Shown here: positions 1 through 55,059 of the stretch, piece after piece | How positions within the stretch are numbered: position 1 is the stretch's first letter | How the letters are laid out: each line of letters opens with the position of its first letter | IMG/VR virus record: IMGVR_UViG_3300017963_000062 | Coordinates: 1 to 55,059 of that record | DNA: 55,059 bases | From: a virus | Lineage: Duplodnaviria > Caudoviricetes | Strand: one strand, 5' to 3' | Notes under the pieces: generated by a model | What the model saw: only the letters and a program-made list of their open reading frames with translations | Databases searched by the model: none | What the model was told of the DNA's origin: nothing | Position numbers and translations under genes: made by a program

Positions 1-81
1 CCACAAGCCATTCCAAATTCTTTGAGCTGTAGACCAAATCCCATCCCAGATGTCTGTAGCCATTGACCACAAGCCATTCCA
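1..81. repeat. Terminal overlap, identical to 54979-55059 (circular assembly closure)
   Basis: First 81 nt match the last 81 nt exactly; the tape-measure ORF stays in frame through the joint. Confidence 0.9.
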
Positions 82-3000
82 TACTTCTTGAGCAAGCGCC
101 CAAATCTTATCCCAAGCCTCGGTTGCATTAGACCATAGTTTTTTCCAAAGTGTTTCAGCCAATGACCACATTGTTTTCCAAAGATTTTCGGCAAAGCTCC
201 AAAGACCACGCCAAATCTTTGTTGCCAGATCCCATATGGCTGCAAAACCATTTCTCACGAGATCAATAATTCCATCCCAAATTTTTTCCAATTCTCCCCA
301 TAGCTTTTTCCACACTCCAGTTATCCATCTCCACAGCTCTTTCCACTTCTTTTCAATCCACAACATGGATTTCTTTGATCCTTCAAGCATGGCTGCTGCA
401 ATTTCGTCAGGGCTAGAAGCTCCCATCCCAGCCTCTTCAGCTGCGACTCTAAATAGCTGTGATGTTTTTCCAAAAGCCTCTTGCAACTTTTTGTTGGCTT
501 GATTTATTCCCTCCTCGACCTTGTTTGGGAGATCTCCGAACATAGATGTAAAACCCTCAGAAACACCGCGCAACACAGCCTTTATAAGTTCTGGCAACAT
601 TTTGACGATCTCTACAAAAATTTTAGGCAACGCTTGAAAATATAGCTTGATGATCGATGTAATCAATCTCGCTGATCTCATTGAGGCTACAATCATTTTG
701 ATTAGAGCGTCTGGCAAAGTTTCCATCATGGATTCTATGATACTTGGCAGCTGATCCACCAAAGTTTCAAAAGCTGTCACAATTCCTTCAATGAACTCAG
801 CCGATTGAAATAATGATTTTGGGATCGATTCTATGAGATTTGGAATGAATTCCTGGACAAATCTGGTTAACGAATCAAACAAGGCTCCAAACGCTTCGTA
901 AAGCATTTTTGGAAAATCTGTTATCTTGTCCACAAGGGAAGCCACACCCTTAAGAATATCTGGGATCTTCAGAATAATGCCAATTATCATTGAACCCATT
1001 GACGCGCTCATCTCGGCCATGGCTGTAGAGGCTTGGCCAAGGAATCCGCTCATAGATTGCCCAAAGGCTTGCGAAGCGCCTTCAAAAAGTTCAGCCACAC
1101 CGCCAAGCGCACTTCCCACGTCACCAGCTACCTGTTGCCTTTGAGACTGCTGTTGCTTTCTGGCCTCTTCAATCTGCTGTTCTCTGGCAACACCAAGCAA
1201 TTCACGCTGCATTTTCAACTGTTTTTCTATTTCACTTGTAAGCAACCTCTTGCTTCTCAAGTGATCTCTTGTCTTGATGATTAAATCAATCTCTCTGTTG
1301 AATTGGTTGTTTATTCTTGTCTCTTGGTCTGCTCCAAAGTCTGCTATTGACTTCTGCAATTCGCCGTTCTTTGCTATTATTTTTTCAAGTGCTGAAAACT
1401 GTTTTTTATCTCTCTCTTCTTCCTTTCTTTGCTTGGCCTGCTTGATGGAAAGTTCAGTGGATTTTTTAATGAGCGCGATTCTTCTGTTTAGCTTTTTCAA
1501 CAATTCATCGTCAAGCTTTCCTATTTTCTTCATTCCTTCTATCTGCTTGTTAACGGCTTCTATTTCTATCTTTGACCTTATTTTTATAGATTCTATTCCT
1601 TTTCCTTCAAGGTTTGCAATCTCAATGCTTTTATCCAAGATAGCGGTGTCAGTCTCTTTAAGAATATCGTTCCTAATTCGAAGCTGGTTTATCTCTTCCT
1701 GCAACAGGGCTTTTCTTTTCTCAACTATCTTGTTGGCAAGCTCTTTTTCTGTACCCTTGATGTTAAAGATGTTTTGCATCTCAGCATTTAGCTTTTTAAT
1801 TTTAAGTGTTGTCTGTTCAAACTTGTCAGCGAGTGCAACCTGTCTTTCAAGCTCTGGGTCGAACCCCTTCATCATAGAGTCAGCTAGTTCTCTAACCCTT
1901 TTTCTAAATGACTCCACCAAGTCCATATTTTTCTTGGCCTCGTCACCATATCCCTTTTGTGCTTCAGTCGCTGCTATGGCGCTGTTTGTAAAGTAATCTA
2001 TCGTTAATCCATAGTTTTCCGTGTCTTTTGTAAGCGTGTTTATCAAGGTGTCTATTCTATGCAGCTCTTTGTTGTATTCAAACAATACTGCTTGATCGTC
2101 TACAAGCAACTTCCTCAGAGACAACAATGCTTTTTGCAGGTATAAAAAACTTTGTGCCAATCCCGTCAATACTGTAATAGCAGACCTCGAAATGAAGCCA
2201 ATCAGCTTTTCAAGAATTGATTTTGTTTCGGCTGTCTTTTCGTTCGTTTCTTCAATTTCATCAGACAGAAACCCTAGCGCAAGTCCCAAATCTCTGATTA
2301 CTGCCATAAAAGCAACTGACTTTTCCGTTAACTCTTTAAAAGCATCATAAAAAAGCCATATCAAAGCTATTAGAGGCAGTATTCTTAAAAAGATGGTTTT
2401 CAGTGTTCCTATGATCGCGATATTAACGCCTAGATATGCCTTGGCTGCAGCAGCAAGAAATTTATAAGCCAAGATAAGGCCCATCAATGTAAACGTATAT
2501 TTAATTATCTTGCCTGTTATAATCAGCGTTACTCCGAGTATGTCTCTTGTCATCCCTATGGCTTTCAATAAAGCCTCTGGCATCGAATTCCACCACCTAT
2601 GCAACTTTATCAATACTTTCAAATATGCCCTTGTTGCCACCCCTGTTTCTGCCATTTTTCTAGACAACTCATCTTGTTCTTTTGTAAGCAGCATGGTTTG
2701 ACCTGCAACTGTGTCTATGGCTGAAGCAGAAGCCCCTCTAATAGCATTGGTCTTTTTGATTAAAGCCTGCAACCTAACTTGTACTTTCTCTTCTCTTGTC
2801 AATTGGTTTACCAAAAGACCCGTTGAATCCAACATCTTGCTGTTTTCAATGGTGGCATCTCTGATATCAATCCCAAGACCAAGTACCGATTGAGCTGTCA
2901 TGCCAAGGGAATTAACCATCAATTGTGTTACTTCTGAAACCTTTCTACCTGTATTGCTGGCAACATCTACGGCTATTTCTGATAATTTCATCATTTGTTT

Positions 3001-4803
3001 TGGAACTAACCCTAATATTGTTCCTTCGGCTACGATCAATTTCATGCTTTTAACAATTTCTTCTCTTGCGAAAATGGAATTATCAACAAGCATCTCTAGT
3101 TTTTCATTCCATTCGTCAAGGCTTCCAACTGCCGCCTCTCCAAATTCTTTTGTAAAACCTTTAACTGTAAACGTAAATTGATTCATTACTGCTTGAAATT
3201 TGATAAACTTATCTTGAGCTGCAATAAGTGAGTTAATTAATTTATGTCCAAGGCTTTCTATCAAAGATCCTATCCATGACATGGCCAGCGCAATGGCACC
3301 AGCAAGGCTTGTGGTCAATATGGAAACAAATTTTAAGACTTGTCCCGTACCTCTCACAAAAGCATTATCGCTTTGTTCCATTGCATACCCAAGGCCCAGC
3401 AAAGCAGGTGCCAATATTCCAACAGCTTCTACAGCACTCAACAAGGAAAGTGAGAAAGTGCCTCTAATCGTTTTAGCTGTGTTTATAGAAAGTTTTTTCA
3501 TCCCTTGCAAAACTTTGTCATATTTAGACGCTGCAACAGTTAAAAAATCTACAGGCTTTTTAACTGCTGAGGCTGTTTCCTTGAATGACTTCTTGACGCC
3601 TACAGCAAAATCAGAGGCTGTCCAGGCAGCTTTATTCATCGCATTACGCACTATCTCGAATTCTGAAGCTATAGTTAGACCTATCGCCCCGACCGCTGTA
3701 ACCTTCAGAGTGTCCAATGCAACACCAAACCTTTCAGACCACTTAATTGCATCATCATATTTTTCTTTTACGGTATCAAAACTTTCTTTCACAACATCTT
3801 TTATAACTGCTGTTTTGGCAGAAAAATCCACAACAGAATCTGATATTTTGTTTATCTGGTCTGCAAGGTTTGGATTGCCTTTTATTCTGGCAATATTTGA
3901 CATTAAGGATAGAAGTCTTGTAACTTTCTTCAACCTTTCCGGGTCTGATAAAAATTCTAGAATATCTATAAAATTTACAATTTGTTGAGACAAGAAAGCA
4001 AAAGCATTTTGTACACTTTTAACTATATTGGCAATCTTGTTGTATATTCTCGTGAAAACGCTTACTTGCTCGGCACTTTTCTTAGTCGCCTTTGTAACTT
4101 TTATGGTTTCTTTTGTAGTTTCAGAAAGTTGATCCCTGTATTTTGATATATTCTCACTCAAACCATTTACAGTTTTTGCAAGTACAATATTTTTATTTGC
4201 GCTATTCTCTATATTTCTCTCATATTTTTCCTGCAAATCCATCGACTGTTTTATTATGTCGTTGTTTTTTTCTATTGAATTCTGCAATTCTGTAAATTGT
4301 CTTGATGTATCAATTTCAAATTCTGCTTTGCCGCTCAAAACCTTGTCAAGATCGCCTTTCTTTTTTGTAACGCTGTCAATAAAACCTTCTACGCTTTGAG
4401 TGTTTTGATTCATGGATGATGAAACAGAATCAGAAAGTTTCAAAAAATCTTCAGACAAGCTTGATATCTCAGAGGAAAGATTAGAGTAATCATCTGTAAC
4501 CTTTTGTACCTCTGCTCTATGATTTTCAGATGACTTTGACATTTTGTTGAAGTGGTCTTGCTTTGCCACCATTGCAAACTTTGACATTAACGCGGAAGCC
4601 TTTAATGTTGTCTTTGACAATGATTCTGCAATCCTTTTATACTTTCCTTCGATCTCATCCATTGATGAAGATGTTTTAGTGGCTGATCTTTCGGCTTTTT
4701 CAGAAAGTGATGAAAAGGCGTTACCTATATCATTCAACGCTCTTTTTGTATCTTTGTTGTTGACTTCAATGTCAATAACCAGCTTGGTTTTATCTATAGC
4801 CAT
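1..4803 (-). CDS. Tail tape measure protein, N-terminal part (continues across the junction to 53998; ~1927 aa total)
   Basis: ATG at 4803 (MAIDKTKLVIDIEVNNKDTKRALND...). Missing from the ORF track because there is no stop before the window edge. Lies directly after the tail chaperones; helical Ala/Lys/Glu-rich with hydrophobic segments and Trp-periodic repeats; frame joins ORF 53998..55050. Confidence 0.85.
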   Translation of the reverse strand, partial: MAIDKTKLVIDIEVNNKDTKRALNDIGNAFSSLSEKAERSATKTSSSMDEIEGKYKRIAESLSKTTLKASALMSKFAMVAKQDHFNKMSKSSENHRAEVQKVTDDYSNLSSEISSLSEDFLKLSDSVSSSMNQNTQSVEGFIDSVTKKKGDLDKVLSGKAEFEIDTSRQFTELQNSIEKNNDIIKQSMDLQEKYERNIENSANKNIVLAKTVNGLSENISKYRDQLSETTKETIKVTKATKKSAEQVSVFTRIYNKIANIVKSVQNAFAFLSQQIVNFIDILEFLSDPERLKKVTRLLSLMSNIARIKGNPNLADQINKISDSVVDFSAKTAVIKDVVKESFDTVKEKYDDAIKWSERFGVALDTLKVTAVGAIGLTIASEFEIVRNAMNKAAWTASDFAVGVKKSFKETASAVKKPVDFLTVAASKYDKVLQGMKKLSINTAKTIRGTFSLSLLSAVEAVGILAPALLGLGYAMEQSDNAFVRGTGQVLKFVSILTTSLAGAIALAMSWIGSLIESLGHKLINSLIAAQDKFIKFQAVMNQFTFTVKGFTKEFGEAAVGSLDEWNEKLEMLVDNSIFAREEIVKSMKLIVAEGTILGLVPKQMMKLSEIAVDVASNTGRKVSEVTQLMVNSLGMTAQSVLGLGIDIRDATIENSKMLDSTGLLVNQLTREEKVQVRLQALIKKTNAIRGASASAIDTVAGQTMLLTKEQDELSRKMAETGVATRAYLKVLIKLHRWWNSMPEALLKAIGMTRDILGVTLIITGKIIKYTFTLMGLILAYKFLAAAAKAYLGVNIAIIGTLKTIFLRILPLIALIWLFYDAFKELTEKSVAFMAVIRDLGLALGFLSDEIEETNEKTAETKSILEKLIGFISRSAITVLTGLAQSFLYLQKALLSLRKLLVDDQAVLFEYNKELHRIDTLINTLTKDTENYGLTIDYFTNSAIAATEAQKGYGDEAKKNMDLVESFRKRVRELADSMMKGFDPELERQVALADKFEQTTLKIKKLNAEMQNIFNIKGTEKELANKIVEKRKALLQEEINQLRIRNDILKETDTAILDKSIEIANLEGKGIESIKIRSKIEIEAVNKQIEGMKKIGKLDDELLKKLNRRIALIKKSTELSIKQAKQRKEEERDKKQFSALEKIIAKNGELQKSIADFGADQETRINNQFNREIDLIIKTRDHLRSKRLLTSEIEKQLKMQRELLGVAREQQIEEARKQQQSQRQQVAGDVGSALGGVAELFEGASQAFGQSMSGFLGQASTAMAEMSASMGSMIIGIILKIPDILKGVASLVDKITDFPKMLYEAFGALFDSLTRFVQEFIPNLIESIPKSLFQSAEFIEGIVTAFETLVDQLPSIIESMMETLPDALIKMIVASMRSARLITSIIKLYFQALPKIFVEIVKMLPELIKAVLRGVSEGFTSMFGDLPNKVEEGINQANKKLQEAFGKTSQLFRVAAEEAGMGASSPDEIAAAMLEGSKKSMLWIEKKWKELWRWITGVWKKLWGELEKIWDGIIDLVRNGFAAIWDLATKIWRGLWSFAENLWKTMWSLAETLWKKLWSNATEAWDKIWALAQEVWNGLWSMATDIWDGIWSTAQRIWNGLW

Positions 4804-4804
4804 T

Positions 4805-5257
4805 TCATCTCCCAGGCTTGTTGTTGCTTCCTTTGCCAGAATTAAAGCTTTTTGCAACCGTGTTGAATTTCTCGTTGAATTCCAAAGTTTTTTTCAGAGG
4901 CCCAAAAGTTGACACTAGATCAATCCAAAAATATTCCTGGTTGTTTAAACCACCTTCATCGGGCCATGTTCCTGTTTCAAGTATAGCAATCAAAGTCTTA
5001 AAAATCATCATGGCCGTTGGATCGTCCCTTGTGACCTTTGCCGGACAAAATCCAAACGATGGACCTCCAACCTCCATTTGTATTGGGAAAACCGAACCGT
5101 CAGCCTCAGTAAAATCATATCTGTTTTCTCGGCAACGCCTAAGCTTTGCTATCGAATCATTATATTTTTTTGTATTGGGATCTTTAAGACACTTGTCACA
5201 AGAGAAAGGCCGACCTCTTCGGCTCAATTCCGAATGGTCGGCATACTGCAAGGCCAT
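4805..5257 (-). CDS. Tail assembly chaperone, downstream part (gpT-like, reached by -1 frameshift)
   Basis: Lies between the upstream chaperone and TMP, in the -1 frame after an A-AAA-AAG site. Confidence 0.7.
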   Translation of the reverse strand: MALQYADHSELSRRGRPFSCDKCLKDPNTKKYNDSIAKLRRCRENRYDFTEADGSVFPIQMEVGGPSFGFCPAKVTRDDPTAMMIFKTLIAILETGTWPDEGGLNNQEYFWIDLVSTFGPLKKTLEFNEKFNTVAKSFNSGKGSNNKPGR

Positions 5258-5265
5258 AAGAGCGG

Positions 5266-5280
5266 TTACTTTTTTTTAAG
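5266..5280 (-). promoter_or_regulatory. Programmed -1 frameshift site A AAA AAG
   Basis: A -1 slip gives AAA AAA GTA ACC GCT CTT ATG GCC, in frame with 4805..5257; this is the canonical lambda G/GT arrangement. Confidence 0.75.
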
Positions 5281-5760
5281 GATCTCTGTATTGTCCTTGT
5301 GGGTAAGGTAGAAGGAATATATATCATCCAATATTCCATAACTTCCCAATTCTGCAAGCAGCTCGTCAGTGACAAAACCATGCTTGTCTTTTTTAAAAAC
5401 GATCTTTTTAGCTAAAGGCAAGGTGTCTGGATTCTCAATTCCGCAAAGTACACATTTTACTGTTGCATACTTGTGCTTGCCAAGTTTAAACCCGAATTCA
5501 TCCTTTTTCCCGTCACCGCCAAGAGAAGCATTGTCAATCAATACTTGCTTCTTGTGGGTGAGAGAAAAATTTATCTTGAATCTCGTAGGCTGGGAATCTG
5601 GCTTTAATGTGCAATGCTTTTCAAAGTCCCAAGTTTCTCGGTACTTCTCCAAATTGCTGTTTGGTTCTCCTGTAGCGTCGTCAAATTCCAAATCAATTGC
5701 ATCATCCTTTGGTGAGATGAAATCAATGACGCCTAAAGTTTCCGGTTTCAAAAAAGCCAT
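5266..5760 (-). CDS. Tail assembly chaperone (gpG-like)
   Basis: Follows tail tube; ends CTT AAA AAA AAG TAA with a slippery heptamer. Confidence 0.7.
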   Translation of the reverse strand: MAFLKPETLGVIDFISPKDDAIDLEFDDATGEPNSNLEKYRETWDFEKHCTLKPDSQPTRFKINFSLTHKKQVLIDNASLGGDGKKDEFGFKLGKHKYATVKCVLCGIENPDTLPLAKKIVFKKDKHGFVTDELLAELGSYGILDDIYSFYLTHKDNTEILKKK

Positions 5761-5777
5761 AAACCCCCCCTTAGATA

Positions 5778-7028
5778 TTAGATAAAGCTGACTGTTATTT
5801 CGTCAGCTGCTGTAAATGCTGATTCAAACGCCGTTCCAGAAAATTCTACAGGAATACTGCCAGTATCTGGAAGTGAAAAACCTGGATAATTGAAAATTGC
5901 TGAAGGAATCTCAAATTTTCCATGTCTTCCAGCAACATCACCAACTATTGCAGTTATTGCCTGGCCTTCAAATCTCTTGACTTTATGAAGGAATTCCACC
6001 ATCTCATCTGAAAGATTGAAAGACAATGATACTTCGACTGTCAACCTGTCTCCTGGGACATAATATTTCCCGCTTAAATTTTTTGTACCATAACAGTAAT
6101 CAACTAACTCGTGGTTCCCGTTTATGTTTAGTCCCAATGATCTAAAGCAACTGGTGCCAAGGTTAGCGATGCTCACGGAACCTACAAGACCAGTTTGAAT
6201 ATCATTGATTGCACTCAAAGCCGCATCATCGGCTTCATAGTATACGAGATAAATCTCAGTCCCAGCTCCCCCAGAACCATCGGCGTCAGCAAGGACCGCG
6301 CCACCCAAACTAATGGTGTCGGTTGTTGTGTTAATTGCTGTTATCAGCCTTGGTGATCCATCTGGGGTATCAGCAGAACGGCTGTTGTCACCCTTGATAA
6401 TCATCACCGCACCGCCAACTTCAAAACGTTCAGATTCTCCAGCTCCAACAACGATGTCATTGGTTGTATTGTTGTCTGCTGTTGATTGGCCGATACCAAT
6501 GAGATATGACTCTCCAGCATTTCCCGCCCATTCACATGTTGCTTGTCCGTCGCCAGGCAACTGAACATTGTTTGACATGACAAAAGCGCCAATTGTTTGC
6601 CTGGCCCACTTGTCGCCAACTTCCATTAATGTAAAAGTCAAATCTGGAGTTTCTGAAGGATCATAGACAGCTCCTGCCGTTGCAGTTTCCTTGCCAAGCA
6701 AGGACTTCCATAGAACTCTAAACGCTGGGTCGATCTCGGCCACGTTTGCGGCTCCAAGAGTCGTATCAATATTGAAATATGTGGAAAAGTTCCAGGCGGT
6801 TGAATTTTTCTGCTCTAACACAGATGAGTGATGTCTTCCACTTCTTTGTGGTGAACTCTCAAATGGAGCTTCAAAGTTGATCGCTCCACCAGGCATTGTA
6901 AAAAAGAAATCAGTCGCTGCAGGGTAAACCATTGTTCCCCTGGTTACTTCCTCTTTCAAATAAAAACGCTGTTCCAAAGATATGCTGTCATTTCCAGACG
7001 CATATAAATTAGGATAATTCTTAGCCAT
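5778..7028 (-). CDS. Major tail tube protein
   Basis: Synteny before chaperones/TMP; beta-rich, acidic; likely start ATG 7028 after GAGGA RBS. Confidence 0.7.
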   Translation of the reverse strand: MAKNYPNLYASGNDSISLEQRFYLKEEVTRGTMVYPAATDFFFTMPGGAINFEAPFESSPQRSGRHHSSVLEQKNSTAWNFSTYFNIDTTLGAANVAEIDPAFRVLWKSLLGKETATAGAVYDPSETPDLTFTLMEVGDKWARQTIGAFVMSNNVQLPGDGQATCEWAGNAGESYLIGIGQSTADNNTTNDIVVGAGESERFEVGGAVMIIKGDNSRSADTPDGSPRLITAINTTTDTISLGGAVLADADGSGGAGTEIYLVYYEADDAALSAINDIQTGLVGSVSIANLGTSCFRSLGLNINGNHELVDYCYGTKNLSGKYYVPGDRLTVEVSLSFNLSDEMVEFLHKVKRFEGQAITAIVGDVAGRHGKFEIPSAIFNYPGFSLPDTGSIPVEFSGTAFESAFTAADEITVSFI

Positions 7029-7076
7029 TTTGATCCTCAATCATGAAGTTGTTGTTTAAACGTCATGACTTGAAAA

Positions 7077-7541
7077 CTAGCAGGCACTTCTAGTAATTGG
7101 CTCGTAATACTCTACCTGGACACCAATGGTTGATATGTAATTCGGGTCAAGCATGTGTAGGTCTGTCACAGAATCGATCAACGTGACGCTGGTCACGTAA
7201 TTCAAGCCTAGCTTTGGATCTTCCATAATCGCTCTTTTAACCGATTCTTCCAAATCCCATAGCTCTTTTTGATCGACAACGCCCAGCTCTTCCGTCGTCC
7301 TCATGCAAATCTCTACAGCCAAAAACCATTGTGTTCTTGACCTTGACATTTCATGATTGACAGTAGCAGACAAGTCGATAATCTGAACCGCTGGCAGCTC
7401 GAAATCTTGGTAGTCGGATATGTTTATCTTCACTTTGTCAAACGATACCACGCCTATATCGTGCGAGTACCCTCCAGCAATGGTAACACCCTCTACTCTC
7501 GATTTCAGAGCGTCGGCAATCTGTGCCTTGAATCCCGCCAT
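7077..7541 (-). CDS. Putative tail terminator/completion protein
   Basis: 154 aa immediately upstream of tail tube; synteny only. Confidence 0.5.
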   Translation of the reverse strand: MAGFKAQIADALKSRVEGVTIAGGYSHDIGVVSFDKVKINISDYQDFELPAVQIIDLSATVNHEMSRSRTQWFLAVEICMRTTEELGVVDQKELWDLEESVKRAIMEDPKLGLNYVTSVTLIDSVTDLHMLDPNYISTIGVQVEYYEPITRSAC

Positions 7542-7598
7542 GCTCTATTCTCGAATATTTTGTTTAAACGCTGTGTGTCAGAATTATGGCATATAACC

Positions 7599-8078
7599 TT
7601 AGATTGCATCAAGCATATATTGAACAATACGCGTTTTATGCTTTTCATAAGCAGGGTAAAGGTACGGCCTTCCTTGCTTGTCTATCCGTCTTTGATGTGC
7701 TCTAACCCTTGCTATGGTTGCCTTTTCTAGGCTCCTTCCAAATGCTCTGGTAATGACTCGATTGTGGGATCTTACAGGCACTTGCCCATGAAAACCAAAT
7801 TCCCAAAAAGCGGCATAAGGCACCCCAAAAGATCCAATCGAAATCCCGTTTACATCCCCGCGCTTGTAGAATTCCCAGCGAAGGGAGTTAATAAGACGCC
7901 CGGTGTCAATGAGTCCTTGACGCCTTACATTTAGTTTTGCCTGGGATGTGATGAGAATGGCGGCCCTTTGCAAAGCTCTTTTGACCGCTGTAGAATCTGG
8001 TGCAGCAGCCGCCTGCCTTTCTTTGATCTTTTCTATGATGCTCCTCATGTTCAGCATTCGTACTTTAAAGCTGTCCAT
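7599..8078 (-). CDS. HK97 gp10-like tail completion/morphogenesis protein
   Basis: Motifs DTGRLINSL, VPYAAFWEFG, GRPYLYPA. Confidence 0.7.
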   Translation of the reverse strand: MDSFKVRMLNMRSIIEKIKERQAAAAPDSTAVKRALQRAAILITSQAKLNVRRQGLIDTGRLINSLRWEFYKRGDVNGISIGSFGVPYAAFWEFGFHGQVPVRSHNRVITRAFGRSLEKATIARVRAHQRRIDKQGRPYLYPAYEKHKTRIVQYMLDAI

Positions 8079-8704
8079 TAGAGATTCCTTATTGGCTCAA
8101 CAGGTGCAATCATTTCGGCTCGTTTGTAGTTGTCAAGTATGAGCGTCGAGGACTCTGGAAGCCCTTGTATCAAAGTAATGTTTTCTTCTCCCTTGGACTT
8201 GTTGGAGAATGTCCAGTTCTTTTGCTGCTGTTGCTCGTAATAAAAGGCTACTGCAATTTTGCAGGCTAGTTGCAAATCGGCTGGAACGTCATCAAAGGCA
8301 ACGTATCCAGCCTTATAAATCACTTGGATATTTTTTCTAGCCCTTGGGAATATTGCATCAAATCTCTCAACTATAAACCCATCTCCTGTTTCATCGTTGA
8401 ACACTTCATAGTTGGATGGATCTAACAAGTTGTCAACTCCGAATTGCCTCTTGTCGTCCACATGAATTGATGTAATCGAGTTTATGGGCCAATGGCTTAA
8501 AAGGATCTCTGTAATGCCTACACCGTTGAATCTTTCAGTGTGCTCCACCTCTCTAAACTTCCTGTTGCAGTAGTTTTCAGAGAGAGAAGAGCAAGAGTTT
8601 ATAAACCCTTCAACAAGTGTATCCTGGCTCGTTTCTGTCGATGGAATTCCAAGATATATTTTTGTTGGTGCCAATTCTATTAGAGCGTTTGCATTAAGCG
8701 CCAT
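8078..8704 (-). CDS. Head-tail connector (gp6-like adaptor)
   Basis: SENYCNRKF...YKAGY...VPADLQLACKIAVAFYYE pattern typical of adaptors. Confidence 0.75.
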   Translation of the reverse strand: MALNANALIELAPTKIYLGIPSTETSQDTLVEGFINSCSSLSENYCNRKFREVEHTERFNGVGITEILLSHWPINSITSIHVDDKRQFGVDNLLDPSNYEVFNDETGDGFIVERFDAIFPRARKNIQVIYKAGYVAFDDVPADLQLACKIAVAFYYEQQQQKNWTFSNKSKGEENITLIQGLPESSTLILDNYKRAEMIAPVEPIRNL

Positions 8705-8735
8705 TCAAACCTCCCTGTTTAAACGCCACTTTGTT

Positions 8736-8963
8736 TCACGCCTTCCTAGTTGGCTGCTTCATCTTCATACGTGAAGGTTCTGATGTTTCAACAAAAAGCG
8801 GCTTGTCTTCATTTTCGTTAAATTTCGAAAGTATCCAAAGACCTTCCTCGGCCGTACAATCAAAAATCTCGTTTGTTTTAATACTAATACCCATTGTACC
8901 ACTGTCGTTTTTTATGTGTAGTGAGATGGGTGATCTTTTTTGCCCAACATATTTAAGTTTCAT
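8736..8963 (-). CDS. Hypothetical protein
   Basis: In-operon ORF overlapping the upstream stop. Confidence 0.5.
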   Translation of the reverse strand: MKLKYVGQKRSPISLHIKNDSGTMGISIKTNEIFDCTAEEGLWILSKFNENEDKPLFVETSEPSRMKMKQPTRKA

Positions 8964-9477
8964 CCGGAACCCCCTTTTTTGTACCGCTTAATGTTGTTTT
9001 TGCTATTATGGCCAATACACCTTGTTTAGTCAATAATTCAATGGATTGAGGCTCACCTCCTCGTTTAGTAACCCCTTCGTATAATTTTACAGGATAGCCA
9101 ATAGAATAATATTCTGCCAATCCTGTCTTGCTTATTTCATAGGCATAGATGAACTTGTCTTTTTTACACTTGAAAACCTCTGTGGCCATTCGGCGTTTAA
9201 GATCTTTTATGTACTTTTTATTCCCGCAAAAGTAACCAGTAAGCTCCAACACCTTGTCACACAGGTTAATCCTTACTGGGGGCCGCGGGATTTCTTCCAG
9301 GGTTCTTGGCATTTCATAATCTACTATGGCAAATCCTCCGGTGATTTCATCACCCTCTTTAACCGCCCAAACATTTTGGAAGTAGAAATATTCTTCTGGA
9401 ATTAAATGGCCAGAAGCACGTTTAAATGCTTCTGAGAATTCTGCCAGGTCTTTCCATTTGGTAAGTTTTACAATCAA
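8953..9477 (-). CDS. Hypothetical protein, possible GNAT-like fold
   Basis: VWAVKEGDEITGGFAI, LELTGYF and GLAEYY resemble acyltransferase elements; weak. Confidence 0.35.
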   Translation of the reverse strand: MIVKLTKWKDLAEFSEAFKRASGHLIPEEYFYFQNVWAVKEGDEITGGFAIVDYEMPRTLEEIPRPPVRINLCDKVLELTGYFCGNKKYIKDLKRRMATEVFKCKKDKFIYAYEISKTGLAEYYSIGYPVKLYEGVTKRGGEPQSIELLTKQGVLAIIAKTTLSGTKKGVPDET

Positions 9478-9980
9478 TACATGTTCCCCCGTACTTTCAA
9501 AGCCTTATAAAGCATGTAAGGGGTCATTGCATCGAGCTGCAAATCAGATATGTCAACGCCGTAGAACCCTTTAAGATACGGTGCCACTGATCCCGCCACC
9601 TCTGTACACCAACGACCATTGCCAGACCACTTGTTTTTTTCTGGGTATGGGCAATTAAAAAGGTATTTCTTTAATCCAGCAATCCATGCGTAATAATAAG
9701 CACCCCAATCGTAAGGTACGTCTAAGCTGTCAAATATGCAGTCAGCATAAGCATGTGTTTCGTCCCTTGGCAATAATGGAAAGTCAATCTTTTCCACGGT
9801 CTGATATTTTTTATTCCAGTGATCCGCGTGGCTTGCCTTTCCCGCTGGCTTGGTACACTCAACAACAATATTAGCTCCACCCTCAAAAAATAGAATTCCA
9901 ACATGTGTAAAAGGCTCACCAGTTATATACCTATGAGCCTTTGAATACCATTTTTCATTGGTTGAAAATAAAAATTTCAT
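9474..9980 (-). CDS. Permuted papain-like (YiiX/YebB-type NlpC/P60) enzyme
   Basis: N-terminal FTHVGI (His), PYDW, C-terminal WCTEV (Cys). Confidence 0.65.
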   Translation of the reverse strand: MKFLFSTNEKWYSKAHRYITGEPFTHVGILFFEGGANIVVECTKPAGKASHADHWNKKYQTVEKIDFPLLPRDETHAYADCIFDSLDVPYDWGAYYYAWIAGLKKYLFNCPYPEKNKWSGNGRWCTEVAGSVAPYLKGFYGVDISDLQLDAMTPYMLYKALKVRGNMY

Positions 9981-9981
9981 C

Positions 9982-10638
9982 TTACTCCTTGTAATGCTCG
10001 TAAATCATCTGAACACCGAAATAATCACCTATTGAGTGCTTCACAATCAAGCCAATTTTGTGTGAATAGTATGTTGTATCGTTTTCAAGGACAAATGTGG
10101 TATTGCCGTCCATTTGGATGAATGACTTGGCTGGAAAGAATGAAAGGTTGTAGCCGCCAGCAAGAAATGGAACGTTTCCACCGCTCGCTTCCGGTATGTG
10201 TGGCGCTAGGACACACCACAAATAGCAGTCTGTTGAAGGGGATTCCCTCAAACTGATGATCCCCGACTTTATGCAGTATTTGAAATTCGGCGTATAGTCT
10301 ATTCTTGTCTTTACGCATCCGGAATCAAGCCTTGCTTGAAATTGGGTTTCTGTTTCAGACTCATGGCCCGTTTGGCGAAATGAAAGCTCGTTGTCTGATG
10401 AATCAAAAAACATCATTTCGGCGTCGCCGTAATCGGTTCCGTCGTATATCCCGCCGTTGTCGTGCTTTCGGTTGTAGAGGCTGTTGTATTGCCCGACCTT
10501 GAAATCAAGAGATCTTGGTTCGTAATGAAATCCGTCCAAGGCTATTACGTTTTTATATTGAGGATGTCCCTGCTCATCGCGCTCCGGAATTACCACGCCC
10601 ATTTTTTTTACTCCTGTCTGAATCCTTCTGCCAAGCAT
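9982..10638 (-). CDS. Hypothetical protein, probable virion accessory
   Basis: 218-aa ORF in the head operon. Confidence 0.5.
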   Translation of the reverse strand: MLGRRIQTGVKKMGVVIPERDEQGHPQYKNVIALDGFHYEPRSLDFKVGQYNSLYNRKHDNGGIYDGTDYGDAEMMFFDSSDNELSFRQTGHESETETQFQARLDSGCVKTRIDYTPNFKYCIKSGIISLRESPSTDCYLWCVLAPHIPEASGGNVPFLAGGYNLSFFPAKSFIQMDGNTTFVLENDTTYYSHKIGLIVKHSIGDYFGVQMIYEHYKE

Positions 10639-11822
10639 TCTAATTGTGCAAGACCAGATGATATATCGTCATAAATGTGGATATGAATGTAATCGTCATT
10701 TCCAATTCCGTAAGTTCCAGATTTTCTGATTATGAAGGAAAGTTCTGGCGCGAAAGTAGCAACAAATTGATCTTCCCCCGCTTGAACGTCGATTCTAAAA
10801 GCGTTGCCCGGTTGCGGGAAAGAGAAATAGTTTTTGAAATCTTCGGTTGTGAGTATTCCTGGAAGTGTTGTTATTTCGTTGTCAGATTTGATTTCAACCG
10901 ATATTCCCGAACCTCTTGACTGAGAACCAAGAGGCTGATTTTTACATAAAAATTGCCCGAATTTTATTCCGGAACAACCGCCATAACAACGTATCTGCGA
11001 TATGAACAGGTCTTCGTTGTTGTCAACTGGTACAGTGTACCTACACTTATTTTCTGTATAACTGGCTTCATCGCAATCCTGCCGCATGTCCTTGCTTGGA
11101 ATTGTTTCGGTATTGTAAAAGAATTCAAAAAACCTTTTTCCAAGACCGCCAGGAATAGAAAGAACCGTACCAGTTATGCCGAAAAATCCAAGCCTGCCTG
11201 GATCGTTTGGGGATCTCGCAAGTTCTGCCGCTTTCGATCGCCTTACGATGGAACCGTTTGCAATGGTGCATATTGTCAAGCCACTGCATGTTACAGTCCA
11301 TGATGATCTTGTTCCCCACTCGTTCATCAACCTTGATGCAATGTGTACATATCCAAAATCCTTTGCAACGTCACACTTCCAGTTGGCAAGAATAAAATTT
11401 GTATCGGCGTTTAATCCTACACATACATTTTCTGCTACCTCCCTTTCGGGATTGTCGTTGGCCACATCTGAAGCCGTGACTGTATAAGTATAGTCCACTG
11501 CTGGGTAAAGAGTAGTGCCAATTGGAGTAACTGCTGCTGGGATCTCTACCCTTACTGTATCGCCTGCCGAACCTATCCCGTTTGCATCTTCAAGGGTGCC
11601 GCCAAAAAAGAAGAAATCTGTACCTTGTGGATCAAGTCCAAATGTTGATTGAACTGTCACAATTGAACTGGTTTCCAACCTGTTTACTCCCGCCGACCTG
11701 CTTACATCGGCGCAATAATCATTGTCATCGTCACATAGCTTGGCTCTCTGTGACGTTGGCCACGCAGCACCAAAAACAAGAAGCAAGCACATGCCTGCAA
11801 GGAATGAAGCGGCTTTTCTCAT
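10608..11822 (-). CDS. Cys-rich protein with N-terminal signal-peptide-like segment
   Basis: MRKAASFLAGMCLLLVFGAAW N-terminus; many Cys; AGGAG RBS. Confidence 0.55.
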   Translation of the reverse strand: MRKAASFLAGMCLLLVFGAAWPTSQRAKLCDDDNDYCADVSRSAGVNRLETSSIVTVQSTFGLDPQGTDFFFFGGTLEDANGIGSAGDTVRVEIPAAVTPIGTTLYPAVDYTYTVTASDVANDNPEREVAENVCVGLNADTNFILANWKCDVAKDFGYVHIASRLMNEWGTRSSWTVTCSGLTICTIANGSIVRRSKAAELARSPNDPGRLGFFGITGTVLSIPGGLGKRFFEFFYNTETIPSKDMRQDCDEASYTENKCRYTVPVDNNEDLFISQIRCYGGCSGIKFGQFLCKNQPLGSQSRGSGISVEIKSDNEITTLPGILTTEDFKNYFSFPQPGNAFRIDVQAGEDQFVATFAPELSFIIRKSGTYGIGNDDYIHIHIYDDISSGLAQLECLAEGFRQE

Positions 11823-11900
11823 TGTTTTCTCCTAAAAAAAGTGGGGCTGGTTATGAGATTTAGGACCGGACACCCCCCCCGAAACGGTCACATGATATGA

Positions 11901-12500
11901 TTAGGTTGTTTCTTCAATGTATTGGATTGTGGAATATCCATCATTGGCTCTATCCCTATTAGTCGCCAGTACTTGGATTCCAACAGTCCCATCCCCCACA
12001 ACTTCACACATTGGAAAGTTGAGTTCTACAACTGGGCTAGCTGGCGATGTTACAACCTTTCCCCATGTTGTAAGTGTATCAACGCCGTTATATTCGCCAA
12101 TTTCCCATGTTACCAGTGACAAGGATGAAAGAGTAACCTTGATTTCCTTGGCTGTTTTGGCGTTTGTCACAACAGCATCATGCGCGTCTGTAGCATCCTT
12201 TGCCATGGAGTCATGAAGATGGTAGGAAAAATTTTTGTCAGAATCTGAGCTGGGAACAACAACCACCTTAACATTTCCATCCGGGTCAGTCCTTGGGATA
12301 ACAAGGCTTGGTGTTGCTTCGTCTGTCTTAAAAAACACAGGAACGGCAAAATCATTTGTTCCTGGTGTAATTGTATCTCCGTCTTGCCCAACTGTTACAA
12401 AGTCTGTAGCGGTGGAACCGGACTGGCCATCAACAAGTTTGATTTTAAATTCGTCATCTCTGTAAGTTTTTACGATTTGGGCTTCGTTAAATTCTGCCAT
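11901..12500 (-). CDS. Hypothetical, probable structural/decoration protein
   Basis: Beta-rich Thr/Val/Asp protein downstream of the capsid gene; ATG 12500 after AAGGAG. Confidence 0.5.
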   Translation of the reverse strand: MAEFNEAQIVKTYRDDEFKIKLVDGQSGSTATDFVTVGQDGDTITPGTNDFAVPVFFKTDEATPSLVIPRTDPDGNVKVVVVPSSDSDKNFSYHLHDSMAKDATDAHDAVVTNAKTAKEIKVTLSSLSLVTWEIGEYNGVDTLTTWGKVVTSPASPVVELNFPMCEVVGDGTVGIQVLATNRDRANDGYSTIQYIEETT

Positions 12501-12521
12501 GCTCACTCTCCTTGTGTGCGT

Positions 12522-12710
12522 TTAAACGTCATCTGATTCGAGATTTTGAAGGCTTTCCCTGCACTTCTCCAACTCTTCTTTTAATGTGGATATAGTCATA
12601 TTATACTCTATGATCTTAAATTCATAATCTTCTATTTTTGCTTTCGTTGCAAAAATTGTTTTTCTCCTGGCAACGCGCTTTTTAAGCTCATCGAATTCCT
12701 GCTTGTTCAT
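12522..12710 (-). CDS. Small coiled-coil hypothetical protein
   Basis: 62-aa in-operon ORF. Confidence 0.5.
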   Translation of the reverse strand: MNKQEFDELKKRVARRKTIFATKAKIEDYEFKIIEYNMTISTLKEELEKCRESLQNLESDDV

Positions 12711-12712
12711 TG

Positions 12713-13543
12713 TTAACCCTCGTATACAAAGATATTATAGTCGGCGTTTACATTGCTGTAATTGGTGTTTTTTACTTTTACCTTTAAATTGTCGGTGGCC
12801 TCGAATTTGTAGGCTCCCATATCAATATCTATATTTCTGTCGTTCCAAGAATTTCGCTTCATAGCCCAGGGGGAATTGTTTATTAGAACAGTAAACAATC
12901 CATAACCGTCACCTTCACAAAGGATCTTTATTACTCTTGTGTCAGCCGTGTATGTTTTATCAATTAATGTTTGTTCTGCGCCTTTTGCGATATTCGCCGT
13001 AGCATGTATTACGTTTTCGAAAATAGTAACGGAAGAAACAAATATTTCCCCGTCTTCTCCTATCCTTAAGAATTTCCAGACTCCGTTGGTTTCGTCGTAG
13101 CCTCCCATCGCTACAGCTTTGTCCGTAAGAAAATTTACAGTCTGGTTTTCTTCAATGATAGCGTCTGCTAATTCTGTCGCCGATGTACTTACAATGGTTC
13201 CATAGACAGAAAATTTAACACTCCCACCTGTAACAGTAGCCTTTAGATAGGCTTTATCGTGGGTATTTCCAACCAGAACTTTGTCGGTTGCAAGGCCGCT
13301 TGAAAGGGGATTGTGTTGCCTTAAAAGGTTGCCTTCTCCAATCTCAAATCCAGTTGTGAAATCATAATACTCTACAAGGACCGAGCCGCCAGCAGTTGAC
13401 TCAACTAAAACAGTAGACAATATGGAATTGCCTGCAAGATCAAGTTTTGCATAATAAACACCTGCCACCCTTGTTTCCAAGGGCAAGAGGTCTAGCGATT
13501 CTCCATCACTAAGGGTGTGTTTTGCATCAAATGATATAGCCAT
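12713..13543 (-). CDS. Hypothetical, probable structural/decoration protein
   Basis: 276 aa, beta-rich, directly after the major capsid gene. Confidence 0.5.
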   Translation of the reverse strand: MAISFDAKHTLSDGESLDLLPLETRVAGVYYAKLDLAGNSILSTVLVESTAGGSVLVEYYDFTTGFEIGEGNLLRQHNPLSSGLATDKVLVGNTHDKAYLKATVTGGSVKFSVYGTIVSTSATELADAIIEENQTVNFLTDKAVAMGGYDETNGVWKFLRIGEDGEIFVSSVTIFENVIHATANIAKGAEQTLIDKTYTADTRVIKILCEGDGYGLFTVLINNSPWAMKRNSWNDRNIDIDMGAYKFEATDNLKVKVKNTNYSNVNADYNIFVYEG

Positions 13544-13555
13544 ATCGTTATCCCC

Positions 13556-13587
13556 AAAAACGGGCCGCCCGAAAAGTCAAGCGGCCC
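13556..13587 (-). terminator. Putative intrinsic terminator after major capsid gene
   Basis: GGGCCGC/GCGGCCC stem followed by a T-run on the minus strand. Confidence 0.55.
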
Positions 13588-13608
13588 TTAAACTAGGATA
13601 GGGGGATA

Positions 13609-15135
13609 TTAAGATGGGACATTAATCCCGTAACTTACTGTTTTCTCGTTGGCTCCATTTGGCGTACCTTGAAAATCGACTCTTGAATAACTTGCAATTT
13701 CATAACGATCATCCTTACTTAGGGCTTCTCTAAGAGCCATTCGGATAGGTCGCCTAACTGCCCAATACCATCTATCTTTGTGGATAAGTAATAGACCTGT
13801 TCTATCAGTAGTCACTCCATCATAAACGCCTGTCGCGTTTAGATCTTCCCTCATAAAACCAGACTGCATAATTGGAGTCCCTGCGTAAGATCCTAATTGG
13901 CCCTTCAAAACCGTGGCCTTGTCGGCCATTTTGTCAACCGTGACAACGTTGTCAGTGCCCATCATTCCATTGTAAGCAGAAGGCCCAACGATCCAAATTA
14001 AGTCGAGAGGATTAACGCCAAATTTACCTAGCTCTTTTCTGTGTGCTCTAAGCTTCGCATCAGTTATCGCACCGTTCAGATAATCGTATGTTCCACCGTT
14101 TGCACTGTTTTGGATACCGTAGTACCTAAGTCCGTGAAATTGCTTTTCTGCGAGGTCTGCAGCGCCTGCCTGCGTGTCAGAATCAATATGAACTGTACCT
14201 ATCTTTGTTCCGTTTATGACACAAGATTCATAAGATCTCAAATGAGCGTTTGTCAATTCCATTTTGGCTAATTCTAAAATACCAATTATGGAATCCTCAT
14301 TTACTTCTTCTGGAATGATAAAATATTCGCCATATTTGCTGGCCGTAAAAGTGATTTTTCCAGTTGTAAAACTGGCATCGGTCATTGATGTATTTTCTGC
14401 AATTCTTCGCGCTTTTGTAAAATCACCCGCTGTTGGCAACTCATAAGGCGAGGTAGGCATATCAATCTGTCTTAATGCACCAACTAATTCACGGTCTAAT
14501 TCTAGCTCTGGTATGTAAGTACTTGAAATTGCTGTAGGAATCCATTCTGCCCCCCCACCAACAACGCCAGTGCCGAATGATTTTATGCGAGGAATAAGCA
14601 CGTTTTTAGCATAATATGACTCTAAAATATTCTTGCATTTTCCAAATCTATCTTGGCTTTCAGAAGCGCCGATTTTGTCCAATGGGTCACCATAAAACAT
14701 TTGCGCGATAAAACGAGCATTCTGAAATTCTTTTTTCATCTGACAAACTAGGGATTTCAATTCTCTTGGAACATTTCGATAGCCCTGGGCTTCGGTGTTT
14801 ACATTAATAAGATCTTTTACGTTGGAGACACCAAAATATGACTTGCACCTCGATTCGTCGCTGTTAGATCGGTTCATTGGCTGGTAACCTCCTGTTGTCC
14901 TACCTTCTTCGGAGCCTAGTAATTTTTCTTTGTTTTCTTTTTCGTCTTGCTTTTCCTTGTCAGCTTTTTCCTTGGCTGCCTTTTCCTTTTCAACTTCTTC
15001 AGCTTCCTTGGCTTTTTTGGCTTCCAATTCTTTCGCCTTGAAAGTTTCATTTTCTTCGTTCAAAGATTTATTGGTAGCTTCAAGGTCGTTTAAACGGCCT
15101 TCCAACTTTCTGTAATCGGCTACAGTTAGTTTCAT
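13609..15135 (-). CDS. Major capsid protein (HK97 fold) with N-terminal coiled-coil scaffold/delta domain
   Basis: GGAEWIPTAISS, KYGEYFIIPEEVNEDS and GQLGSYAGTPI motifs; follows the protease; ATG 15135 after GGAAGGA. Confidence 0.85.
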   Translation of the reverse strand: MKLTVADYRKLEGRLNDLEATNKSLNEENETFKAKELEAKKAKEAEEVEKEKAAKEKADKEKQDEKENKEKLLGSEEGRTTGGYQPMNRSNSDESRCKSYFGVSNVKDLINVNTEAQGYRNVPRELKSLVCQMKKEFQNARFIAQMFYGDPLDKIGASESQDRFGKCKNILESYYAKNVLIPRIKSFGTGVVGGGAEWIPTAISSTYIPELELDRELVGALRQIDMPTSPYELPTAGDFTKARRIAENTSMTDASFTTGKITFTASKYGEYFIIPEEVNEDSIIGILELAKMELTNAHLRSYESCVINGTKIGTVHIDSDTQAGAADLAEKQFHGLRYYGIQNSANGGTYDYLNGAITDAKLRAHRKELGKFGVNPLDLIWIVGPSAYNGMMGTDNVVTVDKMADKATVLKGQLGSYAGTPIMQSGFMREDLNATGVYDGVTTDRTGLLLIHKDRWYWAVRRPIRMALREALSKDDRYEIASYSRVDFQGTPNGANEKTVSYGINVPS

Positions 15136-15196
15136 TTTGTTATCCTTCCGTGGAAACAATAATAATAATTAGCGATGATTAACCGTTACACAGCGT

Positions 15197-16645
15197 TTAA
15201 ACATCTAGTTTGTCAAGTCTTTGATTTAATTTTGCATGATAATCTCTAATAATGTCAAGGTTTTCCTGCTTTTCCTTAGAAGGTTCGGTGTTTAAACGCT
15301 GTCCGTTTAACGCAAGGGATTGTGGAGCAGCTAGCATTGCACCGCCCATTATCTGTTTTAATCCCTGGATCTCTCCGATTAGTTGAGCAAGCAGGACGTT
15401 GGTTTGCTTGGCTTCGTTCAATCCAACATCTCCTGGGGATGATTCTATATATCCTTGTCCTTGAATTGGCTGGGTAGGCATTGGGGCTAGGTTTTTGAAA
15501 ACCATTCCCCACGATTCTGGTTTTAAATCACAGCTTTTTTCTTTAGAGCACTTTGCAATAGCTATAGCAATAGCCTGGTCTTGCGGTTTCCCTGCCTCCA
15601 TCTCTTCTTTGATCCAATTTGAAACACATTTGGCATAAGATTTTTGCTTTTCGTCTTCCTCTTCTTCTAGGGGTATCTCTGATTCGTCTTGAAGCTCTTC
15701 ATCTGCAAGCTCTTCGTCTTGAATCTCTGTCTCTTGCTCTAGCAGTATTTCTTCCCCTTCCTCTTCAAGTGATTCTTGGTTCTCTTCTGTGTCAGTGTTT
15801 CCGTTCTCCAAAGGCTCTTCTTTGTCTTCCTCTTCATCCGCTATTTCCTCCGGACGCCTTATTGTATCGGCGTTTAAGTTAGTATCTATGTTGTTTAATT
15901 CCATTAGCTCACTTGACTGTATCCCAAGATTGGAGGCCAAGGAAGTGATTAATTTCTCGCTTGCCTGGTGGATATTTCCAGCCATAAATTCAAACATTTC
16001 ATCTAATGACATTTCTGATTCTTTAGCTATTTTTGTCAGCATGTCTTCTCTTGAAAAGCCCTCTTGTTCTTGCATTTCAGATATTTTTGCATGAACTCTA
16101 GCAGCAACTGCAGCACCCTTTTGCTTAAGCAGTCGGCTTTTTATGTCTTTGAGGCTTCCTTCTTTAAGCATCTTTGTTGATAGTTCAAACTGTGATTCTT
16201 GATTCATTGGGATAGACACTATTGAACTCTCAAGGAGATCAACACCCATAAGATGGATAGAATCTTCTGTTTCTTTTTCTGATTCAACATCTATGCCTAC
16301 AGAGAAAGAGTTCAAAATCCCTTCTTCAACCAAGTCCCTTACTTTTTTTATCTCTGGTACTTCGGATTGTGAGATCCTAACCTTCATCCATAGACCTTCT
16401 TCGTCAACCTTGGCATCAATCCCCTTGCCTACTGGTAGATCCTTGTTGTGATTAAAAAGTATTATTGGATTTTTTTTCCATTCGTCTATACGCCACTGGT
16501 CAATAGGGACATGCTCCATCCCCCTGTCTATCACCTTATTTCCCTTCTTGTAGGATCGGTTTGCATATCCTTCTATAATAGTTTCTTTTTTATCGCCTTC
16601 TTTCTTTTTTACCTTATAGTCAAAGTTAAACAGCAATTTGCGCAT
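15197..16645 (-). CDS. HK97-family prohead protease with long acidic C-terminal extension
   Basis: IEGYAN, ILFNHN..PVG, GILNSFSVG, LLESSIVSIPMN; ATG 16645 after AGGGG. Confidence 0.85.
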   Translation of the reverse strand: MRKLLFNFDYKVKKKEGDKKETIIEGYANRSYKKGNKVIDRGMEHVPIDQWRIDEWKKNPIILFNHNKDLPVGKGIDAKVDEEGLWMKVRISQSEVPEIKKVRDLVEEGILNSFSVGIDVESEKETEDSIHLMGVDLLESSIVSIPMNQESQFELSTKMLKEGSLKDIKSRLLKQKGAAVAARVHAKISEMQEQEGFSREDMLTKIAKESEMSLDEMFEFMAGNIHQASEKLITSLASNLGIQSSELMELNNIDTNLNADTIRRPEEIADEEEDKEEPLENGNTDTEENQESLEEEGEEILLEQETEIQDEELADEELQDESEIPLEEEEDEKQKSYAKCVSNWIKEEMEAGKPQDQAIAIAIAKCSKEKSCDLKPESWGMVFKNLAPMPTQPIQGQGYIESSPGDVGLNEAKQTNVLLAQLIGEIQGLKQIMGGAMLAAPQSLALNGQRLNTEPSKEKQENLDIIRDYHAKLNQRLDKLDV

Positions 16646-16725
16646 TAAAACACCCCTTGGTTTTGTATTAATATTTTGGCATTGTGTAATAAATAATATG
16701 TCACGTTTAAACGGGGGGTCAAGCA

Positions 16726-17214
16726 ATGATTTATGACGATCAAACAGAGCATACAATTAGAGTTGAAGCGGAAGCCGCTTCAGTTATCACCGAAAAGCTG
16801 GGAATGACCGTTGAGAGAATGCCTGGTCAATATAGATTTTCCGATTTTATCGGGTATTCAGATGACGTTGTATCTTGCCTTATTGAAATTAAAAGCAGGA
16901 ATATCAAGTTGCACACATACAAAGAGGTTATTCTTTCCTGGTCGAAATTTGTAAAAGCTCATGCTTATGTTTTTTCTGCTGGAATCCCTTTTATAGTGGT
17001 ATTTTGTTTCAAAGATTGCGTTGCAATATACCAGTGGCGTGGTGAATCGTTAACGGGAAAGGTTAAGCTTTCTGGTCGCACTGTTAAATATAGAAGGCCG
17101 CAAGATATCGAACCGTGTGTATATATCCCAGTTAAGGACATGGAAATAATATCTATGGAGCCAATACCTTCTATGTGTAAAGGATCTAGAGTTATAGATC
17201 TTTTTAAAAGGTAA
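16726..17214 (+). CDS. PD-(D/E)XK nuclease-like protein
   Basis: E...SDF...LIEIKSR motif. Confidence 0.6.
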   Translation: MIYDDQTEHTIRVEAEAASVITEKLGMTVERMPGQYRFSDFIGYSDDVVSCLIEIKSRNIKLHTYKEVILSWSKFVKAHAYVFSAGIPFIVVFCFKDCVAIYQWRGESLTGKVKLSGRTVKYRRPQDIEPCVYIPVKDMEIISMEPIPSMCKGSRVIDLFKR

Positions 17215-17311
17215 AAAAAAGCGGCCATAAAAAAATCTTGGATTGGACGACTGACCTTATTGTGACCGCTTGCCAGAATACTATCTAGACTGATGATTTA
17301 ACAAAACAACG

Positions 17312-18220
17312 TTATTGCTGCAAGGAAAATTCTCCCTGGCTTTCAGCATCTGTTTCGTATTGATTTAAGACAGGTGAATATGTGTAATATCTAACCTTGT
17401 TCTCTTCTGGATAGAATGTATAGTACCGCAAAAAAAAGACTTCGTTGCTGTCACACTGGTAATCAACAACAAAAGAATGTGAATTGTTTTCTTTATAATA
17501 GGCTTCACGCACACAGCTATGGCCGCCATTGCTTAAAACTATGTTTTCATGGTGCCTAAGCAGTTGCTCTCTTATAATACTTGAAGACCATATATCATGC
17601 GTAGCAAGTATGACTTTATGGTCGGGGTAGGACAATAAAATCTCTTTGGCCCAATTGAGAGATCCATAATTTGGGTCGCTGTAAGGATCAAAAGACTGCA
17701 GCTGCAAGAACAGGTAGTCAACGCCTCCCAAATCCATGTTGAAAAATATATTTTCTGTCCCATTGTGGTTACCTCCAAACCATGGCAAACCATCGAAGTC
17801 ATGCAGTGGAAAGTGCTGGTTGAAGGAGTCCAAGGAATCATGATTTCCAGCTACTGGCATGTATAAAACCTTTCCTCTCAAATGTTCCCATGCTCTTTTT
17901 CCTCTTGCCCATTGGCTGCCGTTTGACCAGTTTTCTGTGATGTCACCCAATCCCTGCACCATCTTTATGTTTAAACGACCTACATTTTCAGCTATCCATT
18001 TAAATGATTCGTCCATTCTTTCATAGGGTGCTTTTCCCCAGTTAGCTGTATAGTGTTGGGTGTCTGGTATTACTACCAACGTCCAAGGAAGTCTTTCGGG
18101 ATTTTGGTCTTCTGACTGTGTTTCACAACCAGGATCGACAAAAGCATTGGTGTCATTTCTTTCGGTTGCGCAAGCGAAAAAAAGAAAAAAAACAGTTGTC
18201 AGCATCGCTAGCTTTTTCAT
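17312..18220 (-). CDS. Calcineurin-like metallophosphoesterase, predicted lipoprotein
   Basis: PDTQH, GLGDI, AGNHD, ATHD and GGH motifs; signal MKKLAMLTTVFFLFFA-C. Confidence 0.8.
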   Translation of the reverse strand: MKKLAMLTTVFFLFFACATERNDTNAFVDPGCETQSEDQNPERLPWTLVVIPDTQHYTANWGKAPYERMDESFKWIAENVGRLNIKMVQGLGDITENWSNGSQWARGKRAWEHLRGKVLYMPVAGNHDSLDSFNQHFPLHDFDGLPWFGGNHNGTENIFFNMDLGGVDYLFLQLQSFDPYSDPNYGSLNWAKEILLSYPDHKVILATHDIWSSSIIREQLLRHHENIVLSNGGHSCVREAYYKENNSHSFVVDYQCDSNEVFFLRYYTFYPEENKVRYYTYSPVLNQYETDAESQGEFSLQQ

Positions 18221-18294
18221 AGGATTCCTTTCTGCATATTATTTGATACAATTATTTTTTCACTGCTAATTTTATCATAAAAGGATGGTTTAAT

Positions 18295-18618
18295 ATGGTT
18301 TTCAAAAGAAATTTAAAAACATTTGCAAAAGCCGTTGCTGTGGCTGGAACCGCTGAAGCATTAAGCGCAACACAATTATATGCGAAGGAAGTCAAGATCA
18401 AGTCACCTTCGACAAATACAGATGCTGTTTACTTGGGAGATTCCACTGTTGCAGCGGCTAATGGGTATGTTTTAGCTCCAGGAGAAGAATTGGACTTGGC
18501 CTCTCTCCTTACCGATCCGACAGAGGAAACAGTGTTCGACCTGTCTACAATTTATGCAGACGTGGCAGTAAATACCGAAGGTGTTGTTGTTATTTATCTT
18601 GAAAAAACACCCGTTTAA
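18295..18618 (+). CDS. Hypothetical beta-rich protein
   Basis: NTDAVYLG...GYVLAPGE; AAGGA RBS. Confidence 0.55.
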   Translation: MVFKRNLKTFAKAVAVAGTAEALSATQLYAKEVKIKSPSTNTDAVYLGDSTVAAANGYVLAPGEELDLASLLTDPTEETVFDLSTIYADVAVNTEGVVVIYLEKTPV

Positions 18619-19267
18619 GCAACCTTGCAAAGATGAGGTTTTCAAAGATCAAAATGAATCGTATTGCAAGGTGTACATTTGTGTTGTTATGATCTTTAAT
18701 TCTATTTTTCTCCAATGTTTTTATAGAAGCTATGGTTTTCATGGCTGTTTTTAGTGCCTGCGACTTTCTTGTTGTGTAAGTTGCAGGCATTTCTCTTGAG
18801 TTGGCTATCTGCTGCTTAGCAAGATCCAACTTTGTTTTTTGTAACTCCGTCATGCCTGGAGTTACACCAGCATATAGTACATATGTGGATATTGCTAAAA
18901 AAAGAACAAAGCCCACTTTAATTGCTATCGCCTCTGTTTTTTGGGCCGAAGTAACCAGACCAAATGTTACTATGCCAATCTCTAGCAAAATGGCACAACA
19001 CCAGCCATAAAAACCATAACCCAAACTGCCAGCCATTAGATAAATTAAAATGCTTGTGCAAGCAATACACGTGGTAATATAAAAGCCTCCGGTCAAATAG
19101 CGTCTAACAGTATACAGTGTGTCGACTTTGGCTTTTTCGTCCTTTTTAGCTGGCTCGATTTCGACTTTTTTAGACGCTCTTTCCTTTTTTAGACGCTCCT
19201 TGTTTTCTTCATACCATCTTTTTTTCCGATCTTTTTCTTTATTTATATCAACCATTAGCGCCTCCAA
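18590..19267 (-). CDS. Membrane protein
   Basis: Basic N-terminus followed by 3-4 hydrophobic segments. Confidence 0.55.
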   Translation of the reverse strand: MEALMVDINKEKDRKKRWYEENKERLKKERASKKVEIEPAKKDEKAKVDTLYTVRRYLTGGFYITTCIACTSILIYLMAGSLGYGFYGWCCAILLEIGIVTFGLVTSAQKTEAIAIKVGFVLFLAISTYVLYAGVTPGMTELQKTKLDLAKQQIANSREMPATYTTRKSQALKTAMKTIASIKTLEKNRIKDHNNTNVHLAIRFILIFENLIFARLLKRVFFQDK

Positions 19268-19308
19268 ACGTCTAGATTAGGTTGGAATTTAGACACGCTT
19301 TGCGGATT

Positions 19309-19363
19309 TGTCAACTGGCTGGCGACAAAAAGTTGTTGACACCACATTATGTGGTGCTATTAT
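19309..19363 (+). promoter_or_regulatory. Sigma70-type promoter with palindromic operator in the spacer
   Basis: TTGACA 19336, TATTAT 19358, CACCACAttaTGTGGTG 19340-19356, upstream TGTCA-N9-CGACA. Confidence 0.6.
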
Positions 19364-19443
19364 GGGCGTCGTTGGATAGTTGTTTTTAACAAGGAGACAA
19401 GTTTTGGATAAGTTTTTATCAAATTATTATAAGGAAAATGAAA

Positions 19444-19781
19444 TGAAAAAAACGAAGCAATTAATGCAAGATCTTAAAAAAGAATTTGGTCTTAATTTCA
19501 AAGATTTATCATACGAGTACATTATACTGAACAAGTATCATAAGAAGATGAATTTTGCATCAAAATTAAGCTATGATAACGCTTGTAGAGTAGAAGATAT
19601 CGCTAGTTACATAGAAAATCATGAATGTGTGACAGCAACTAACTTTATGGGTGGCGTGATACAATACAGCAATAATTGGTCTTGCAAAATCGGAAATGAA
19701 TCCAGTATCTATGTGGATATGGAGTGGGTTGAAAGAAGCGTTGAATTCCACATTATGGAACAAAATGGGGATAAAGAATAA
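19444..19781 (+). CDS. Hypothetical protein
   Basis: ORF after AAGGA RBS; exact start uncertain. Confidence 0.5.
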
Positions 19782-19782
19782 C

Positions 19783-19965
19783 ATGGATGTAAAAAAGGCG
19801 AGGAAAAAACTAAAGTGCACACAAGCCCAACTGGCTGAAAAACTGGGATTAACAGAAACCCATATTCAACGTCTTGAATATGGAAAATGTGCGATTCAAA
19901 AACAAACAGAACTTGCAATCTTAATGCTTTTACAAAAAAGCAATATGACTAAAAATGTGCGCTAA
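19783..19965 (+). CDS. XRE/Cro-type HTH regulator
   Basis: KKARKKLKCTQAQLAEKLGLTETHIQRLEYG. Confidence 0.8.
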   Translation: MDVKKARKKLKCTQAQLAEKLGLTETHIQRLEYGKCAIQKQTELAILMLLQKSNMTKNVR

Positions 19966-20883
19966 AACGTCAACAGTCCAACCGTTGCCGATCATTTTTA
20001 GACGTTGCGATTTTGAAATTTTGACTTTTTTGCCGTCGCTGTTGATTCCAAATTCTGTATAACCATCGGGCAGTGTCTGCAATCTTTCGCATTCCACCGG
20101 CAACAACGGCCTCCAGATATTTTTTTTGTATTCCACTTTGGGTATTCTGTGACCACCTGTGCAGGTGTTAATTGTTGGACTTTTACCATCGCGATGGTAA
20201 ACCCGTTTAAGATGGTCGTTGCCCTTTATATCTGCATTGCCCAAGTGGCAAAGTCCATTTTTAGAAAAAACCAATTGTCTGGAGTGCTTTTCAAAATATG
20301 AAAAAAGATCACCAGATTTGGCATAGTTTGCGTCGATGCAGTAAGATTTTTTCCTGTCAGAAAAACCACACTCCAACATGTCATCCATCATTATTCCCTT
20401 GTCATTCGGCTGAGTTACATTTGGTATATTAGTCCAATAGAGGCGTTTTCGATGTTGCGCGGATACCAACGAGGAATTAATCATGATTGGCTGCACTTTC
20501 AGAAGTTCCGAAATTTTTTCCATTACTGCTTTTTTCATCATCACATTTTCCAGGAGAAAGTACCGTGGCTTAATTTGATCCAACAATCGCAGGTATTCGA
20601 AAAACAGAGCCGACCTTGGATCATCAAAGTTGAGTTTTTTGCCCGCAAAAGAAAATCCTTGGCATGGAGATCCACCGATTATCAAATCAATATCGATTGG
20701 CATGGACTCAGTTGTTATATCCCGTACGTCTCCAAGTTCAATTAGTTCTGGATGGTGCAACCTTGCGACTGAGGCGGCATACTTGTCAATTTCCGATGTG
20801 TAATACTCGCTTACAAAAATACCAGCTCTTTTTAGTGCCACAAGACCGCAAGCCATGCCGTCAAACAAACTTAAAACTTTCAT
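19930..20883 (-). CDS. DNA (cytosine-5)-methyltransferase
   Basis: LSLFDG (motif I), GGSPCQGFS, ENV, QHRKRLYW, GNGW. Confidence 0.9.
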   Translation of the reverse strand: MKVLSLFDGMACGLVALKRAGIFVSEYYTSEIDKYAASVARLHHPELIELGDVRDITTESMPIDIDLIIGGSPCQGFSFAGKKLNFDDPRSALFFEYLRLLDQIKPRYFLLENVMMKKAVMEKISELLKVQPIMINSSLVSAQHRKRLYWTNIPNVTQPNDKGIMMDDMLECGFSDRKKSYCIDANYAKSGDLFSYFEKHSRQLVFSKNGLCHLGNADIKGNDHLKRVYHRDGKSPTINTCTGGHRIPKVEYKKNIWRPLLPVECERLQTLPDGYTEFGINSDGKKVKISKSQRLKMIGNGWTVDVLAHIFSHIAFL

Positions 20884-20905
20884 ATATCCCCCTTGCCTAA
20901 ATTAA

Positions 20906-23152
20906 TTATCTAAAGTTAATGCCGCTATCATCCAAGTCAGCATCTGGCGGTACGAGCAGCCAAGTGCAGCGACAATTTATAGTTTCATTGGCTGGTCCTC
21001 TTGGATCTCGCGGGAATTCCAAGTTGTTTCCTGCTGGTGTCTTAAAGTCTTTTCCAACTTCCACCATTTCCCCGTCCAGCTGCTTGTGGTCGGTTGCGTC
21101 ACCTTCTGCAAAAGACCTAACCCTAGAGTCGCCTGCTGTTATCCACATTTTTTTTAACCCTGGAATAACTGTTGTAGCATCCTCTTCTGCCGCTTTTTGT
21201 CCTAATGAAACAGCAGTTAATGTTTCTGTTCTGGCTATTGTTTTGGAGCGATTTGGCGCTGCTTCTCCGAAATAGCTAAAGATGTTTTCAGCGATTTCAT
21301 CCAGCGTTTTTGATTCCTTCACACCCTTTTCAACCACCTTAAGAATGTCGTTGGTTGTAGTTTCTGAAAATGTTTGAAAGTTCTTCAAGGCTCTCGCTGC
21401 AAGGGCTTCGCGCCTTCCTTGCTCGTTTCTAGATCTTAATGCCTGTATTTCGTTTTCGGATGGAAGGTTGAAGGGTGTATCTAGTTGTAGGTTGTAACCG
21501 ACTTCGCCAGTTGCAACAAGCGTAGGTACTGCATTTTCTGTGTATTGAGGTTCAAATTTTTCATAGGCTTCATTCAACGCCGATTTTAATCGCTCCTCCT
21601 CCGGAAAAAATCCTTCCTGCTTCAGCCTTTCTTTAAATATTTTCTTGAATATCTTTACTGTAATTGGTGCCTCTTCAGCAAAGATATCCAATACGGATTT
21701 TAAAACCTTCCTTTCACCCCGATCAACTTGGTTGTCTTCCTTATTTTTTCTGCCGCTCCACCAAGAATCATTTTTGGTCAAAAAAGCCTCGGTCCTCCTA
21801 GGCTTTGTGTCCTCTTGCGTGTCCTCTTCCAGCTCTTCGCTGTCTTCTTGGGGTGCTGGCAAGGCTGGGAGGTTGCTGCCTGCCTGCAACGGTTGAGCAG
21901 AAAATTGCTCGAATGGGTTATTCTGCTGGGAACCTCTAACAACGTCGCCGCCAGGTAGAGGTGGAGCGTCATAAAGTGTTTTTCTAACTTCATTCATTGT
22001 CATGAAATTCATCTGCTTTATTGCCAAGTCAGCTTTTTCCGATTCGTCGACTTGCAAGGCTCCAACATCCGAATTGTCAAATCGGAAGAATGTTTTAAAG
22101 CCAAGTTCACGTTTAAACGAAGAGCTTAGAGAATCAGAAATTATATTTTGGAAGGGAATAACTGTTTGTTCCCAGAAATTTCTTATCTGCGCTTTTGTCT
22201 CTTCCGATCCGAGAGATCCAGATGATTGCAAGCCAAGTTCATGTGGCGGTATTGCAAGCGTCGCGCGTATATCGTCCCGATTTATGAGAAGGTGTTCTTT
22301 TAGCTGCTGCTCGGCCATTGTTTGCTGCAATGACTTTGCAGTAACCCCTTTCGGTAGTATCATGGTTCGGCGCTGGTTGCGGCGTCCAGTCCAATTTGTT
22401 TCAATCGATTTTAGCAGTCTCATTGCCTGCTTTTCGTTCGCCAATTCTCCCATCTCCAACACTGGGCCGGGGTTTGCTTGCTTAAGATAAAAGTTAATCA
22501 GAAATTCTTTTGTGTATTTGTCAAACAGAACTGACTTTCGTGCTGGTATAAATGGAGACAAGCCCCAATACATGCTGTTTAAGTGAGGTAGCTTAACGTG
22601 AATGATATCCTTCGGGGAAATTTTCATGTACCCGCCATACATGTCTTGGAATTCTTTCGCCGATCCAAAGTTAACTTGGTAATACTTTATAGATCCATCT
22701 GTAGCTGTTTCAATTGTCACAATTTCAGTGGGTATCAGTATAAGTTCTTTATGAAATCGAAGCCGCCATATAATTGCATTGCCCATCAAAGTCAATTCAG
22801 AGGCGACCTTGTACATGAAATTTGTGTACCCCTCTTGAGGATTTGGATTGTCAAGCATATCTATCAAGTTGTTTTTTTCTGCTGGAACTCTTACTATTGA
22901 ACCGTTTGAAAGAACCTCTCTCTCAATTGTAAGAGGCTGGCTTGATATCTTTCTGGCTACTATATTTACAACAATATATGGCCAATTTTCAGAGAAATAT
23001 TGGTTCTTGAGACTCATGAAATCTAGCGTTGCTTCTACCTCGCTCACCCAATTTCCAAAGTTTTCGTCGTTGTATGGGTCACTCGGCGCGGCCTTTTCTT
23101 TTGGCTGTCTTTTCTCGATTTCATTCCTTCTAAAGTTTTCTGTGTAGCTCAT
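20906..23152 (-). CDS. Portal protein fused to a Mu gpF/SPP1 gp7-like minor head domain
   Basis: HK97-portal motifs (LMGNAI, DIIHVK, GLSP, IPPHELG, MTMNEVR) then IARTET, KKMWITAGDSRVR and ETINCRC. Confidence 0.85.
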   Translation of the reverse strand: MSYTENFRRNEIEKRQPKEKAAPSDPYNDENFGNWVSEVEATLDFMSLKNQYFSENWPYIVVNIVARKISSQPLTIEREVLSNGSIVRVPAEKNNLIDMLDNPNPQEGYTNFMYKVASELTLMGNAIIWRLRFHKELILIPTEIVTIETATDGSIKYYQVNFGSAKEFQDMYGGYMKISPKDIIHVKLPHLNSMYWGLSPFIPARKSVLFDKYTKEFLINFYLKQANPGPVLEMGELANEKQAMRLLKSIETNWTGRRNQRRTMILPKGVTAKSLQQTMAEQQLKEHLLINRDDIRATLAIPPHELGLQSSGSLGSEETKAQIRNFWEQTVIPFQNIISDSLSSSFKRELGFKTFFRFDNSDVGALQVDESEKADLAIKQMNFMTMNEVRKTLYDAPPLPGGDVVRGSQQNNPFEQFSAQPLQAGSNLPALPAPQEDSEELEEDTQEDTKPRRTEAFLTKNDSWWSGRKNKEDNQVDRGERKVLKSVLDIFAEEAPITVKIFKKIFKERLKQEGFFPEEERLKSALNEAYEKFEPQYTENAVPTLVATGEVGYNLQLDTPFNLPSENEIQALRSRNEQGRREALAARALKNFQTFSETTTNDILKVVEKGVKESKTLDEIAENIFSYFGEAAPNRSKTIARTETLTAVSLGQKAAEEDATTVIPGLKKMWITAGDSRVRSFAEGDATDHKQLDGEMVEVGKDFKTPAGNNLEFPRDPRGPANETINCRCTWLLVPPDADLDDSGINFR

Positions 23153-23233
23153 CTGTTCCCTCTTTTAATACATTCACTAAAATAGTATCCAAAATGTTAC
23201 TAAAATCATCACAAACCTGTCATCGAACATCGT

Positions 23234-24628
23234 TTAAAATCCTTCCTCTGGGTCCATATCCATTGATTCATATAAATAGTTTTCAAAAGAATCCTTAACT
23301 GTTTCAGCTTTGGGCAAATCCTCCACAAATTTTATATCGAAAGACTTATCTGCATACTCATCGCAAGCCACATAGCCGAGAAAACAAGAGGTAACAATGT
23401 CATCGTGTGCACCGTCGGCTGCGTTGTATCTCATCCTGCCAAGCTTATCAGTTTCGACCTCATAAGAATCAAATTCCTTCAGAAGTTCTGGCCAATTTGG
23501 AAAAATTATATCGCCCAATTCCATACCGTTTATAAGCGAATTGACCATTTGAGATTTCGATGCATTTGAGAAAGTTATTCCATGGTATACAAGCCCTGGA
23601 ATTTCTGCAAGCATGTCATCGATCACTGTCCCTAGTCCTGTTTTATCGTGGTATAGCATGTCACAGGATTGGAATTTAAACATGAATTTAGCCATAAGCA
23701 ATAGCTGTTCTGGGTATCTTTTACCCTGCATCCGTAAAAATCCCACACATCTAAATGGCCGCTTGGAATAATCCCAACATGTAATGACTGTGTAGTCTGT
23801 TGTTTTTGCCCAGTCAGCACCTGCCACCATTGCAATATCTGCATGATTTGGGTGTATCCACATTTCCACGGCTGAAGACTTGATAAACTCTTCTTTCCAA
23901 GTCTCTGTGTCAATTACGCACTTGGGGAATACTTCCCCATCGTCGATGAATTCCGAAAGGTAGTATTGCCTAAAAAGCCTATCAGGAAGAAGCCTTTTTG
24001 CTTCGTCTATGGAATCTTGGGGTACGTGTGGATTATCACGCGTTGGAGCTGTAAGAAATATTTCGCGCGGTTCTCTTTTTTCGTGCTTTGCGCGCAGCAT
24101 CTCTTCTTTCGCCCTCATACAACCTTTATAAAAAAAGTTGCGGCCTCTTGGGGTCGATATGTTTAAACGCTGTGCTTGCGTCAGTGTCCAAGTTGTCCTT
24201 GATGAAATAATTGCTTGTTCTTTTAGTTTGGCGCATTCGTCCGACACTTGCCCAAAAACGGCTTCACCTTCCAAATCCTCTGGGTTTTGCCCATGCCAAA
24301 ACTGGATTTCAATGTTTTTACTCGGAATGGTAATAATACTGTCTGCTTTATTTTCCTTTATGTACGGCGGCGGCGGCCATAGGTGTTTTATGTATCGCTG
24401 GCCTATTTTGGTCTGTTTTTGAATAGGCGCAAGCCAGCGCCACAAGGTATTGCTAAATTTGGGAGCAGCAAAAGCCAGACTTGCACTTGCGCTTATACTT
24501 TTTCCCCATTTCGTACCACAGGCCAGCCAAAGTGTTTTTGTTTTTGTGTTACGATTTGCCAAGTGGCGCATAACAAGTGATTGCTTTTCGCTATGGGGAG
24601 AAAAAATTTTAGTCCTTAGCTTTGCCAA
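23234..24628 (-). CDS. terL: Terminase large subunit
   Basis: Walker A GTKWGKS, Walker B VSDE, ISTPRG, nuclease GADWAKTTD and HDDIV. Confidence 0.9.
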   Translation of the reverse strand: MAKLRTKIFSPHSEKQSLVMRHLANRNTKTKTLWLACGTKWGKSISASASLAFAAPKFSNTLWRWLAPIQKQTKIGQRYIKHLWPPPPYIKENKADSIITIPSKNIEIQFWHGQNPEDLEGEAVFGQVSDECAKLKEQAIISSRTTWTLTQAQRLNISTPRGRNFFYKGCMRAKEEMLRAKHEKREPREIFLTAPTRDNPHVPQDSIDEAKRLLPDRLFRQYYLSEFIDDGEVFPKCVIDTETWKEEFIKSSAVEMWIHPNHADIAMVAGADWAKTTDYTVITCWDYSKRPFRCVGFLRMQGKRYPEQLLLMAKFMFKFQSCDMLYHDKTGLGTVIDDMLAEIPGLVYHGITFSNASKSQMVNSLINGMELGDIIFPNWPELLKEFDSYEVETDKLGRMRYNAADGAHDDIVTSCFLGYVACDEYADKSFDIKFVEDLPKAETVKDSFENYLYESMDMDPEEGF

Positions 24629-24795
24629 TATGACTTACCAGTAATAATTTGTCTAAACTTAAAAATACATATTAATACATATTATGCTCAAAATAAATGT
24701 TGTCATATTTCTGTTGACAGACCGTTTAAACAGTGTAATAAAGGGGGTGTTGGAAATGGCGTTTTTGTATTACAGTTTTTGCAGGAGAGAATAAA

Positions 24796-25401
24796 ATGTC
24801 CAATATAACTAGGGAACAGTGGTTAAAAAGAATGGCAAAACACTTGAGCAGAGAGTTTAAACGGCAGTTTTACACAGTACCAGAAAACATAAGGGTATCA
24901 TGTGGTTTGCCAAGTTCAAGAGCCTTTGGAGCTAAAAGGAAAACAATTGGCCAATGTTGGGACAAGGCCGCTTCAGACGATAAACATTTTGAAATATTTG
25001 TTAGTCCGACCGTGGACGATCCAATTGAAGTTGCCGCTACATTGGCTCATGAGATGGTTCACGCTGTCGTTGGTTTAAAGGCTGGACATAAAAAGCCATT
25101 TGTTGACTGCGCAAGATCCATAGGCTTGGAAGGCAAGCCAACGGCAACAGTGGCAGGTTTAAGACTAAAGGAATTTATAATTGCTGGACTCGAAAAAATA
25201 GGTCAATATCCACACGCCAAGATTGACTACTCAAGCAAAAAAAAGCAGGGCACAAGGCTTGTTAAGGTGGCTTGCCCTAACCAAGAGTGCGACTTTTTGG
25301 AAGAGCTTGGGAAGGTCTACAGTGTCAGAATGTCGGCGCAGGTCATCGAATACGGGCTACCTGCGTGCGGGTGTTGTCAAGAAACAATGGTGGAGGTCTA
25401 A
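24796..25401 (+). CDS. SprT-like zinc metalloprotease-domain protein
   Basis: TLAHEMVH...GH motif plus C-terminal Cys cluster. Confidence 0.7.
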   Translation: MSNITREQWLKRMAKHLSREFKRQFYTVPENIRVSCGLPSSRAFGAKRKTIGQCWDKAASDDKHFEIFVSPTVDDPIEVAATLAHEMVHAVVGLKAGHKKPFVDCARSIGLEGKPTATVAGLRLKEFIIAGLEKIGQYPHAKIDYSSKKKQGTRLVKVACPNQECDFLEELGKVYSVRMSAQVIEYGLPACGCCQETMVEV

Positions 25402-25608
25402 ATGAGAGAAAAGAAAGTTCGGGCAAGTGTTTACTTGTCGGAACACTTGACACAAATAGCTGTCAAAACAATGGGTTCAAAAAGTAAATTTGTTGCGGAA
25501 GCATGTAGATACTACATAAACAATGGAGGTTTGGAAAAATGGGCAAAGGAGAACGAAAAAAATGAAGCTGATGGAGCTAAAGGGATTGTACGTAACCCTA
25601 AAAGATAG
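25402..25608 (+). CDS. Ribbon-helix-helix-like small regulator
   Basis: RASVYLSE...SKSKFVAEAC pattern. Confidence 0.45.
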   Translation: MREKKVRASVYLSEHLTQIAVKTMGSKSKFVAEACRYYINNGGLEKWAKENEKNEADGAKGIVRNPKR

Positions 25609-25786
25609 GGGTGTTTTTAAAGGAATCAGAGGTGAATATCTGCCAATGGATTGTTTGACCGACAACTTGGAAGGCTTAATTGACATAGCTTTAGAGGCTG
25701 ATCGTTTAAACCAGATGGATTTGCAAGGGACTGTACACCATGACTATACACAACTGCGAAAGTTGCTCGGAAGATTCGAGGATTGA
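25523..25786 (+). CDS. Hypothetical protein
   Basis: In-operon ORF; real start probably ~25562. Confidence 0.4.
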   Translation: MEVWKNGQRRTKKMKLMELKGLYVTLKDRGVFKGIRGEYLPMDCLTDNLEGLIDIALEADRLNQMDLQGTVHHDYTQLRKLLGRFED

Positions 25787-25997
25787 AGAAGATTTTGGCT
25801 TCGTTGCAAAGGGTTTGCAGGTGGAGCTAATACGCAAAGGCATAGAGGTATTTGGCAATCAATCTGCTATTGCAAGGGCTTGCGGCGTGTCTCGCCAATT
25901 GATATCTAGATACTATTGTGCAGACGCCGAAATGAAACACTCCTTTTACTTGTATCTTCAGAGTGTTATAGAGTCTGAGATTAAAGATAACGTTTAA
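25740..25997 (+). CDS. HTH DNA-binding protein
   Basis: GNQSAIARACGVSRQLISRY. Confidence 0.6.
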   Translation: MTIHNCESCSEDSRIEEDFGFVAKGLQVELIRKGIEVFGNQSAIARACGVSRQLISRYYCADAEMKHSFYLYLQSVIESEIKDNV

Positions 25998-26007
25998 ACA
26001 ATTATAT

Positions 26008-26073
26008 TGTCAATTTTTTGTTGACACTCATTTCTAAAAACCCTATAAGGAGGATGTCAACAACGTGTTGACA
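26008..26073 (+). promoter_or_regulatory. Strong sigma70-type promoter with two TGTCA-N9-TGACA inverted repeats
   Basis: TTGACA(26021)-17-TATAAG(26044); inverted repeats at 26008-26026 and 26055-26073. Confidence 0.7.
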
Positions 26074-26099
26074 CTAACTGGATAACTAAGGGGTGAGAG

Positions 26100-26279
26100 A
26101 TGACATACTTAATGAGCGAAAAAGATGGAATGCCAAAGACGGCAACCAACGTAAAGACAGGAACATTCGGGACTGTCTCTGAAATCTGGACAAACCTAAA
26201 AGGCGTTAAATACGTCACTGTTCACAGCTTTAACGGCAAAGTTAACTGGAAACTTTCAAACTGCAAGATTGAGGGGTAA
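26100..26279 (+). CDS. Small hypothetical protein (59 aa, below ORF-track cutoff)
   Basis: MTYLMSEKDG...; AGGGGTG RBS. Confidence 0.55.
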   Translation: MTYLMSEKDGMPKTATNVKTGTFGTVSEIWTNLKGVKYVTVHSFNGKVNWKLSNCKIEG

Positions 26280-26282
26280 GAG

Positions 26283-26456
26283 ATGAACAACAGAGCAATC
26301 GGGTCGTTTGAAGACCTTTTGGATCTTTGCATTGAAAATGAAGCCGACAGGCAGGATCTCGTTTCGGAACATGCAGACAGGATCAACTTGACTGAAAATG
26401 AGAAACTCATACTTCTAAGGGGTAATTTGAAATTCTGGAAAATAAGGGGTGAGTGA
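26283..26456 (+). CDS. Small hypothetical protein (57 aa, below ORF-track cutoff)
   Basis: MNNRAIGSFEDLLD...; GAGGGGT RBS; TGA overlaps next ATG. Confidence 0.55.
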   Translation: MNNRAIGSFEDLLDLCIENEADRQDLVSEHADRINLTENEKLILLRGNLKFWKIRGE

Positions 26457-26740
26457 TGAGCGAGAACATTACAATAAATTTTGAATACCGGTTGGCTCAC
26501 TATGACAACATCGAAGAATATGCATTCGACGAGCATGCCGATCCAAGCGGCCGGGGGCCTGGCACAGGCTTTGATGACATCGAAAGCGCAAAGCTTGCAA
26601 TTGCAGAATACGGGCATGACGGCCTTTGGATAATAGATATGTCTTTCGACAGCGGCGCAATGAAAGAAGTTTGCTTTTTGCTTGACGGCGAAGAGGTTGA
26701 GAATCCGAAGAAGAAAAACAGGTGGTCGAGGGATGATTAA
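26456..26740 (+). CDS. Acidic hypothetical protein
   Basis: Coupled ORF with RBS. Confidence 0.55.
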   Translation: MSENITINFEYRLAHYDNIEEYAFDEHADPSGRGPGTGFDDIESAKLAIAEYGHDGLWIIDMSFDSGAMKEVCFLLDGEEVENPKKKNRWSRDD

Positions 26741-27020
26741 GAATATAACACTAGAATTTGAAGAGGATGAGATTCAGCATCTGGCTTATGTGATATGCAG
26801 AAGTTTTCTTCATGAACAAACAGACAGGTTTCTGTTGAAAGACTTACAGAAAATGGACTTGGCAACATGTAACAGGTACTCGAAAGGAACATTGTTTTTC
26901 ACAGATGACTTATTAAAGGCAAAAATAATATTTTCCTTTTATGCTGAGGATTTTAATCCGATACTTCTTTCAGAAAATGGCGGTGATTGGTGCATTGCAG
27001 TTGATAAGGAGTTTCATTAA
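26733..27020 (+). CDS. Hypothetical protein
   Basis: MIKNITLEF...; overlaps previous stop. Confidence 0.5.
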   Translation: MIKNITLEFEEDEIQHLAYVICRSFLHEQTDRFLLKDLQKMDLATCNRYSKGTLFFTDDLLKAKIIFSFYAEDFNPILLSENGGDWCIAVDKEFH

Positions 27021-27023
27021 GAA

Positions 27024-27233
27024 ATGATTACAATATTGTCAAAAAAGACTGAATATCATTTGAAGATTGGCAGCGAGCGTTTCTTTTTTATAATCGATGA
27101 AAATAGATACAGGCTTGAAGACGCAGACGGAAACGAATATGCAAACAGCATGGGCCTTGCGAAATCGCCTAAATTTTTGAAAATACTTGAAGCGTGTCGC
27201 GACAAAGTAAAGCATGGGTATTGTAAGGTATAG
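27024..27233 (+). CDS. Hypothetical protein
   Basis: AAGGAG RBS; its 3' end runs into pentamer array A. Confidence 0.5.
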   Translation: MITILSKKTEYHLKIGSERFFFIIDENRYRLEDADGNEYANSMGLAKSPKFLKILEACRDKVKHGYCKV

Positions 27234-27590
27234 TATCGTTTTGGTGGAGTGGGTCAGAGTCATGTAAAGTAACGGCTGGGTGGAGCATCTTCTGGCAAAG
27301 GCTATGCAAGGTGAGGCGATAAATAGTTTAGTTTAGTTCAGTTTTGGTAAAGTGATGCATAGTTGAGTGTTGGCAATGTTTTGTTGAGCAGTCCAATGCT
27401 ATGGCAAAGTTATGGTTAGGTAATGTGTAGTGCAATTCAGTTTTGGTAAAGTGAGGTAATGTTGAGTATTGGCAATGTTTTGTTAAGCAGTCAAATGTTA
27501 TGGCAAAGTTAGGCGCAGTTTTGGTTTAAGTAATGGCAGGGTAAAGCGCGGTCAGTTACTGTTGTGGTTAGGTGTTGCGTATTTCAGTTG
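27217..27590 (+). ncRNA. Pentamer array A, (NGY-NN)n; candidate guide-RNA locus
   Basis: G/T-rich, 5-nt period, e.g. GGT aa AGT ga GGT aa TGT tg AGT at t; ~76-nt imperfect duplication 27337-27412/27436-27511. RNA status is inferred. Confidence 0.6.
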
Positions 27591-27608
27591 GGAAAGGATA
27601 AAACAAAA

Positions 27609-28124
27609 ATGAATATTGATGGAATAAGAGAAAAAGTTGTAAGGAACATTACTGGCGGTGTTGACGAAAAAATAAAGATAAAAAGAGAATCTAGTTCAGA
27701 TACAAGAACGTGTGATTATACTAAAGTTACAAAGGAAGAGCTTTACAAAAACTCACTATCACATATAAGTGATGTAAATCTAGGAATTAGTTATTTAATA
27801 AGAAAATTGAGAGAAGCCGCGCTTTTGCACGATGTTACAAAAACGTATGATATCGATAAATTCTACAACGACTTTAAAACAGGCTTTGAAAACACTGATT
27901 GGTGGGAAGAACATCAAAAAGTGGAAAGGCACCATTTTAATGATGGAAAATATATCCAAGATGATATCAACTTGATTGATGTACTTGAGCAAATTGTTGA
28001 TGGAGTGATGGCTGGCATGGCCAGAACAGGTAAATATCGACACGAGCCAATCAGCAATGAATTACTGCAAAGAGCATACAATAATACAGCAAAACTTTTA
28101 ATTGACAATACTTCAGTCGTATAA
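27609..28124 (+). CDS. HD-domain-like protein (DUF5662-like)
   Basis: SH...LLHDVTK...H....RHH...DVLEQIVD pattern; ATG 27609 after AAGGA. Confidence 0.5.
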   Translation: MNIDGIREKVVRNITGGVDEKIKIKRESSSDTRTCDYTKVTKEELYKNSLSHISDVNLGISYLIRKLREAALLHDVTKTYDIDKFYNDFKTGFENTDWWEEHQKVERHHFNDGKYIQDDINLIDVLEQIVDGVMAGMARTGKYRHEPISNELLQRAYNNTAKLLIDNTSVV

Positions 28125-28129
28125 GGAGA

Positions 28130-28426
28130 ATGTTAATAATGGGTGGAATACTTTTTAAAGGGCAATTGGGTGAAAAAGGGAACATGCGGCTGAATGCGAC
28201 GGAGTCTTTCCCGCTTTATCTTATGTTTCTTTTTTCATGTGAGGAGGAGCCACATTCAAAGGAGGCAAAAGACAGCGTTCGAGGATTTTTTGAAAAAGCC
28301 TTTGCCGAACTGCTTGACCAGGTTTTTTCCAAGTATGAAGCGGTAAAATTTGATTTTAATAAGACGCCAGAAGAAAACTACAAGATTCTTCGAAATTATC
28401 TGGAGAAGGAAAAGGCAAATGCATGA
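28130..28426 (+). CDS. Hypothetical protein
   Basis: AAGGAG RBS. Confidence 0.5.
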   Translation: MLIMGGILFKGQLGEKGNMRLNATESFPLYLMFLFSCEEEPHSKEAKDSVRGFFEKAFAELLDQVFSKYEAVKFDFNKTPEENYKILRNYLEKEKANA

Positions 28427-28787
28427 CATCAACACGTTTTACAAGTTGGACGAAAACAACGAAGTGCAGATCATGTCGCCGGAAGAGGTCGAAAGATTCG
28501 ATTGGAAGAGTCGCTGGCACATGAAAAGCAAAGCAGGCGTCGTGACTGTGTCAACAATTTTTCTTGTTATAAATCACAGATGGTTTGCTGGCAAGGCTCC
28601 ATTGTTGTTTGAAACCTGTCTGTTTCATGATGCCACGAATGAATCCTTGATGGTCCAAAGATATGAAACAGCTAAAGAAGCAGAAAAAGGTCATGATTAT
28701 TGGTGCGCAACAGTCAGAAGCAGACTTGGGATACTTCTTGAAGAACCAGTTAATAATCTCGATTTCATGCGAGAAAGTGTTCAATAA
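28419..28787 (+). CDS. Hypothetical phage protein
   Basis: VSTIFL..NH...PLLFET...RY.T..EA..GH pattern that I recognise from phage hypotheticals. Confidence 0.55.
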   Translation: MHDINTFYKLDENNEVQIMSPEEVERFDWKSRWHMKSKAGVVTVSTIFLVINHRWFAGKAPLLFETCLFHDATNESLMVQRYETAKEAEKGHDYWCATVRSRLGILLEEPVNNLDFMRESVQ

Positions 28788-28926
28788 ACATATCTTTATT
28801 GATCACCGGCGTAACATTGTTAACTTGCCGGCTTTATTTATAAAACAGAATTTATAGGGGTTTAATGATCACTTATAAATGCAGCTGAAATCTTTAACAG
28901 AATATTAAAAGGAATCGTTTAAACGC

Positions 28927-29172
28927 ATGGAAAAGAGAATTATCATAAATCCGACAAAGGAACAGTTTGATGATATTGGCAAGACTTATGAAATTTTAAT
29001 TTTTCTTATGGGCAAAGACGGTCTTCACCTCGCTTGCAACAGGATATTGAATGAGGTCTTGGCCGACATGAAAAGGAAGGGGTTAACAGAAGATAAGATC
29101 AAAGATATGTTTACACAAAGTATAACAAACGCTATCGATATAGCTTTTAAGCAAAATGACCTTGGAGTGTAA
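28927..29172 (+). CDS. Hypothetical protein
   Basis: AAGGA RBS with CGTTTAAACG between the RBS and ATG. Confidence 0.55.
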   Translation: MEKRIIINPTKEQFDDIGKTYEILIFLMGKDGLHLACNRILNEVLADMKRKGLTEDKIKDMFTQSITNAIDIAFKQNDLGV

Positions 29173-29455
29173 TGTTTCTGTAAGGTTGTGTGGTGTAGTT
29201 TGGGTATAGTGGAGTTGTGTGAAGTTATGGTTAGGTAAAGTTAGGTTTATTAAGGTACTCGTTGGCTAAGTTAAGTTTTGTAAAGTTCTTGGCTAAGTTA
29301 AGCAGCGTTGGGTTTGGATCATGTATAGTTTTGTAATGTTATGGTTAGGCAAAGTTAGGTTTATTAAGGTACTCGTTGGCTAAGTTAAGCAGCGTAGGGT
29401 TTGGGTTATGTATAGTTTTGTAACGTTTTTGGCTAAGTCAAGTATGATCTTGTTT
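29173..29455 (+). ncRNA. Pentamer array B, (NGY-NN)n, immediately upstream of the RAMP gene
   Basis: e.g. GGC ta AGT ta AGC ag CGT ag GGT tt; 52-nt duplication 29224-29275/29338-29389 with 1 mismatch. Confidence 0.65.
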
Positions 29456-29514
29456 ATAGTCATAAAGTTGGAATGGACAGTAAAAAATTATCAGAAATAA
29501 GTGAAAGGAAAAAA

Positions 29515-30387
29515 ATGTTTAAGTATATCAATATCAAGTATAAGTTGGTGGCAGAGCAATTAGGCACATGCACAGAGGCCAGCATTTACCATGAGCATGT
29601 TTTAAAAAAGGCTCAAAAGGAGATAAAAAAGGCCAATAGAATGCATAAAAAAGCAACCAAGGCGTTTGAAAAATTTAACGGCTGTGACGAAATATCAGAA
29701 ATTAAAGAGGTTGTGGAATTGCAGAGTATTATAAGATCTTACCAAGAGTGTTTAGGTAAAAAAGATCCTTTACCAGATAACCCGGAGGAGTTAATAGCTT
29801 ACTCCAAGGTTTGCGAAGAAGAATTTGACGCTATGGTTGCAGAAGGACAACAGCAAAAAGCAACGATATTTATGAAAGATGAGAATGGTTGGCCAAGAAT
29901 ATCGACGCACATGTTTTTAGGCAACTTCAAAGAAAATGCTAAAATAATAGCAAACAACAGCACCTTGGCAAAAGAAAAAAAGATGTTTAAGTCCAAAGTA
30001 TCCGTACAAGAAATGTTAACAATGGACGTTAAGCCAATCCAACCATTTGTTAAACCGTCGGAGGATATTATTAAAGACGATGATGGAAAACCAGTAATAT
30101 GCGAGAGGCCAATAAGGTTTGAACGGATGGGAAAAACCGAAACTGCGATAGCACTGAGCGAGCAACTTCCTATAGGAACAGAATACAGCGTGGATTTTAG
30201 GGTACGAGGTGACTCGCCTTTTGCTGACAATAAATTCCAAATTATTAAAGACCTTTTGGAATGTGGGAAAAATTGCGGTTTGGGGCAATGGCGTGGGTCC
30301 GGTGGCAAAGGCGCTTACATGTACAAAATAAAGGAAATTAAAAAATCTGAAATAAAACAAGATCCAAGATTCGCTGGCTGGAACTGA
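29515..30387 (+). CDS. Stand-alone Cas7/RAMP-like RNA-binding protein (Vipr-like)
   Basis: N-terminal strand plus EQLGT; IFMKDENGWPRISTHMFLGNFKENAK resembling the Cas7/Csm3 P.I....KG..R segment; SEQLPIGTEYSVDF; C-terminal Gly-rich loop GKNCGLGQWRGSGGKG. Start 29515 (AAGGA RBS) or 29473. Confidence 0.7.
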   Translation: MFKYINIKYKLVAEQLGTCTEASIYHEHVLKKAQKEIKKANRMHKKATKAFEKFNGCDEISEIKEVVELQSIIRSYQECLGKKDPLPDNPEELIAYSKVCEEEFDAMVAEGQQQKATIFMKDENGWPRISTHMFLGNFKENAKIIANNSTLAKEKKMFKSKVSVQEMLTMDVKPIQPFVKPSEDIIKDDDGKPVICERPIRFERMGKTETAIALSEQLPIGTEYSVDFRVRGDSPFADNKFQIIKDLLECGKNCGLGQWRGSGGKGAYMYKIKEIKKSEIKQDPRFAGWN

Positions 30388-30395
30388 CCATCTTT

Positions 30396-30746
30396 TAGGG
30401 CAAAGTGGGGGTAAGGCGTGGTGCAATAAAGTAGAGTGACAGTTTTGTCGAGTTAGATAAAGCAGCGTGGGGGTAAGGTGGGTTATCGTCCCGCGTAGGC
30501 AAAGCCTAGCGTAATACCGTCAGTGTATTGTATAGTAAAGGTACGACGCGTTAAAGTAAAGTGACAGTTTTGTCGAGTAAGACAAAGTTGCGTGACAGTT
30601 AGGTCCGGTCGAGCATAGTAGGGGTATGGTAAAGTTAGGTTATGGTAGTTTATGGCGTAGTGGCGTAGTGGTGGAGCCATGCATAGTTGCATCCTGTAGT
30701 TGCAATGTTTTACAACGTCATGCACAGCGAGGTTACGGTGAAGTTA
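30396..30746 (+). ncRNA. Pentamer array C, (NGY-NN)n, immediately downstream of the RAMP gene
   Basis: e.g. AGT ta GGT cc GGT cg AGC at AGT ag g GGT at GGT aa AGT ta GGT ta; AGTGACAGTTTTGTCGAGT occurs twice. Confidence 0.6.
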
Positions 30747-30965
30747 ATTAAATATTTGATACTAAATCAAATTTTGGAAGAAGATGAACATGATAAACAA
30801 CTGTACCATGACCATCTGATGACTCGACGCCTGGAGCACTTGAAAACCACGGAAGATACTATTAAAAGGCTTTTGGAGGTTAGAGAGAGTCACAAAAAAA
30901 AACTTATTTTGCTTGAGAAAAAAATAAAGGATTTGAAGCGGTTTAGTCGAGGTAAGGTCGAGTGA
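30738..30965 (+). CDS. Small coiled-coil hypothetical protein between arrays C and D
   Basis: GTG 30738 after GAGGT; A-rich coding-like composition interrupts the periodic sequence. Confidence 0.45.
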   Translation: MKLIKYLILNQILEEDEHDKQLYHDHLMTRRLEHLKTTEDTIKRLLEVRESHKKKLILLEKKIKDLKRFSRGKVE

Positions 30966-31535
30966 AGTGGAGTCAAGTTAAGGTTGTTCAATGTGAAGTG
31001 TCGCTTTGGTAAAATAGCGTCGAGTATCGCATAGGTTGACTGGAGTAAGGTAAAGTTATGGTTATTCAAAGTGAAGTATCGCTATGGTAAAGTATCATCG
31101 TGTTCGGTAGTGTTAAAGTAAGGTCTAGTATCATTTTGTGGAGCAGCGGTTGAGTTAAGTTGCGTAATTTTATGTCGAGTATTGCACAGGTAAAGTAGCA
31201 TTGTGTTCGGTAGTGGTAAAGTAAGGTCTAGTATCGTTTTGGTGGATTAATGCAAGGTCTTGCAGCGGTTGAGTTAAGTTGCGTAATGTTATGTCGAGTA
31301 TCGTTGAGTGAAGTTGAGTATTGGTTAAGTTGAGTCGAGTATCGTTGAGTGAAGTTGAGTATTGGTTAAGTTGGGTTAAGTTTTGTAGTGGTTAAGTAAA
31401 GTGTGGTAATGTTGAGTATTGGTTAAGTGAAGTTGAGTATTGGTTATGTTGAGTTAAGCAAGGTGAAGTCTTGGTATGTTGCAGCGATATGAAATAATGT
31501 TTAGGTAAAGTGAGGTAATGTTGAGTACATGTTGT
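30940..31535 (+). ncRNA. Pentamer array D, (NGY-NN)n in GGT-initiated modules
   Basis: Four consecutive 26-nt modules at 30982, 31008, 31034 and 31060; exact 40-nt repeat 31293-31332/31334-31373. Confidence 0.7.
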
Positions 31536-31653
31536 TGTTATTTCAAGCTTAGTTGGGCATGAAAAAACCCAGCTCATAAATTAATGAGATGGGTTAGGAA
31601 AGGAAATTGTTATGAATTTTCATAATTAAATATGCTTACACCATTAAATATGC

Positions 31654-31869
31654 TTAAGTAGCATACATTAATATTTGGGAATATGGAATGTCATATATTT
31701 TTTTCTCCCCGTCAGCATAAACAACTTCGCATTCTTCATAAAACGAAGTCCAGGCAACAATGGAATCGGTCCTTACAATTCGTTTAAACGTCGATTGTGT
31801 TCTGGTCTTCCGCCCATTTACCATAGTCATCTGTAACTTCGGTATCTTTTTGTATCTTTTTCTTTTCAT
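31654..31869 (-). CDS. Hypothetical protein
   Basis: 71-aa ORF overlapping the end of 31784..32347. Confidence 0.4.
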   Translation of the reverse strand: MKRKRYKKIPKLQMTMVNGRKTRTQSTFKRIVRTDSIVAWTSFYEECEVVYADGEKKIYDIPYSQILMYAT

Positions 31870-32347
31870 AAACTTTTCGTTTTATCTGCTGCATGGTTCC
31901 ATTGTCGGATATTACTGTTTCAAATTCAAGTGTCTCTGTTCCTTCCGAGTCTTCCCCTTCTCCCGCTGTTAGAATGAATTTTTCCAGTAGAAATCTACAA
32001 ACTGTAGCGACTGTATGAGCTGGCGTTGACTTATCATCCAACATATCATTAAGACGTTTAAACGCTTTTGTTTGCAACGAAAAAATTTCGTTCCTAAACT
32101 TCTCCCTAAAAAAATCTTCAATCTGGCCTTTCAACTTTCCCTTGAGATGCATTCTAACGGTCGACTCGTGACACCCAACTTTTTTAGCTATCTCGACGTT
32201 GCGCAAAGTCATGTCTTGAATCTTTTCAGCAAATATTTTTTGGGCCAAGGTCAATTTATCGGTTTTTATGACTTTGGTAACTTTTGGCCCTCGTTTTTTG
32301 CCAACCTTTTTTTTTCCAGCTTTCGAAGATGTCTTTTTTTTAGCCAT
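31784..32347 (-). CDS. HTH protein, probable terminase small subunit
   Basis: Basic N-terminus, KLTLAQKIF...VEIAKKVGCHESTV HTH, helical core; no other TerS candidate lies next to TerL. Confidence 0.5.
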   Translation of the reverse strand: MAKKKTSSKAGKKKVGKKRGPKVTKVIKTDKLTLAQKIFAEKIQDMTLRNVEIAKKVGCHESTVRMHLKGKLKGQIEDFFREKFRNEIFSLQTKAFKRLNDMLDDKSTPAHTVATVCRFLLEKFILTAGEGEDSEGTETLEFETVISDNGTMQQIKRKVYEKKKIQKDTEVTDDYGKWAEDQNTIDV

Positions 32348-32373
32348 ACAATACGATTTTTTTATATTTTATT

Positions 32374-32610
32374 TTAAGATTTTAGTATCTTTTTTAACTC
32401 ATCCTCAGAAATCTTATTTGAAAGATAAGACAAATCATCATTTTCTATACATGATATTATTGACTTTATAATATTCTTAGCTCCTTTAATTTGTTCATTA
32501 AAACCAGCAACTAGAGCTTTCTTCTCTTCCTCAAGATCATCAAGGTTTTTTTGTACTTGGTACATTTTGGCTTTTAGACTATCAATCTGCTTTGGTGTCA
32601 TCTTTTTCAT
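32374..32610 (-). CDS. Coiled-coil hypothetical protein
   Basis: In-operon ORF. Confidence 0.5.
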   Translation of the reverse strand: MKKMTPKQIDSLKAKMYQVQKNLDDLEEEKKALVAGFNEQIKGAKNIIKSIISCIENDDLSYLSNKISEDELKKILKS

Positions 32611-32797
32611 CCTTTTTTAATTGTTTTTCCAATTCTTCCATTCCTGCAGCAATTTGCTTGAACACAATTCCAGAACACACGCCGACGCATGAAAAACAGA
32701 TAGCAACATCAGAATTCTTTAGCGTTATTGACGCTCCTTTTTCTCTCATTTTTGAACAAAAAGTACATTTGACCATTTCAATCTTTCGATCTTCCAT
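32582..32797 (-). CDS. ClpX C4-type zinc-finger protein
   Basis: KCTFCSK...VAICFSCVGVC. Confidence 0.7.
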   Translation of the reverse strand: MEDRKIEMVKCTFCSKMREKGASITLKNSDVAICFSCVGVCSGIVFKQIAAGMEELEKQLKKDEKDDTKAD

Positions 32798-33072
32798 TAT
32801 TTTACTTCCTCTATAGTTTTAAGAAGTTTACCCAACTTAACTTTTTTCCAAATGTCAATTGAGCTTTCAAATTTTCCTCTGACTTGCTGTATCACTATTT
32901 CAACATCTGCCACCTCTTCCGCAAAGTTAGACAGATGATTAATGTTTTTACCATCCCTAAGCATTTTAGAACAGGCTTGAATTAATTCGGCGCATTCTTC
33001 CATCAAAAGCATTAGCCTGCTTTCAAAGCTATAAACACGCCTGGCCTCCTTACATATTTGTTTCTCATTCAT
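32797..33072 (-). CDS. MazG-like nucleotide pyrophosphohydrolase
   Basis: EECAELIQA...EEVADV. Confidence 0.8.
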   Translation of the reverse strand: MNEKQICKEARRVYSFESRLMLLMEECAELIQACSKMLRDGKNINHLSNFAEEVADVEIVIQQVRGKFESSIDIWKKVKLGKLLKTIEEVK

Positions 33073-33076
33073 TTTT

Positions 33077-33283
33077 TCACACCTTCAAATCATAATCTTT
33101 AGAAATTTCTATTATACTTCCTATGCAATTTTCACAGAGATATGTATCAGCAACCTGCGCTTTTACTTCAATACATAGTTTATATTTATCAATAAGTGCA
33201 TTGCATCCGGTGCATGAAAAATCGGTGTTACAATAAACAAGGTTTACATTTTCAACTATATTTTCTTCTATCGTGATTATCAT
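33077..33283 (-). CDS. Small Cys-rich (zinc-binding) protein
   Basis: CTGC...LCENC. Confidence 0.5.
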   Translation of the reverse strand: MIITIEENIVENVNLVYCNTDFSCTGCNALIDKYKLCIEVKAQVADTYLCENCIGSIIEISKDYDLKV

Positions 33284-33295
33284 AACAACCTCTAA

Positions 33296-33703
33296 TTATG
33301 CTTTGCTGTAACCCTCAACCCCACGTTTTACGCGGTCTTCTTTTCTTTTTTTAGACCACATCAACGCTTCCTCCAACTTTGTTATGACGATAGCATTTTC
33401 TCGGCATGGAAAGTTTTTATTGAGGTTTTCGATCATGATTTTTGCGGTTTCTATTATTGTGTCTACTTGGCACCCGTTCACACCATTTTCTTTTATTGGT
33501 CCTTTTTGAATTGTGAACGAAATTGAATTTACATCGTTGCGAACATAAACAAAATTCTTTGGTCTTATTTCATTCTCAAACCATTTGTAATCCATGGCTC
33601 CAGATTCGTTGAATTTGGATGGATGCTTTTTTTGAAGATCATCCATAACAACAACATCAAAACCGCCTATTTGGTCAACACCTTTTAAAGTTTCTAAAGC
33701 CAT
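33296..33703 (-). CDS. tad1: Tad1-family anti-defence nucleotide sponge
   Basis: IQKGPIKENGVNG...FPCRENAIVITKLEEALMW..KR..DR..RGVEG matches the Tad1 core as I recall it. Confidence 0.75.
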   Translation of the reverse strand: MALETLKGVDQIGGFDVVVMDDLQKKHPSKFNESGAMDYKWFENEIRPKNFVYVRNDVNSISFTIQKGPIKENGVNGCQVDTIIETAKIMIENLNKNFPCRENAIVITKLEEALMWSKKRKEDRVKRGVEGYSKA

Positions 33704-33733
33704 TTAAAAAATCTCCTTTGAATGATATGTTAA

Positions 33734-34093
33734 TTAAACACGCAGGCCAATAGTTGGCCCTTTGGCCTTGGCGGGATGATAAGCCGGGCGTGTCCGGTCC
33801 CGTTCCACTTTTTTTCTTTCTTTCGACATAACAAATATATTAAGCCTCTTCCCTTCTTTTGCAGCGCCACAAAAAACTATATGCCTCAATGATTTTGCAA
33901 TTGCTCCAGATTTTCCCAACAGGTTGCCAACGTCAGATGGTTCCACAAAAACTTCGATTGAAACAGAATTCCCCATTTCATTGAAATCCATTTTCATTGA
34001 ATCTGGATAGTCTAAAAGTAATTCTGCAACTGATTGCAAAAAAATTTTAATTCTTTGATTCAATTCTAGCTTTGATTTTTTCGCGCTGCTCAT
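33734..34093 (-). CDS. khpA: KhpA-like single KH-domain RNA-binding protein
   Basis: LLDYPD...IEVFVEPSDVGNLLGKSGAIAKSLRHIV...KEGKR with GxxG loop. Confidence 0.75.
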   Translation of the reverse strand: MSSAKKSKLELNQRIKIFLQSVAELLLDYPDSMKMDFNEMGNSVSIEVFVEPSDVGNLLGKSGAIAKSLRHIVFCGAAKEGKRLNIFVMSKERKKVERDRTRPAYHPAKAKGPTIGLRV

Positions 34094-34286
34094 CAGTGAA
34101 CGTATCCCCCATGCAGTAGTCGATTGGAAGCCACACTTGATTTTTATTTTGATTTCTTATGATAAGCTGATAGCAATCATCTTTGCATCTCAAGGCTTTT
34201 ACTGGATATTTCATAATCAAGTTGAATCTTGTATAAGCATTTAGCCTTTTATAAAATTGCAAATTTTGAATTATGTTTGGTGCCAT
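34047..34286 (-). CDS. Hypothetical protein
   Basis: In-operon ORF. Confidence 0.45.
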   Translation of the reverse strand: MAPNIIQNLQFYKRLNAYTRFNLIMKYPVKALRCKDDCYQLIIRNQNKNQVWLPIDYCMGDTFTDEQREKIKARIESKN

Positions 34287-34309
34287 AGATCCTCTTGTTT
34301 CTACTCATT

Positions 34310-34948
34310 TTATTCAATGTTTTTATAATGACCTTTCCTAAAATCTGAACCCTTGATCTTACAAATGATTCTATCTCCATTTCTGGCAAACATACCCAAT
34401 TTAGGAGTTAATACCATCCCCTCTGATTCGAGATCACCCAATTGAGATTTCATTCCATTTTTCACTACATCAAGTGCATTTCTTAACGTACCTCTATAAA
34501 CCACTGGCACTGCCTTTAAACCCAACTCGTTGGCTATCTCATCAACACTTTCTCTATTTAACCACCATTGGCCTATCATGACATCAAAAAGGATGAAATC
34601 TACTTCTTTTCCAAGGTAGTGTTTACCTGCACTTTGAATCTTATGACCGTATCCCTCGCCATACAGATATACAGAGGTTTCTCCAAACATCTCTTTAAAA
34701 TCTATCGTGCTTATTATCTCATCAAGTCTCTTATCCAAATGCTCTGGGATCTTTGATTTATCTGATCTTCCGAATTTGGAAACTTCACCATCTACGTATT
34801 GAATACTAATGTTGGTTCCGTCAACCTTTTCAGTACCAACCCATTCAAGGTCAAACAGATATTCAAATTCTGGCCTGGCAAACTCATTTGTGAAGTCGCC
34901 TTTTTCATCTCTCATATAAAGAGAGTTTATTTTGTGATACTTTCGCAT
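34310..34948 (-). CDS. RNA ligase (Rnl2-like adenylation domain)
   Basis: Motif I EKVDGTN, YGEGYG, FILFDV, EGMV, CKIK. Confidence 0.85.
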   Translation of the reverse strand: MRKYHKINSLYMRDEKGDFTNEFARPEFEYLFDLEWVGTEKVDGTNISIQYVDGEVSKFGRSDKSKIPEHLDKRLDEIISTIDFKEMFGETSVYLYGEGYGHKIQSAGKHYLGKEVDFILFDVMIGQWWLNRESVDEIANELGLKAVPVVYRGTLRNALDVVKNGMKSQLGDLESEGMVLTPKLGMFARNGDRIICKIKGSDFRKGHYKNIE

Positions 34949-34998
34949 GATTTTATCCTTAAAATTGCCATGATGTTAATTTCTACTCCACGTTTAAA

Positions 34999-35070
34999 CA
35001 GGCTGGGAAGGACTTGAACCCTCTTCTAAAGATTTGGACTCTTTTGTTTTACCCGTTAAACTACCAGCCT
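34999..35070 (-). tRNA. tRNA-Trp(CCA)
   Basis: AGGCTGG/CCAGCCT acceptor stem, GTTT/AAAC D-stem, AAAGA/TCTTT anticodon stem with loop GTCCAAA, GAGGG-TTCAAGT-CCTTC T-arm, G discriminator; no encoded CCA. Confidence 0.8.
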
Positions 35071-35381
35071 TTTTTTCTTCGTTCTCTTTTGTGTATCTCG
35101 TCAAGTCTCTTTTTGTCAAATGTTTCTTGGTTTCTAAGCTGTAGGTAGCCGTAGAATGCAAAAGGCATTGTTATTATGAGCGCAAGTAGAAAAAGACACC
35201 CAATAAAAGGCGAAAAAATTATGGTCAGCACCTTCTCAAAAAACCTCATCTCCTTTAAATTCACAGCGCCTAGAATCGACGTGATAACGCATGTTATCGA
35301 TATCCAGCCAAGGATAATTAAAAGCAAATCGTTTGTGTAAATCCCATTTGTCAAAGAAAAATATGGTGTAGTCATACTCAC
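35061..35381 (-). CDS. Two-TM membrane protein
   Basis: Two hydrophobic segments; overlaps the rusA end and tRNA 5' end. Confidence 0.45.
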   Translation of the reverse strand: MSMTTPYFSLTNGIYTNDLLLIILGWISITCVITSILGAVNLKEMRFFEKVLTIIFSPFIGCLFLLALIITMPFAFYGYLQLRNQETFDKKRLDEIHKRERRKKGW

Positions 35382-35739
35382 CCCAAAGCTTTAACGTGAC
35401 GTTTAAACATATCCTTGAGTCATCTGTAATTAATCCTGCCTGCCTTTGCATCGTGTCAAAAACAAATTTGGATAAATTGTCAATATCTGGTTTCGTGTTC
35501 CAAAAAACTTTTTGCTGTCTTTTTTTCTTTGGTATAGTGCGAGGCCACTTTTTATAGAAGATCCCAAAGAAAGCAATTTCCCCGTCCAAAGGCTCCTTAA
35601 GTTGACACCTTCTAGCTGACTCCAGCATTATTTGAGCTATCTGTTTTTTTTCATCTGACTGCGTATCAAAATGTCTGCCATATGCAAGTCCTGCTCTTTT
35701 CCAAGCTTCGTATCCATGATATTCAACTTTTAACATCAA
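35236..35739 (-). CDS. rusA: RusA-family Holliday junction resolvase
   Basis: KPDIDNLSKFVFD...DDSRI. Confidence 0.85.
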   Translation of the reverse strand: MMLKVEYHGYEAWKRAGLAYGRHFDTQSDEKKQIAQIMLESARRCQLKEPLDGEIAFFGIFYKKWPRTIPKKKRQQKVFWNTKPDIDNLSKFVFDTMQRQAGLITDDSRICLNVTLKLWGEYDYTIFFFDKWDLHKRFAFNYPWLDIDNMRYHVDSRRCEFKGDEVF

Positions 35740-36002
35740 TGCATATTCCCCTTGTGCTGCTTGATGTCATTCCAATCATTTACCACGTCTTCAATTGTAA
35801 ATGGCTTGTTAGTGTCAAGATAGGCCGTATTTTTACTAACCGTTCCACATTCATCGCATTGGAGGTAAGAATATATTTCAACTGGTTCTTCCATGCCAGT
35901 TGATTGCATACGCTGGTATACTGCCATTGGCCCATTACAATTGTAGCAAGGTTTGCAACTTTCCATTAGTGCTTCCATTTTTTCAACTTCAGTCGCTTTC
36001 AT
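35736..36002 (-). CDS. Lar-like zinc-ribbon protein
   Basis: KPCYNCNG...CDECG...DWN. Confidence 0.5.
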   Translation of the reverse strand: MKATEVEKMEALMESCKPCYNCNGPMAVYQRMQSTGMEEPVEIYSYLQCDECGTVSKNTAYLDTNKPFTIEDVVNDWNDIKQHKGNMH

Positions 36003-36198
36003 AAGTTTCTACCCTGTAATCAATATATTTTTCTTTAGCGCATTTTGGGCAGTCGTGGAGTTTGTAAGCGGCCATTGAAACAGTCCAACTTTGATTACAC
36101 TTCTTGCAATTTGTGACATTTGTAATTTGGAATTTTTTGACTTGGTTTTTCGATATTATAGCATTGGTGTCAATTCGCCTATGATATTTTACTTTCAC
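35989..36198 (-). CDS. Small zinc-ribbon protein
   Basis: CKKC...CPKC. Confidence 0.45.
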   Translation of the reverse strand: MKVKYHRRIDTNAIISKNQVKKFQITNVTNCKKCNQSWTVSMAAYKLHDCPKCAKEKYIDYRVETYESD

Positions 36199-36230
36199 AA
36201 AAAAACCCCCTTGCCGCCTAGCAAGGGGGG
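36199..36230 (-). terminator. Putative intrinsic terminator
   Basis: CCCCCTTGC/GCAAGGGGG stem plus a T7 run on the minus strand. Confidence 0.55.
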
Positions 36231-36399
36231 GAAAACCACTACTTGTTTTTTTCTCCCAACTCTCTTATATCCCTTGCCATTTGCTGTAGTGCGTGGACTT
36301 TATCACCTTCGTTCATCATATTCCACATCTTTTTACCCTGGCGGTATGGTTTTCTTCGAACAAAACACCATAATTTTATAAATTTCGCTGTTTTGGAAT

Positions 36400-36645
36400 T
36401 CACTTTTTTCTCGCCTTTTTGACCGTCGAGCTAAATTCAAAATCAGAGAGCACCGAATCAAGAAATTTAGTTACAATCTTGTCAATGTCTTCAACTCCTA
36501 TGTCTGCTTTTTCCAATTCTTGTTTGTCAATATTTTTGACTTTGAAAATCAGATCCATACAGTCCCGCATAATCTGGGTTTTTATATCCCAATTTCGCTT
36601 GAACATATCTACTAGCTCTTCCTTTGATTTGTCCAACATTTTCAA
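36400..36645 (-). CDS. Hypothetical protein
   Basis: In-operon ORF. Confidence 0.5.
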   Translation of the reverse strand: MKMLDKSKEELVDMFKRNWDIKTQIMRDCMDLIFKVKNIDKQELEKADIGVEDIDKIVTKFLDSVLSDFEFSSTVKKARKK

Positions 36646-36905
36646 TTCCCCTCTTCTAAAAGTAAGTCAATTATTTTTTTTTGCTTGGAGATAATAACAT
36701 CTTTTTCAGCACACTGGCATTCTGCTTTTGCCACTGTTTTATCTATCTTTTCCGTTAGTGTTTCGTGATCCCCAAATTTTCTTTTCCAAGAATATATAGT
36801 AGTGCTTTTAATGCCGTGTTTCTTGGCCACCTTTGCCGCGTTGCCAACTTTAGCAACCTCCCTTAGTATCTCTTTCTTTTTCTCTACTGTGTAACTCTTC
36901 CTCAT
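36642..36905 (-). CDS. HTH protein (IS3 OrfA-like HTH only)
   Basis: RKSYTVEKK...VAKKHGIKSTTIYSWKRKF; no catalytic partner. Confidence 0.65.
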   Translation of the reverse strand: MRKSYTVEKKKEILREVAKVGNAAKVAKKHGIKSTTIYSWKRKFGDHETLTEKIDKTVAKAECQCAEKDVIISKQKKIIDLLLEEGN

Positions 36906-37257
36906 TCTTTTGGCCCTCTTTTTTTAATTTTTCCAAACTTTCTTCTGCATCTTTTAGCAGTTTTATGAGATCTTTTCTCCAATAAAAACATGAAATGAAC
37001 ATGTAAAAGGATACTACAGAGATCAACGCCAGCATGAAGCCAACAAAGTAAAACAAAGTTGACTCGAAGTTATGACCAAGCAAGGTGATCGATACAGCAG
37101 CAGCAACGATGGATTCTACCAGCGATGTTAACATACTACCTTTGTTCAACTTGACTAGCCGTGTGGCATTGATTAGCAAAACTTCTGCTCTGTATTGCAA
37201 CATTTTATGTTGCAGTGTGTCCCAGTAACTTTGTTGTTTCCTGCTTACTTCGTCCAT
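36850..37257 (-). CDS. Two-TM membrane protein
   Basis: MDEVSRK... after GGAAGGA; two hydrophobic helices. Confidence 0.5.
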   Translation of the reverse strand: MDEVSRKQQSYWDTLQHKMLQYRAEVLLINATRLVKLNKGSMLTSLVESIVAAAVSITLLGHNFESTLFYFVGFMLALISVVSFYMFISCFYWRKDLIKLLKDAEESLEKLKKEGQKNEEELHSREKERDTKGGC

Positions 37258-37583
37258 GTTCCTTCCACCTCTCTTTCTATGCGATCTCTTGTTCTCTCTT
37301 TTTGGGACGTCAGCGCATTTTTCAAGCAAGCGATGGTTTTCTTGTTTTGTTCACATGGCAACTTTCTATCTAGCATTTCGTACAATGACAATGCCAGGCT
37401 GACAATATGACTGGGGTCTATCCCTTGGTCACCAAATATTGACCTTGGGCCAGGTTGTATCCTCAAGCGGATCTCATTCGTCTTGCAGTTAAATTCGATG
37501 TCGTGAGATCTCCTTCCGCAAACCCTAATCCTATGTATTGGTCTGTCGTCTATGTACTTGAGATCACTTATGTATTGAAGCAT
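37245..37583 (-). CDS. Second, divergent Tad1-like protein
   Basis: RIQPGPR..G..G...LPCEQNKKTIACLKNAL..QKERTRDRIEREVEGT aligns with 33296..33703. Confidence 0.6.
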   Translation of the reverse strand: MLQYISDLKYIDDRPIHRIRVCGRRSHDIEFNCKTNEIRLRIQPGPRSIFGDQGIDPSHIVSLALSLYEMLDRKLPCEQNKKTIACLKNALTSQKERTRDRIEREVEGTWTK

Positions 37584-37657
37584 AGTTGCAGCCTTTTTAA
37601 ATGAGTGGTTTTGAACTCCCCAACTAGCCAGCTAACGTTGCTGGCTGATTGGCCTAA

Positions 37658-46565: not shown

Positions 46566-48252
46566 AGTTGCATAGTGCCTGTGGAGCGTCTGCCTGTGAG
46601 CAAATCCATTGTTTTTGCATTTCTATGATTTCTTGTTGTTCTTGAATGGCTTTAGTCAATACAGGGATCAACTTTGTTTTTGACACGCTCATCGGTGTAT
46701 CAACGGTACTTTTTGGATCTCCATAAACAGCATCTGGGAAAACATTCATTAGCTCTTGAGCAATAAATCCAATTTCCTTTTCATCTGTTTTTTTCCAAGC
46801 AAATTCACGAACATTGATTTTTTTAACGACCGACAAGCCGCCAGTATACTCTATAATATCTTTCTTCAGCCGTTCGTCAGATGTCGCAGCCCAACTATTT
46901 GTAACAAGTGTTACGCCTGTTCCAGTCTGTCTTACAATATCAAAATTTCCATCGCCATTGTTTCTCCCAAAATGCCATTCATTGCCAGATGCATCTTGGG
47001 AGACATATGCCAGACCGAGCGAGCTGTTTCCGTTCTGAACTGTTATATCTCCAAAAAACAAGAACCCCCCGTCACCTGTTGTAAATTCAAGTTTACCCGT
47101 CCCAGTACTCCGATTTTGAATAGCACTCTGTAAGGTTGTACCTTCATAAAATTGGATTGCACCATTAACGTTCGTTGCTTCAGTACCCCTAATCTGAAGA
47201 GCTGACCGAGAACCGCCCACGATGTCTAGTAAGGTCGAGTGAGAGCCAACATTATTTGGTGAGTCACCAATACCAATTGCACCACTTGAGTCTACTGTTA
47301 ACCTTTGTAAGTCGTTTGTAAACAACCTCATTTCATTGTTCGGAAAGTTATATTGTATTCTCCCTTTCCTCCCATTGCCAACGCCTGCCGTTCCAAAATT
47401 TAAAGCTCCAGTTGTAGTGCTTGCAATTGTTACTCCTGCTTCTGAGCCACTACCAGAAAATACACCTTCATCTGCACCAGCATCTGGCGTAAAACTTGTT
47501 GGTATGCCATTACTTGAATGAAACAAGCCTAACGGCAACAACGTGTTAAGACCAACTTTACCATTGCCAAGGACGGTTAAAGCATTGACTGCTGTCCCGT
47601 CAGTCTTTGTTCTAATTTGTATTTTTGATGTATCCGAATCAATTCTTGAGTCTATGTATGCAGTGGTGGCTCCGTTATTGTTGTACCATATCCCTAACCC
47701 GTGTGTCGTATTTGAGGCAGTCCCAAACAGTATTCCATCTGTATACGTTGATGATGAGCTGGAAAGTAAATTAAGTTTTGTTTGAGGAGTTAAACCTAGT
47801 CCAACCTCCCCGCTTGTATCAATCAATATGCCTTTGGTTGTGGTTGTACCAGCAGCTGCACCAGAACTATTAGTTAGATAAAGGTCGGTTGATCCACTGG
47901 GAATTCCGATTTTGTATTCGGCTACTGCAGCCGTGTGCATCCTTATAAGGTTTCCATTGCCTGTTGTAGTGTATGTTTCTATTTTTTCAGTTGGTACGGC
48001 GGTTCCAACACCTAAATTTCCATTTGATCCTTCCATAAAAAATGCATTAATCAGAGTGTCTGACTCGATTCTAAAATCAGCATCAGCGCCGCTTTCGTTA
48101 AAGATAGTTGAGCTATCAACTGTAAAATCACCGCTGCCGATCTCAATATACTGCTCCATTTTCCTTTTTTGGCTCGTTTCGTAGCTTTGAGAAAGAACGA
48201 AATCAGACCTAAAAAATAAAAGCACACAAAATAACACATAAAAAAACTTCAT
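46564..48252 (-). CDS. Tail fibre-like protein with C-terminal S74 intramolecular chaperone
   Basis: GNLGVGT/GKVG/GAIGIG repeats; SDERLKKDI, GFIAQEL, LTKAIQEQQ; ATG 48252 after GGAGGA. Confidence 0.85.
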   Translation of the reverse strand: MKFFYVLFCVLLFFRSDFVLSQSYETSQKRKMEQYIEIGSGDFTVDSSTIFNESGADADFRIESDTLINAFFMEGSNGNLGVGTAVPTEKIETYTTTGNGNLIRMHTAAVAEYKIGIPSGSTDLYLTNSSGAAAGTTTTKGILIDTSGEVGLGLTPQTKLNLLSSSSSTYTDGILFGTASNTTHGLGIWYNNNGATTAYIDSRIDSDTSKIQIRTKTDGTAVNALTVLGNGKVGLNTLLPLGLFHSSNGIPTSFTPDAGADEGVFSGSGSEAGVTIASTTTGALNFGTAGVGNGRKGRIQYNFPNNEMRLFTNDLQRLTVDSSGAIGIGDSPNNVGSHSTLLDIVGGSRSALQIRGTEATNVNGAIQFYEGTTLQSAIQNRSTGTGKLEFTTGDGGFLFFGDITVQNGNSSLGLAYVSQDASGNEWHFGRNNGDGNFDIVRQTGTGVTLVTNSWAATSDERLKKDIIEYTGGLSVVKKINVREFAWKKTDEKEIGFIAQELMNVFPDAVYGDPKSTVDTPMSVSKTKLIPVLTKAIQEQQEIIEMQKQWICSQADAPQALCN

Positions 48253-49034
48253 TAAATTGTCCTCCAATCACCGTTGCCGTTGGCAACAAATTCAACAGCT
48301 ATTCCATTTGTCGATAATGTCATGTCAGAAGCGGCTCCATTAATATTATTGCCGTTTCTTCCAACTGTTAATGTATTGCTCCCAAAAGTATTATTATAAT
48401 CTATAACCCTAACCCTCTTGCCTATTGTTGCGGCAGCTGGCAAGTTAATCTGAAAGGCTCCACCGCCTGTATTCGCAAAAATTTCATCCTTGTCCACGGC
48501 GGTGTAAAGTGCAGTCTTAAAGGATGTCGTCCATGGGGTTACTGTATTTGCCCCAGGCTCATATCGACTATTGGCATCCACCCACTTCAATATGTAACCG
48601 TCGGCAACGCCTGTATTGTTTACGTCATCCAATTCGTCGATAGATTCAATAAATGTTCCATGCGACATTATCACAAAAAAGCTATGTGGGCCACCGCTGC
48701 CGGGTGTTGTAATTTCTATTACAGTCTTAAGGCTCCCTGCCTTTGCTGCAATTGTCCAGCCAGCTGCTGCAGGGTCTTGAACCCTTGTCATGTCCGTGGC
48801 TGTCCCAGTGTAAAGCAGTATCTTGTATTCTGCGAAGGCTGCGCCAAAGTTATGGTCAAGCTCAACAGTTGTTGAGTTGGCGATAGATGAATATGCTTCG
48901 TATCTAGTGCCGACATTATCTCCCAAGACGGTGAACATATCTTTAACAAGAACCTCTAGAGGCACACCCCCGCTATATCCAATATCTGGGAATTCCAGCT
49001 TTTTTCTCGATATGATTGTTGTTGTGTCTGCCAT
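48252..49034 (-). CDS. Tail/fibre structural protein
   Basis: LDDV..GYILKW and INLPAAATIGKRVRVID...TVGRNGNNING fibre-type motifs. Confidence 0.65.
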   Translation of the reverse strand: MADTTTIISRKKLEFPDIGYSGGVPLEVLVKDMFTVLGDNVGTRYEAYSSIANSTTVELDHNFGAAFAEYKILLYTGTATDMTRVQDPAAAGWTIAAKAGSLKTVIEITTPGSGGPHSFFVIMSHGTFIESIDELDDVNNTGVADGYILKWVDANSRYEPGANTVTPWTTSFKTALYTAVDKDEIFANTGGGAFQINLPAAATIGKRVRVIDYNNTFGSNTLTVGRNGNNINGAASDMTLSTNGIAVEFVANGNGDWRTI

Positions 49035-49048
49035 ATTTATTCACTCCT

Positions 49049-49486
49049 TTAAAAACAGGCATAATTATATTCTTTGTCCGATTCAATCCTTTTTTTGATA
49101 ACAGGTTCACGCCCATCAACCAAAATCAAAGCCTCTAAATCACGCGTCACCAGCTTCAAACCAGCAACTTGGGGATTTACCTTTTGTTCTTGTATAGGCT
49201 TGTTTAAACACATTGCAATACTAGCAAGATACTCCCACTTGAACATTACAAAATCATCCGCTTTGCAATGAACAGGGGTAAACGTTTGAAATGTTCTTTT
49301 ATCCCGAACCTCTACAAAAGCCCTTGCCAATCCTTTGCGAGGCTGGAAGGAACACATTTTTGCTGGGTCTTTCTCCGGTCGAGTCCATTGGCCCCACTTT
49401 GGAGCTGTTCCGTCGTGATACTCAAGACGCCAACGCACATCGAAAATTGGCTTGATATGGGAACTTTTCATTCTATATATTTCCAC
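49049..49486 (-). CDS. Hypothetical protein
   Basis: In tail operon. Confidence 0.5.
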   Translation of the reverse strand: MEIYRMKSSHIKPIFDVRWRLEYHDGTAPKWGQWTRPEKDPAKMCSFQPRKGLARAFVEVRDKRTFQTFTPVHCKADDFVMFKWEYLASIAMCLNKPIQEQKVNPQVAGLKLVTRDLEALILVDGREPVIKKRIESDKEYNYACF

Positions 49487-49517
49487 TCATAAAAGGCTGC
49501 GAACTGTAATCATTAAA

Positions 49518-50207
49518 CTATGCCGTGTGAGAATAATTAAAAACCATATCCCATTGCATAATCCCGCCTGTACTTGCGCCATTGTTGAGGAAAAACCTCG
49601 AAATTAATTTGCAATTGTCGCCCAAAACAGAATCAGCCGACTTTCCTATTTTTCCATCCACTGGAGCAGTTGGAGCGGTTGGAACAGCAGCATTATTGTA
49701 GACCATGGCAGCCGCTTTTAAATCGAATGAGCTGGAAAGGTCAATTCCATCTGTCGATGATGCAACACCATCCCCAAAGATAAAAACATTTGAACCAGCA
49801 CCGCCGCCCGATCCTATGCGTGTTGGATCAAATTGGTTTGCTGTCGTAACATCCCAATCCATATCCACTGCAAGACCTTGCCAATCGCCGTTTGAGTTGT
49901 TGGCGGTCGAACCTGCTGATGTAAAACCCATGTTCTTTAACGTTGTGAAATCGCCTGCAGCTGTTGCCGCACCGCCATAAGTACCGCTGTACTGCTGTGT
50001 AAATACTCCACAATCTGTGATTGGATCTACTACGGCATTATGACTTATCCATATGGGTAGAGCACCGTCATTTGTTGGCTGGTCTATTAATGGTGTGTAT
50101 GCGCCTGTGGAAACTTGGCCAAAATCTATGCCTGTGTCACCTCCTGCTAGTGCATCTGCGTAAGCCGCGCCGCCCATTGTTGCCGAAACCGTAATTGATA
50201 CTGCCAT
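49518..50207 (-). CDS. Probable tail structural protein
   Basis: Gly/Ala/Thr/Asp-rich; GGAGG RBS. Confidence 0.55.
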   Translation of the reverse strand: MAVSITVSATMGGAAYADALAGGDTGIDFGQVSTGAYTPLIDQPTNDGALPIWISHNAVVDPITDCGVFTQQYSGTYGGAATAAGDFTTLKNMGFTSAGSTANNSNGDWQGLAVDMDWDVTTANQFDPTRIGSGGGAGSNVFIFGDGVASSTDGIDLSSSFDLKAAAMVYNNAAVPTAPTAPVDGKIGKSADSVLGDNCKLISRFFLNNGASTGGIMQWDMVFNYSHTA

Positions 50208-50246
50208 TGTTCTGCCTCCATGAAATGTTTAAACGGCCTTGCTGGC

Positions 50247-52454
50247 CTACTCTTCTGATATTGTTGCTGTGTCGCCTGCTACTATCCCTGCATAACCTGG
50301 ATTCCAGCCGCTTGGATTTCCAAACGGGATCATTTGGAATGACCATAGTTTCATGGGCAACTTTAAGTCACTTCCGTATCCAATTTCTCTGATCATCATT
50401 GGTACATTATCGTAAACCGTTGCCCCAATTTCAACTGAGACTTTAAGAAAGTCTCCAATGTCTCTCAACAAATGCCTGGCTGTTGACTTGAAATCGATTA
50501 ATTCAGCGGTCCCGCTGGCAATTCTTAGGATCTCTTTTATCTGGTTTTCTACGTCAGTGGTAACGTATAGATTTGGCAATTCGATTGATCTAAATATTTC
50601 TTTTCCGGATTGGTCTATGGCTGCTTGATTTCTAAAAATACCCGTTTTTTTGAAGTTCTCGCCAAGGAATGGATTGAAATCACTAAAACCCTGCGCCCGA
50701 TTAAAATTGTTTCTTTCGTCAATGGCTACACTTATGGAGCCTTCAACAACATCAAAATTTCTTAACCTCGGCGTAGGGTCTGGGTCAAAGTCTTCAAGGT
50801 GCAGGGAATTTATCTTAATGTCAAGATCTCTTGAGATAAAGTACTCAAGCCTAACTTGCTCCAACAGTGAAAGCGAGTATTCTAAAACGCTTTGGCTTTC
50901 TTGAAGCCATACCCTTGACTTAATGTTGGCTGTTGCACTTTGGGAAGGTGTTGCCTTGTCCCTGTAAGTAGTCCAGTTAGGGTTAAATTCAGCAGGATCA
51001 ACACTAGCATATGTTTCCAATATGTGTTTTGCCTGCCAGATAATGTTGTCATCGTATGCCCCTAGATCTCTTCCTTTTACCTTTACTATGAAAGTGTCAC
51101 TTGAATCATAAGTATAATTTGCGCCTTCTATGAGCGTGTTGCCACTATTCTGCACAACTTCAAAATAATTGTTGTCAACGTTCACATTGACAATATCAGA
51201 TGAATCGATTCTATAAAAGACCTCAGACCTTGAAAGCCAAACCTCTGATTGCTGGAAGTCTTTTAATGCATGGTCAGAAATCAGACATTGGATGTTTACC
51301 AGGTCTTGAGCAACAACATTGTGTTGCCCGGAACCTCCACTTGTGCCAATTGCTACGCCTCCAGGGGTGTCAGTAATTGCAAAAGTGTCAGCAGTCAAAT
51401 ATACGATAAAGTAATCAAATCCAGTATTCAAAGGACTTGGAAGCGTTCCATCAGTTGTTAGATGCACCTTGTCATCGTTGTCAAACAGGTGGTTTTCAAG
51501 GGTGAAAATTCCAGGGCTTCCGTTGGCTATGGATACAGGCAATTCCTTGTTGTAGTAGCTTTGTGGATCTCTTCCATTGACAATAAAGGCTGGTACATTT
51601 CCTTCTGTTTCTACTGTTGCAGTGTAATCTCCATATATAACTGGCTTGGCAAGTCCTGCAACCTCGTCTGATATTTTTGGATAATCTGCGTGTTTAAACA
51701 AGTTGGTTGGGAATTTAACGTCCAGTCGATCAAACTTGTCACGGGCTACATACTTGATTGATGTTATATCCCTAGTGAATCCTCCGGTTTCAGTTACAAA
51801 ACCATCAAATACGGTGAAATAAGTTGATTCAACATCCCGAAGCCCAAGCTTTATGACAACACTGTTGTTTATCTGACCTTCGTAGTTGTCACCCCCTGGA
51901 AGCATTCCAGTATATTCACCGTCAACATTGGAAACAGCAACCTTGATGGAGGAAAATTCTATTGTGGGCCTAAGCCATTCGCCAACAAGTCGCTGTATCA
52001 ATGGTATCTTTGTCCTTGCTTCATAAAATCTTTCGCCAACAAAAATATTTCTGTCCGATACCCTTAAAACACCCGTTGCTGAAGATACCGAATGTGTCCC
52101 TGTTCCGGAAGTTGATAGATTGATCTTTGCTCCCAGTTGCGTAGCAGAAATCTGAAAATTTCCCTCTGATGGATCTCGGACATAGTAAGTCTGGCCTGCT
52201 GTAATTTCTGGCGGCAGCGTACCAGTTGTTTCAAATATGACAGCTTGGTAAAGAATGAACGGATTGTATTTAGCAAAAACATCCCCAGGCGTTCCAGTTG
52301 TAAATGTACATTCATGTCGTGGCTCTTCCTCTTGTGGCCGTTCAATTTCAACTATCATTTGAAGCTTGTTTTCAAGATTGTCTTGCGAGAAATCAAGCAG
52401 CTGCTGATTTAATACCGTTGCTGTTTCGTGCGGTCTTCTGTCCTTGCTTGACAT
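50247..52454 (-). CDS. Probable tail tip/hub protein
   Basis: 735 aa, second gene after TMP; KPVIYGD; two TTGTLP..L..G..Y repeats. Confidence 0.6.
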   Translation of the reverse strand: MSSKDRRPHETATVLNQQLLDFSQDNLENKLQMIVEIERPQEEEPRHECTFTTGTPGDVFAKYNPFILYQAVIFETTGTLPPEITAGQTYYVRDPSEGNFQISATQLGAKINLSTSGTGTHSVSSATGVLRVSDRNIFVGERFYEARTKIPLIQRLVGEWLRPTIEFSSIKVAVSNVDGEYTGMLPGGDNYEGQINNSVVIKLGLRDVESTYFTVFDGFVTETGGFTRDITSIKYVARDKFDRLDVKFPTNLFKHADYPKISDEVAGLAKPVIYGDYTATVETEGNVPAFIVNGRDPQSYYNKELPVSIANGSPGIFTLENHLFDNDDKVHLTTDGTLPSPLNTGFDYFIVYLTADTFAITDTPGGVAIGTSGGSGQHNVVAQDLVNIQCLISDHALKDFQQSEVWLSRSEVFYRIDSSDIVNVNVDNNYFEVVQNSGNTLIEGANYTYDSSDTFIVKVKGRDLGAYDDNIIWQAKHILETYASVDPAEFNPNWTTYRDKATPSQSATANIKSRVWLQESQSVLEYSLSLLEQVRLEYFISRDLDIKINSLHLEDFDPDPTPRLRNFDVVEGSISVAIDERNNFNRAQGFSDFNPFLGENFKKTGIFRNQAAIDQSGKEIFRSIELPNLYVTTDVENQIKEILRIASGTAELIDFKSTARHLLRDIGDFLKVSVEIGATVYDNVPMMIREIGYGSDLKLPMKLWSFQMIPFGNPSGWNPGYAGIVAGDTATISEE

Positions 52455-54001
52455 TATTCAGCCTCATCAATCTCAATTGTGAAATCTATAAAGTCCATAT
52501 TTTCATTGATACCCTTCACATTATGCTTTTGACTGGGAATTCCTTTTATCTTTCCAAACACTGCAAATCTTTTCATCAAACTTTGGCTTCTTGGGTCCGG
52601 TATCCATAAGCACTTTAAAGTTGTTCTGCTGTAATTTATAACATTGTTGAGCGTGTCATAATCTCCGCTGTCATAAGAAATGGATCTAAAATCTAACTTA
52701 ATGGATCTCTTCAGTGACCTCGAATTGCCAACAGAGGTAAAACCCTCAGTTCTAAGAGTGTTCTTAAATTCCCTTGGAGCAACGACGATATCTTGTGTTG
52801 CACACTCAGAATTTAGGATATTGGAAGCGCCAAATATGATTGTGCCAATTTTAACAAAACCATCCGTATTGGTTGGGTCGGATATTCTCAACCTCCAATA
52901 TCGATATGATGTGAGAGGCAGCGCAGGCTCCACGTAAAAAATCTTGTCGTCTTGCGGTGTAAGGTTTTCAGTCCAAGATATTGTTGTATATGTTGGATCG
53001 TTCGTTCCTTCAAAGACAACCGTTGCCGAGGATGTCAAGTTATGGCCTTCTGCATAGAATGTGTCCATAAAAATACCTTGAGTGATTTCGGTGTCACAGT
53101 CAAGGTTTATAGTTGTCACCCCGCTTGCAGAACGGTAATAAAACTCTGAGATGTCATTGTTAACATTGAGTATTGAAAAGTCACCTGGTTCAGTGCTTGA
53201 AGCAGTCCAGTTTAATCCTGTCGTGCCTCTTGATGGAAATTGGCACATAATTCTTGGTCGTACCACGTTATAAAGAGATATCAAAACTTGGGACGGAATC
53301 CGCTCGATGGTTTGAAGATTGGCTTGTGCTCCAACGTCTGTAATTACGTCTATCTTCATTTCCACTTGATTATAAATGCCATGCTCTACGTCTACAATCT
53401 TAAGCTCAACTTGTGCGCCCACATTAATCTGCGTGTCAATCCTAAGTTCAACTTGTTGCCTTGAGCCTGGGCAAATCCTCCTTGCAAGCCATGCTTTTGT
53501 CAGCCAAGCCGTTTCCAGCCAACCGCCACACCGAACCCAGTAAAGGTTAGAAGAATATACTTCTGCGCCCTTGATATGCAGGTCGTCCACAACTTTCAGA
53601 TCTACTTGAGCGCCCGTTGTCTTGAGAGCGTCTACAATAATCTGCTCGACTTGCTGCCTGTTGTTGTTTTGCAATTCGATAAATGGCCTTGCCTGTGTAA
53701 AATTTCCATTGAGCACGTCTACAATCTTAAGCTCAACTTGAGCGGCAACAGGCTCTTCAACGTTTAGACCTATCTCGGTCTGCATTGGGGTGATGTGTTG
53801 AGTATTTATTTTTAACTCAGCTTGAGAGTTGACAGGCTGGTCAGTGACTATTTTTAGTTCAGCCTGTGCATTTATCGGGCTTAAAACGTCTGGAATTTTT
53901 AACTCTACTTGCATGTTGGTGCTGTCTTCTATATCTGCACCAAGCCATGAGGTATCAAGCCATGTTCTTTCCAGCCAAGCGGTTTGGTTTGTTATGGTCA
54001 T
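52454..54001 (-). CDS. Probable distal tail protein with N-terminal (A)QVELKI repeats
   Basis: First gene after TMP; repeated QVELKIVD-like units; YRYWRLRI in a beta-sandwich-like C-terminal part. Confidence 0.6.
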   Translation of the reverse strand: MTITNQTAWLERTWLDTSWLGADIEDSTNMQVELKIPDVLSPINAQAELKIVTDQPVNSQAELKINTQHITPMQTEIGLNVEEPVAAQVELKIVDVLNGNFTQARPFIELQNNNRQQVEQIIVDALKTTGAQVDLKVVDDLHIKGAEVYSSNLYWVRCGGWLETAWLTKAWLARRICPGSRQQVELRIDTQINVGAQVELKIVDVEHGIYNQVEMKIDVITDVGAQANLQTIERIPSQVLISLYNVVRPRIMCQFPSRGTTGLNWTASSTEPGDFSILNVNNDISEFYYRSASGVTTINLDCDTEITQGIFMDTFYAEGHNLTSSATVVFEGTNDPTYTTISWTENLTPQDDKIFYVEPALPLTSYRYWRLRISDPTNTDGFVKIGTIIFGASNILNSECATQDIVVAPREFKNTLRTEGFTSVGNSRSLKRSIKLDFRSISYDSGDYDTLNNVINYSRTTLKCLWIPDPRSQSLMKRFAVFGKIKGIPSQKHNVKGINENMDFIDFTIEIDEAE

Positions 54002-55059
54002 AGTCCTATTCCTGTTGCTTCTATTAATCTTCTGCCGTCTATTGAATCTCTTCTAAGTTGTGTTTTTAGTGCTGGCATAATTTCATCACGCACAAAGTCG
54101 CTATTTATTTCTTTGCTCGTATTGATTGTAACATTGAATTCAAAGTTTTGAGAAACGCTTGACCTGCCAAATCCCCTTCCGCTGTTTAAACGCTCTAGCG
54201 GCCCTACGCCAATATCTTTGACCGCTGGCCTTGAAATAACAAATTCACCTGGTTCAACCATGCCGCCAACGCCATTCACAAGGCCGCCCGTTTGAAATTT
54301 GTTTGCTGCAAGCATTTTCCAAATCATTTCATCAAATACTTTTTTCTTGACCATTGCCCACATTTCTTTAGGTGTTAGCTTTTTAACAGCGTTAACTATG
54401 TCTTCCCCTGCACCCTTTACGTCTCCATCCAGTACCTTGCCCAAAGTACCGCCAATAGCTCCACCAAAGGCAAATCTTGGAAGACTAAAGTCACCATCTA
54501 TTATAGCTCTCACTAGCCTGCTCATCTGGGGATCTTCCATGATGGATCTAGGTATCACCGCTTCACCAGGAGAAAGCAATGCAAGTATTCTATCATTTAT
54601 CAAAGAGTCACCAGGTACTTTTGCCCTTCCAGGCACTTCACCACCTCTTGCAAAATTCATGAATGGCACATCAATATTTAGGGCTTTCTCAACCGTTCCC
54701 CTTCCCTTCATGTCAACCTTAAACATCTTTTCAAACAGGTTGGCAGGATTTAGCTTGTTGAGCTGATCTCTTAGAATGAAATAAACATTTTCCAGACCGT
54801 CTTTTAACCCTTTCCAAATCTGATCGCCTATACTACCTACATTTGACCATATATTATCCCACCCGGTTTTTAGCGAATCCCAAATACTGCTGCCTATGTT
54901 TTCAGCTGCAGACCACATGCCGTCCCAGATTCTTTGGGCCATGCTCCAAATCCCATTCCATGCGTCTGTCGCAAAACTCCACAAGCCATTCCAAATTCTT
55001 TGAGCTGTAGACCAAATCCCATCCCAGATGTCTGTAGCCATTGACCACAAGCCATTCCA
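53998..55059 (-). CDS. Tail tape measure protein, C-terminal part
   Basis: Trp-periodic 11-aa repeats, then FARGG.VPG...ALLSPGEAVI and FQTGG...GEFVI motifs typical of TMP C-termini. Confidence 0.85.
   Translation of the reverse strand, partial: WNGLWSMATDIWDGIWSTAQRIWNGLWSFATDAWNGIWSMAQRIWDGMWSAAENIGSSIWDSLKTGWDNIWSNVGSIGDQIWKGLKDGLENVYFILRDQLNKLNPANLFEKMFKVDMKGRGTVEKALNIDVPFMNFARGGEVPGRAKVPGDSLINDRILALLSPGEAVIPRSIMEDPQMSRLVRAIIDGDFSLPRFAFGGAIGGTLGKVLDGDVKGAGEDIVNAVKKLTPKEMWAMVKKKVFDEMIWKMLAANKFQTGGLVNGVGGMVEPGEFVISRPAVKDIGVGPLERLNSGRGFGRSSVSQNFEFNVTINTSKEINSDFVRDEIMPALKTQLRRDSIDGRRLIEATGIGL

Follow-up and report, generated by a model that had tools for sequence, protein, structure and literature searches.

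The window analysed here, a stretch of 55,059 nucleotides comprising the whole of IMG/VR virus record IMGVR_UViG_3300017963_000062, carries four arrays of tandem pentamers beside a gene for a Cas7/Csm3-like RAMP protein, and in these arrays the 5-nt register is repeatedly shifted by one extra base immediately before a GGY triplet. The locus is very likely a VIPR locus because it combines a RAMP fold, a Vipr-type G-loop, flanking arrays on the same strand, a complete virus genome, and repeats of a kind listed among the variants in the text of the VIPR discovery preprint (10.64898/2026.04.26.720920). The explanation that best covers the whole, which we consider probable without being secure, is that these are VIPR vrRNA arrays divided into guide units by the +1 slip and the GGY that follows it. 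VIPR is a new RNA-guided DNA-recognition system known so far through preprints of 2026; an N-GGY junction after 5n nt is a sharp, conserved rule from which precise expectations follow for where RNAs would end, how long filaments would be and how small a guide could be.

Layout of the locus and its RAMP protein

The virus record is a complete 55,059-bp genome with direct terminal repeats. No close relative of the whole genome was found among cultured phages, and blastn of 26900-31700 against cultured phages gave no match. The four G+T-rich arrays occupy intergenic regions of a plus strand operon of small ORFs (24796-31535) that is flanked by minus strand blocks. Array A (27214-27590, plus strand) consists of xGT/NN pentamers with +1 slips and contains a 99-nt higher-order repeat. 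Array B (29165-29445, plus strand; higher-order repeats of 114 and 87 nt) lies immediately 5′ of vipr (29473-30387, plus strand), and array C (30400-30700, plus strand; higher-order repeat of 125 nt) lies immediately 3′ of it. Array D (30940-31535, plus strand) comprises 94 pentamers and 21 six-nt units, 115 in all, with no non-repeat insert and with higher-order repeats of 41, 78, 103 and 119 nt. Between arrays C and D lies a small plus strand ORF of 92 amino acids read from a TTG (30687-30965), which has no Pfam or PHROG match and no homologue beside vipr among 81 related loci.

The first ORF of the operon (24796-25401) is SprT-like at a sub-threshold score and matches phrog_6361, and the ORF 3′ of array A (27564-28124) has a sub-threshold match to DUF5662 (E 7e-5, 22.9 bits; cut-off 27). 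No Cas families were found in the 10 plus strand operon ORFs scanned against Pfam and PHROGs, and the TRF output for the window contains no CRISPR-like repeat. Rfam, run over the whole 55,059-nt window, called tRNA-Trp only and nothing in the arrays; this phage-encoded tRNA (CCA anticodon) lies on the minus strand at 34999-35070. A perfect 33-nt tandem repeat of 2.5 copies (39030-39111) lies inside a minus strand ORF (38388-39425). A promoter and terminator scan returned 25 elements where 19.3 were expected, an uninformative excess. In the public assemblies of both sequencing runs the locus is broken into short contigs at repeated modules, at 29237-29380 in array B and 31303-31373 in array D. 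No sequence variants were found in the two runs listed for the locus, both of them DNA, and the identical size and place of their contigs make it probable that a single data set was deposited under two entries; at the sole candidate joint the shorter side measures 23 letters, and the joint comes from a lower-depth contig.

The 304-amino-acid product of vipr has no Pfam or PHROG match, and its 110 homologues are all unannotated. Its AlphaFold model (pLDDT 80.7) has the RAMP fold, and the top Foldseek matches are Csm3, type VII Cas7 and Cas7-11 (E 3e-6). A single-sequence search gave a weak alignment (E 1.3) of residues 221-279 with the SUSP1 Vipr of known structure (36pp_D), and this chain was missed when a family profile was run on the PDB sequences; both results weigh against the VIPR identity. 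The G-loop (CGLGQWRGSGGKG) superposes CGLGQWR of the window protein on CGVGDWR of SUSP1, so that the two share the motif CG[LV]G[QD]WR. The Asp that reads the first G of the triplet in SUSP1 (10.64898/2026.04.26.720927) is Gln, Ala or Ser in the window's Vipr family, with Gln272 in the window protein itself, a loss that would fit the relaxed first triplet base of its arrays, and the pairing of the relaxed base with the Asp-to-Gln change offers a testable specificity switch. Some searches for relatives were negative: a single-protein search of IMG/VR for related loci, a family-alignment search of GTDB genomes and a family HMM run against 119 other pentamer-array loci each returned none.

The pentamer grammar and its conservation

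VIPR systems pair a small phage-encoded RAMP protein (Vipr) with vrRNAs of GGY/NN pentamers (10.64898/2026.04.26.720920; 10.64898/2026.04.26.720927), and the text of the discovery preprint lists NNNGG, YNNNG and NNNNG as variant repeats (10.64898/2026.04.26.720920). Tandem repeats of a conserved triplet and a variable dinucleotide likewise flank vipr in the window, here as the variant xGT/NN, which falls in the “YNNNG” class as given in that text. The xGT triplet recurs at 5-nt steps in all four arrays. A dynamic-programming parse in which AGT and GGT were scored equally divides arrays A-D into 316 units, of which 252 are pentamers, 56 measure 6 nt and eight have other lengths; position 1 of the unit is A in 40%, G in 33%, T in 19% and C in 8%, position 2 is G in 88%, position 3 is T in 82% and C in 15% (Y 97%), and positions 4 and 5 are variable and C-poor. 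Readings of the arrays as TRAP-like sites or as G-quadruplexes were dropped with the finding of the RAMP gene and the excess of AGT over GGT.

The register can also be followed without a parse, as the distance from one GT to the next. Arrays A-D contain 120 such gaps of 5 nt, 37 of 6 nt and five of 4 nt, whereas 300 dinucleotide-preserving shuffles gave 28.4 ± 5.1 (maximum 46), 23 ± 5 and 36.0 ± 5.6, respectively; the 5-nt period is therefore real and the slips are almost only +1. The sequence-only reading had claimed that the extra base stands just before a GGT, and this is borne out: GGT follows 24 of the 37 six-nt gaps and 23 of the 120 five-nt gaps (Fisher p 5.8e-7, arrays A-D), as well as eight of 12 eleven-nt gaps, and the shuffles put a G after a 6-nt gap only 7.0 ± 2.4 times (maximum 15) against the 24 found. 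In the parse, GGY comes next after 39 of 56 six-nt units and after 45 of 248 five-nt units (p 2e-13; both p-values overstate the independence of the junctions because copies inside an array are related by duplication, although the 56 junctions comprise 47 distinct strings and the rule is also seen in independent loci). Parse and shuffles alike speak against slips that are random with respect to GGY. The junction recurs outside array D, as had been proposed, with GGY following 13 of 16 six-nt units in array A, 4 of 8 in array B (where it also follows four of five other slips) and 7 of 11 in array C, compared with 15 of 21 in array D; counted strictly within 30940-31535, GGY follows 15 of 20 six-nt and 13 of 94 five-nt units. 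The remaining 17 of the 56 +1 slips in the window (∼30%) have no GGY next. The extra base is T in 71% of window junctions and is not conserved across loci.

The slips cut array D into modules of 16, 41, 11, 31, 26, 21, 36, 31, 41, 26, 26, 26, 56, 41, 26, 31, 21, 31, 31, 26 and 6 nt, every one of which is 5n+1 long. After the first, they start on the plus strand at 30951, 30992, 31003, 31034, 31060, 31081, 31117, 31148, 31189 and 31215 in the first half of the array and at 31241, 31267, 31323, 31364, 31390, 31421, 31442, 31473, 31504 and 31530 in the second. Four consecutive 26-nt modules had been quoted earlier at 30982, 31008, 31034 and 31060, and their letters and coordinates are exact; the parse that went with them differs from ours in the degenerate stretch 30992-31086, where three slips are placed otherwise at near-tie scores and the earlier placement yields more GGT starts than the dynamic-programming one. 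Among the 52 modules counted in the window, the two commonest sizes are 5 units (17 modules) and 6 units (14 modules), and modules of 8, 9 and 11 units also occur.

Relatives of the window Vipr are encoded in nine IMG/VR and 72 metagenome loci, and 61 of these 81 have arrays on the vipr strand, while two have them on the opposite strand. Only vipr is common to the 81 loci: neither vap nor any other conserved neighbour gene was found among them, and no window ORF other than vipr has a homologue there. The accessory gene vap is a typical but not a universal neighbour of vipr, and stand-alone vipr genes are described in the text of the discovery preprint (10.64898/2026.04.26.720920). Vipr identity ranges from 24 to 62% over 45 non-redundant loci, between whose arrays no sequence can be aligned. 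In these loci GGT follows 434 of 505 six-nt gaps and 514 of 1897 five-nt gaps (p 2.7e-131), and four-nt gaps number 112 against the 505 of six nt. The nine IMG/VR relatives alone give 157 of 183 against 174 of 904, and the rule is near-absolute in some single loci, such as L127 (21 of 21) and L132 (22 of 22), the latter with a Vipr only ∼24% identical to that of the window. In relatives the module starts also favour GGY-A, with A in 54% against 27% at in-phase GGY. The comparison of module lengths that the earlier reader had proposed for homologous loci shows that the slip and its GGT are conserved and that each locus has its own narrow mode, between 5 and 9 units. The family-wide peak lies at 6 units (199 modules), followed by 5 (142), 7 (120) and 8 (63); lengths span 1 to 15 units and are mostly 5-8 pentamers. 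Neighbouring lengths show no serial compensation (lag-1 r -0.044 over 561 pairs, where the null gives -0.069 ± 0.043), and long and short modules do not alternate as they would if helical phase were being compensated.

How the arrays change is indicated by a comparison, over 572 positions, of eight segments of the window that are paralogous. The unit class is kept at 484 of the 572 positions and the slip positions are retained, and mismatches are found at 20 of 93 T1 (22%), 7 of 95 G2 (7%), 8 of 96 T3 (8%), 24 of 95 N4 (25%) and 21 of 94 N5 (22%) positions, so that T1, N4 and N5 diverge ∼3 times faster than G2 and T3. Between very close relatives (L127/L159/L160, L170/L193 and L144/L145) the flanks are >99% identical and the arrays differ by indels of 31-306 nt, from which it follows that array turnover is fast. 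It often but not always proceeds by whole modules: a 151-nt indel equals six whole modules and a 31-nt indel one, both placeable at module starts; a 192-nt indel, whose placement is unique, has both ends inside modules; and the placement of a 306-nt indel is ambiguous. That the punctuation would not be simple slippage, as the sequence-only reading had argued, is well supported by its retention in 45 loci, the depletion of -1 slips and the slip positions kept by paralogues, all of which suggest selection.

Possible roles of the junctions

The +1/GGY punctuation is not general to VIPR. In 35 other complex pentamer arrays, which were found through eight uninterrupted RGTNN units and are hence biased to slip-free runs, there are 23 six-nt and 909 five-nt gaps; many of these loci have ORFs of ∼180-230 amino acids with a C-terminal G[VIL]GD[WFY]RP motif. 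Three other loci slip in the opposite direction: in L042 (reverse complement 11501-12071), L049 (reverse complement 7498-7850) and L086 (10691-11064) a 4-nt unit, “GGCa” or “AGTc”, precedes a GGT, giving a -1 slip every 10-14 units. There are 11, nine and five “GGCa” units in L042, L049 and L086, respectively, and ORFs with a Vipr-type G-loop adjoin the arrays in L042 and L049. These -1 slips fit the “1 nt overlapping” wording in the legend of Fig. S18 of the discovery preprint (10.64898/2026.04.26.720920), and the size of the modules they delimit fits the known vrRNA size of 9-16 repeats. Since -1 slips also cut other tail-less arrays, register slips look like a general punctuation for arrays of that kind; what sets the window's Vipr family apart is the +1 direction of its slips and the shortness of its modules.

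Some of the other pentamer loci have features of their own. In L026 (692-752), and also in L080, L035 and L122, pentamer arrays alternate with folded elements of ∼50 nt in which an acceptor-like stem stacks on a hairpin resembling a T-arm, with GGTTCGACTCC in its loop. Neither ARAGORN nor Rfam calls these elements and their fold reaches a z-score of only -1.69; they may be tails of vrRNAs in imitation of tRNA minihelices. L018 (reverse complement 3363-3874) has a GGY/NN array in which “GGCTAATG” recurs by eye about every 68 nt, as if a +3 interruption separated runs of ∼13 units. L055 and L110 encode 201-amino-acid ORFs with the same G-loop stretch as the solved SUSP1 Vipr and are probably SUSP1-family loci.

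In the SUSP1 filament, as described in its preprint, one protomer sits on each repeat and each GGY is held jointly by two neighbours (10.64898/2026.04.26.720927), and the NN bases are reported to read dsDNA with one target base skipped per unit (10.64898/2026.04.26.720920; 10.64898/2026.04.26.720927). By homology with that system, we infer that arrays A-D encode the vrRNAs of a phage-borne VIPR system and would be transcribed with the plus strand operon, that one Vipr protomer (29473-30387) would bind one pentamer, and that it would sequester xGU and leave the NN exposed to read competitor dsDNA with a one-base skip. Because two adjacent protomers would jointly hold each GGY, a 6-nt unit should misplace the neighbouring protomer. 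In arrays without 3′ tails, the extra base and the strict GGY behind it would break the 5-nt register; an in-phase filament would be expected to stop at the break and a new one to begin at the GGY, and modules of mostly 5-8 pentamers would then be separate guide or filament units. The transcript may also be cut at the N-GGY junction.

By this analogy the junction could well be a guide or filament boundary, an assignment we believe about as readily as we doubt it, and it is the favoured one among the boundary, processing site and filament kink offered by the sequence-only reading. It is favoured because -1 slips cut other tail-less arrays into vrRNA-sized modules of 10-14 units, because the Fig. 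S18 legend draws such junctions as vrRNA boundaries, because the triplet after a slip is strictly GG while triplets inside modules are relaxed, and because module length varies widely with no compensation between neighbours; the additional GGY-A preference at module starts and the 151-nt and 31-nt indels that equal whole modules point the same way. Against it stand the 192-nt indel that ends inside modules, the slips that lack a GGY, the small capacity of 5-6-unit modules, which specify 10-12 bases and fall well under the 9-16 repeats of characterised vrRNAs, and, for the analogy itself, the fact that the legend speaks of a 1-nt overlap and not of an extra base. A bolder form of the boundary reading, tentative and rather doubtful, would make the junction a punctuation code in which a +1 shift and a GG nucleation triplet, with no tails, ribozymes or necessary cleavage, divide one transcript among dozens of mini-filaments, each a single turn of 5-8 protomers that specifies 10-16 bases; ∼50 DNA “words” in 1.6 kb would be read combinatorially, and the sign of the shift would be family-specific and co-evolved with the protein. 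Should filaments of one turn, with 5-6 protomers, prove to be functional units, the known minimal guide size would fall, which would matter for engineering.

The junction might instead be a hinge, the long array acting as one guide in which the extra base forms a strain-relieving or register-adjusting bulge about once per turn and pairing crosses the junction. The commonest window modules, of 5-6 units, do match one turn of the SUSP1 filament, for which 5 subunits are given in the DNA-bound and 6 in the RNA-only state (10.64898/2026.04.26.720927), and each locus has its own narrow module mode of 5-9 units. A fixed structural kink is nevertheless disfavoured because modules can be as short as 1 unit and as long as 15, the window itself having some of 8, 9 and 11 units, and because their lengths are not compensated serially; other VIPR arrays run free of slips for 10-14 units or more, and strain relief leaves the strict GGY unexplained. 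We consider the hinge unlikely; if the junction were only that, it would still constrain filament mechanics. Inheritance without function would require that an ancestral 5n+1 module starting with GGT spread by tandem duplication. Higher-order repeats are indeed abundant, with periods of 41, 78, 87, 99, 103, 114, 119 and 125 nt, and unequal recombination would keep steps of module size, but the rule holds in 45 loci with unalignable arrays and Vipr proteins 24-62% identical, and it is stricter in those family loci (86%) than in the window (65%). Moreover, -1 slips there are ∼4.5 times rarer than +1 slips, the shuffles predict more 4-nt than 6-nt gaps, and T1 is free inside modules yet G at their starts, all of which makes a neutral by-product very unlikely.

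Even less probable, to the point of being hard to credit, is that the arrays are not guides at all and that their GU-rich repeats are a sponge or platform for some other oligomeric RNA-binding protein, or an element acting at the DNA level. TRAP binds triplets with 2-3-nt spacers, which the arrays resemble, and the strand is strongly G+T rich with little self-complementarity by eye. The neighbouring gene, however, encodes a RAMP with a Vipr-type G-loop, 61 of the 81 family loci contain both the gene and its arrays while sharing no further neighbour, and the same architecture is reported as an experimentally proven guide system in SUSP1 (10.64898/2026.04.26.720920).

On the guide reading the modules should have DNA targets. 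Searches for natural targets of any module or module pair, which covered large collections by exact match only, found none. An exact 11-unit module had 0 matches in IMG/VR, and an 8-unit module had 32 exact matches there, which is about the chance number and none of which extends. Windows of 10 units reached at best 18 of 20 against the collected loci, a figure that stands without a shuffled control, and a local spaced-seed search gave a real maximum of 22, which came from a repeat of low complexity, where shuffled guides reached maxima of 19-22.

Comparison with known systems

VIPR itself, degenerate triplets and tail-less staggered arrays are already known from the 2026 preprints. A +1 slip with an obligatory GGY, modules of 5-8 units and the conservation of both across a family were not found in the preprint text searched, and the +1 stagger may already be catalogued in their figures or supplements. 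According to the text of the discovery preprint, sRNA-seq confirmed only two architectures, neither of them staggered (10.64898/2026.04.26.720920).

The class 1 CRISPR systems resemble the locus in the fold of Cas7/Csm3, but neither a repeat-spacer array nor, among the 10 operon ORFs scanned, any other cas gene is seen in the window, unlike the repeat-spacer arrays and multi-subunit cas operons of CRISPR-Cas types III and VII; its step is 5 nt and not 6, and by homology only two of every five bases would pair. The quick turnover of the arrays in related phages is like that of CRISPR arrays. The type II VIPR systems of SUSP1 and a P. fulva prophage are closer, sharing a small phage RAMP gene beside intergenic arrays, on the gene's strand, of pentamers with a conserved trinucleotide and a variable dinucleotide, and also the G-loop motif CGxGxWR. 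The window Vipr is 304 amino acids long, however, not ∼200, and its model has an extra helical region at residues 36-123; in place of GGY its arrays have xGT, x being A in 40%, G in 33% and T in 19% of units, and the Asp that reads G1 has been replaced across its family. The 9-16-repeat vrRNAs with a structured 3′ tail that characterise type II are not seen in the window, whose arrays tile continuously for up to ∼600 nt and have no 3′ pseudoknot tail, no discrete ∼100-nt units and no conserved vap.

A survey of non-canonical repeats describes 21 clusters, WGT/NN and TGH/NN among them (10.64898/2026.10.21.760802). The WGT/NN-type clusters are like the window in their degenerate first triplet base and in the Vipr-like folds nearby, and the description given in that text does not mention register slips or modules. 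A close parallel for the junctions is offered by the “staggered” arrays described in the legend to Fig. S18, which are likewise tail-less and have neighbouring vrRNAs displaced by 1 nt; according to that legend the displacement is an overlap of 1 nt, whereas in the window it is an extra base. The -1-slip arrays of L042, L049 and L086 differ from the window family in the same direction, and their modules are 10-14 units long where those of the window family are 5-8.
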